A stretch of DNA of 64,000 nt from Octopus bimaculoides. Taxonomy: Eukaryota. Shown in pieces: positions 1 to 64,000 of this stretch. The position numbers were made by a program, and so were the translations under genes. Location: contig NC_068985.1 in assembly GCF_001194135.2 (NCBI RefSeq), positions 33,545,660 through 33,609,659 on the forward strand, in the 5' to 3' direction. Positions within the stretch are counted from its first letter, which is position 1, and each line of letters opens with the position of its first letter. A model generated the notes under the pieces. The model did no database searches. It saw only the letters and a program-made list of their open reading frames with translations, and was not told the DNA's origin.

Positions 1-375
1 CATCATCATTATTTAATGTCCTCTGTCCATGCTGGTATGGATTGGACCGTTTGACCAGAACTGGCAAGTAGGAGAGCTGCACCAGATTCCTGTTTGATTT
101 GGCATGGTTTTTACAGCTGGTTGCCCTTCCTAACACCAACCTCTTTACAGAATGTGTTGGGTGCTTTTATGTGGCACCACATGAGGGCTTTTATGTGACA
201 CCAGTATAGGACTCTTGCAGGCAAATTTTTTAACTAGGGGTACCAGCCTTAGCTCTTCTGCTGTGGAGTACAGGTCTTTTTGAGTACAGCAAGGCACCTG
301 GCATCTTGGTCCTTTGTCATCTTGCCCAAAAGGTTCAGCATCCTGAAGTCATCCTTCAGTATGTTGTCCATTTCT
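1..375 (-). mobile_element. Eroded RTE-type LINE 3' end / RTE-derived tail repeat
   Basis: Starts with (CAT)n then 'tttaatgtcc..ccatgctgg..cagctggttgcccttcctaacaccaacc', the reverse complement of the tail at 16135-16335. 300-375 resembles the reverse complement of the RTE ORF end at 14900-14990. Confidence 0.6.
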
Positions 376-1399
376 TAAAATTTTACTTGCATTTTGGTAA
401 TTTACTATAAAAGGAAATTTAACACATGCACACACACTCACACACATGCACACGCACACATATCTGCACAATAAATGGCTAAGTTGTGCATTAAGCATCT
501 GCCCTCTATGAACCTTTTTAATATATTTAGAAAATAGTTTTGCTGGATTCTATGTTTTAAACATTGAAGATTACACCTGTGTGCAAAATAAAAAGAAATT
601 CACAAGCTCAGTTTTCTTTGAAGTATGTCCCCCTCTCCCTGTAACTAATCCTAAGCTCTATACCCTAACCATAAACTCTACACTTAAAACCCAGCCCTAA
701 CTCTAAAGCCTAACTGTAACATTTTCCTTTCATGACAATAATTTACTATGTTTAATATGTCTAATTCACAAGGAAACAAATTGGAAAAATATGTCAAAAA
801 TGGAAAGCTGCTGCTGGTTGTGTACTCTGAGATAGAGATTGTGGACCAGTAAAAAGTTCTTTTTTAATTGTATCTTTAAAACTCTTTTTTTTTCCTTAAA
901 TCTTAAAGAAACTCTCCCTCCCCTCGAATAGAAAATAAAACAGTTAGGCAGATGGGGTTTCATATTACATACTTATTTAATACATATATAATCTATTTGA
1001 AATATTTTTTTAATATGGACACAAACAAATGTGATAAAAGAATCAGTTTGTAATCATCTGGATTTGGATTAATTTTGCTCAACAAGATCATTAAAAGCAA
1101 TTAATCAAAATTCCAGCTCTAAATTATTGAAAATAAGACCTTTTTAGCATTTCATGTTCAGGGCCTGATGAAAGGGAAAGTATTTACTTTGTCAAAGCCA
1201 GTGACCAAAAAATGAAAGTGTTTTCCTTCAAAATGAAACTGTTAAATAACAGTTAAGTGCCATTTCAATGATGTACAAAGGCTCCACATGATATTTTAAT
1301 TAAATTCTTAATGTGAGCCATGCATGGCTATTATCTATTGAGCTGTATCAAAATGTTAATAGATGAGATTACAATGTTTAACAGCAAATATACAAAATG

Positions 1400-1550
1400 C
1401 ACTTTTCTGCAAAATTATGGCCTCCTTAATTGCATTTCAATTTGTCCTGGTTGCAGTTATGAAGTAAAGTTTCATGAAAACCTGCATCATGTGAGATGGA
1501 TACCTGAGAGAGTATGCCAAAAGAGTTGTTGCAAGAAATTGTCATTATGA
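1400..1550 (+). mobile_element. Possible mariner transposase relic
   Basis: ORF 1320..1550 contains 'FHENLHHVRWIPER', loosely like the mariner 'LHExL..RWVP' motif; short and degenerate. Confidence 0.25.
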
Positions 1551-2789
1551 ACACATTTTTCTCAAGAAAACTGCTTTGTGAAATTCATCAAGCTTATATA
1601 TTAGTGCATGACATAGTAACCATTAAAATAATAGGTCATGAAACCACTTTCATCCTCATCATCAAAATTACTTTCACTTTTTGACCTAGAAACTCATAGT
1701 TTTGATGAAGTAAATGCTCTATCTTTCCAAGGGCTTTGGAAAATAAGGAAGCACTGACACTTGTTAAAAAAAAAAACTGTGATTATAACAAGTAAACAAA
1801 AACATAGTTATTTATATGAAAGGTTTTAGAAGAGCAGAAATAAAAACTAAAATATATCTATCTCTATTTCGGTGTGTGATGTGTTTTTTCTGAAATACAG
1901 AAAGTAAATTAAGATGATGTAATTTTTCTCTTTCTTTATTGATAATTACGGGCACTTGTTGGTGAGCAAGTGAGTGTTTGTGTTGATGTCATTCATGTAT
2001 ATCTTCATTTCATGAAGGCTGAAAACTATTTTTCTCTCTTGACATAATAAGTATTAAGTAACTTCCAGTACTTTGAAAAAGTACCTTAAATAACTTCTAG
2101 CACATTTCTGGGTCTAGGAACCCTTTGTTTTGAAGGTCCTGGAACACAAAAATATTGTGGAACTTAAAAGCAAATTGGCATATGTATAAAAGTACATTAT
2201 CAAAACATGTTGTGACCACAATGTACAGTTTTCTCTAATATTACAGTACACACAAACAGTCAAGCAAATGTTGAATTTTAATATCATGAAGATACAGCCA
2301 TACTGACTATTTTTTTAAATCACAGTCATACAATATTAGTTTTCTCAAAGTATTAAGAAGCTGTTGGAACTGACCTAAGTTTTTGAAGTGATGAATTTTA
2401 ACTTTTCTGGTATTTAGACAACAGAAACCATTAAATCTAAGTATCAGTCCTACTGCCTTTGTGTTGTTAACTTAAATCCTTTGAGATTAAATATACATTT
2501 CAGAAATCCTCTGAAACTGATCTCTGGAAAGTAACGTTGGAATGTAATGATAATCCTATACAGATAAAAGATAAAACCAACAGAAAATAACAGAAGGCTT
2601 ATAAGTTATATTTTTAAATAGACTTTATTGGTGTGACATAGAATCCTACACCTGAAAAAGCAGTATTTTGCAATTGCTATGAATGCACTGACTCAAATTA
2701 GATCTCGTATCTTAACTATCAATGACCAGTCAAAGCATATTGATCTATACAAAAGAAAAATAATGTCAATAATATATTACTGCAAATGA

Positions 2790-3000
2790 AGCTGCGATCT
2801 GGCAGAATTGTTAGCACACTAGGTAAAATGCTTAGTGGCATTTTGTCTGTCTTTACATTCTGAGTTCAAATTCTAACAAGGTTCACCCTGCCTTTCATCC
2901 CTTTTGGGGTAGATAAAATAAGTATCTGTTGAGCATGGAATTGATGTAATCAACTTACATCTTCCCCCAGAATTGCTGGCCTTGTACCAAAATTTGAAAC
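2790..3000 (+). mobile_element. tRNA-derived SINE, family B (Nin/Inv-like central motif)
   Basis: A-box-like 'tggcagaattg', B-box-like 'gagttcaaattc', core 'gcctttcatccttttggggtagataaaataagta'; degenerate duplicated flank 'caataatat..tgca'. Confidence 0.7.
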
Positions 3001-4428
3001 CAATAATATTTTATTGCAGATAAAAAATGTAGTTTAATGTTTCAGTCATATTTATTCAAAAGTGTGAACAAACATACAAAAGTGTGAAATTCTCTTAAGA
3101 AAATGACACCATGAGAAAGTAAATTAAAAATATATGTCTCTAAGTTTACACTTTATATATTTAAAGGAATATATAAGTCAGTGCTAACATAATTGATATG
3201 ATGAGTCAAAACATTTTAAATATTTAAAAGTAGACTAGTCAATAGAAAAAAAAAATCCCATTAGCTAGATGGCTAATTCTGGTCAAAAAGACAAGGGAGA
3301 CAATCTCAAAACTTAAATCAATTAAAAAAATCATAATGTGGGTATGCAGAAGTAAGCGTGGTCTTTGATGGTATGGTGACAACTCTCCTCAGTGAAACTA
3401 CTCTTACCAGTACTTATAGGCCTAAAATGATTAAGGCCATCGTCATCATCATTATCATTTAACATCCATGTTTTATGCCAGAATGGGTTGAAGTGAGATA
3501 TTTAGAGTGTTTGTGAATGAACAATAATATGTATGAAAACTTAAATTAATAACAGAGGAGGTGGGTACCCAGGGATACTTTTATTGCATGAAAAATAACT
3601 TAGTTAGTGTCAACATACTTAACATCATGTGCCGAGAAAATTTCAATTATCAAAATTACACTCTAAGTGAGAAAATAACAACACATTAGTTTAATGATTA
3701 ATTTTGCTCCAGAAAAAGAAGGGTATTAGTTATAAATTTAAATGATTTAAAAGTGTAATGTGGGCATTTAGTAGAAAGTGAATCACATCTAATATACTTA
3801 CTGTATTGAACCAAGACTCTTTACGTAGCAAAGTGTATTATAATGAACGTGGAATTTAGTGAAATCTGTATCTTAAAGAGTATTTTTCTTGCTGAGGTCT
3901 CTTGTCATTTTCTTAGTACCTAGCCAGCAGCGACTGTTGTACAGATATATCTTGAACATACTTCCTGTTATTCAGCTGACGTCTAGACGTCTGTTGCATT
4001 GTGATATTATTATTTATTTATTTTTGTAGTATTTCATTTTTTTATGTAGGTGTTGTGTTAATAAAAAGAAGAGTAATTATAATTATTGGAGCAAGGAAAT
4101 GTCAATTGTATCTGTTAAACTGTTTCTTCCCTTGTGCTCTTACCCCACCTCTCTCATAACTATTTCATTTTACTTTAAACCATTTTACCTTAAACATTTC
4201 AACTGCGGTGCATAAAATAAATATTTCAAATCCCATTGCTTTCTTTGCATATTGTAAAGTTATCAGCTTTGTAAATGAGATGTATCTATGATATCGTTTT
4301 ACATTATACAACACTGGGATTGGAAGTCTTAACACCCCTATCACCTTTCAAACAAATAAAAGATTTTTCAAGTCAAGGCTTCATACCAAAAACCTGGGGG
4401 TTTTTTCATACAGTTAAACGTCTACAAA

Positions 4429-4430
<2 letters not shown>

Positions 4431-4464
<34 letters not shown>
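4431..4464. repeat. (TA)n microsatellite
   Basis: Directly visible; one of many (TA)n, (CA)n, (GA)n, (CAT)n and (AAT)n tracts in the window. Confidence 0.95.
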
Positions 4465-4468
<4 letters not shown>

Positions 4469-4769
4469 TCCTACATCAGAATACTACTTACATATGAGAT
4501 GGTACAGTCATCATACATATACATACTTTGGTTTGCTTGATAAATATGTCTTCATTCATAAACGCTCTGCAACATTCAACCCTGTCATCAAGTTGTACAC
4601 ATCTCATTCAGTCTCATCTCTTGTTAATGCAACAGTCTCTTTTCCTGTGACCTGCATTTTTTGACTGCTTAGATCCTTTGTTAACATACACCAGTGAAAG
4701 ATATACTCGTACACAATTGTGTATCTATCTATCTATCTATCTATCCACACAAACACACACTCACTAGAA

Positions 4770-4905
4770 CTGTCTATTATTAAATTTCACTCACAAAGTA
4801 CTATTCAACCTACAGCTATGGTAGAAGACAGTTGCCAGATGTGCTATGTGGTGGGATTGAACCTCAAATACATAGTAATGAACCAAATTTCTTGACTTCA
4901 TCACC
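4770..4905 (-). mobile_element. Eroded family A SINE head
   Basis: 'aaatttcactcacaaag..ctatggtagaagacagttgcc..gtgggattgaacc' matches the reverse complement of the head at 15536-15718. Confidence 0.5.
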
Positions 4906-5689
4906 ATATTTTAATGTTATTTTGGGTTATCATATATTCATTTTTTTAAAATTTCATTATATGCTTTCAACTAGATAAATAGGATGTGTGTGTGTGTGTG
5001 TGTGTATGTGTGTTTGTATATATTTTCTTCCTAGTACTAGTTAAATTTCTTCTAATATCTGAATTTGGAAAATTGAAAAATAAATATTATGTCATGTTAA
5101 AGATACATTTGAATTTACTTGCAAGTCTCAGAATGACATTGTTGAATCTCTAAATATAAACTGTTAATAGTGAATCTTGTAAAAAGTGGTTGGTTCCTGT
5201 CTAACAGCCATTACCAATAGAGTCAATAAGAATACAGAAATAAATTTTTCTAGGTCAGAAATAAACTTTAAGGGTAGTATCTATACAAGAAATATATATA
5301 TATATGTATAAACAAACTGCATACTCATAAAAATAGCACTTGTTTATCTTGAGCCCATTAACAAGTATATAACTACTATGTAACTGTTTTTTATGTTTTT
5401 GCTTGTGCTTTGAATTTTTCTCTTAGCTTTTAGCATATTACATAAAATGGTAACAGCTGAGCTCATTTTCATGAAATATTTTGACAAGATTTTGTCAACA
5501 TTTTTTTAGTTTTTATAGTCAATTGATAACAAAGCAATCAACTATGCCAACAATTTCATATTAGACTCAACGGTTTTTCTCTCTCTTCCTCTTATTGTGA
5601 TAGTTTCTTGTGACAAAATGAATTAACATCATACTGCTAACACCTATCATGTTGTTAACAATAGCTATATATTTTCCCTTCAGTGATCA

Positions 5690-5900
5690 GCTATATTGTA
5701 TCCATCCTGGGACACAATACATCCTGGACCCCAACACTGTTACTAATTCTAATCCTTTCCCTCCAGAATGTTAGCCATTCTGAAATTCCCTCCCTGCTCT
5801 TGTCTTTCCCCGTATGTGTTAATGTACAACAGTCTTGGACTTTTAATAGCATCAGTCTCATCAATCTTGAAGGATTTGCAAAGTCTATAGGCACTTCCTT
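5690..5900 (-). mobile_element. Degenerate Tx1/L1-type APE endonuclease fragment
   Basis: Across frames the minus strand gives 'LLYINTYG..' and '..GVQDVLCPRMD', resembling the APE 'NVYAP' and 'GDxNxVLDPxxD' motifs; several frameshifts needed. Confidence 0.3.
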
Positions 5901-6129
5901 TTTCTCTTGATCCAACGCAGCAAGTGAAAAGAAAGTATAAACAGATGATATGATAGTATACTGAAACAGTAGGTTCTTTATTGGTACTTTCATTAATTTT
6001 CTAATTTCAAATCCTACTAAAAGCATCTCTGCCAGTCATATTTCATAGATTAATGAAATAAACACCTATCTTAAATTTTGAACTTTTCTCAATCAAAAAT
6101 TTGGTCTTTTAAATAAAATAAAACTATAG

Positions 6130-6465
6130 CACCTTGGGCAAGTATCTTCTGTATCATTGGACTGACTAAAGCCTTGTGATTGGATTTGAAAGACAGAAAC
6201 TAAAAGAAGCTTGTTGTGTATGTGTGTGTTTATACCTACTTGTCTTGGCATTACATAAGAGTTACTGTCATATAAGCAATGTCATTCATTTTCAATTTTT
6301 CATGAAAATATATCTGACCATTCATTATCTTACTTGGAAACAAGTAAGGGTTGACTACAAGAAGGACATCTGGCCATAGAAAAACCTACCTAATGAATTC
6401 CTCCTAACTGCAAGCATTGAAAAGTGGATGTTAAAACAATAATAATGATGACGATGATGATTATA
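6130..6465 (+). mobile_element. Eroded SINE: family A head fragment, (TG)n, RTE-derived tail
   Basis: 'caccttgggcaagtatcttc..aaagccttgtgattggatttg', then 'aagaaggacatctggccatagaaa..aagtggatgttaaaac..gatgacgatgatga'. Confidence 0.5.
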
Positions 6466-6569
6466 TTTGAGAATTATCTATCATATATGGAAAGGTCATT
6501 GACAACCACATTGCCAAAGCCAATATCCCTTTTGTGTCTGTATAAGCATGTATGAGTGAACCATGCAGT

Positions 6570-7200
6570 GCATCTATCCACCAGAATCAAAGTTTATGAG
6601 GCAGCTGTCATCACCACTCTTTTCTATGAGTCAGAAGCTTGAATGTTGTACAGGAAGCAAGTGAAGCTGCTGGAATGCTTCAACTTGAGATGCCTTTGCT
6701 CTACCATGGACATTTCACGGAAGGAGTACATTGCCAATAATGATGTCCTCCAGCAGGCCAACATCTCACTTATTGAAACCATGCTGCTGTCCATCTAGCT
6801 CAAATGGACCGGCCACATCTTATGCATAGACAATCCAGAATGCTAAAGGCCATATTTTGCAGCAAACTCAACCAGGGCAAAAGAGACAGAAGCAGTCCCT
6901 GGAAGCATTTCAAAGATCAGATGAATTGCCAGCTCATCTAGGCAGGAAGAGACCCAACAGGGTGGAAGAGGGTCACAGCACAGAGGGTGGTGTGGTGAAA
7001 TTGCACTCAGATTGTTGCAAGCAATTTTGAGAAGGCCAGAACAACTGCAATGGATAGGAAACACCAGAGAGGGAAAGAGTCATTGTCATGACCCTCACCT
7101 GCATATTTGTCCCAGGTCCTGTCAATCAAGGATTGCTTTACAGAACCACTTGAGGGCTTGCCACTCTTCCTCATGATCTTTAAGAATGAGGAACTGCCTC
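6570..7200 (+). mobile_element. RTE (BovB-like) LINE 3' fragment, pseudogenised
   Basis: Frame-broken translation gives 'KVYEAAVITTLFYESEA*MLYRKQVKLLECF', 'LKWTGH', 'PECxRPYF' and a terminal 'ICPRSCQSRIALQNHLRAC' Zn-finger-like motif, as in RTE C-termini. Confidence 0.75.
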
Positions 7201-7229
7201 TATATCATCAGCTAATATATGTAAATATT

Positions 7230-7453
7230 AGGGCGGTGTGCTGGCAGAATCATTAGCATGCTGGGCAAAATACTTAGCAGTTTTTTGTCTGCAGTTATGT
7301 TCTGAGTTCAGATTCCACCGAGGTTGACTTTGCCTTTCATCCTTTCGGGGGTCCATTAAATAAGTACCAGTAACACACTAGGGTTGATGTAATCGACTTA
7401 CTCCCTTTGTTTGTCCTCTCTATGTTTAGCCTCTTGTGGGCAATAAAGAAATA
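7230..7453 (+). mobile_element. Family B tRNA-derived SINE with 16-bp target-site duplication
   Basis: 'aatatatgtaaatatt' at 7214-7229 and 7454-7469 flanks the element; A/B-box-like head and 'gcctttcatcctttcggggg' core. Confidence 0.8.
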
Positions 7454-8406
7454 AATATATGTAAATATTGTCTCTTTACATTAACACAATGCTATGGGTG
7501 TATATGGGAGGATTTTAATCAATTGAATCAACTCCATTGGTCGATAGTTATTTAACTGACCCAGAGATGGTGACAGTGACATCAGGATTTTAAATGGCAT
7601 GGCAGAGGGGTGAAATTGTATCATATAAAGCATTTTATTCAGCATAATATAATTATTATAATATTGCATATTTATTATGATCCAAATATTAGTAAGTCAT
7701 GTGACTGATTTTACATAATTTAGTATTTACTCTAGTTTTGTATTATTTGTACTATTCCACTACTTTTATTTCTATATGAATATTAAAATTTACCTTCCAA
7801 TATTTTGAATATTGATTTGTCTTTAGAAAATCTGTATAAAGATATGATTTTATTTTTAAAACACATTCTGAAAAAAAAAAAGGAAAAAAACTTTTAAATA
7901 GCTTCAAAACATTTTTTCAAATGCTACAAAGAATTGATATTGAAAAGTAAGTAAATTTTTGTTGATGCAAAAACGTTTCTTTTTCAAATTTATTTCAGTA
8001 TTTACTTTCATTAATTTGATCAATACTTCTTTTTTTTTTTGTCTCTTATTGTTATTTTAATCTTTATGTGCATATAACACTTGGTTTTAGTCACAATGTC
8101 CTCAGGTTCATTCTGATACCAAAATTGTGGGCCTATAGTCCAGCCCAATCTTATAAGGATTAATGGCAAAAATAAACAAATAACTGTCAATTCATTAGTT
8201 TTACTTCTTTCAATTATTTCTTACTTTGACATTTCATAACTCCAGAAAAATATTTAATTAAACTACTACATTGTCTGAAGATAGAAAATCAAATTATTTT
8301 TATTGTAGTTTTACATTCTTTGTAGGAGTTCAGCTGCCTGAGTCAAGAATTTGTCAAATTTCTTACTATCAAATCAGCAGTAACTGTTTTATCACAAGCA
8401 TTATTC

Positions 8407-8695
8407 CAGGGGTTGGCAGTAGGAAGGCCATTGGGGTGTTCTCTGTGGGCCTTAAACTTTTCCTAAAAATTTTCAAATTTAATGTATTTGTGGACTGTTG
8501 ATCAGCTGATGGTTTTTAAATAATCTTCATAAACATTACCAAACTTACATAAACATTACCAATGAATGTGTTGGGCAGGGTGGATATGTAAAAATATTTT
8601 ATATGTAAAATATTATATAATGTATATGTGGACTATGGGCAAGGGTAAAAAATTTGAAAATGGGCTTTTACAAAAAGAACTTGCTAATTTCTACA
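8407..8695. mobile_element. Possible hAT-type MITE relic
   Basis: Left end 'caggggttggcag..gtgggcc' resembles hAT (CAGGGG..) termini; right end 'aagaacttgctaatttct' is only a weak match. Confidence 0.3.
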
Positions 8696-9706
8696 TTGTG
8701 TGCCTTACAGATTACATCTATTTCAAAATAAGACTCTCTTTATAGCTGTAAGATAGAGTTCACTACTCTCAACAATAAGAGATATGTCTAAGTGACAATT
8801 GTTTCATAACTGATTGTACTAGATTCCCTGATCAAACAAAGTAAAGGAAATAAGAAACTGTTCCACTAATATTCTCTTAAATTATTGAGAGAAGATGAAG
8901 TCTTATATGATCAAATGTATTATGGAGTGAGTAGCAAATGAAAAAATTTAGTTCAAACTTTTCTTATGAGTAAACTATTGGCACATATTTACTCATCTCA
9001 TACCACCATGCACACATCATTGTAGTTTTATAAACATTATTAACATATCAGTATAGTATTAGTCACAGTCTAGTAAGATTGCTCTGAATGTTGCTATCAT
9101 TGTTTTTATCTCCATCACCATTAGAATAATTCATTTTTTTTTAAAGTAATATTTGCCTCTCTTCTTTCCTTCTGAGACAGCAAATATCTATTGCTTTGTT
9201 TTATCAATAACTGCTTTATTGATAAAAAAGATTGATTTATCATAGTGTGTCTGTTTTGCTTTATTTCAATAAATGCTATTATGACATCCAGATTCTTCTG
9301 ATCTCTTTTGTATATACGCTCTTGAATTTAGATAGCTTCTATGAAGAACCTTAGGGAAGACATGCACAAAGTAGTTTTGCTTTGTTTACAAGGATATGTT
9401 TGTATATGTTGTAATAACTCTTAAACATCAACAACTTTGGAAGGGTATGCACTGAGCTCTGATTTCATGGCTTGAACCATAAGAGATATATATTTGCTCC
9501 TGGATGGGACTCCAGTCTATTAGAGTTAATATTCCCAAATGATCTGGTGCCTATTCCTGATAGCTTGGTGAACTGAGGGAATGTGGAATAAAGTATTTTT
9601 TCCTTCCAGAACATATAACATATTTTGAACTTTCAATGCATAAGCAAGTTGCCCAATACTTTAACTCTATGACCACCCTACTTTTGTGGGCGTATTCCAA
9701 GAATGT

Positions 9707-9755
9707 TCATCATTTATCCCCCTCTATTTTTAAAATAGAGGGGGATAAATGATGA
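9707..9755. repeat. Perfect 49-bp palindrome (24-bp arms, 1-nt spacer)
   Basis: tcatcatttatccccctctatttt-t-aaaatagagggggataaatgatga; arms checked base by base. Confidence 0.95.
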
Positions 9756-11465
9756 GGCTCACTCATCAAGATTTATGCTGAATCACTTAGTCACATCATC
9801 AAGTGTTGTAATGACAATTGTTAGGAATATGAAGTCATTATCCATGTATAGGATTCATTCTTTATTTGTAAATTTCTTGTTTTTCATTTGTCTTGGAAGT
9901 AACATTTCCAGCTGGATATGTTTCCTATTGTGTGCCATGTGTAGATGAGATATAGAGAGAGGAGAAAGAAAGCTAGAAAAAGGGAGAGAGGGAGAGAGAG
10001 AGTTCATCTTAGAGTCAAAATAAGAAATCCTATTTTGAATTCCAAACTATTGCTACACCATCTTATATAGACTACTTGCTCCAGCAATATGTAAAGGTAC
10101 AAATTTTCTGAAACCAAATTTTCTTAAGACAAAGACAACTAGGATAGAGTTTGGTCTTGGAGCTCAGTGCTATACAAAGGCTGTATACAAACCTATCCAA
10201 ATCAGTATGCCAGAGGTTAAGTTGTCCAGTGTTGATTCTCGTGCTATTGCCTCAGCACCAGCTTATAGAGTACAAAAGAGAAAAAGAATTCATTTTTCTA
10301 AAGAACTGAATATCTTAGTTGTTGAATATAGTTTCTTTAACAGAGGTTGAATTCTACTTTGTGTTAATATTATCACTGCCATTGGTAGGTGTCATTTGGA
10401 TTTACTTGATAGAAGTTGTGAATAAATAAGACATTTAACATACCTAGATGTAACTATCTCATCTATGGTGTGAGCAAGTTGGCATAATAACTGAAATAAT
10501 ATTAGTCAATGGTTAACATAATTTTTGTTTCTTCTTTTTTTTTTTACTTCATTGTTTAATTATATTTAGTTATCTCTTAATGCTCTTTGCATTAAATTTG
10601 TTAATACCAACTTAACTATTGCTTTTTCCATGGATGGCATCTCTGAGTAATTTATTCTTTAAAATTTCTATTTTTCTGTGCCAACTAGTGCACATTATTA
10701 CGTATTTATATAGTGATTCTCTCATCACTACTTCTGAAGGTATAGTGATGACTATGCTTTGTTGATGAGCTCATAATAATAATGAAACATGTCCAGAGTC
10801 ATCTCCTTTGCTGAAATAATTAAAATTATATTAGTCAATGATTATTATAATTTATTTTCCATTTCTACTTTATTATTTGCAGTTAGCTTTTTAATTTTCC
10901 CAGCATTAAATATGTTAACACTAAGTTAACTTATGATTTAAGTCTTTAAAATGGTATCCAATTTTCATAACATTAGGTTGTTTTGTTGGGGAAGCTTCAG
11001 CTACTAAATTGAACAGAGTGAGTCACTTGTGTTAATCCATAGATTTTATAAGCAAAGGCTTACATGAGCTTCAATGAAGTTCCTGGCTTTAAATTATTGC
11101 TTATTCCAATACAGCTGTGTAATTAGTACTTTTATTTTTTTGTCTTTTATTTAGTGTACTGTCATCCTTCAAAGGACTTTCATGTGTTAACAGACCATTC
11201 TTCACATAAAAAAAAAAACAGTTACAGCCATTGAACTCCCTGAAGCACAGTTCAATGGCTGTAGCAAGGATAAAATTCACGAATATATATATTCAGTCAA
11301 TTGGTTTTGGGAGTCATTGAGTCTAAATTTCAAACTTAATTATTGTAATTTACTTATGATTTTTGTATTTTAAAATCAGTTGCTGATTGTTGTGTGGAAA
11401 TTTTTGCTTTTTAATTAAATTGTTAATAAAGTTAATAAATTATTAACTACAATTTAATTTAATAT

Positions 11466-11494
11466 TTTTCTTTTTTTTTTTTTTGCAGGTAAGT
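11466..11494 (+). promoter_or_regulatory. Candidate recursive splice site (ratchet point): 3'SS immediately followed by 5'SS
   Basis: tttttc(t)14gcag|gtaagt with AG at 11487-11488 and GT at 11489-11490; branch-like 'tattaac' about 45 nt upstream; no intervening AG. Confidence 0.55.
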
Positions 11495-11829
11495 TTACAA
11501 GATTAATACAAGAACAATAACAAAAAAAAAAAAAAAAAAAAACCAAAATAGCAGAACATTTTATAAGAAATTCTTCTTTGGTAACTATAATGTTATATAA
11601 ATAAATTACTCTCTCTATCTGTAAAGTTATCCCAGAAGTATAATTTTTAAGTTAGAGAAAAACTATTGTTTGATGTCATTGAATGATGAAAATTTAGTGA
11701 ACCTTAGGTGAAGCTCAGCCTGGCAATTTGTTACTGAAATATTAATCTCCATGTTCACCATAATAGACCCTCAATTATATAAAGGACCAATTATGAGTAC
11801 TATCTTGTCATATGCTGATCATGTCTAAG

Positions 11830-12360
11830 GAGGGTGAGGTACAATGGTATTTTTTTGGTATGAGTTGTGCTTTATTTTTCTGTTGAGTCAATGCATTGGA
11901 GGATATTTTCAAAGTCCTTGTTCATGGAGTCAATGCAGGTTTGGTATTAGATGTTTAGCTTGCAAGTGTCTGATACTTGGGTATAAACAGTTTTGGTGGA
12001 ATGAAGGGTGGTGTCATCTGCATAAAAGTGCACATTGCTGGGGGGAGGGGTGATTCCAAGTCAGTCATTGATATATATGAAGAGGAGCATGAAGGACAGA
12101 ACTAAACCCTGAGGCACACCAGAGTTAACAGGGAGAACTTCATCAGTAAAGTCTGCAATACTATGAGCTGACAGGAAGATACCAATGCAAGTGATGAGAA
12201 ATGGGTAGAGCCCATAGATGGGCAGCAGATTTGTTAGGAGTTTCATGTGCCAGACATAGTCAACAGCTTTGCTGATGTTGATGGTATCAACACTGTTTTC
12301 ACCAAATTTCTCTAGGATGAGAACCCACTAATGAGTGACATGGGAGAGTAGATTTAGCTC
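11830..12360 (-). mobile_element. CR1-group (CR1/L2/Crack-like) LINE reverse transcriptase fragment
   Basis: Minus strand: 'NISKAVDYVWH', 'NSGVPQGLVLSFMLLFIYIND' (ORF 12061..12246), then 'HFYADDTTLH' (YADD motif). Confidence 0.8.
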
Positions 12361-13141
12361 TATCTGCTAAATAAAAGTGAGATCTAGTTAGGGGAAATTT
12401 ATTACATTAGCATAACCTTTTTATATTCCTGTTAATTTTGTCCCTTATATATGATAGTATTCATTTGATAACCAAGAACATTTATATTGACCCACATTGT
12501 ATTACCATTAGGAGTTGAACATTTAAAAATCACCCCCACTTCATTTTTCTGATGCTGATTTTTCTCAACTTGCACATAATGTATAAAGCTGAGAAAGCTA
12601 GAAACAATTGATTCTTTGTTTAGCTGTCATTATTGTGAGAATTAGTTTTTTGAAGAGCTTCATAACAATAGGTATCAATGGGTTAATTGATTGGGTACTC
12701 TTGTGAGTATTGACAATTTCTTGTTGTTCAAAGCTGATATTCCAGTTAGTAATATCATCTACAACTAGAGATTTTGGGTGTGACAAACCTGAAAAGGATT
12801 TTTCTTCTTTTATTTCATATATTTTTTAATTTTACTTTAATGCTTATTGATTATTTATAATGGTACAAAACTCCATATTTATAGTGATGAGGTATATAAT
12901 ATAGCATGATGCTTATACTTTATGAATGACAATGAAATTGAATGACCATAATGAAGAAAACTTAAAATATGATTGCCAATATGGCTCTCAAGGGTTTGCT
13001 TCAGCTTTTACTTTCCTTTCATTATAAATTCAGGGTAGTAGGTAATGCTCTAGAGTGCAAGCTAAATTTTGAACAAATTTATTAAGACCTTTAAGAAAGG
13101 CATGAACATCATATCTGCTTGTCTGCTTCAAGCTTTTACAG

Positions 13142-13183
13142 AAGAGCAGACGTGTACTGCATCAATTCAGTCTACTGAAGCAG
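13142..13183 (+). CDS. Candidate 42-nt cassette exon (unverified)
   Basis: 'ctgcttgtctgcttcaagcttttacag|' acceptor and 'CAG|gtaact' donor; length divisible by 3; two open frames (KSRRVLHQFSLLKQ or xEQTCTASIQSTEAx). No homology recognised. Confidence 0.2.
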
Positions 13184-14644
13184 GTAACTAAGTATGAGAA
13201 TTTTTATCATGCCAAATATCCATGATCCTGTTTTGATTCACGGTTGGGATTATTTCACTTCATTTTCATAGTTTGCTAATGGCAGTATATTTCCCCTTCC
13301 TTTAAACTCACAGTTTTCATTCCTTTCTATCCAAGAAACTATTATTAGTGGGGGGGGAAAAAGAATTTGAAATCACTCTAATCTGATAAAGTTCTGGTGC
13401 AGAAGAGAAAAAAATAGAATCATGGAAATTTTGTGAGCTGAGTATTCACCTCAAACTTTTGTATATTGTGTTTGGGACAAAGGCTTGTTTAACAGAGGTT
13501 TATTGTGTTGTAGGTTCTAGTGTTTAGCACAAGTCTTATGATTTGAAATAGGTGAGAAATAAATATCCTTCTGGATAGGATGTCAGTCTGTTCTAGGAGA
13601 TCATTATTTAGTCCAAGGTCTTCCATGAATGGCCAAAGCTATAACAGAGACATTTCAGCCATCACCTTCCTGTATTTTTTATCACTTGTTACAGTGCTTC
13701 GCAGACAAAATTATTCAATGTTTCCTTTTCTTTCAAGACATAGAGTATCATTTGAGGGACATTTTGCTGTTAATTATAGTAGGTTGATTGATCATTGCAC
13801 AGAGGCTTGCATATTAGCTCATGTATAGTAGGTAACAGGGTGTTTTCTTATTTCATTTGTCTTCAAAAGTGCAGAGCAAGAGTACACACATGTGTATGTG
13901 TGTGTGTTAGTAATTGTGTACCTTGTTACAAACTTCATCTACCAACTCAAGATTTAAATTCTTATTTTTGAATCCTGAAGAGAATTTATATCACCTATTG
14001 AGGAAGATAGGAGAAAATTCATTTTTACCACTTATTATTTCATTATATATGCAAAAACTTTTGTTTCATCATCACCTGCTATTGTGACCATAAATTGGTT
14101 TGAATTTCTATCAAAGACAAGAACAATTCTATTCAGGAATGCTGTTTGGTTACAGCTGAATTTTCACTTTTTCAAAGTGATAGCATCTGTTCTGTATTTG
14201 ACACCGTGGTTAGACTTTGAAGAGCCTGGAAGCATTTGAGCAGAAATACTTGAATATAGCTTTAAGTGTTAGTGAAGTTAATGAGGTCCAAATGATTGAA
14301 GCAGTTGATTTTGCATAGATTTCTCATTTGTTCCTGCTTTAATAGAGTGTCATTAGTCACTCATTGGAAAATACTTGATGTTCAGTTTTGTTATTTCATA
14401 TCTCTTTGAAATAAATTTGCCTTCACAACACATTATATATCTTTATGTGAGCGTGTGTGCTATTTTTGTGTGTTTGTATGTGTGTGCTATTTTGTATGTT
14501 TGAGTGCGTGTTTGCATTTAGAAATATGACTGTTTTAAAATATTATATTTCCAATCTTTCATATTTGCTCAATTTTCATTGTTATCCATAGATTGTATGG
14601 CCTTTATTTTGTTGTTGTAATTTGGCCTGATCAGTAGCAATGGA

Positions 14645-15530
14645 TAAGCCCTCATAAGCTTGCAAAGAATGAAGCCAGTATGCTCCGCTGGATGTGTGAT
14701 GTCAGTTTGCATACACGACAGAGTGTAAGTGCCCTGAGAGAAAAGTTGGACCTAAGAAGCATCAGATGTGGTGTGCAAGAGAGACGACTGCACTGGTATG
14801 GTCATGTGTTGCGAATGAATAAGGACAGTTGTGTGAAAAAGTGTCACACCCTAGCAGTTGAGGGAACCTGTGGAAGAGGTAGACCCAGGAAGACCTGGGA
14901 TAAGGTGGTGAAGCATGACCTTTGAACATTGGGCCTTACTGACTAGTGACTCAAACTTTTCAAGATATGCTATGCTTGAGAAGACCCAACAAGCCAAGTG
15001 AGACCATAACCTGTGGCCTATGCTAGCGGGTGTAACCAGCCTACTTATAAGTACCCTTCATTCATTGGACAATAAACTTTGCTTGTAAAAACCTGTTGAG
15101 ACAAGTGAAATCAAAATCAAAATCACTGACGTAGCTGATGACAGTACCACCTGATTGGCACTTGTGCCAGTGGAATGTTAAAAGCACCATCCGAGTGATC
15201 GTTGCCAGGGCTACTGATTGGTTCCCATGCCGGTGGCATGTAAAAAGCACCATTCGAGTGTGATCGTTGCCAGTGTTGCCTTACTGGCACATGTGCTAGT
15301 GGCACGTGAAAAACAACATTCGAGCGTGGTCATTGCCAGTGCCGCCGGACTGGCTCCCATGCAGGTAGCATGTAAAAGCACCCGCTACACTCTCGGAGAG
15401 GTTGGCATTAGGAAGGGCATCCAGCTGTAGAAACTTTGCCAGATCAGATGCAGTCTTCTGGCTCGCCAGTCCTCAGTGAACCTGTCCAACTCATGCCAGT
15501 ATGGAAAGTGGATATTACATCATCATCATA
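14645..15530 (+). mobile_element. 5'-truncated RTE-clade LINE: ORF C-terminus plus 3' UTR
   Basis: ORF 14680..14925 'RRLHWYGHVLRM..EGTCGRGRPRKTW' is a typical RTE C-terminus; the 3' UTR ends in a trinucleotide tail. Confidence 0.85.
15150..15385. repeat. Imperfect ~60-65 bp tandem repeat (about 4 units) inside the RTE 3' UTR
   Basis: Recurrent unit 'gccagtggc..gtaaaaagcaccattcgagtgtgatcgttgccag'. Confidence 0.75.
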
Positions 15531-15535
15531 TATAT

Positions 15536-15718
15536 AGGCGCAGGAGTGGCTGTGTGGTAAGTAGCTTGCTTACCAACCACACGGTTCCGAGTTCAGTCCC
15601 ACTGCATGGCACCTTGGGCAAGTGTCTTCTACTATAGCCTCAGGCCGACCAAAGCCTTGTGAGTGAATTTGATAGACGGAAACTGAAAGAAACCCGTCGT
15701 ATATATATATATATATAT
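15536..15718 (+). mobile_element. Young family A tRNA-derived SINE head running into (AT)n and the gap
   Basis: 'taggcgcaggagtggctgtgtggtaag' (A-box-like), 'gagttcagtccc' (B-box-like), 'ggcaccttgggcaagtgtcttc'. Confidence 0.85.
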
Positions 15719-16134
15719 NNNNNNNNNNNNNNNNNNNNNNNNNNNNNNNNNNNNNNNNNNNNNNNNNNNNNNNNNNNNNNNNNNNNNNNNNNNNNNNNNN
15801 NNNNNNNNNNNNNNNNNNNNNNNNNNNNNNNNNNNNNNNNNNNNNNNNNNNNNNNNNNNNNNNNNNNNNNNNNNNNNNNNNNNNNNNNNNNNNNNNNNNN
15901 NNNNNNNNNNNNNNNNNNNNNNNNNNNNNNNNNNNNNNNNNNNNNNNNNNNNNNNNNNNNNNNNNNNNNNNNNNNNNNNNNNNNNNNNNNNNNNNNNNNN
16001 NNNNNNNNNNNNNNNNNNNNNNNNNNNNNNNNNNNNNNNNNNNNNNNNNNNNNNNNNNNNNNNNNNNNNNNNNNNNNNNNNNNNNNNNNNNNNNNNNNNN
16101 NNNNNNNNNNNNNNNNNNNNNNNNNNNNNNNNNN
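15719..16134. other. Assembly gap (N run)
   Basis: 416 N, preceded by (AT)n. Confidence 1.
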
Positions 16135-16335
16135 CGTTTTCGTGCGGGTGACACGTAAAAGCACCCACTACACTCTCTGAGTGGTTGGCGTTAGGAAGGG
16201 CATCCAGCTGTAGAAACTCTGCCAAATCAGACTGGAGCCTGGTGTTGCCATCCGGTTTCACCAGTCCTCAGTCAAATCGTCCAACCCATGCTAGCATGGA
16301 AAGCGGACGTTAAACGATGATGATGATGATGATGA
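16135..16335 (+). mobile_element. Young RTE-derived tail ending in (GAT)n
   Basis: CpG-retaining copy 'taggaagggcatccagctgtagaaac..agcatggaaagcggacgttaaacgatgatgat'; homologous to 15380-15520. Confidence 0.85.
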
Positions 16336-19029
16336 TATATATATATATATACGAGTGAGTGGGCAAACGAAAGAAGAGCACTCAACAAATTTATTGAGAG
16401 TTACATGTACGGATCAAAACAATTTGGTTCAACTGAGTGCAATAAAAAAAAGATCTCAATGCTCTCTTTCTTGACCTCAGTAGCAACAGCTAGGTTATTT
16501 AATGATATAGGACTAATTTATTGTTGTTCCCATTGTTGAAATATTATAGATTTATATGTGATTTGTCTTGGTTATACTGAATTTTATTATAACTATATTG
16601 TGTTTTGTTCTTGCTTAGTTATTGGAAGAGTTATGTTTTAATACAGTGAAATGATGTATGTACCATTTCAATCATATGACTTTTCCATGATATTTTTCTC
16701 TTACTTCTCTGTTAGTATTTTTTGTAAATAATCTCCAGAAAATTTGTTTTCTTTTAAGTAGATAAACGTATTTGTGTCAGTTTTTCTTCTTTGTAAGCAT
16801 TCATTTCTATTCTAGATATGAATTTATTTTTTATGTAGAAATGAATTTGGTGAATGAATGAGAAATCATATTTCAGCCTCCAAGAGAAAGGTTAAAACTT
16901 AATTTTTTTAAACAGATAAAAAGAAGGTAGCTTCTTAAAAGTTAAATTCAAAGTTAAAGAACAGATATATTCAGTGATAAGTGAAGTTTTGTACAAAAAA
17001 CTATTTAAGAAGAGGATAAGAAATATGGGAACAAATCAAAGTATTCAATATTTTAAGGAAACAACTAAATATATATGCACATGCATGTACATGCATCTAC
17101 ACTTGTGACAGTGCAGCTCTAAAAAGAATACAAAGAATTATATATATATGTTCTTAAAGTTATATAGGATGAGTGAAGTTTAGTTCAAATAGATTTAATT
17201 CATATTCCAATTGATCAAGCTTGTACATGTCTGAAAGTATATGCAAATGCTATAGACAGAGCAATAAATACTGAAATAAAGTAAACAAATATTTTAAACC
17301 TTTTTATTCTAAATATACCTCATGAATTAATGGTGGTGAAGATTTTGAGTTTTTGCTCTGCAGTTGTATGTATACAACTTCTTTGTCCTTCAGTTTTCTT
17401 CTAAATCACTATTTTTTCCTAAATTTTCACTGCCATGTAGTGGATCTTGGCATGCTGTATATGAACTGTCAGACAAAGTTGTGAAAGCTGGTGGAGCATA
17501 TGTTCTGCATTACTTTTGTATGTACCATTATAGAGTATCCTCTCTTTTGTTAATGACATTTCCCAGTAGAAGACTATAGTCAGAGAATGATTATTTTAGG
17601 AAAAAAGCATGATAGCAAAGACAGGAGATTAGTGAAGAATGATGGGCTTAATTAGACAAGCAGTTTCAACAATACTTAACTGAAGGTTATCAAGAACATA
17701 GAAATTGACTATTATAACTGAAATGGATAGTTTTATAATTGTTACATTTATTCATAAAAGCAAAGTAGACAACAGATAAATTTTCTAGACAGAGTAGTTG
17801 TTCTGTTCTATATTGTTTTGCTAGAATAAAGGTAGATGTTATATGAAGGAGGGTGCTGTAAATTTCAATGAAATTTATTGTTAGTTAGTTGGAAACAAAG
17901 TGCTTTCAATTATAGTTACGTTCTCTGACTGTTTAAATTTCATGCAACTTTCTTCATGCATATCTTTACAACTGGTATAAACAAGTTGTTGACATCAGTC
18001 TGTGAGTTATTGACACTTACTAAGTTCTGATATAAATAGAATTTTTAAACAGTCAAGCTTTCTCTTAACTCTCACTTAGTCTCTTAATTATGAATTAATT
18101 TGCTTTCATTAGCTACTCATTTGCTCTTTATGTACTTATGCATAAGCCCTATTTATTAAGTTTTATTTCTCATCTACTATACAGGAATAGTGTTGTAGAG
18201 GTGATTCATTAGTATCACAAGATTTTGAGTAGCAACCACAAATGTCATAGAACTTAAATTCTTACTTAGCTTGTTTAGTACTGCTTTTTTTTACTCTGTA
18301 GAGTATGATGTTGTTCAACTCCAAGTCACTTATGATCCAGAAGACCTATGATCAAAAAGGTGTTCTAGTCATCTTTTTTTCAAACACTGTAATCTAAAAC
18401 TACATCAACCAATGTACCCTTCCTTTTCTACAACTGACAGTCATTTTAGGGAGATTTGGCATCTGTGTCTAGAAGATTGAACAAATGCATAGACGATCAC
18501 TCATTGGTTTTCCACTCTATACAATTATAGTTTTAGTAACTATCCTAATTACAGAGTGTACTGTTTATATTGCATATCATTGTCATCATCAGTGTTTTAC
18601 ATTCACTTTCCATGCTGGCATGGGTTGGACAGTTTTTCTAAGGTGATCTTTTACAGCCAGATGCCCTTCTTGTTGCCAATTTTTGTGTCACCTCCTACAA
18701 AACTTTAGGAATGCAGTGTATTTATTCTAAAACCAGGATACACATGGATATAGATATGTTGAAGTGAAAAAAGCTGAGTAGACATGCATTGGGCTACCTG
18801 TTGAGAAGGTACATGCTATTAAGCATACCTATTATTTCACTGTTGATCTTAACATCTTAGCATGTGAAATTGGGTTTGCAAGATTGATATTATAGGCTGA
18901 ACAGATTGTGGCTGCTGATAGAGTGTTAACCAGACGTCAGATCAAGTCTTATCAGTACCAGGGCTGACTTAACAGTATTGTAAGCTCTCAGGCCAGACAA
19001 TGCATTAGAAGTTATTCTATTTATTGACA

Positions 19030-19230
19030 TCATTGTCTGCTGTGGCATGGTTTCTACAGCTGGATGTCCTTCTTAATGCCAACCACTTAACAGTGTGTGC
19101 TGGGTGCTTTTTATGTGCTACCAGCATGGGTGCATTTATGCAGCACTGACATAGGTGCTTTTTATCTGGCATCGGCACCTAAAAGGATAAGCCTGTATGT
19201 GTGGAGGACAATGACTTTACTTAGCTTGAC
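19030..19230 (-). mobile_element. Eroded RTE-derived tail repeat
   Basis: 'ggcatggtttctacagctggatgtccttcttaatgccaaccact' is the reverse complement of the 16135-16335 type. Confidence 0.6.
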
Positions 19231-19239
19231 ACGTCTTAT

Positions 19240-19780
19240 TTCTATAGCTTTTACTTACTTCAATCATTGGACTGTGGCCTTGCTGGGGCACTTCCTTGAA
19301 GGGTTTAGTCAAATAAACTGATACCAGTACTTATTTTTAAGCCTGGTATTTATTCTATTGGTTTCTTTTGTCAAATCCCTAAGTTATGGGACTGTAAACA
19401 AATGAACACCAGTTGTCAAGTAGGAAACAAGCTTCTTACCACACAACCATGCATGTATCTACCTTTTATCTTTTACTTGTTTCAGTCATTAGACTGCAGC
19501 CATGTTGAGGTACCAGCTTGAAGAGTTTTAAAGCTTAGTACTTATTATATCATTCTCTTTTGCCAAACTGCCAAGTTACAGGAACATAAACAAACCAACA
19601 CAGGTTGTCAGGTGGTGGAATGGACAAACACAAACATGAAGACACACACACACATATATGACAGGCTTCCTTCAGTTTCTGTTTACCAAATCCACTCACA
19701 AGACTTTAGTCAGCCATACAGTGGGACTGAACCCAGAACCATGTGGTTGGGAAGCAAACTTCTTATCACACCTGTGCCTA
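19240..19780 (-). mobile_element. Two stacked, eroded family A SINE copies
   Basis: Repeated 'ttttacttgtttcagtcatt..gactg..gccatg' tails at about 19250 and 19470; head remnant 'gtgggactgaacccagaaccatgtggttgg' at 19720-19770. Confidence 0.6.
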
Positions 19781-19805
19781 TATTTACATCAATTATACAG
19801 AATTC

Positions 19806-19969
19806 TTTATTTGTTTCAGTCATTTTGACTGTGGCCATGCTGGAGCACCACCTTTAGTCGAGCAAATCGACCCCAGGACTTATTCTATCGGTCTCTTTTG
19901 CCGAACCGCTAAGTTACGGTGACGTAAACACACCAGCATCGGTTGTCAAACCCAGACACACAAACATAT

Positions 19970-20013
<44 letters not shown>

Positions 20014-20175
20014 CGGGCTTCTTTCAGTTTCCGTCTACCAAATCCACTCACAAGGCTTTGGTTGGCCTGAGGCTATAGTAGAAGACACTTGCCTAAGGTG
20101 CCACGCAGTGGGACTGAACCCAGAACCATGTGGTTGGTAAGCAAGCTACTTACCACACAGCCACTCCTGCACCTA
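19806..20175 (-). mobile_element. Young full-length family A SINE (head, (TA/CA)n hinge, 'gatagaataag' tail)
   Basis: Head about 93% identical by eye to 15536-15700; tail 'tcagtcattttgactgtggccatgctggagcacc..ccgaaccgctaagttacgg'. Confidence 0.85.
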
Positions 20176-21359
20176 TATATTTTTACAACAATTCTTACTT
20201 ATTATCACTATTATTATTTATATAAACAACATCAAAATCATAACAATTGAACATCATAAAAACAAACAGACTAGCATAAGTCTGACAACAAACCCCTCCA
20301 ACTTTCTGATTATTTACTTTGTCATTCATTTCAAAGCTATGATAAAAAATCAGTTGTCCTTTCTCTTTCTCTTACTCTTTCTCTTTCTTTAACTGTTTTT
20401 CCTTTTCTGTTGCTTTTACTGCATTTTTCTTTTCTTTCACCAGCTCTTTTGTGCTATTTCCTTGTGGGTATACAGGTACATACACATGTAAACATTTACA
20501 CACCACAAATTTCATCATTATTTTATATTATTTTGTTTGATATATTTCTTCTTGCTTTGTGATATAAAAATATATTTAGCTGGAAAATTTTTGAAATAAT
20601 TCCTGTAGACACATTGATATTTTCTGTTTTTAATTTATGAATAATGCAGCTTGGGATTTGAAACGTGCAAAATAAATTTTATGTTTTTGTATTATTATTT
20701 CCTATTAAAGATTATTTTGACTTCAGTAGAAGATTCCAGGCTTTTAACTTGTTTTTTTTTTTTTTACATTTTCTATTATTTTTATTCTATGTTTACCATA
20801 CATCATGCTGATAGAAGGTTTGACGATTCAAACTAAAAAGATCTTTAATGCATCATGTGTTTCAGAACCAAAATACACATTTTCAATACTACATGTCTCA
20901 ACGTCCATTCTTCCATCCTTTCCATCAGGCAGAAGAAACTGGCACTTGTATATTTGTCAATAGAATGGGATATATTACTATTTATACATTACAGTATTAT
21001 AGATCCATTTTAGTCAATTTTACCAATCAGTTTCACACATGAATTATGGGAGTGTCTGAAACTACACTCATCAAAAGAGCTATGGCTCTCTGCTACTGCA
21101 GGTCAGGAAATGTTATATCTAATTTGTAGGTGCTGTCAAAAAATGGAAGGAAAATACCACAGGGCGACATTCACAGTGGAATTCACCAACAATTATGCCC
21201 CTTATTCTCCTTTGAATCCTTTTCAGCCAAAAATCAGTGATATACTTTTCATACCAGACCTTCTAAGATACACTGTTTTACGTTCTCTCTTAACTCTTAT
21301 ATGAAATTGTTTGGCAGAATTGGGTGAAATACTATATTGTGTGTGTGTGTGTATATATA

Positions 21360-21790
21360 TCCTTCATCATCATTTAACATCCATTTTCCATGCTGGCATG
21401 GGTTGGATGGTTTGACAGGAGTTGGCCATATTTCAATTGTCTGTTGTAGCATGGTTTCTAGAACTGGATACCTAATGCCAACCACTTTATAGAGTGTGCT
21501 AGTGCTTTTTATGTGCCACAGGTACAGGTGCAATTGTGCAACACCAGCACAAGTGCATTTTATGTGGCACCAGCACCTGTAAAGGACAAGCCTGTATGGA
21601 TGGCAACGATTTTACTTAGCTTGATACATCTTTCCAAGTACAGCAAATCGTCTCCTGGTCCTGTGTCATTTTCTCAGTGAGGCCCAGTGTCCAAAAATCC
21701 TTTCTCATCACTTCATCCCGCGTCTTCCTGGGTCTAGCCCTTCTACAGGTTCCCTCCACAATTAGAGCTCGGCACTTCTCTATTAACTTG
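21360..21790 (-). mobile_element. RTE LINE 3' end (ORF end plus UTR)
   Basis: ORF 21616..21849 contains 'KCRALIVEGTCRRARPRKTRDEV'; tail with (CAT)n at 21365. Confidence 0.75.
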
Positions 21791-21794
21791 TATG

Positions 21795-21825
<31 letters not shown>

Positions 21826-22664
21826 ACCAAGAGAGAGACAGACAGGCAAGCAGAGAACTCATTGGTTGTTTCTTTCCTTTGTAAAAAAGGAGAGAAATAG
21901 CTTGCTAGGAATCTATTTTATTTTTACTTTGTTAAGGAAATTAAATGACATAAAACATTATTTAATACTTCTATATTTAATTTAATTTGTTTTTTCTTCT
22001 CTCATTTTAGTTACAGCATCTTTAATATTTAAAGCTGCTATTTTTATCTTGGTTGAATGTCTTCAATATGGAGTCATTAAGGTTCTGTTAATTACATTAC
22101 TTATATTACAAATACATTTCTTAAATTGAGAAAGGAAAGTGATAGTTGATTGTTATCAATAAAGAATATTTGGTGGAAGTATTTGACCGAGAGGAAGTTA
22201 TTTTTATTCATACTCCATGAGTTGTGTAGAAAGTGGTAAATTTAAATTGACATACAAATGCATTGCTTCATTAAAACTCTTCCCTGCTCCTGTTAACCAT
22301 AGTTATTTAGTAAGCCACCTGTCAGTTATGCTGTTCTAAGGAGTAGATATTTAAATACTAGCTATTATGTGGATGCTATTTGTTCTTCTACATGATTCTT
22401 CACTATAGAAGACTGGACACCAGATTGTCCGACATATCTGTTCACAGTCATTGCTAAACAAGTTCACAGTACTTTGGTTAGAACGTGCGTAATATTGTAA
22501 CCTCATTTTTCATTAGTTCTTTCTTTTCATTGCAAGGCAAAGAAATGTTAGGAACCTATTGCATTTTTTCATAAGTGAAATAAAATGAAGTTATATAATA
22601 TTAATGAATTTATCTAATTTGACACTTAAGTCTTTAATATTCTGCAAAAGCATGTGGCTTAGTG

Positions 22665-22960
22665 GCTCAAGTATTCAGCTTTTGATTGTAAGGTCATGAG
22701 TTTGATTCCTGGTGATGCATTGTGTCCTTGACCGAGATGCTTCATTTCAGATTACTCAGCTGAAAAAAAAAATGTCATACCTGTAATTCAAAGGGCCAAC
22801 CTTGTCACGTTCTGTGTCATGCTGAATCTCCTTGAGAACTACATTAAGGTTATGTGTGTCTGTAGAGTGCTCAGCCACTTGTACGTTAATTTCATAAGCA
22901 GGTTGTTCTGTTGATTGAACCATCTGGAACACTCATCGTTGTAATCAACAGAGTGCCAGA
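22665..22960 (+). mobile_element. Eroded tRNA-derived SINE, same family as 60937-61297
   Basis: 'gtggcttagtgg..gagtttgattcct' head; body 'aagggccaaccttgtcac..gtgtctgtagagtgctcagcc' matches the reverse complement of 60960-61090. Confidence 0.65.
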
Positions 22961-23939
22961 CCAGGCTTTACTATTCATAGAGAGAAGTTTGTATTTTGGC
23001 CATGATTGAATCTCTTCAGTGCAACGTAATTAAAGGACTATTAATTATACTATTTGAGGCATTAAGTAACAGACGGTTGTAAGCACCACAACTTAAAAAC
23101 CGAGAAAAACAGTCAGAGTTTCACAACTTTCAGAATGCGATATCTCGGCAAGGAATGAAGTTAGGAAGCTGGTTCTGGTCTTAAAATAACTGTGAAGACC
23201 TCTTCTAATCAATCCACCTATGTAAAATTATTTATTTATGTATGCATCTGAAAGATGAAACAATGACTGCATCTTTCTCATTTTGTAGAATATACCAGTA
23301 CTATGAAACAGTGTAATCACATTGCATATTTTAGCCATAATACCAAGAAAAAACATACCGCCCCAAAGGTATTGTTTATGTTTTAATATACCAAGGTAAG
23401 TAAAACAAAATAGTCAGATTATAGCCCATTATTTTTTTATGATGGTAACAAGGAACACTAGAAAATGAGTCATAACACCTCGAAAAATGATACAGGGACC
23501 ATGCCAAAGTTATTGATTGAGCATAGTGAATGGGAGACAAAGTTGGGGTAAGTCATCAATGACAGATATGACAAGAATGACAATGGTTAAGAGACAGAGT
23601 TAAAAATAATGTAGCAGCAGTCCTATGATGTATCTCAAGATAATGGGAAGCACAGAAAGGGGAGATTGGTGAAAACTAAAGTGGGAAGGGATGATATTGT
23701 GAATGAGGGATATATTTTACAAGGAAGTGGTCCTCAGGAGAGTGGGAGAGAACTGGTAGCACAAAGGGGTATGAAGTATGTGCCTATTCTGCTCTCAGAT
23801 GACTATAGATGCTGAATAGTGCTGTGGTTAGAAGAATGATGGAGGGATGGATATTAAGAAGATAAGAAGTATGGCAGGTTTGGTGGGGAAAGATAGAGGG
23901 CAGGGGCCAGTGAGTATGTAGACATAAATATAATGCTTT

Positions 23940-24200
23940 TAGGATCTCACTTTTGTTGTGAGGAACAAGTCTTCTCAAGCACAGTGAATCACCAATCATT
24001 TCCGTCCTTTGTCATCTCCTGTGAGTTTCATCATCTTGAGATCAGCCTACACTACTTTGTCCTATATCTTCCTGGGTCTCCCTCTTCACAAGTTGTGTCC
24101 ACATTCTTGACAAGACAATAACTGCTAAACCCGAAGCTGCAAGGTATTAACTTGGCCATCTGAAAGTCTTCAGCCAAAGATGTCTGTTTAATATATTTTC
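23940..24200 (-). mobile_element. Eroded RTE LINE 3' fragment
   Basis: Minus strand 'gaagagggagacccaggaagatataggacaaagtagtg..gcttgagaagac' parallels 14870-14985. Confidence 0.55.
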
Positions 24201-24285
24201 ATTTAGCTCCTGGGCGATATGATGGGTTATGGCTTGCAACATATTTTTTTCAATCATATTCATTATCTGTTGGCTAAGAGAGAAG

Positions 24286-24323
<38 letters not shown>

Positions 24324-24640
24324 TGAAACAGTTTAGAGCCAAGTATAATTCTCTGCTTCAAGTAGCTTTCACAAAAGATTATCATGGACTGTAGGTGTCT
24401 GGTGATGAATAGGATTATCACTAATAATATAAGCAAGTAGTGAATCTGCAAAATCTTTTGGTTTGGTTACTATGGAAGTGAAGAACCTGTGTATGAAATC
24501 AATTTGATTCTTCCTATTTTGCTAGCTTTGAGGTCTCTCAGGAATATGGTTGAGTGAGAGGTTAAAATATCTGGTTTTCTGTTCTTATATTTTGTTGTTT
24601 TGCTTTTCCACTTAATAAAATAATTTCTGTTGCTTGTTCG

Positions 24641-24700
<60 letters not shown>

Positions 24701-25578
24701 NNNNNNNNNNNNNNNNNNNNNNNNNNNNNNNNNNNNNNNNNNNNNNNNNNNNNNNNNNNNNNNNNNNNNNNNNNNNNNNNNNNNNNNNNNNNNNNNNNNN
24801 NNNNNNNNNNNNNNNNNNNNNNNNNNNNNNNNNNNNNNNNNNNNNNNNNNNNNNNNNNNNNNNNNNNNNNNNNNNNNNNNNNNNNNNNNNNNNNNNNNNN
24901 NNNNNNNNNNNNNNNNNNNNNNNNNNNNNNNNNNNNNNNNNNNNNNNNNNNNNNNNNNNNNNNNNNNNNNNNNNNNNNNNNNNNNNNNNNNNNNNNNNNN
25001 NNNNNNNNNNNNNNNNNNNNNNNNNNNNNNNNNNNNNNNNNNNNNNNNNNNNNNNNNNNNNNNNNNNNNNNNNNNNNNNNNNNNNNNNNNNNNNNNNNNN
25101 NNNNNNNNNNNNNNNNNNNNNNNNNNNNNNNNNNNNNNNNNNNNNNNNNNNNNNNNNNNNNNNNNNNNNNNNNNNNNNNNNNNNNNNNNNNNNNNNNNNN
25201 NNNNNNNNNNNNNNNNNNNNNNNNNNNNNNNNNNNNNNNNNNNNNNNNNNNNNNNNNNNNNNNNNNNNNNNNNNNNNNNNNNNNNNNNNNNNNNNNNNNN
25301 NNNNNNNNNNNNNNNNNNNNNNNNNNNNNNNNNNNNNNNNNNNNNNNNNNNNNNNNNNNNNNNNNNNNNNNNNNNNNNNNNNNNNNNNNNNNNNNNNNNN
25401 NNNNNNNNNNNNNNNNNNNNNNNNNNNNNNNNNNNNNNNNNNNNNNNNNNNNNNNNNNNNNNNNNNNNNNNNNNNNNNNNNNNNNNNNNNNNNNNNNNNN
25501 NNNNNNNNNNNNNNNNNNNNNNNNNNNNNNNNNNNNNNNNNNNNNNNNNNNNNNNNNNNNNNNNNNNNNNNNNNNNNN
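24701..25578. other. Assembly gap (N run)
   Basis: 878 N, preceded by (CT)n(AT)n. Confidence 1.
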
Positions 25579-25915
25579 CTCAAGATACTTACACTCTGAC
25601 GGGTATTCACATTGACATTACACATCCAATGGAGCATACTGGCTTCATTCCTTGCGAGCTTACGTATGTCCTCAACAGTTACAGCCCATGTTTCACTGCC
25701 ATGTAGCATGGTTGTTCGTACGCATGCGTCATACAGTCTGCCTTTTACTCTGAGTGAGAGTCCCTTTGTCGCCAGCAGGGGTAAGAGCTCTCTAAACTTT
25801 GCCCAGGCTATTCTTATTCTAGCAGCTACACTTTCAGCGCACCCACCCCCACTACTAACTTGGTCGCCCAGATAGCGGAAGCTATCGACTACCTCTAGTT
25901 TTTCACCCGATGATG
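25579..25915 (-). mobile_element. RTE-clade reverse transcriptase C-terminal fragment, 5'-truncated at (TA)n
   Basis: 'LEVVDSFRYLGDQVSSGGG..RIAWAKFRELLPLL..KGRLYDACVRTTMLHGSETW..ASMLHWMC' is a typical RTE RT/thumb region; same family as 14645. Confidence 0.9.
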
Positions 25916-26892
25916 ATATATATATATATATATCACTTATTCTCTGGCTGTCTTTTTGTCTTGCTCCCACCCCACCTCCTCATTAATTGAGTCATTATTG
26001 TTTCTTGATTGATAAAATAAATATCAGTGAAATATACTTAATAACAGTAGAATCAATTGGCTTAAAAGAAATCACTACTGTTTATAGACTTGTATTTTCC
26101 AACTCTTCTCATTTTCACTATTTTTCTATAAACCGTTTTTCCTTCAGTGTCATCATTCCTTTCCCATTTTCTTAGAATCTAATCATTAACATTTTCTCCT
26201 TCCTTTTGTTTTTTTTTCCATAAACTATGGTTTGTATATTCATCTTTTAAGTATCTATCTTGAATATGAGTCACTTTCAGCAAAAGTTAAGTCTCTAGGA
26301 TGCTGAGTCTGCAGCCTAGTTTTGATTCTCAGAATGAGTCAATTCACTTCATTTTAGCTCTTTAGAAATGCATGAACATCACACAATTTTTCCCTGTTAT
26401 TTATGAATTTGTGCTCTGAAAAATAAGCTCTTAAAAATAAGATGCTTATCCATCCTTCCATTTCTTATTTTCCTCTCTCCGGCTTTCTTCAGTTTTCAGT
26501 CACCTTATCTCTGTTTTCTTCTTGGTCTCTCTCATGCACACTCACTGATTCTCCTTACACATAATGCAGGAGTTTCTCAGTGGTCATTCTCTTTGCAAGA
26601 AATAGCAACCAAATCTCTTGAACCACACCCTACTGTCTTATAAAGAGAAGAGCCATTGGATAATGTAGTCTTTTGTCTGAAAAAGAAAAGACAAGAAGGC
26701 CATGGTTGGAATGCTTTGATTTTAGGTTTGCTCAGTCAGGCTGAACTAGGAATGATAAACAACATTATATACTAGCTGGCCCCATGCCGTCAAAAATGAT
26801 GGCTAATTTTAGTATTTTATATATAAAAAGGGTACAGAAAGATGGGAAAAAAAATCAAACAGTGCTTTAGCTCTGTGTAAGTGTATGTGAGT

Positions 26893-26923
<31 letters not shown>

Positions 26924-27135
26924 CATATGTATGTATACATTTATATGTATGAGTAGCACAGTCTGTAGCAAATGCAGTTTTCTATACTTTGTCACTGCCC
27001 GCTTTCTCCCTTTCTAAGTGTGTCTGTTTATATATGTGTGTATGTGTAAATGGACGTGTGGCTGTAATTCTATTCTAAATAAACATACACAAACACATAT
27101 ACACTCACTCAAATATATAAATATATTTTACACAA

Positions 27136-27166
<31 letters not shown>

Positions 27167-30100
27167 AACATTCACATTCCTCCCTTTTACACGCACACAC
27201 ATATACTCACACAGAGTTTGAAGTGCTGTTTGATTTTTGTTTCACTGTTGACTTTTCACCATCCCACTTCCATCAATGGATCACTCATTCCTTTCTTATT
27301 CATATGTTGTGATGGAGAAATACACAAGAGTATTATTATAGTAGATTATTATAGTAAAAGATACACGATGCTCTCTTTGCCACTTCCTCTCTCTCATTGC
27401 TATTAGTTTCTCTCACTTCCTCTCAATCATGGCTATTACTCTCACTACTTCTCCTTCACTGAATTACTATTTTTTTCTCCTCTCCCTTTCACTCCTACTG
27501 CGTGATTTTGAACAAATATATATATATATATATACATACACACGCACAAATATACAAAAACACTACGCTCATTAGGAGATTGCTTTGGAAATTTTGAAAC
27601 TCTGCACTCTCACGTTTTCTTCAATATTATTTTCTTCTTTGAAATTAACATCTATTTTGAAGTCCTTAAAATTATCCAAATGAAAGACACTATGCTTCTT
27701 CAGATGGTGTTTAAAAAAGGACATAGTAACCAATGGTTGCTTAATTGTGATTTTGCTTGAAAATCACCTGAATATGATTTGTTAGCAAACTGTCATGAAT
27801 AACAATGGTAAATATAATATAGTAAAGAATGTCAGTTACATTTTTTGTCCTTGTAAATCTTCAAGTAAAACTGACATGATATAATTACATGTATGATTAT
27901 CTTGATTATCTCTATCTTATGTCTTTTAATGTTGACAGAGTAACTACTTCATACTTGACAGCAAATGTTTATCTGGTTTTCTAACACCTTTATTTTTCTA
28001 CTCTAATACAAGGTCACCTTATGTCACTTGATAATAGATTGGAAAAAAAGTAATAAAGAAGAACGCTTCATGTATTCTTTACTTGGTCATGTTGTGAAGG
28101 AGCTAGAGAGAGATGGTGGAGGTGAGAGACAGAGCAATTCTCTTTCAGAAAATTAAGGAAGATGTGAATAGCTTATTCATTACTGCTTGACATAAATAAA
28201 CTTATTCACTGCTCATTGAATGATTTAAATGAACTACAGGTGGATATATGTGTTTGTTTCTTCTCTTTTTTAGTGATATGTCATTGTTGTAGTTTTCTTT
28301 TGATATTTCATATGCTAAAACACTATTCAGAAAAATAAGTACTTTGTTGTAGTGGTCACTATAGCCATTGGAACACATGCACATTGTTATCACTACTTTT
28401 AATTTATTAGTCTTTGATACTTATTAATAAATACAGTTAAACCTTGGTTATCCTATCAGTTGGTCAAATTTTGGATAATCTGAACAAGATTTCAAGAGTT
28501 TAGGAATATCTAATCTGCTATACTGCATGCAATCTGAACTCAAGAATAATACTGATGTTACCAGTTTGTCTTTTGCTGTAAAAGTGAATTCATATTACTG
28601 AAGATCATATAAAAATGTTTAAAGATGTGTTAGTATTTGTGTGACAATCACATATTTAGTTTACAGTTATTAGAAGTACCACATGTTGATCAGACGACTC
28701 ATTTGACCTCAGTCAACCACTATAAACAGTGTTCGTACAGAAGGATTTAAAAGAATAGAAAATCAGTGATGTCTTCATCACTCTACAACTTTGTTTTGAA
28801 TACATATCCGTTATACGTAATCAAATATGTTGCTGTTACTATGCAAAAGAAGTGAAATTTTACAGTCTGGATCATAATTAAAAGACTTCAAAGATTGCAC
28901 ACGTGAACAGCATTTTATTGATTGGATGATATAAAAACTGTAAACATGCTTTTCTTTATGTAATTATATTTAGTATGGCTTCTATTGTTTATGATCAGAT
29001 CAGTTATCTAAGCACAATACACCTCACTCATCCCATTTAGATAATTGAAGTCTAACTGCATTACTATTACAAAATAATAATAAAATGAAAGTGAATACAA
29101 GTATATGTTTTAAATGGCTACAATGATTTTACCACAATGCAATTAGTATAGTCCCAGCACAATAACTCAGATCAACTCACTTGTCAAACAAGTAGAACTC
29201 TATTTGTCTTTGTCTTCCACTGCATAACTAAATACAACTATTCACAAAGATATTTGCAAATATAAAAAATACTATCAAATGAATATATTATCAAGAGGGG
29301 TACATGGCTCTAGTTTTAGGGATCTTTTGGTGTATTGTGAAATTGACCTTGACATGTACTGCTGCTAGCTAAAAGCAAGCTAGATCTGTAAAGATTCAAA
29401 GAAATGGTAGTTTGTAAATTACTTTGATATAACATTTGTTGGTTATATGATCAATCTAGAGCTATCAGACTTTTCTGACTAGCTAATTTTCTCAGTTTCT
29501 GTAGCAAATGGAAGATTTGTCTATGGATAAGACACAGGTCTATCACAGATATCTATTCTTCACATAAACATGTAGAATTAAGTGACTTGTTCAGAGTGAC
29601 AAGGCCTTCTGTCGATATGAATTTATTTACAAAAGTGTTTGTTCAATACTTTATTCACTCAGCCATTTCACCTCTGCCACTTGGTCTTTGTTTTTGTTTG
29701 TGATGGTTTAAATACATCTACGAATAAAATAAAATAAAATTTGCTAGAAAAAGATATTGATTTAGGCTCTCAAAATCTAATTATATCATTGAACCGTACT
29801 AGCAAATAATGGTTTCTTACTTTAACAGAAAACTTCAAATTTGTAGATGAAAGTCATAGTTGACCATGGTAGGATTTCAATTTGGAACATATAGAATTAA
29901 ATACTATAAAGCATTTTTGTCTTGCTCTTTACTGTCACTATCATTCCAGACTAGTAGTAATCCATTAACAGAAGAGACAGCATTACATTTTTCTATATAA
30001 GAAATATATAGATAATTGTTTTGTGAGTTTTCATGTATCTGATTAGAGTATCTGATTATGAGTTAAGACTGAGAAATAATAAATCCTAATACTTTGCATA

Positions 30101-30842
30101 GAAGATATACTGAGAGAAAGAATGGAAAACAAGAAGAAAGAATTGAGTAACAGGAAGGAAGGAAGGAAGGACGAGAAAAAGTGCTTCACTGAATGTTATT
30201 CTACGAGTAATTGTTAGATATCTGTTTGAAGCTACTTTTGAATATAATTCAATCTTGACAATCTAAGTATGTTGCCTCTCTCTCTCTCTCTCTCTCTCAC
30301 ACACATATATATATTTGCACATATATACAGATATACACACATATACACAATAACGTGTTTTGGAAAACACTGGTAGACAATTTAATAAACACATTTCATA
30401 TTTCATTTCACAAAATCTGTTGTCAAACATCATCCACAAGTTTTCTGCTGCTATTCTTGTCCACTCGATTTAAAATATAGAACTAAATCAATCCAACAAG
30501 GGAGCAGAGTAGACAGTAAGTTTCTTGAAGAACCTAAGTCCATTATTTTATTCTTTTGTGTGTTCCCTTAAGCATGTTTCTTAGCTATGATGATATTATC
30601 TCCGAAGAAAACATGTCACAAAACATTTTGTTTCCTCTGTGAATCTGAAGTTTTTATGCTTTTTGTCAAGGATATCAGTAATGTAAGGCAAATTTATGGG
30701 CTTCAGTTCAAATTCTAGCTATGCCAATTCTTCACCTCCCTTGTCAATGAAATAACTACAAACCTCTGAGGGATACTTATGCAGTGCTTGATCTACTAGA
30801 GATACAAGCTAAATGTCACTCAAATTACACCCTTAATGTGTC

Positions 30843-31067
30843 TTAACCTTTTAGCATTCAGATTTACTCTGTCAAATTTAACACTTATTCATATTGTTTT
30901 GAATTAATCATGCAATATCTCATAGCTTTGAGATTTCAATGATTTGATTGTATATCTTTAGAATGACATTGTAGGGTAGGTGTAAGAAACCAGATCTGGC
31001 TAGTTTGAACATAAAACAGGTAGAATATTTGGGCCAGATGTGACCTTTTTAAATGCTAAAGAGTTAA
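30843..31067. mobile_element. piggyBac-type MITE with TTAA target duplication
   Basis: TTAA(30843-46)|ccttttagcatt ... aatgctaaagag|TTAA(31064-67): inverted termini with one mismatch. Confidence 0.75.
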
Positions 31068-31985
31068 GTGATATTATTTAGTTTGAAATTCATGATCTCA
31101 TTAGAAGATGATAGTTATTAACCTGTTCTTGTTACTTAACCATAGGTCCACACGAACTGAGTAAACCTATGATCTCAGACATTCCAGTTTTGACCACCCA
31201 GTCTTTTTTTTTTCTTCTTAATATAGCACATCTAGGACTACACTATGAAATATATATTAGCAACAAAAGTAGTTCTAATACCAAGAGGTAATATTTATCT
31301 CCACGTAAACATGGTTGTTCTATTAGAACAAACTATGCTGCAGTAATTAATCTCCACTAGTAATATAAACATTAATGCATTTTGCATCAGAAAGCCAATA
31401 TAAGAGTTTCTCTCATGATAACTACTGCAGTATAGCTTGTTTTAGTAGAACATCCATGTCAAGTGATGTAGTTTGAAAGAGATTTGGTTGTTATTTCTAG
31501 CAGGTCGAACAGTCATATGGATGCACCTTCCTTGGCTTGTTGTTGTTGTTGTTGTTGTTGTTGGTGGTGGTGGTAATTCTTGATGCTGTTAACTATAACT
31601 TTTATTTGTTTTTACTGATAACTATATCCTAAACTCTATTCTATCATTGCCAAATGAAAAAAAATAAATAAATAAATGAACCAATAAAAGGAGATAAAAG
31701 TTCAAATGTGACAAATACTGATGGACCAGAATTATATCTAACTACATATGGACCTAATTATTCTTGTATTTGTGACTGAGTACTTTTCCTTCTCATGGCT
31801 TACTGCTTCATTTAGTTTCATGTTCTTATAGTTCACAGTCTCTTTATCTTGGTTGGACTGAACTAACACCATACAGAACTACTGAAGAGTCCTGACTTGA
31901 AACTCCCTCATTTCTCTCAGAGATAATTATCACAGTTGCTCTGCATACTGTATGTCCTTCTCTCTCTCTCTCTCCCCCTCTCTCT

Positions 31986-32032
<47 letters not shown>

Positions 32033-32540
32033 AGAGGTAGAGAGAAATAACATGGCAAAGAAATTGGGTTTAAGAACTATAAGCATCTTCAATTTTTTTT
32101 CTTTATTTTGATGGTTTCTCGACCTTTTAACCAAATCCAAAAATCTGTATTCTATAGATCACTTGTTTATATTATGTTATTCTGCCATCAACCCAATTAC
32201 AAAGGCTGTGTTTATCTTAAAGTTTAAGAAAAACAAAACAAAAAAACTACTTCCTCTAAACTATGCTTTCTTGCAAACACACACATGCATGTGCCTTCCT
32301 GAAATTCTTGGAGACGTTTTAAAATTTTACAAATATTTTCAAGCTTCCAAAAATAGAAATTTTTTGACCTGTTTACATAAAATAAAAATAAATGATATAA
32401 TTTAAACCTACTCTGTTTTTCAGAACTATCTTATATCAGTTTAGATCTTGTGTAATTATAGTCAAGTTATTTAACCCATATTTCCATTTCAGCCTGTTTA
32501 GATTCTAACACAAAACCCCAACAAAATAATAAACACAAGC

Positions 32541-32574
<34 letters not shown>

Positions 32575-32709
32575 TGCATGTTTGTATGTGTGTGTGCATG
32601 CATGTCTGTGTGTGTATGTGTATGTGTGTCCATGTAGCCCTCTTTAACATGTTTAACACCACTTCTGCTTGAGACCACTTCTGACATTTCTTTGTTTTCC
32701 TTTCTCATC

Positions 32710-33000
32710 ATTCAGTCAGGTTTGACAAGTCTGATGAATGGCACACTATCATTCTGTATGATTTTGTGTTATCTTATCTGTGAAGCACAGTATCATTGGG
32801 ATTTTCTTTGGTCTTCCGCTTCAACAGGTACTTCCACTATCAGAATACAGCACTTCTCCATCTCCAGAAAATATTGTTCAAATACCTTGTATGCCCATTT
32901 CCACCAAAGCTGCTTGTCTGCATGCAGCAACTAATATTTCTAAAAGCTTCCTTCTTTCCTCTTACAGTCAATTTTTCTGCTGCACATCTGTATTTTAATT
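32710..33000. repeat. Dispersed repeat, left arm of an inverted pair (possible Tc1-like relic)
   Basis: Shares long blocks ('tttgacaagtctgatgaatggcacac', 'tatcttatctgtgaagcacagtatcattgg') with the reverse complement of 34070-34305. Confidence 0.8.
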
Positions 33001-33007
33001 CAACTTA

Positions 33008-33410
33008 GCACGGCTGTGTGATAAGAAGTTTGCTTCCTAACCACATAGTTCCAGGTTCAGTCCCACTGCATGGCACCTTGAGCAAGTGTTTTCTACTATA
33101 TCCTCAGGCCAACCAATACCTTGTGAATGGATTTGGTAGATGGAAACTGAGAGAAGCCCATTGTGTGTATGTGTGTGTGTATGCGTGTGTGTTTGTGTCT
33201 GTTTATGTCCTCCACTGCTGCTTGTCAACTAGTGTTGATGTGTTTACGTCCCTGTAACTTAATGGTTTGGCAAATAGATCGATAGAATAAGTACCAGGTT
33301 TTCAAAAAAAAAAGTGCTGGGTTCAGTTCATTTGACTAAAAATTCTTCAAGCTGGTGCCCCAGCATGGCCACCGTCTAATGACTGAAACAAGTAAAAGAT
33401 AAAAGATAAG
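33008..33410 (+). mobile_element. Full-length family A SINE with 'gatagaataag' tail
   Basis: Head 'ggctgtgtgataagaagtttgcttcc..ggcaccttgagcaagtg', (TG)n hinge, tail 'gtttacgtccctgtaactta..gactgaaacaagtaaaaga'. Confidence 0.8.
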
Positions 33411-34069
33411 GCTTCCCCCTCTTAAGTTGTACTTGTTTGGTAAGTCTGTGAGTCTGTGCGTGAATTATACCAATTGCAGAGATACTAGCCATTTAAAAAA
33501 TATATACATGTATTGAATTCCATTTTGTTATGATTTTTTAATATCATATTAGTAATGATTACAACATTGTACATGTTTTGTAATGGCTGTAAGAGTACTA
33601 ATTTGGTCTACACACATAGTTTTCATTGATGCTAACAGTGATCACACACTAAGTCACAGAACTAAAATCTTATTTATATTTAGTAAAATTCCTTTTCTGC
33701 CACCTTCATAAGATGTCTAACATTTGTTGTCATATCTGCAATCTGTATTTGTAGAAGTTAAATATTTGTGTTGGTATTAATTATATTTCACTACTAAATC
33801 AATGTCCTTCCTTTCAAATTCACAATATTATGTATTCAGAAAAGAATATTTAATCTACATTTGTAAACCTACTTGTTTGCCAGGAATAGATATTAGATCA
33901 TCTAAAATATCATCTGGCATAAACTGGTATTCTATCCAAAGAAGTCGGAGTTAAACAAGAATTTAAGAAAAGTCCCAGTTGTGGACAAAGTTAAGTTAAC
34001 TTATTCACATCGACATGATATTGGTTATGTTTATAGTAATTACCATATGATATGCTACCATTTGTTGAT

Positions 34070-34305
34070 ATGCTAACTTCCAATAAAATATTGATATGCA
34101 GCAGTAAATTGACTGTGAGAGATGAAAAAAGTAGGTGGAAAGCATTAGAAATATTAGTTGGTGCAGCCTTGGTAGAATGGGCATACAAAGTATTTGGACA
34201 ACACTTTCTGGAGATGAGGAAACTCCAATGATACTGTGCTTCACAGATAAGATAGTGCAAAATCATATAGAATGAATTGTGTGCCATTCATCAGACTTGT
34301 CAAAT
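34070..34305. repeat. Dispersed repeat, right arm of the inverted pair with 32710-33000
   Basis: ORFs 33991..34287(-) and 32692..32934(+) share 'YLICEAQYHW..ISRK..NTLYAH'. Confidence 0.8.
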
Positions 34306-36344
34306 TCAAGCCAGTATGATAAAGAAATGGATTTTTAAAAGAGGATAATAATAATTTGTAACATAGACTAAAGGTCACAAAACTAATAATAATAATAATA
34401 ATAATAATGCGTATGATGATCTCTTCAGCTTTTTGAAATGTAGAATAATACTGTTAAGTTATAAAGATGAAAATAATTTTATTTCTACAATGTGGCTACA
34501 TGCATGTTACTTGCAAACATGGATACCAGTATTGTAAAAGTGAAATCACCATAACATCATAATTTTCTGAGACATTGAAAACAAAAATAATGTATTTATA
34601 ATCTTTCTTATTACTAATCACTCATATAAATTATATGCAATTATATGTTTCCTTTCTTTGACCTTTTCTGATAAAGTTGACCTAAAATCATAAATATTCC
34701 TTCATCTATACTGATAAAAGAAATTTTTTTTACATGTTCAGTGGTTGATAGGGGAGCAACAAAAATATATTATTGCATTTAATATCTTTGGGAAGAGCAT
34801 GAAGATCATAATGTAAACCTTTTCTTTTCCCTGAAAACTCTAAAAACAACAAGGCTTATCATTCTATGGTGAATTCTATTGATTATGTAAAAGTATGTAG
34901 AAAAACAAGTATTTGATGTTTGAATAATATTTTTTTCCCTCATGAGAAATTGGTTTATCAAATTTAACTTTTATTCCTCTCTCAAGAAGTCTTTTGTTCA
35001 TTTGTTTACTTTTTTTGCATGGGAAAATTGAATATACTCAACTTGTCTAGATAAACCTTCCATACACACATACCACCACCACTCAGCATTATGATCAAGA
35101 GCATTCCAGCCATAATCTTCCTGCCTTTTTATGTCATTGATTACATTATCCAATGTATTCTTTTTTTCTAACGATAAAGTACAACTTGAGGGAGATATGG
35201 CTGCTATTTCTAGCTGGTCAAATGATTATGCCTCATTGGCTCATCATGATCATATAGGTGACAGTGAATGAAGTTGTAGAAATAGCAGTGCACCACAGTA
35301 ATGCCTTTAGTGTTTAGTTATATTCCATACATTCTGAGTTTAAACTACAAGTTTTTTTTGTTTTTAACCTGTTTTAGGATCAATAAAATATACAGCAGTC
35401 ATATACTAGCTGATTAAATTCAGCTATATTCCTTCCACCTCTATAAGTTGGTGGGGTTTAAGTCAACATAAGAAATTAGTTTCAAGAACATTTAGATTAT
35501 ATTGACTTCTTAAACTGCATAAAAGGCCTTCAGATTTATATAAGATGAGAACTATGAGTGTGCAATGTTCATATTATTATGAACATTGTACATATTAATG
35601 ATACAAGTCAGGTGGATTGTCTCCAATTAAGGATGAAAACCAGGTTGAAAACGTGGCACACAAGAAACTTAACCGCTACAATGTTCAATGCAAATTAAAT
35701 AATTTAGTACACAATGGGAAAGCTTGCTAGACATCGATTCAGTATTGTTATTTTACACAGCTGAGTGAATTTAAGGATATGAATGGAATAAAAATACTTC
35801 TAGGGAACACTTCTAGAGGTTTCAAACCTTTAATGTTTTACAATGTATTATTTACGTAGAAAACGAAACCTATTTTTAACCCCCCTCTTTTTATGTTCTC
35901 TTAATTTTCTTATTATTTTAACTTTGGTATTTCATTTCTGCTCTCTCTCTCTTTTTTGTTATTATTATTAATATTTTTATTTTTTTGCATGAAAGAATGT
36001 TATATAAGTTATATTTTTATTTCTGTAACTATGAATGGAAACTGAAGCCACACCTACTTGAGTCATTCATGTCTTCTTGTTAAGGCTGAATTAAAGGAGC
36101 TATTCAGTAGAGTATGCTGTTATAAAAATATCTTATCTACAGACCTTGATTATGAAATATATATCTTGGAAACAGAAATCTGTTCTTTCTTCTAGTAAGG
36201 TCAGTGATTCTGCTAGTCTCAAGACTTTACTTAGGACCTAGAATATAAATAAATGCCAGTGTTATTAATGACTTGAGTCTAAGCACAGCTGTTCAGGTGC
36301 TGAAGTTGCAAATTCAACTTAGTTTATCAATCTTGAAGGAATTT

Positions 36345-36520
36345 TTGGGGAAGGAGCCAGTCGATTAGATCGACCTCAGTATGGCACTTAATTTATTGAC
36401 CCTGGGAGGATGAAAGGCAAAGTTGACCTTGGTGGAATTTGATCTCGGAATGTAAAGACAGACAAAATACCACTAAGCATTTCACCCAGCATGCTAAAAT
36501 TTCTACCAACTCGCTGCCTT
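36345..36520 (-). mobile_element. Family B SINE
   Basis: 'gaggatgaaaggcaaagttgaccttggtggaatttgatctcggaatgtaaagacagac..taagcatttc' is the reverse complement of the family B core. Confidence 0.75.
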
Positions 36521-38089
36521 ATGACTAGCATAGTTGACGGTAGCTGGTTTTTGACTCAGACACATGATATTCAGCGACACGCTGTAATTTGAATCTCAGC
36601 TCTCTGCCTAAAATGATAATAACAAATTTTAACAATAATATAAATTATGTAATAAAAATATAAATTGTTTTTAAAGAAAAGAAAAAAATGGGCATTTTCA
36701 TAAGAGTGCTTGACTTTTTTCTAATACATCAAAAGATGATTCATTTGTTGAATTTACAAGAGAGGAAAAGATCACTTTTCCTTTCTAAAAGAAACAGTTG
36801 TGGCTAAGAATCAAAAACAAATTTTAGTGTCAGCTAATCCTAAATTTTCTACAATCATATGTTGTTCAATAACAATACTTTCTTCAAACACTTCCATATT
36901 TATGGAGAAGGAAATATAGGATATGCTTATCACAAGGGTATTGTTGGCATAATGAAAGTAAGATTATTACAAACAACTTTTGAAATCAGGTCACAGCTTT
37001 ACCTAGTCAAGATCTTACTTCTTTACTCTACACTAACGACAAGTATGATGATAAGATTTCTTTTGATGAAAACTCATTTCCAGAAAGGTACTGCTACTTT
37101 ATCAAATTCAGAAGGATGAACAAGTGAAATGAATCAGAATATAATTTTCCCCAAAAAATATTGTGGAACAAAATATAACTCTGCAAAACAATCTGTTATT
37201 ACTCAGAAATTCCAACACTTCTGAATAATGTGATAATGAGTATTATTTTAGTAGGTTTTACTTTCATTATGAACAAATCATTTTAGTAAATCAATAATAT
37301 ACACTGCATGTACACTGAGGATTCATTTCCATTAAATTGTTTGGTGGGTAGGATTGATTGTTATTCAGAGCCTTTTTAAATTCACCCATTTTATCATATC
37401 CTTTTTAAATCCAACCAGTTCAGCCAGTTAGGAAAAGCAACTAAATCTTCCTCTAATCACAGCTTACCATTCTTCCAAAAAAAAAAAAAAAAAAAAAAAA
37501 GACACTTTCAACAATGTAATCTCTGATACACAAAAAAGTCAAAGACAAGATGGTCATATGCTGGAATACCTTTGACCATAGATCTGCTGAATCTACTAAA
37601 TTAGAACTAAACAACGAAAATAATGGTGTAATAGTATTTATCAGTCATTAGACAGGGCCTTCATTTCCCAAGATTAAGGATAAAATTTTATCTTCTGGCT
37701 GATGTTAATATTCATTGCATTATAAAAATAGATTGTGGATCTAGTTAAATTGATTCACAGAATCTGCATTTTTTAAAAGGAAGTAAAAAATCTGAGAATC
37801 AGTTATATTGATGTAGTTTTCCACTTTTATTGCTGTGAATCCATGATCTTGTGGAGAAAAATTTGAGGAAAATGTTAGAGGTTTAAATATCGAAAAAACT
37901 GAGTATTTTTAGTTGTGTCAACTTTAAGGTTGTACCTTATTAAATTTATAGTTTAGTGAAATGACCTGTTATCTGTATTTACTTTATGCGTATTTCAATA
38001 TTATGTATACCTGTCATGTACATCATTAATATATAAGTGCATGTGGATGTGTGTATTCATATATAAGTTTATATGTATATGTGAATTGG

Positions 38090-38295
38090 TTTAACTAGAT
38101 CCCACTCACAAAACACAGATACACACAACATACATACATGCATACATATACACACATACACACATACAAATACACATACATACCCACACACACACACATA
38201 ACACTCATACATGCACACACATATACACATATGCACATGCATGCACACACACGAACACACATATACCTCCTCACACACAACACACACACATGTGG
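38090..38295. repeat. Imperfect CA/TA-rich low-complexity tract
   Basis: About 200 bp of mixed cacata/tacaca units. Confidence 0.9.
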
Positions 38296-39219
38296 CACAG
38301 AGGCGGTTGAAGTGAAACACAACACAACATGCACTTGTCATGGTAACAAGCTGTTAATACCTCACTGTTTGTTGATTGGCTAAAATTATCCAAATCTCCC
38401 AACTTTAATTCCAAATAACATCAGGTTCTTTAATTTACGAGATAAAGTAATTGGTTGACCATAATCAAAATTCAGAGTTGTATCGATACAGCAAAATTGA
38501 AAGCAATCTGAGCAAAATTAAAGGGGGCTGATTTTGTGAATCAATTTAACTAGATCCTAGATTTCCTGTACTTTTCAGCATTTGTTCCTTCAGCTAATAT
38601 ATTTCAGTCTGAAATACTTCACTTATAGTTGCATATTCTCAATGTTCCAAGTTTATTGTGAGGTTAAGTTTTGTAAATTTGACTTTTTTTTTTTTTGTTG
38701 TAATCACACCAGGTAATGTCAGTAGTACCATAGTTAAATAATGTTTCAACAATACAGTTATATGGTCATGTATTATATACATGAAAATTTCAGCATATAC
38801 CATACATAAAAAATTAGTAACAATTTAATTCTGTTCAATAACTGACCATTTCCTCTGATGACACTGGCTATTATGCATTCAGTTCTAAAAAGGAAATTTG
38901 CAACATTAAAGAATAAAAGATTATAGGCTTTGTTATTTGATCATTAGCAGTATTTAACATGACAGATCTTGTAAATATCACAAGGTTAACTATTAAGCAT
39001 ATTTTGTTCAGTTTATTCCTAAATCCTTCTGCTCACATTTCAACTGTTAATGGAATTGTATGATTTAAAACAAGGAAATTTCAATGTAATCTTCAATTTC
39101 ATGCTTTTAAAAGAGTCATTTTTCACATTACTTCCCCCCTCCCCATCTTTTACATTTTCATAAATCCAGAAGTGTTTTATTTTATTTATATCATTTGATT
39201 ATATAGCTATATAGTTTCA

Positions 39220-39820
39220 CTTGTGTTTGTTCTTTGCAATCTCATATGTGCATGTATGTATGTCATTATTCAGTTTATTTCAAGATTTCTTGCCAATAGA
39301 GAAAGAACCAGTTTCTAACCTAGGTCCAAGGTTCATTCATTGGAATTTCAACATCAGCAACAGGGTATTTTTGTTTGTATGTATGTATGTGAAGATTTGT
39401 ACATTTTATGTATGTATTCTCATGCATATAGTTACATATCTAGACATGCTCATATATATTTAAATAATAAACTTCTGGAAAGTTTTACAGATTTTTACTG
39501 TTCCAGTGATGGATTAGATCTGTAGTCTTTGAATTAGCTTTCTCCTTTCTGATTTTGAGAAGCCTAATTTCTCAAGATTGGTATTTAGGTAGTGTGTTAC
39601 ATATCCCAGGGCCTCAATAATTACAGGTATAAACCTAAACTTGTAATCTAGATAGAGTAACTGCAGATTTCTTAATAGTTCTTTTTCACTGATGTTAACA
39701 TCCACTGGGCAGCTAATTTCCACAACTGTGCACTGTTTGTCTTCTTTATCCCAAATCATTTTATCAGGTCTGTTGTGCTTACATTTTATTGAGGTCTTCA
39801 CTGGTACATTCCACCAATGT
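39220..39820 (-). mobile_element. RLE-type (restriction-like endonuclease) non-LTR retrotransposon 3' end
   Basis: 'KHNRPDKMIWDKEDKQCTVVEISCPVDVNISEKE..KFRFIPVIIEALG' matches the RPD..D/ExxxP..E(K) motif of R4/R2/NeSL-type elements; followed by a 3' UTR. Confidence 0.8.
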
Positions 39821-39865
39821 ATATATATGTATGTATGTGTGTATGTATGTGTATATATATGTATA

Positions 39866-40032
39866 NNNNNNNNNNNNNNNNNNNNNNNNNNNNNNNNNNN
39901 NNNNNNNNNNNNNNNNNNNNNNNNNNNNNNNNNNNNNNNNNNNNNNNNNNNNNNNNNNNNNNNNNNNNNNNNNNNNNNNNNNNNNNNNNNNNNNNNNNNN
40001 NNNNNNNNNNNNNNNNNNNNNNNNNNNNNNNN
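39866..40032. other. Assembly gap (N run)
   Basis: 167 N. Confidence 1.
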
Positions 40033-40729
40033 AGGGAAAGAAAAAAAGGTTGTTTTACATTTCGAGGAAAACTCTTCTTCAGAAACAGGACAGAGGAAAG
40101 TGAGGTAAAAAATTGCCATGAATTGTAAAGTAATAAATAAAAACAGCTCTTGATAAGGTCATACTACTTAAATGTTTGACTGACTGGAAATTTTAATTTT
40201 ATTTATACATTTTTAACAATGCCTTGTGAGTGAATTTGGTGAACAGAAACTGTAAAAAGCTGTTGTATGTGTGTGCGTGCATACATGTCTTTGTGTTTGT
40301 CCCAGCCCAGCTGCTTGAGAACTGGTGGTGGTTTGTGTATGTCTCATTAACTTTGCAGTTTCAGCAAAATGGACCAAATAGAACAAGTATCAGACTTCAA
40401 AAAATAAGTGCCAGGGTTGATTGTTCAACTAAACCCTGCATACCCACAGTACAATAACTGAAACAAACAAAAGATAGAAGATAACAAATTAGTTTAGAAA
40501 TAGGACATATATCTAACTGCATTAATTTAAATTGCTGTTGCCAAAATAAGCAGAGATTGAGGGAATAATTTTAAGATTTCTTATATAGGTTAAATAATCT
40601 CTTAGCCATGTCTTAACTTGGGTTTAGTAACTTCAGATTGAAATCAGTTCTCTTCTCTTGTGTCATTTGTGTAAAGTATGAATGATTCATAGGCCCATTC
40701 ACTTCCATACATATTTTATTTTTATCATC

Positions 40730-40750
40730 ATCATTATCATCATCATCATT

Positions 40751-40782
<32 letters not shown>

Positions 40783-41175
40783 TGTTTAATGTCTGCCTTC
40801 CATGCTGGCATGGGTTCGATGGTTTGACAGGAGCTGGTTATGCAGAAGACTGCACCAGATTTCTGTGTCGGTTTTGGCATGGTTTTTATGGCTGGATGTC
40901 CTTCCTAACACCAACCACTCTGCAGAGTGGGCTGAATGCTTTTTATGGTTTATACAGCTGGATGCCCTTCCAAATGCTAATCACTTTACAGTGTGGACTG
41001 AATGCTTTTTAAGTGGCACCAGCACCAGCAGGGCCACCAAGCAACCCACAAGACAAGGAATCCTTGAGGGGGGAGGGAGCAATGGAAAGGTGATCCTATG
41101 TCAAATGATGAAAGGTTAGTGTGTGACAGAGAGACAAACAGATGTCTTGCTGTAAAGGAGATACATTGGTCATCT
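40730..41175 (-). mobile_element. RTE-derived tail with long (CAT)n and an internal duplication
   Basis: 'ggctggatgtccttcctaacaccaaccact..gaatgctttt' occurs twice (about 40890 and 40955). Confidence 0.7.
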
Positions 41176-41339
41176 TGGGACTGTAGTAGTAAACACTTAC
41201 CCAAGGTGCTGTGCAGTAGGACTTACCCATGACTGTGTAGTTGCAAAGCAGACTTCTTAACAACACAGTCATGGATCAAATCTATGTACCAGATTCAGTT
41301 CCCAGATAACTCACTAGCAAACAAGGGAGCCTCTATGTA

Positions 41340-41835
41340 ATTGCATGACCTGATAGAAATAGCAACCAAATCTCCTTTAAACAAAATCTACTTTCTTAAA
41401 AAAAAAAAGACACATTGAACAATGTAGTCCAATGCAGTGGCTTAGCTAAAAAAAATGTAGGATGGTGACAATCAAAATATAATTATGTTTGCTCGATCAG
41501 AACCAACTTAGCATTAAACAAGGACAATATTGGATAGTTTTTGGTCACATGCTCAAGAGTTAAATATCATCTTACTTTATTTATTCTTGTGTGTCTGTGA
41601 GTTCAGCATCATAACTGATATTTCACAGATCACAATCTACATCTTTTTTTTTTTTTATTACACTTAGGTGCAGGTTTGGCTTGGTAAAAAGCTTGCTTCC
41701 CAACCACATGGTTCCAAGGTTGAATTTCACTTTGTGATATCTTGGGCATTTATCTTCTTACTATAGTCTCAGCTTGACCAAAGCCTTGTGAGTGGATTTG
41801 CTAAGCAGAAACTGAAAGAAGTTTGTTGTGTGCGC

Positions 41836-41881
<46 letters not shown>

Positions 41882-43400
41882 CCTTGTCTTGATATGATGT
41901 AATAGTTGTAAATGATTGTCACTGTCAAAGCAATGTGACTTATTTCCAATATTCTGTGAGAACATGACTGGCCATGACTGACCACATTACTATGTGGTTG
42001 GTAATAGGAAGAACATCCAGCTGCAGAAAATCTGTCTCAAATTGAAACTCCCTCTAACTCATACAAGCGTGGAAAAGTGGACATTAAATGATGACGATGA
42101 TGACATAGGCAGCGGCAGCGACATGTTGTCCTTCATAATTTGTGTGTCTCCTTGCTGAACTTGAAGTAAAATAACAATAACTATTTTAAGTGGAGTAACT
42201 TATTACATAGATGGGAATCTACAGATTTTGGTAGTATAATGCCATTTGGAATAGAAAATATCATTTACCAGGAATATGAGCACCTTCCTTGATCTTATGT
42301 TCTCCACTGACTCACTGTGGATCACTGAACAAATAGTCACTTTAACTGCTAGAAATAGCAGTTAAATTTCACTCAAATTACAGCCAACCATCTCAAACTT
42401 GGAAGGACACATTGAATAATGTAGTTCTAGACATATTATCTGAAAATAAGGTAGAATGCTCATGGTTAGAACACCCTCAGCCATAAGGTTGTTTGATTAG
42501 GACTTATCTGTGGATTAAACCACATCAACAACTAAACTATGTATTTGAATACTCTGTCAGCACGTGACAATTTACACATTCTTTTCCTTAGACTTACACA
42601 TTTATGTAAAAATCATCATTTTAATAGCTTGAAATCCCTGGGGTGTTTGTGTGTAGCATATTAACTGCAAATCTCTAGCACAAGATATAGCACTGCACAT
42701 ATAATGCAGTAGCAGACTGCTGAACATTCAGCTAATTAGAAGACAGCACTATAAAAATCTATTGTGTGTATTTAAAAGCCGTCAAAAGCTATATTAGTAT
42801 TTGGATTAATTTGAAATGCAACACTAATGATTACTTTATATTTGTCCCCAAGCCAAAGAGAGATCATCTATGTGGTTATAAGAGCTGGTAAAAATAACAG
42901 CCAAATTACCCTCAAAACAATTCTTATTTTAATAAAAGCAATGACATATTAAGTTTTATATATATATATATATATATATATACATACACACATATACATA
43001 CATACATACATACATACATCTTGGAGTGAAAATAAGACTGCTTATGTTCATAGACCTGCTTGGTCTGGGCTAATCTGGGTTTAAACAAAATTAGAGATAA
43101 TGTAGCTTCCTGGATCTAACAACTTCATCCTTTCCAATTTTACTTTGAACCAACTAGGACATCATGTGGTCATTCAATCTGCTAGAGGTAGTAATCATAT
43201 TGCCCTCAAATCATGCTTTATCATTAAAAAAAAACATGATTCATTTGATAAGTTGGTCTTGAATACATCATTCATTATTTAATGCCTATTTACATGTTGG
43301 CATGGGTTGGATTTAGTGAAAATAAGATGAGATGGTCATTGCAGGTATGCTTTGATCATAGGTCTGGTTGATCAAGTTCTATCCTCTCGTTTGTTTACAA
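41340..43400 (+). repeat. Cluster of four same-orientation copies of an old repeat ('agaaatagcagccaaat..ctcaaat' family)
   Basis: Copies start near 41350, 42345, 42885 and 43175; further copies at about 18330(-), 26590(+), 31120(-), 35080(-) and 37440(+). Confidence 0.6.
41665..42105 (+). mobile_element. Family A SINE head, (TG)n hinge, RTE-derived tail
   Basis: Head 'taggtgcagg..agcttgcttcccaaccacatgg'; tail 'aggaagaacatccagctgcagaaaa..aaagtggacattaaatgatgacgatg'. Confidence 0.7.
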
Positions 43401-43489
43401 TTTAACATACATGCATCATTTTCTCTCTTTCTTTTTATTCTTATGTCCTTCACTTGTCTTAATGGTTAGCTTTGAATTCCTTCTTCTTT

Positions 43490-44010
43490 ATTGTTATCAT
43501 CATCATCATCGTTGTCATCACCATTCTAATGTGCAGTTTTCCATACTTGCATGGGTCAGACAGAATTCATTTAAGCAGATTTTCTATGGCTAGATGCCCT
43601 TCCTGTTGCTAGCCTTGATTTGTTTTCAAGCAAGATAATATTTCCCAAAGCCAAACATGGTTTCATGGAAGATTGGAAATAGACACCATTTGTATGACAG
43701 CAACACTTGTTTATGACTATGGCATAATGTAAAACAAGAAGACAAATTCACACATACATACCTATGCATACACATATATATTCACACACATATACATGTG
43801 CATGTGTGTGTCTTGTGTATGCATGTATGTATAAATGTATATATGTATATATATATGACAGGTTTCTTTCAGGTTCCACCTGCTATGTCCACTCATAAGG
43901 TTTTAATTAGCATGAGGCTATAGTTGAAGACACTCACCCAAGGTGTCACACAATGGGACTGAACCTGAAACTATGTAGTTGAAAAGTAAATTTCTTAACC
44001 ACACAGGCAT
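43490..44010 (-). mobile_element. Family A SINE head, microsatellite, RTE-derived tail (antisense)
   Basis: (CAT)n plus 'tatggctagatgcccttcc' tail at 43490-43740; head 'gggactgaacc..cttaaccacacag' at 43860-44010. Confidence 0.65.
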
Positions 44011-44271
44011 GTCTGTATCTCAGTATTAATGTATTTTTGGAGTCATTCTTGTCTAGAGAAATTGAGTTTTTACTATGTTGATTAAATTTAATTTTAGCCT
44101 TGTGGTTTTAAAAATATATGGATGGGAATGATGCCAAGAGATATGTGCAGATATAGAAACAATATCAATGAAAAAATACGTATATGTGCTTATCTGTATA
44201 AACTCCATTTGAATGTACATATATGCATCTACACGTATAAACGCACCACTCACTGGTGTATACCTGTTGAT

Positions 44272-44304
<33 letters not shown>

Positions 44305-44934
44305 GTGTGTGTATGTATGTGTGTGTGTGTGTGCATGTAGTTATAGTAATATTTATAGTCTGGGTATTCTATGAAAAGCATTGAACTAAAATCAGTGCTG
44401 CTTATTGACATTCCCTCTCAACAAAATTACTCTTTGGCTTTTCACTTTCAAAAACGAGTGTAATGAAAAAAAAAAAATCCTTTACTTGAAAAATATGGAA
44501 GGGCTAGAAACAGGAAGGACATCAGACTGTAAAACAATTGGCTCAATGTGTATTCATCCAGCTCATGTTAGCATGGAAAAATGAATATAAAATGGAGAAC
44601 AGACAAATGTATGTTTGTGTATGTGTGTGTGTGTGTGTGTTTGTGTGTGTCCGTGTGTGTGTGTATATACATAAAATATCATCATCATCAATATCTAATA
44701 TCCATTTTCTATGCTGGCATAGACAGGAACTGTCTATATCTTGACAAGAACTGGCAGGCCAGGGGCCACACCAGGCTCAATAGTTCTTTTGGCTTGGTTT
44801 CTATGGCTGGATGCCCTCCCTAATACCAACCACTTTACAGTGTACTGGTTGCTTTTTGCATATATGTGTGTGTGTGTGTGTGTTTATTTGTATAAATGTA
44901 TATATGTGTGTAAGTGTATATGTATGTATGTATG

Positions 44935-45170
44935 TCAATGCTGTATATGCCATAAATCTAACGGAGGCCTCAAAAGACATTTTAAGATCCACAAAGATCA
45001 GAACTTAACTGTAGCTCTTGATGGCCCAAATCAGATATGCAATCTATGTAGCTATCTTTTCAAAACATTCTCTGGTTTAAGAGGCCACATCAGATACCAT
45101 TATAGATCTAAGGTGTAAGTACAAGAGGTGGTCAGACTCTGCATAAGGAGTAGACAACCACCATGTATGT
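44935..45170 (+). mobile_element. Fragment encoding one partial and one complete C2H2 zinc finger; probable RTE-type LINE 3' end
   Basis: '..CHKSNGGLKRHFKIH' and 'CNLCSYLFKTFSGLRGHIRYH' (C-x2-C-x12-H-x3-H); stop at 45116-18; short 3' region; (GTAT)n on both sides. Confidence 0.6.
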
Positions 45171-45959
45171 ATCTTTCATCTTTTACTTGTTTCAGTGATT
45201 AGACTATGTTGGGACACAGCCTTGCAAAATGTTACTTGAACAAGTTAATCCAGTACTTGTTATTTTTTTTTAAGACTGGTACTTATTCTATTGGTCTCTC
45301 TGCTGAACTGCTAAGTTACAGGGATGTAAACACTCCAACATAGGTTGCCAAGCAGTTGTGGGGTACAAAAACATGCACAAAGTTCCACACAGTAGGACTA
45401 AACCTTCATCAAAAACCATTGGTATAAAAGTTACTAATGACTTTGCCATGAATTTTATATTAATGATTATAGAGTATAGAATATGCAAGCTTAAGAGCTC
45501 TGTTGATGGTTAAACTCTCTTATGGTGCCTAGAGGAGTACTTAGTAGTGACATTTTATAATCTCTTGGATGGAATTTGTTGTGTGTTGTATAATACACAC
45601 TGTCAGCAGGATGAAAATGTACAGAATTTGCTCTTGGCTTTCATTTTGAAGTTAATGCCAATGTTTCGTTAACGTACTGAAAGTATCATGCTAATTTTTG
45701 TCTAAATTGCCTATCCTACCACACTGTAAGTAAATTAGTAATGTCTCCTTCATTTTGGTACCTGGTGTGAATCATCATGATAATGGTAACACTCTTCCAG
45801 CCTACCATGTGAGCTAACTTTTTCTCAAATACAAATTTAATCTTTATGCTCTCCGATGCAGTTGGCTGTTCACCAATACATCAAGCTGTTCCTGAAAAAA
45901 AAAAGAGACATAAACAGTCATCAAGTTTAGCTGAATATTCTGCATATATATATATATAG

Positions 45960-46150
45960 GTAGGTATGTGTGTGTATGAATATTTATTGATTTTACAAGG
46001 AAAATATTGACAGACTTCAAAGTTTCGACTGGCTTGCCTTCATCAGATTGTATATGCTTGTGTGTGTGTATAAATATACTAGCTGAGGTACCTGGTAATA
46101 CCTGAGAGCAGGGATATTCCCAGTACCCATTACAATGCCTAATTTCTCTC
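45960..46150 (-). mobile_element. Possible Penelope-type 3' terminal relic with degenerate hammerhead core
   Basis: Minus strand 'ctgatga aggcaagccagtc gaaac' (46022-46046), followed by 'aataaa'. Confidence 0.35.
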
Positions 46151-46559
46151 AAATGAAAAATGAAATCAAGACAGGACAGATAATAGAAGGTGTAAGCAAA
46201 TTCATTCATGAAACAATAATACAAATAAATACGTATGGAATTGGAAAATGACAATTGTTTGGTCGGATGAGTGGAAAGCTGCAAATATATAATCAATGGA
46301 AACATCAAGAAGGGAATTGTAAAGGAGTGCTATGAAAAAAAAAGAACATAAAAATTTGAAAAGTAAACAAAAAAATTATTTGGAGAAAAGGCACTTAATT
46401 TGATGACTGTGTTTCATGGGTATAGTTCCACTGATCGTGAGAATCAAATATTGATTGCAATGGTTAGAGTCAACAATCTTAAGTGCAGGTGTTAAGAAAA
46501 TACATGTTACATGTTTTAGCACACAATGCTGCAACATTTAGAATCGATAATCTTAAGTG

Positions 46560-46975
46560 AAGGTGTTAAGAAAATTCATGTTACAGCAACCTGAAAATAC
46601 TGGAATAACTGAACATTTTAACCTCACAACAATTCAGGCCAAATTTCGTTAATCAAAAACCACCTTATGCTTTGCTTGTGTGGCCTAAGTAAAAATTTGT
46701 CTCAACCCATTCTCAGCACATATTCCATCTGTGTATAAAATTTCAAGAAAATCGGTTGAAAACTTTAAAAGTTATGGCAGAAAATTACATTGAAATGTCC
46801 TATTGATTTTTGAAAAATCGATGCTGATTAAAAATCATCGATTTTTTTGAAATTCCAAGTGCAAAAGTGACTGCATGAGCATAAGCCTGACACACGTTTC
46901 AAGTTTCATCAAGATTGATTGGATAGTCTTGAAGGAGTCAAAGTAACAAATTCACAAACTCACACACACACCCAA
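46560..46975 (+). mobile_element. Helentron/DINE-like non-autonomous element relic
   Basis: Two 'aaatttcaagaaaatcgg / aagtttcatcaagattg' motifs and an 'acaaattcacaaactcacacac' end, typical of such elements; internal 11-bp inverted repeat at 46813-46846. Confidence 0.35.
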
Positions 46976-48829
46976 TGGTGGGTAAGCAGTCCTGGCTTTC
47001 TTAAGTAAGTTGAGGCCCACATGAAAATATCCCTTGTCTTAAAAGACTGATATAAGATCCTGAACCTTCTAGAAGAGTTAAGGTTCATGTAGTAACTTAA
47101 TGCAAATCTGAACTCCAAAAGTATTTGCAAGTTAAGAGGGGGTATACTGATAAGTTAAACTTTGTGTATAAGTAGTAGTTTGTATAAATGTAGTTTGATT
47201 GTCAGTATATCTATGGTTATGCATGAAATGCTTGAGAAATAAAATGCACTTACCTATTTAAAACCTGAAACACTGGGGAATTAAATCAATGAATTGAAAT
47301 AATAAGTTTTAGCAAATGAAAACAATTCGTATTGAAATGCAGAATTAGCAAATGCTAATGAGATTACCATTAATAAGATGTCTGTTGAATTTCAGCATTT
47401 TTCGTCAAATTGGAATCTATATAAATGGGTAGGACCAATTTGACAAAAAAATGACCAAAGTCTGGTAGCAAACCCATGTTGTCGTCATTCGTTGTTGTAT
47501 GTGTGTAAAAATTTTTATTTGTCTCAACCCATCCTTAGTGCATAGTCCACTAAGCATTTTGCCTGGCGTGCTAATGTTTCTGCAAGCTTGTCTCCCCCTC
47601 CACTTGTATGTAAAAATATTGTGTATTTAATGTTGAACTATACTGTCTTGATCATCTTTACAACTTTTGCTTCAGTGCACTTCTGAGGTATATGTGTAAA
47701 ACAAAATGCATCTAATAATTGTCATTTGGTCCCAGAGCCCTTATATTCACATCATAAACTACATGAACCATATAACATTGCACCAATAACAACAAAATGT
47801 TGCACATACAAAACTGCAACATCATCAGCAACTTTACATTTATTACTGAAAGCAGATATGTTTATATCCTGACATGATTTCCTATGAATTTGTCATCTTG
47901 TCTCTAGTGAGGATACATTGGAATGTTTTCTCCATTATCTTCTCAAAGTGGGTAGCTTGAAGTTTTGTTAGTGCTGAGAAATACAAGGCCTGACATTCAT
48001 TTTTTTTTTTTTTTCAAGGATGTTGTTATATGAGTGATATAAAATAAGTGAAATTATTAGAAACTACAACCATGGAAACCAGCTTCAGAATTTTCGCTTT
48101 CTGGACAATCATCCCTTATTTTCTATTCTATAACACTATAAGGTTATACCATAAAGTTCAGAACAACATGACAGCTAAAATATATCAGTTGAAAATAGTG
48201 CTAAATTATAAAAAATATTTACTAGATCATTTTTACTATATTCCTAAATAAAAATAACTCTTTTCTATTCCTTGCTGCAATGACAATATATGTCACCAGC
48301 TGTTGTGTCTTCATCAATGTAACACCACTACCACCAGCAGCAACAACAACAACCATTATCATTTTTCTCTTATTACTATTGATATTGGTTCTTCTTACCA
48401 ATATGAATTCACTCACTCACTCTTTCTTGCTTTTTCTCTCTCATCTTTTCTTTTCTTTGAGTTGTTGCCTGCTAATAAACCAATGTTGTGGGTGTTATTT
48501 GCTGTTCTATGTCACAGCTGTTCAATGATATTATTTCTATCCCCATCCACTCTCTCACTAGACTTGTTTGTCTTGCATATCTCATTCCATTTCATTCATA
48601 TTCTTCATAAACACTTAAAAGAACAAAGACATATTTTTTTGTAAACATAGTAACACACATCTATTATGAAGTGTTTTTTTTTTATTACTCATTATGTTTC
48701 ATTAAAGAGTACATCATGCTGTACACATTCCTGTTTCACATGTTTTTATACACATGAGTATTTGTATTAATCAATACTAATAGGTATGTATGGTGTGTGA
48801 GTTATGCTGTATGCATAGCAACAAGCCTG

Positions 48830-49455
48830 TAGCTGGAAGATAACATGTCCAGACATCTAGCAGATCCACACCTATGCAAAGGTATGGTTGTGTACCTGAC
48901 TAGCCTAAATCAGAAACCATTATTTCTAACAGATCTATTAACCATGTAGTGATTTCTTTGTTGGCTTACTATAATATTTGAACCAGCAGTGATACTTTGC
49001 TTCTTATACACAATCAGATGTATTGAGCTAGGCACCTTACTAGGATGCAGGGTAGCTGGTTGCCTAAGCAGTTGTTTTATGGGGAGTCGCAACATGGTAA
49101 AAGTCAGACATGAACCTAAGAAACGTTTTAGGGATGCTGACAAAAGTAACCTTAAGGCTCTCTGTGTGGATGTTGAAGATTGGGAGTAGATGACAGAAAA
49201 ATCAATCAGTTTGAAAAGAAGTGGTCTACAATGGTTGTTAAACATTTCAAAATGCAGAGAATCAAATGCTCCATCCTGAAATGAACACTTTGTAGACAGG
49301 ACTTCACTTCAATCCCAGACACTTTTCTACCTGAAAATGTTTGTAAAATCTGAAGTTGGGTCTATTTCTCCAGAGCTGGGCTTGCTAACCATTTGTGACC
49401 TCATGACAGCATTTACTAATTGAAGAGATGGCCTTCTTTCATAGATGGCAATCAT
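48830..49455 (+). mobile_element. Eroded RTE (BovB-like) LINE 3' fragment
   Basis: 'PKQLFYGE..GK..PKKRFRDADKSNLKALCVDVEDWE' and a terminal 'CK..SRAGLANH' Zn-finger-like motif. Confidence 0.7.
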
Positions 49456-50481
49456 CATGTGTGTCTGTGTGTGTGTGAATTATTGAGTGTATTCTGTTAC
49501 ATTACTTGGCATTCTGATTTCAAATCCTATTGAAGATGCCTTTGCTTCCATCCTTCTAGGATCAGTGAAATAAGTAGAGGTCATAGAACTGGAATTTGGT
49601 ATAATTAACTATGCTGTGTCACCTAAAATGTGTGGTTCTATTGCCTGAGTTAGGAACCATTTCTATTAAATTTAGTCAATATTGAATCAGATTTTTCAAA
49701 ATAACATATTTTAACCTATTTCACTTTAAAAACTAATTTGTCTTTGAAAATATGGCTGGACTTTCAAATAGTGGTTACTTTCTTAGAAACAAGAACGTGT
49801 TTTGCCAGGGAGAAAAACGACAAACTGAATTCAGCCATGTATATTACTATTATGAAGTTTATTGAACCCTGAACACATGAAAGACAATTAAAGCCTCAAT
49901 ATGATTTGAAATCTGGTTAGTGTGACCCATGACACAATACAGCAAAGCATCTAGGCCTGTACTCTTGTATGTAACTACATCTCCTGCCCTTTCAAATTTA
50001 ATATTAATACCCTTTCAATCAATTCTTCCAGTTAAGTCTAGGCACTTTACTAAGTGAACTCTCAACATACTAAATATAGTAAATAGATTGAAAATTAATA
50101 GATTTACTACATGCATCTATGTTATATGTATGTGTATTGCAAGTTTTCTTAAATCTCTGTAATTGTACTTTCTTTCACCGCAATCTTCTTAAGCTGATCT
50201 CTGCCATAAATCCATGGAAACGTTGTACGCCATTGCAATTACAACAATTAGTTTCAGGAATATACAATACTGCATTTAAGTTTGCTCCTGCTCAGCATAA
50301 GATCAACTAACCCTAATCCAAAGCTGTTAACAAGTTCTATCCATTACATTTCTATATCAAGGTGTGAATTTGTTTTTCTTTTGCTTCTTTCTTTTAATCT
50401 TTTTTTTTTTTCCAGTTATAGTCTTATAAGTTATCCTCTTGAAATCTGACCTACTACTTCGTTTTTTTTTCTTTTTGTTTC

Positions 50482-50506
50482 NNNNNNNNNNNNNNNNNNN
50501 NNNNNN
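50482..50506. other. Assembly gap (N run)
   Basis: 25 N. Confidence 1.
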
Positions 50507-50915
50507 TTTCCCCCCCCCCCCCGTTTTTATTAAATTTCAGCCTTTTACATGCGAAAAAAGAATTGAAAGTTAAAATAATTGAATGAATTGAAGGAACCAT
50601 TGTTTAACATCCTTCTTCTGCTTTCTTGTACCAACTCATTAGAATTAGTTATTTTTCAGCAATTAATGTACTTCAGTTAAGAGCATTATAATTGAGGTGA
50701 ATTGTTATCGTGTTCACTTTAAAAGGCAAAATTTTGAACTTAGAAAGGCACTACCAAAGTACAGTGAGCAATATCCTTGTTGTATCCTGGGAGGTATAAT
50801 AGTTATACACTTTTCATTCACTCTCTGCTTCTCCTTCTCTTCATAAAACTGTTCATCATATTGAACAGTTTTATCCTCTGTATGCATTTTTACCACTATA
50901 TAAGCATTATACGTC

Positions 50916-51269
50916 ATTGGCACACAAAGCAGTGTTTTGAAATAAACAAAATTTTAGATCAGTTCAAATATGTTTGGGACATTTAACTTGTAAAAAGGCT
51001 GTGGTTTGCTATGGAGAAAAATCCTCACTTCAGGCAAAAGGTGCAAAACACCAAAGTCATTTCAGAGCACCTCCTATGGACTACTGTATGCATTTCAAGC
51101 TCTTCGTGCTCTCACCAAGCAGAACAATCCCAAAATAACTGGAAGCTTTCCCTTCCTTATAAGAAATCAGTAGAAATCACTCAGTAACTGAGAGCTGTGG
51201 CTACCACGCTGGATCAAAATTCATGATTGGCACACAAAGCAGTGTTATGAAATAAACAAACTTTTAGAT
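50916..51269. repeat. 44-bp direct repeats flanking a 266-bp segment
   Basis: attggcacacaaagcagtgtt(t/a)tgaaataaacaaa(a/c)ttttagat at 50916-50959 and 51226-51269; 2 mismatches. Confidence 0.9.
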
Positions 51270-51889
51270 GGTAGGGTGTGATATGAAGGATATATGGCTG
51301 CTGTTTCTACCAGGTTGAATGACCACATATTTTTCTGCAGGTATGATAATGTGTTTAGTAAAAGAGCAATGAGCAGTAATGTCAAGATACCAATTTAAGT
51401 GATCTGTGTGTGTTGAAATTTATTTAAATTTAGTTGGCTTCTCACAAAGTAACAAATATTCATGTTTCAACCAAGACATTCTTAGGCATATTTGTATATC
51501 TTAGTACATGTGTATATGTGTATATGTAAGCTTGCACCCTTGTAATTTGTAAAACACTTGAATTCTGAAGTAATCACAAACAACTACTTTTCAATGGTGC
51601 ATCCTCATATTTACTAACTTGTATTTGTAAAATAAACACTTTGTCAAATATTTTGCTTGGAAGTCTTGACTTGCAAATATAATTAATAGCAAGTTATACA
51701 TTGTCTGTTTTATGATGTACAACCATTTTACAATATATTCTTCACAAAGAGTGTGCTAACACTGCCAGACAGGACAAACTGGTATGCTGGAAGAAAAAGT
51801 TAGAAAGTCCCAGTTCTAGTGTATGAGTATGAACATGTGTATGTATGCATCTATGCATATAAAAAGTGTGTGTGTGTGTGTGTGTGTTC

Positions 51890-52050
51890 AGGCATGGCTG
51901 TGTGGTTAAGAAGATTGCTTTGCAATCATATGGTTTTAGGTTCCATCCCACTGTATGGCACTTTGGGCAAGTGTCTTCTCATATAACCTTGGTCAACCAA
52001 TGCCTGGTAAGTGAAATTTGGTTGGTGGAAGCTCTATGACAACGCACGCA
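51890..52050 (+). mobile_element. Family A SINE head
   Basis: 'caggcatggctgtgtggttaagaag..ggcactttgggcaagtgtcttc'. Confidence 0.7.
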
Positions 52051-52085
52051 TGTGTGTGTATGTACGTGTGTTTGTGTGTATGTAC

Positions 52086-52119
<34 letters not shown>

Positions 52120-53501
52120 TTCATCATCATCATCATCATAACATCATTATCATGTAACATGTCATCTCTGCACAACATGGGTTGGGCACCACAACAGGGT
52201 CTGAAGGGCTAGAGGGCTGCATCAAGCTCCGGTGTTTGTTTTGGATTGGTTTCTATATCTTGATGCCTTTCCTGATGCCAATCATTTTGAAGAATGTACA
52301 TACGTTTGTATGCACGTGTATATCTCCATCTGTCTTCATATTAATACCACCTGGGCAGCAGTGATGTTTGTTTATGTCATGCAGCTTGGCAGTTCAACAT
52401 GCAAGGACCTTAAAAAACAAGGCTTGTGTAAGGAAGAGCGTTCAGCTGTGGAAAACTTCTTTAAAAAGTCTAGCACAACCCAGGACATTATGGAAAAAAG
52501 TAAATTTAAAAAGTACAATAGTGATGATGCGTCTCATCTCAAGATTTGCATGAAGAATTTTTATGTATTGCCCGTGTGCACATGCATGCATGTGCTTGTG
52601 CATAGTTTTGTTTGTATATTTGAACAACTATAATGTAAAAACTCCAAAGGAAAAAGTATATAGAAATGTTTGTGACAAATGATACCGGACATGTTAAACT
52701 ATAGCAAAGCAATATTGATGTAGATTTCAATGATCATTATCTGACTTCTACTCAGGTTTTAAATAACTCGATAACAATGAGTTTACAGCACTTTTCATTT
52801 GCTATGCAAACTACATTTTCTCCTATTATCCTCTCAGTGTGGGTGGTTTACTTAAGCATTGATTGCTATAAAAACATTTTACTTTACTCAGTGCAAATAA
52901 TGGCTCTAAGAACAATTATCATGATTAACATTCTATGAGGTACTAACAATTTTAAATGCTTTCACATTTACAATGAAGAAACAAAAGTCAGAATGTTTCA
53001 GCAATTGCTAAGAATATTTTCTTTTGGTCAAGAACAAAGAAAGTTTGGTTAGAATGCCAATAGAGTCGACTTAATATGTGACAAACCAATGACTTGATAC
53101 AAATACATTTGAATAATTAATCTTGATCCATTGCATTCTAAATTCACATCATTCCATAGCTACTGTTGCCTTTCCCTGAGTTGATAAAAATAAATACCAG
53201 CTATGTACTAGAGAATTAAATCTATTATGCTTCCTGCAACTGGAAACATTGGTATTTTGCCCAAACAGGAGAAATGTTTTTTGGCTTATTCACCTTCATG
53301 TCATAAATCTCCTCTGACCAGAGTTAACTAAGATAATTCTACATCAACTATTATAAATACACTCTGTAAAGAAAATGATTTTCGAAAAAAAAAATGCAAA
53401 ATAAAAATAAAAGTGAATTAAAAGTGAACACATACAGACATAAATAAATTATATACATTTATGAAATGAATTAAAGTGATGAATTGGTAGAAATGCTAGA
53501 G

Positions 53502-53675
53502 CAGGCTTGGGCAACCTTTTTCAAGAACCAGGCTGCATGCAACATGGCTCATTATCTGGTAGGCTACACTACTAAAATATATAAATAAATAGAAAATATA
53601 ATAAAAAATTCAAGATAATTCTTTGTTAGGTGTGTCATTCAGAAAGTCCCATGAGCTGCAGTTTGCCCATCACTG
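53502..53675. mobile_element. hAT (Charlie-like) MITE
   Basis: Termini 'caggcttgggcaa' and 'ttgcccatcactg'; putative 8-bp flanks tgctagag/cactggac match only partially. Confidence 0.55.
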
Positions 53676-54139
53676 CACTGGACACAATGTTTTGTGGTAT
53701 TTGTTTCACTTCTCTGTGTTCTGAGTTGGAATTCTTCCCAGATCAACTTTGCCGTTCGTCTTTTGGGGTCGATACAAAAAAAGGTACCAATCCAGGACGG
53801 TGACCAGGCAGAATTTGCCAGAGCATCAGGCAGGATGCTTTGCAGTTTTTGTTTAGGCTTTCTGAGTTTTGATAGCAATTCTTGTGACAATATAGATGAC
53901 ATGCTGTATCAAACTTGCCATTCCCTTGAAAATATCAGCTATGTGCAGAGAAGAGACTTGAATGTATGGGCAATTGTTAAATCTTTCACAAAAGAACATT
54001 ATCCAGGCTTGTGCCATAATATAAGTGCAAATATATGGTCAGTATTGACTTATAGAGACTTTAGATATGAAACAAATAAAACTAGATTTATTTTCCAGTT
54101 CTATATTTAAGAGATGAGGAATTATGTACATTATTTACA

Positions 54140-54211
54140 TTTGACAGATATTTGTCCTCATCTTGTTTGTTGTTAACGTTTCGGTTGATATACCCTCCAT
54201 CCTTCATCGGG
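54140..54211 (-). ncRNA. Degenerate hammerhead ribozyme core in the Penelope 3' region
   Basis: Minus strand 'cCGATGA aggatggagggtatatcaacc GAAAC' (CUGAUGA with one substitution); downstream 'tGTC' is a candidate cleavage triplet; stems imperfect. Confidence 0.4.
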
Positions 54212-54289
54212 TATCTTGGGGAAATTTTGAATCTGGGTTCTCATTCCTAAGGTATTTTTTGATGTTATTATTATTATTATTGTTATTCA

Positions 54290-54362
54290 GGTCACTGCCT
54301 GGAATTGAATTCAGAATCTTGGGGTTAGTAGCTCGCGCTCTTAACCACTACGCCACATGCCC
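54290..54362 (-). other. tRNA-like 73-nt cassette (A box, degenerate B box) 30 bp after the GIY-YIG stop; not a functional tRNA
   Basis: GGGCATGTGGCGTAGTGGTTAAGAGCGCGAGCTACTAACCCCAAGATTCTGAATTCAATTCCAGGCAGTGACC: A box TGGCGTAGTGG, T-loop-like ATTCAATTCC, mismatched acceptor stem. Confidence 0.65.
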
Positions 54363-55230
54363 GTAGGCAATTATGGAGTGAATATTAGGGCTTATAAATC
54401 TAATATTCTCTTATCCTTCCTTAATACTGGTTCCCATATGCTGTTCATATCTGCACTCAGTCTGCTTAGAAGATTGTTGTGTCCTAGCATATGTACTGCT
54501 TCTTTTAGTTTCTGTATTTTCCACTGGCGTTCTCTGTCCATTATTTTAACTTCATCCCACAGAGGGAGGTGGTCTCCATTTTCCCATACATGATCAGCTA
54601 TGCCCGATTTATCAATATCACCCCATGTCACAGCTTTACAATGTTCCTCTACCCTTATTTTGAGGGGATGGCATGTTTCGCCTTTGTATAACCTACCACA
54701 GCTGCATGGGATGGAGTACACACAGTTCTTAACCATATTCTCTTCTGTTGGTGGTTTTACTCGAAGGAGATATTATTTGCAAAGTGTTGTATTACTTTTG
54801 AATACTGTCCTGATGTCGTATGAGCTGCATATCTTTTGTATCTTTTCGGAGTGGCCTTTCACATTGGGTAGACAGACTGTGGACAGTTTATCGGTTTCAT
54901 CCCCACTTTCCTTCATAATTGGAGTGGATAGTATACTTTTGAGGTAGTTGTTGCTTAATAGATTGTTATTGAGCTTGATCATTTCTTCATGGTGGGTATC
55001 ACGATCACTACTTATATTCATTGCTCAATGTTTTAGGCACTGAGCAATCCCTCTCTTTACACTGTATGAATAGTGGGTATCATTGAGGTATCGTCCAATG
55101 AAGGTTAGCTTGCAGAATACAGATGTCCTGAATCCATACTTGGTGCGTGTTATTTATATGTCCAGGAATGCTAGCTGATTGTCTTTTTCTTTTTCCATTG
55201 TGAACTGTATGGATGGCTTTATTGAGTTCA

Positions 55231-55425
55231 CATGCAGCTGTGGTAGGTTATACAAAGGCAAAACATGCTGCCCCCTCAAAATAAGGGTAGAGGAACATTG
55301 CAAAACTGTGACACAGGAAGGTATTGATAAATTGGGTATAGCTGATCATGTATGGAAAAATGGAGACCACCTCTTAAAATAATAGACAGAGAACGCCACT
55401 GGGAAATACGAAAACTAAAAGAAGC
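55231..55425 (+). mobile_element. Inverted second copy of the Penelope GIY-YIG segment
   Basis: 'TCSCGRLYKGKTCCPLKIRVEEHCKTVTQEGIDKLGIADHVWKNGDHL' matches 54498-54707 in opposite orientation, with an internal deletion of about 17 nt. Confidence 0.9.
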
Positions 55426-55505
55426 TCATCTCTTAAAACTTGAAGAATGGTGGCTGGTAATAACAGAAGAAAAAATTATGACACTAAGTATATGTTTAAA
55501 GAAAG

Positions 55506-55536
<31 letters not shown>

Positions 55537-55569
55537 CATTACTTGCTTATAGTTATTCATTGAATGTTA

Positions 55570-58100
55570 GAGAGTGGAACTGAGTTCCTGGCAACATTTT
55601 AAATGCCAAATGCCCAGTCTTGGTCTGTTCATGGTGCAGGGCTGGAGCTGGGTCAAAGAACTGAGCTTTGGAATGATGTGTCACAAGAAAAGTGACAAAC
55701 TAGCTTGCTGTCATTGTCCAGTAATCTCTGTAGATGTGTCAGCTTCATTGTGTGCCTGCACATCAACAGCCATAGAATTTCAAGAATGCCTTGAAATGAA
55801 TGTTAGCCGCTGATATAGTTCCTGACTAGTAGAACCTGTGGATTCAACACCAAGTGAAAGAACCTACCCTCCAGTTTGGTTAGATATTTCCTGAAACAAA
55901 ACATGACATTCAGGAATTAGTACACCACTGATGTGACGCAGACTTCTGTCTGACCTTTCACTGTTAGTTACTTCTAAGGCCATTTTGTGGGGAGACTGGT
56001 CACCCTAGTTGTGACCTCTTCCTAGTTTTTTGTTTTTTTTTTCTCACCTGAAGGTTCTGAACAGCACCCAAAGTTCTTAACCAGATTTTCAATCCAGTGA
56101 CAAAAGTTAGTATCCCCAAGGATTTGCCACTCCAGGTACTGAGCTGGAAGTCTACTGAACACTAGACTGATGTAAACTGATGGGAGTTTCAAATCTAGTG
56201 TCAGCCCACTTTACCACATAAGGTGGAGGTTATCATGAAGAGATCGGCAAGGAATCTCATAAATTTTTGCATCTCTGACTAAACTGCTAGCACCAAATGT
56301 CAACTTCTTGGCTGGCATCTTTGTCAAACAATTTAGCAGAGTTATAGATCTGAAGTCTTATATGTACCCTTTTGTTTGAGTCATTCTCAACAGTACCACT
56401 ACTCCTTAGCTCACATGAAATGGAATGCTTCTAGTGTGCCAGCAGTTGCAATAGACAGCTGCCAAGATAGTGGCAAATAAGTCTGGTATTTGATAATAAA
56501 ATTTGCAGGGCTGATCATCCAGTTTCAGCAATTTGCCCATTGTACATCTGCTGAATATATGCATTACTTCATCTGCTGAAATCAATGTTTTTGCATCAAT
56601 CTGCATCTTCAAACGAAAGTTGTGGCAGACTGTTGAGGCAAAATGTTGAAAGATTACCCTCACCTGCTTGGTATCAGATAGCATACACTTGTAGTTTGTC
56701 ATAAATTGAAGTGTGGATTTGTTGCCATGCAGCACCTCCATCACCTGATCCCATCAAATGAGCCTTTGTGAGTCATTGGGTTCCAGAATACATGCTCTAG
56801 CACAAAGAACAGAGCCTTCATATTTCACATTGAGGAAGTGATCAAAGACCAATTCTACTACAAGCATATCATAAACAATGTCTTTTCTGTTCTCTCACTC
56901 CTCCTTTAATCAATTGTCTTTTATTGCTATATTTTTGCTAAAACTAAAGCCTGCAGGTTTTGCTCTATTTTCTCTGTTTTTAGGAGTTTTACCACTTACT
57001 ATTAATGACTGCATCTGTCAATTCCTACTCAACTAATTTACTAATCCAATCCCTGAAACCTTTCAATGCTGGGAAAGATGCATCTTATTTCTAGTACCCA
57101 GGATTCTGGATACTGGAAACTAATCATGTTTAGATTGACAATATAGATTATAAACATGTGTTTCAGCTACCTGAAACTGTGGTAGACAACTTATGTTTTT
57201 TCTGTTAGTTAACCTAATGAAAACTTTACCACCTGGATGATCTACTGCAGTTCATCTATGACTACATTGTGCATTTGGAAAATTCAGTGGATATCAGTTA
57301 GACAAGTGGAATTGCCTAAACAGGTTTGCAAGACTTTTACACCTCTGTCTTGTATTAGCTACTCTCATACAATCTTTGCATGGGACTTGTTCTGAGAATA
57401 CCTGATATGCCCCTCAAGTATTTTCATTTTAGGATTCTTTGTAAAATATCCTTTATTACATGAAAATTTTCTTCAGGAGTTCTGAGTGGACTCTTGGTAT
57501 TGTCTGTAGCAGAAGTTTGTCTTTAGGAGGAATTCATGTATTTCAACCAATCTTTTGTTAATTTTGTGTGTATCATGAACTCCATTAATTCACTGTTGCT
57601 CTTCTAAGCAGCAATGAAACTGGAAACTTGTTTGTTGCTATTCTTGTTGGATCTTTTATCTTTGTATCTTCTGTTGTTGTTGTGGGTGTTGTTGTTGTGG
57701 GTGTTGTTGCTTCTGCTCTTGTAGTTGTGGATCTTGTCTTGGTTCTTGTTGTTTCTCCCTTTGGGGCTATGGTGTTGCTGTTGTTCTTGCTACCGTTGAT
57801 TTTGCTGTGGTCAAGGTGTTGGTAGCAATTTCCTCTCCTATAGGGCAGGAAACCTTGTAGTGATAAGTTCCTGCCCTTGATGACAATTTGTATTTCCTCA
57901 CACTCCTCAAAGCAGAATGTCTCCAAGATCTTTGGAACTCCATAATCATTCCCATCAAGTGTTGTTATGGTGCAATGTAGGTTCTATGACCTTCTTGTGT
58001 TCTTCAACCATTATTATCTCTTTGGTTCTGTCTCTCTTTGAAGAGTGGTACAATAATGATGATGAGAATGGTGATCTGCTAATTAACCAAATTCATCAAT
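55570..58100 (-). mobile_element. Heavily eroded Tx1/L1-clade LINE fragments (ORF1 knuckle, APE, RT start, plus a second APE piece)
   Basis: Minus strand: 'EIQIVIKGR..RRGNC' (ORF1 knuckle-like, about 57850), 'DPGGKV' APE-like (about 57240), 'GKLLKLDDQPCKFYYQIPDLFATILAAVY' (like GKSPGLDG.PYE.Y..PDLF), 'PCRSLHDNLHLM' (RT), and a second APE-like piece at 55570-56020. Confidence 0.55.
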
Positions 58101-58159
58101 AAGAGAAAAATTGAATCCAACAGGAATTGAATTTAGGACATAGATATAAAACTGAAAAT

Positions 58160-58700
58160 TGCTAAGTATTAGTTTGGCATTTTAAAGCTGACACATCTAC
58201 AGAGACTCCTGGACAATAACAAAGAACAAGTTTATCACCATTCATGCAACTTATCTCTCACCAGCTCATCTCTTTGACCAAACATCATTTCTGCAACAAG
58301 AACAGAACAGTGGGAATTTGGAATCTAGAACGTGTTCAAGTACTCACTTCATTCCCTACTAACTGGACAATGTGGTCAGTGGAGAATCAACTCTCATATT
58401 CTATCAAGGGTTAGTGGTCAGAGATTATGGACAATTTCCAAAAGCCCTTGGCCTGGCATTGTTATGGAAGTGGAGGGTGGGTCTCTGCTTTTTCAAAATA
58501 AAGCCTACAGACATGACAATGTTGGAGCCACCAGTAACTGAATCTTTCCAAGATATGCACAGTGCAACAAAACTGTCCAACACACACTCACTCAGTGTTT
58601 GTGCATTAGTCATTTGTGGATTTATGTTGAACAGCTGTTGTCCAGTGCTGAATGGATCAGGATATCAGCTAAATCTATTTATGAATAATAGTAACATATG
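58160..58700 (+). mobile_element. Eroded Tx1/L1-type fragment in opposite orientation
   Basis: 58180-58325 is homologous to the reverse complement of 55590-55750; 'aaagcctacagacatgacaatg' resembles the AYADD region. Confidence 0.4.
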
Positions 58701-59161
58701 ATGTAGAGAAGTTGCTTTCCTTTGGCAAACCTAAAAAGTTCTTTCTACTCAATATTTTCTCCATTTGTTGAAGGCAGCGTGACTAAGAAGATAAACAGAA
58801 GAAAGAAGGAGGAGAAAGAACCTTGAGAATAGGTTGATAAAGGAGAGATTATGATTAGGGTATCAGAGTAGTAGGAGTGAGAGGATGATGGGTAGTATTA
58901 ACGAAAGGGTAAAAGTAATTGGCTGCTACATGCTGGTTGTTGGTAAGGAAATTGATTAGAAAACATCGTGATTCTGAACTCAGAACATAAATAACTATAC
59001 AAGGATTTATAAATACTGTTAGGATATTTTCATACAGTTTTAGTTTGACTTGAACATTTTTATGTATACTTTTTCCAAGATGTACATAATTCTTTTTGAA
59101 GAACAGAAATTATTAATATGATTTCTCAAATAGCATAATAATAATAATAATAATAATAATA

Positions 59162-59375
59162 ACCCTTTCTACTATAGGCATAAGACCTGAAATTTGGGGG
59201 AGCGGAATAGTCGATTATATCGACCCCAATATGTAACTGGTACATAGTTTATCGACCCCGAAAGGATGAAAGGCAAATTCAACCTCAGTGGAATTTGAAC
59301 TGAGAATGTTGCAGCAGATGAAATACCACTAAGTTTTCACTCGGCATGCTAATGATTCTGCCGGCTTGCCGCCTT
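59162..59375 (-). mobile_element. Family B SINE inserted in (AAT)n
   Basis: 'atcgaccccgaaaggatgaaaggcaaattcaacctcagtggaatttgaac..ctgccggcttgccgcc'. Confidence 0.8.
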
Positions 59376-59383
59376 AATAATAA

Positions 59384-60611
59384 TCTTACTATAATGGGCG
59401 TTATGTCTGTCTGTCTGTTCCCTTTTCACGGTCAAATGGTCACAATGTTTTTGGGGATTACGAAGGAGATAATCAGGAAGGCTTTTTAGTGAAAAAAATG
59501 TGAAAAAGTGTGATTATTTAGTGGATATTGAGTTTTATATTAATAAATCACCTTTGATTTTTTTTGTTAAAATTCCAGTGACAAGGACTAACTCTGGATT
59601 CCCCCCACCTCCATATAGTTCATGAATTTAGAGTGTTTAGATTTGCGATACTATCCCTTTATTTCCCATCGTAGAGGGCAGATTTGCTATCTTACTATAA
59701 TGGGTCTGTTTGTCTGTCTCTTTGTCTGTTCCTTCTTCATGGCCAGACAGCTAGACCAATGGTTATGATATTTTTCTGAATTACAAAGACAGTCATCAGG
59801 AAGGTTTTTAGCATTAAAGAAATCAGAAAGTATGATTATTTCATGGATATCGATTTTTGAATTAATAAACCACCTTCACATTTTTATTAAAAATTCACCG
59901 ACCACAAGTAACTCTGGATTTTCATCATATAGTTCGTGGCTCCATCATAGTTACGAAGGGAGTCACAAGGACAGTTAATAGTGAAACTAAAATGGAAAAA
60001 TTGTGTCAGTATACAGTGTGTGTGATTATTTAATGGTTATTGAAGTGTCAGTCTCGAGCAGGATTTGAAACAGCTAATCGAAGCGGCTGTTGTTTACATC
60101 TCAATTTTGTCAATCAAAATAACCCATGGTACCAAAACATCCAGACATTATTCACATAGAACAGGGCAAAACTTCCTTTTGATATGATTCATAATTTAAA
60201 TAAGAAAATTTGTGTACTTTGAATGTATAAGAATATAAACAAGCATAAAATAGAGTAAACAACTAAAATAAAAGTATATCTAAATAACATTTTTTTCTTA
60301 ATACCTTTTATGTAGTGATCAAAGGAAGCGTTGGCTTTCGTTAGGAGTGGTCCACATAATCATTCACGACACAGAGGCTGGGAGCCTATTGCCTATTTCA
60401 GTTTGGGAGGGAATCGTCATCACATGTCACTTAGTCGCAAACACATGTTACATAGCTGCAATAGAATGCTGTATCACCAACAATAATGTGATTTCTCTAA
60501 GACATCATCCAGTAATCTATCAAATCCATTTACACATTTCTCAATACATACTGCCATTATGACTTCCCTCTCTTATTTTATGCCTCCACCATAGATGGGT
60601 AGATTTGCTAG
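59384..60611 (+). mobile_element. Head-to-tail dimer of a non-autonomous Helitron-like element
   Basis: A|TCTTACTATAATGGG start (59384); junction 'gggcagatttgcta|tcttactataatggg' (59689/59690); end 'ccaccatagatgggtagatttgCTAG|T' (60611); subterminal GC hairpin; A|T insertion site with no element-specific TSD. Confidence 0.75.
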
Positions 60612-60936
60612 TAATAATAATAATGATGATGATGATGCTGAAAACACACAGCAGAAACAACTCATTCTTTGTGAAATGAGAGAAAATATTGATCTGCTTC
60701 TCAAATTACAAATAATTATTACTACTAGTTGATCATAATTAACAATAATATAATTTTAATGCAATATTTCTTTATTTACATTTACTTTCATATTTAATTG
60801 AACAAAAATCATTGTTGCTGATTTCTTTTTTAATATAAGTGAAAGTATAGCAATTAAAAATATCAACTAATAAGATTCACTAGTGATGAAGGACTGGTGG
60901 TGCCTGAGAAACGTCGCTCTCCTACTGATAGATTTT

Positions 60937-61297
60937 TGTTATTGTTGGCACTACGTCGCTTACGACGTTGAGGGTTCCAGTTAATCCGATCAACGGAACA
61001 GCCTGAGCACTCCACAGACACATGTACCCTTAACGTAGTTCTCGGGGATATTCAGCGTGACACAGTGTGACAAGGCTGACCCTTTGAATTACAGTCACTA
61101 CAGAAACAGGAAGTAAGAGTGAGAGAGGGTTGTGGTGAAAGGGTACAGCAAGGTTCGCCACCATCCCCTGCTGGAGCCTCGTGGAGCTTTAGGTGTTTTC
61201 GCTCAATAAACACTCACAACGCCCGGTCTGGGAATCGAAACCGCGATCCTATGACTGCGAGTCCGCTGCCCTAACCACTGGGCCATTGCGCCTCCTA
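60937..61297 (-). mobile_element. Young CpG-rich tRNA-derived SINE (Arg-like head) with target-site duplication
   Basis: Minus strand 'ggaggcgcaatggcccagtggttagggcagcggactcgcagtcataggatcgcggtttcgattccc' (A and B boxes); 'atagatttt' at 60928-36 and 61298-306. Confidence 0.85.
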
Positions 61298-62169
61298 ATA
61301 GATTTTACATAGGTGCAAATAGACAATAGAGGTCAATCAGAATCACCTTTGCCAGAACAATTCATTAGAGTTATTGATAAGAATGGATTAATACAAAAGA
61401 CAGTGAAAGGAACAAGATTTGCTTTAAAAGAGACAGCTGTAGATTTGCTTTCTAACAACTTTGAATTACTGTAGTTGTAACGTATTCATTCTTATATTTA
61501 CTTTCAGGGCTTTTTTTTTTTTTTTTGTCACATCCAGACATGTTTATTTCCATATGTAGGTGTGTGTGTGCATATATGCGTGTTCTAAATAATAGTTGCA
61601 GATAGTTTTCTGAATGTTAGATAAATATTTGGGTGTGATTTATTTATACTGTCTCTTGCTTTCATTTCTTTATTTTCGTTTTTGGTTTTGTTTTTGTTTT
61701 GTTTTTTAATTGTAAACAATGTCAATTGTTTGTTCATTGGCTTACTCTTGTTCAGTTTCATTCACTTATGTCAGATACGTCCTTGAGAAAAGCTTGAACC
61801 ACAATCACAACACAACCTTCCCCTTCCCTTATAAATCTGTGCACTTACACTTATGTAAGAAATGTATTAACTTGAATAAATAAGGCAGCATTTATCATGG
61901 TGTTTCGTCTACAGCTCTTCTAGAAGGGACAAACCTTTTAAGTGTTGAGATCATTGAGTTAATTTAATATTGAGTGAATACACATGAATGTTGGCTATGT
62001 TAATGATGTTTGTTTATTTGATTTATTTTATATTGCAATTTGCGAAGAGCAATGTCACTAGCGAGAGGTTTCCAGTGCATTCATTCTGACAGTGAGAGTA
62101 ACATGTGAATGTTGCTATGGGGTGGGAGGATGTCTTTTCTTGCTGATTTATATCCTCTGCAAATATATA

Positions 62170-62400
62170 GGCGCAAGCTTGGCCGTGCAATAAGAAGTTT
62201 GCTTTCCAACCACATGGTTCTGGGTTCATTCCCACTGCGTGGCACTTTGGGCATGTGTCTTTTCTTATAACTTTGGGCTGACCAAAGCCATGTGAATGGA
62301 TTTGGTAGATGAAAAGTGCAAGAAGCTCATCGCATGTGTGTGTGCACGCGCGCAATTATCCTGCTGTCTAATGACTGAGACAAGTAAAAGATATATCTGT
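62170..62400 (+). mobile_element. Family A SINE with internally deleted tail
   Basis: 'taggcgcaagcttggccgtgcaataagaag..cccactgcgtggcactttgggc'; ends 'tctaatgactgagacaagtaaaaga'. Confidence 0.75.
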
Positions 62401-63417
62401 GAAAGAGAGAGAGCAAGAAGGAGAGACACACACAACTTTAATCTTATTATTTAGTATTCAGTCCTTTCAGTAAATGTTTATTCTTATTTGTCACTTGACA
62501 ACCCTAACACTAAACATTAATTTATGTATCTCAATCACCACCACCACCATTATCATTGTCATCTTGATCATCATGATCATCATTATCGTTTTTATGTCCA
62601 CTTTTCTGTGCCTACATGAGCTGGATAATTCTCCCCTCCACATGGTGTCTTGCTACATGCTGTATTTCTTTGTTGTCTCCTTTCTGACGTTCAGCATCCT
62701 AAAATGGTGAAACACTGATTAATGACTTTACCAGTTCTTCACTCTACTGCATGTTTTCTCTCCTTGTCTCATGTAATTTATATTACAATACACACACACA
62801 CACACACACAAAGAGCCAGTGTACCAGTTACATCTTTGATACATACTTGGATTTGCTGGATACCAGATACCAATGAACTACCTTTACAACTCTACATTTT
62901 ATATATATACGTACATATATATATCTGCATGCATATATATGTATATGTATACATATATGTATAGATAGTTAGATATGCTTGGTTTATGGGATTACCCTGG
63001 GTTTCACACACACAGACTCACATACACACACACGTATACACACATTCATTCATTCATTCAGACTCACATACACACACACGTATACACACATTCATTCATT
63101 CAGACAGACAGACAGACAGTTTGTTTCTGTTAAATTCTACAGACAAGATATTAAATCAACCTGAGGGCAATGGTAGAAAACACCTGCCTGTAGTCATAAC
63201 CATATCCAATGGCATTGAACTTGGAACCATGTGATTATGACATGAACTTCTTAACCACATAGCTATGCTTACACCTATGTTAACTGGAGTGAATGACAAT
63301 GCAGAGAGTTTACAAGCTAGATTGCTTATGAAGCAAACATAAAATAACAAATGAATTATTTAGACAGCATTAACCAGTGTCTTTGGTGTGCAAAGTGTAT
63401 CAAAGTTATTAGTTGCT

Positions 63418-63460
<43 letters not shown>

Positions 63461-63693
63461 AAAGATAAATATTTATCCCAATTGCCATCTCAATATATCA
63501 CCAATTACTTGACCTTTCAGGACCAGAGACAGTCATTAATACTGTAATAAGCAATGAGACTCATTCGTCTGGTGAGGAAAGTGATTTCAGGTTGTAGTTT
63601 TCGTGCTGTTTCCAAAGACATCAGTAGAGGATGTAAAATATCTACAGGTGGAACTATGGACTCCATTTACCAGGACATTACCGTGTGCACGTG

Positions 63694-63703
63694 CACACAC
63701 ACA

Positions 63704-63795
<92 letters not shown>
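63694..63795. repeat. Long (CA)n microsatellite
   Basis: About 100 bp, one interruption. Confidence 0.95.
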
Positions 63796-63796
<1 letters not shown>

Positions 63797-64000
63797 TCAT
63801 CACCACCATCATCATTATCTTTGCCTTTTGTCTACTTCCAAGTTGTGAAGGGCTGAGCAGAAGTGTTAGAAATTGTGTTTTTAGGCTGTGTCCTTCCTAT
63901 CACCAATATACAATGTATAAATGTATAAATCCATGCATCTGTCTGTCCCTCCATTCATCCTTCCTATATCTGCCTGTCTGTTTATCTATCTTGCAGTCTA

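Follow-up and report, generated by a model that had tools for sequence, protein, structure and literature searches.

Introduction

Recursive splicing is known from flies and vertebrates, and the fly sites include the ratchet points of Drosophila. Among 197 fly ratchet points, 196 carry TT at positions -5/-6, and in the long introns of Drosophila motifs as strong as the one described below are mostly real (10.1101/006163). Fly recursive sites lie near the middle of very long introns, whose interiors are free of exons (PMC6110457), and the donor of the ratchet point is stronger than that of its RS-exon (PMC8605326). Few fully suppressed ratchet points are known from introns in the large genomes of vertebrates (PMC8605326, PMC8797253).

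The literature searched contains no account of recursive splicing in octopus or other cephalopods; a single paper in it mentions cephalopods, once and in passing. The genomes of coleoid cephalopods are large, and long introns are presumed for their neural genes. An earlier note on a 64-kb stretch of octopus DNA (the window, whose whole length was analyzed) had proposed a ratchet point at 11488/11489 of the + strand, together with a possible cryptic RS-exon. The present analysis shows this site to be a reasonable candidate, not a finding.

A Ratchet-Like Motif at 11488/11489

On direct reading of positions 11465-11494 of the + strand, a pyrimidine tract of structure T5-C-T14 (TTTTTCTTTTTTTTTTTTTT, 11465-11484) is followed by the acceptor-like GCAG (11485-11488) and the donor-like GTAAGT (11489-11494), with no gap between AG and GT. 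The fusion of the three elements had been reported before, and its coordinates are exact. All 20 nucleotides of the tract are pyrimidines, positions -5/-6 are occupied by TT (11483-11484), and CAG plus GTAAGT make up the full 9-nt complement of U1. The nearest upstream AG is at 11430 and none is found at 11431-11486, which leaves an AG-free zone of 57 nt. The branch-point-like TATTAAC mentioned in the earlier note is likewise present, at 11441-11447 (+), and its A at 11446 precedes the AG by 42 nt. Six YTNAY branch-like motifs, this one included, lie at 11411-11462, 26-74 nt upstream. The branch point adds little, because six such motifs occur in 60 nt of a stretch whose A+T content around the site is 85%. 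Beyond GTAAGT, the sequence reads TTACAAG...AATAAC, a run of 21 A residues (A21), and CCAAAAT...TTCTTTG(11580)|GTAACT.

As judged from these letters, 11488/11489 has the sequence hallmarks of a Drosophila-type ratchet point. Every Drosophila sequence criterion is present, including a donor far above any downstream one (10.1101/006163; PMC8605326), which argues for a genuinely used zero-nucleotide ratchet point in a + strand intron of more than 64 kb in an octopus gene. We regard such use as possible, if somewhat doubtful. In a first step, which would use the T tract and the CAG together with a branch point near 11446, the upstream exon would be joined to 11489 and would come to abut GTAAGTTTACAAGATT. 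This joining would regenerate an exon|GTAAGT junction, which would act as the donor for the remaining intron. Recognition of the site would proceed via a cryptic RS-exon whose last nucleotide is 11580, 11707 or 11833, and which would then always be skipped.

Rank within the Window and Chance Expectation

Sites were scored with a simple donor matrix (positions -3 to +6) and a pyrimidine-tract acceptor score, the frequencies being our own approximation of the metazoan consensus. On the + strand, the donor at 11489 (8.8 bits) ranks first among 3725 GT sites and the acceptor 14th among 3512 AG sites. The combined site comes out on top of the 370 AG|GT junctions on both strands, with 16.1 bits versus 11.1 for the runner-up, and it is therefore an extreme outlier in the window, 5 bits above the next AG|GT; this rank counts in favor of a ratchet point. 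The runner-up, CTGCTACTGCAG|GTCAGG at 21102 (+), has a much weaker pyrimidine tract and donor.

The 9-mer CAGGTAAGT occurs once on the + strand of the window and never on the - strand, and the hexamer GTAAGT alone is found 15 times on each. The pattern Y12-N-CAG-GTAAGT has a single exact match in the window; five other places need three mismatches and are not splice-like. Within the 64-kb window no second copy of 11400-11600 was found, and a 24-mer spanning the junction had no match in a metagenome scan. The acceptor half is less exceptional. The earlier note had counted it among the few strong acceptors of the 64 kb, a description that does not hold: the window contains 43 loose acceptor-like sites (at least 17/20 pyrimidines followed by NYAG; 26 on the + strand and 17 on the - strand), and 29 AG sites score as high as the acceptor at 11488 or higher.

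The chance rate is the product of two terms: how often strong acceptors or long pyrimidine tracts were observed, and the probability of the 9-mer, either observed or from a Markov model. Given the window's own composition, 0.0003-0.008 such sites are expected per 64-kb window, and at that scale the earlier claim that the motif is unlikely by chance stands. The octopus genome comprises about 2.7 Gb. Scaled to this size, the expectation becomes ~13-330 chance sites, or ~70-115 for the exact pattern Y>=18/20-NCAG|GTAAGT, and for a whole genome the claim fails. Such motifs will therefore turn up by chance when many windows are scanned, and the motif by itself does not establish function. The tens to hundreds of equal motifs expected per genome by chance also weigh against a used ratchet point.

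The most likely reading, to which we assign a probability of about 0.55, is that the juxtaposition is due to chance and is unselected. A slippage-prone T homopolymer would have come to adjoin the 9-mer by chance, in a setting that is locally 85% A+T, laden with transposons and free of exons, and the site would be DNA without a dedicated function. The spliceosome would see it only if the + strand were transcribed through 11489, in which case it would act as a cryptic or recursive site regardless of selection. We infer that 11488/11489 is probably neither under selection nor in use.

Downstream Donors and Pairing of the T Tract

The cryptic RS-exon that had been proposed is a hypothetical exon of 92 nt at 11489-11580 (+), which would contain the A21 run and end at the weak donor-like GTAACT at 11581-11586 (+; 0.18 bits, top 9% of GT sites). 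This second donor-like site, TTTG|GTAACT, is present at 11580/11581 as described, but it fails as evidence for an RS-exon, since for 44% of + strand positions a donor at least as good is found 30-150 nt downstream. Support for the proposed exon does not rise above chance, and a nearest RS-exon donor at chance level argues against a ratchet point. Two further donor-like sites follow on the + strand, TAG|GTGAAG at 11708 (2.2 bits) and the stronger AGG|GTGAGG at 11834-11839 (6.7 bits), the latter of which would give a cryptic exon of 345 nt. The donors at 11581, 11708 and 11834 are all weaker than the 8.8-bit donor at 11489.

The strong donor at 11834 also bears on another explanation, in which the acceptor half or the donor half serves as an ordinary splice site of an exon that is unannotated and probably non-coding, for example one at 11489-11833 or one ending at 11488. 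This would be consistent with the location of that donor on the same strand, 345 nt downstream, and with the fact that the acceptor and the donor at 11488/11489 are each strong alone. However, the interval is A+T-rich and contains A21, and neither an open reading frame nor a protein match was found across it. An ordinary exon boundary is thus the most improbable of the explanations considered here.

The T tract has a potential pairing partner. A segment composed of a C and part of the A run (11521-11541, +) is 95% complementary to 11465-11485, the A21 run itself spanning 11522-11542, 36 nt downstream of the tract. The predicted RNA fold places AG|GU in the loop of a U:A stem of ~20 bp (z = -2.1). 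Such a stem could, in this model, compete with U2AF binding and mask the pyrimidine tract, which speaks against use as a ratchet point; binding during transcription could pre-empt the stem. It would be pure speculation to propose that a duplex between the U tract and A21 modulates access to the tract and is an ADAR substrate in this heavily RNA-editing animal. A separate structure, an inverted repeat whose 17 bp match perfectly around a loop of 11 nt, is found at 11221-11265 (+), 225 nt upstream of 11489. Its predicted RNA minimum free energy is -26.3 kcal/mol (z = -7.4 relative to shuffled sequences), and it has no match in Rfam; a transposon end is one possible source.

Transposon Surroundings

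The window has a G+C content of 33% and four assembly gaps, in the form of N runs at 15719-16134, 24701-25578, 39866-40032 and 50482-50506 (1486 N in all) that are flanked by (TA/TG)n-type microsatellites. Repeats within the window total ~8.9 kb. Frames resembling reverse transcriptases (RT), GIY-YIG domains and SINEs can be read by eye, and on this reading the window appears full of transposon debris. Fragments that look like the C-terminal part of LINE RTs are discernible by eye in both orientations, at 6627-7173 (+), 14638-14922 (+), 24612-25970 (-) and 39514-40119 (-), and two of the four adjoin assembly gaps. A GIY-YIG-like motif (YSIPCSCGRLYKGET...) can likewise be made out in two diverged and opposed frames, at 54392-54772 (-) and 55179-55379 (+), which we take to be debris of Penelope-like retroelements. 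Searches of Rfam at the gathering threshold over the whole window, and at E<=1 over 10.9-12 kb, gave nothing real, and no tRNAs were found in the window. The possibility that the site reflects a minus-strand pseudogene of U1 snRNA was considered and rejected, because by eye the similarity stops at the 9-nt complement that is common to any perfect donor.

The nearest recognizable transposon is a decayed LINE RT fragment (SGVPQG ... FYADDT) at 11896-12354 on the - strand, ~400 nt from the site. An 88-aa open piece of it has 261 relatives in a full HMMER scan, an earlier word-indexed search with the decayed RT having returned no matches, and tblastn with eight of these relatives places the homology at 12354-11896 (-). 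These relatives carry 266-301 further residues after YADD, which would span 11489 if undeleted. A location of the site within an antisense LINE is possible on these grounds, but it was rejected as an assignment: RT homology ends at ~11896, and a C-terminal HMM finds nothing across the site. More generally, neither HMM nor tblastn detected homology to the C-terminal 270-300 residues of the relatives in 11485-11895, the only 'hit' to that region between 11896 and the site being low-complexity poly-F (E 0.7).

These data bear on the idea that the splice-like motif is transposon-derived, coming from an antisense poly(A) tail, from the 3' part of a minus-strand LINE, or from the tail of a retroposed copy on the + strand (37 nt followed by A21). 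In that event the acceptor-like tract would have arisen incidentally, in the manner of Alu-type exonization. Pyrimidine tracts are known to derive from antisense poly(A) tails. The minus-strand RT fragment, whose relatives carry further residues that would cross 11489 if undeleted, is consistent with such an origin, and the uninterrupted T14 and A21, 36 nt apart, look young and non-random. Against this stand the lack of detectable homology between 11896 and the site, the lack of a second copy in the window, and the A21 run, which would break up a single element. No target-site duplication was found beyond a chance 10-mer. In particular, a retroposed copy ending in A21 was rejected, since the only candidate duplication, 10 nt of A+T-rich sequence offset by 15 nt, is expected by chance. 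We consider a transposon origin of the motif unlikely.

Exons, Host Gene, and Strand Asymmetry

The search for coding exons started from all stop-to-stop frames of the window. Frames that were recognizably transposon-derived, repeated within the window or of low complexity were removed, and the rest were ranked by amino-acid composition. The top ~10,000 aa, corresponding to 180 frames of at least 30 aa on both strands, were compared with 5.8 billion proteins as two concatenated queries of 5,000 aa. No convincing coding exon was recognized among these top ~10,000 aa on either strand of the 64-kb window, a selection that covered about one third of the short frames, by an approach that is blind to non-coding exons. 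Only ten open intervals in the 64 kb have a decent acceptor and donor, none of them protein-like. Frames of at least 48 aa from 1-16.5 kb gave no matches in a phmmer search of the PDB, and an exact look-up of three window ORFs and of the protein P0151 (see below) found no annotated contig on record.

The sole match of the protein search was P0151 (UniRef A0A0L8HIS0_OCTBM), a protein of Octopus bimaculoides that carries dynein-heavy-chain domains. The match is confined to residues 9-115 of this protein and lies at window positions 61295-60938 (-), with ~85% identity at the protein level. The matching stretch, which in our reading translates like the head of a tRNA-derived SINE, recurs in inverted orientation at 22781-22874 (+), where the identity is 85%. 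A dynein gene at 61295-60938 was therefore rejected in favor of a dispersed SINE-like repeat, and because the matching piece is such a repeat, the match provides no evidence for a gene in the window. The N-terminus of the A0A0L8HIS0_OCTBM gene model is probably repeat-derived.

A C2H2 frame at ~44940-45115 (+) contains one classical finger (C-x2-C-x12-H-x3-H) and one degenerate finger, ends at AAG|GTGTAAGT, and lies between a SINE with a microsatellite and another repeat. It had been removed by the low-complexity rule and was compared with the PDB only, where it gave weak zinc-finger matches (E ~0.01). A stray ZNF exon is one possible identity of this frame, a pseudogene another.

The window could thus be part of an intron of more than 64 kb or an intergenic desert. 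Its exon-free character resembles the interior of a very long intron and in this respect agrees with a ratchet point (PMC6110457). It does not discriminate between a ratchet point and a chance juxtaposition, however, because the very long introns that hold fly recursive sites look the same as this window (PMC6110457).

Strand asymmetry gives some indication of the direction of transcription. With homopolymers and microsatellites masked, T exceeds A by 4.3% on the + strand, in 14/16 4-kb bins (z = 8.6), and there is no G/C skew in the window. An excess of T over A on the coding strand is a general rule for transcribed regions, according to the part of PMC5786239 that cites Touchon et al. The skew weakly favors sense transcription of the + strand, by a rule that is uncalibrated for cephalopods, and to this extent argues for a ratchet point (PMC5786239). 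It could also stem from transposon composition or replication. Long pyrimidine tracts are about twice as common on the + strand as on the - strand (1.6% vs 0.8% of 20-nt windows). The poly(A) signals on the + and - strands (AATAAA, 84 vs 93; ATTAAA, 46 vs 66) are uninformative as to strand, because the T>A skew must be allowed for.

Weighing the Evidence

A chance juxtaposition is favored by the ~13-330 chance sites per genome, by the abundance of homopolymers of at least 10 nt (12 of T and 12 of A in the window) and by the local A+T content of 85%. It is further favored by the 43 acceptor-like sites, the chance-level downstream donor, the transposon debris and the fact that no exon was found, as well as by the ability of the T tract to pair with A21. 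The outlier rank of the site (5 bits above the next, with the best donor), the TT at -5/-6 and the 57-nt AG-free zone with its branch-like motifs speak against chance, as do the T>A skew of the + strand (PMC5786239) and the observation that such motifs are mostly real in flies (10.1101/006163).

For a used ratchet point, the scarcity of fully suppressed ratchet points in large vertebrate genomes (PMC8605326, PMC8797253) and the absence of cephalopod recursive splicing from the literature searched are further arguments against. The probabilities given to the various readings take into account the chance background of 13-330 sites per genome, the possible number of true sites, and the T>A skew, whose small boost is offset by the possible U:A stem.

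If the site were a true ratchet point, it would give cephalopods, or lophotrochozoans, their first described site of recursive splicing. A validated site would extend recursive splicing from flies and vertebrates to a third major animal lineage and would supply a motif with which to seed a search of the whole genome. For this, one motif is not enough, and its value is that of a candidate to be examined with RNA data.

Comparison with Known Systems

Alu-type exonization resembles the situation at 11488/11489 in that a long T homopolymer provides a ready pyrimidine tract beside an AG, with an opposite-strand LINE fragment close by in the octopus case. It differs from Alu-type exonization in that homology across the site, a target-site duplication and a second copy within the window were all looked for and not found.

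The vertebrate recursive-splicing exons of long neural genes, of the type described by Sibley et al. (2015), occur as in octopus in a large, intron-rich genome, and their recognition by way of a cryptic exon that has a donor further downstream is also what would be proposed here. The vertebrate sites are defined by RNA evidence and conservation, while the octopus site is known from its sequence alone.

The Drosophila ratchet points are a further close parallel, although several features set them apart. The octopus genome is ~20 times larger than that of Drosophila, and the chance background is far higher for that reason. The Drosophila RS-exon is ~50 nt long, whereas the candidate here is 92 nt or longer, with a donor at chance level. 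The tract at the octopus site is a homopolymer able to pair with the downstream A21, and the site has been recognized in DNA only. On the other hand, the zero-nucleotide ratchet points of Ubx, kuz and Bx share with it the direct juxtaposition of AG and GT, the long U-rich tract, the TT at -5/-6 and the CAG|GTAAGT itself. As in Drosophila, the octopus ratchet-like donor lies well above the nearby downstream donors, and its setting is exon-free (10.1101/006163; PMC8605326; PMC6110457).
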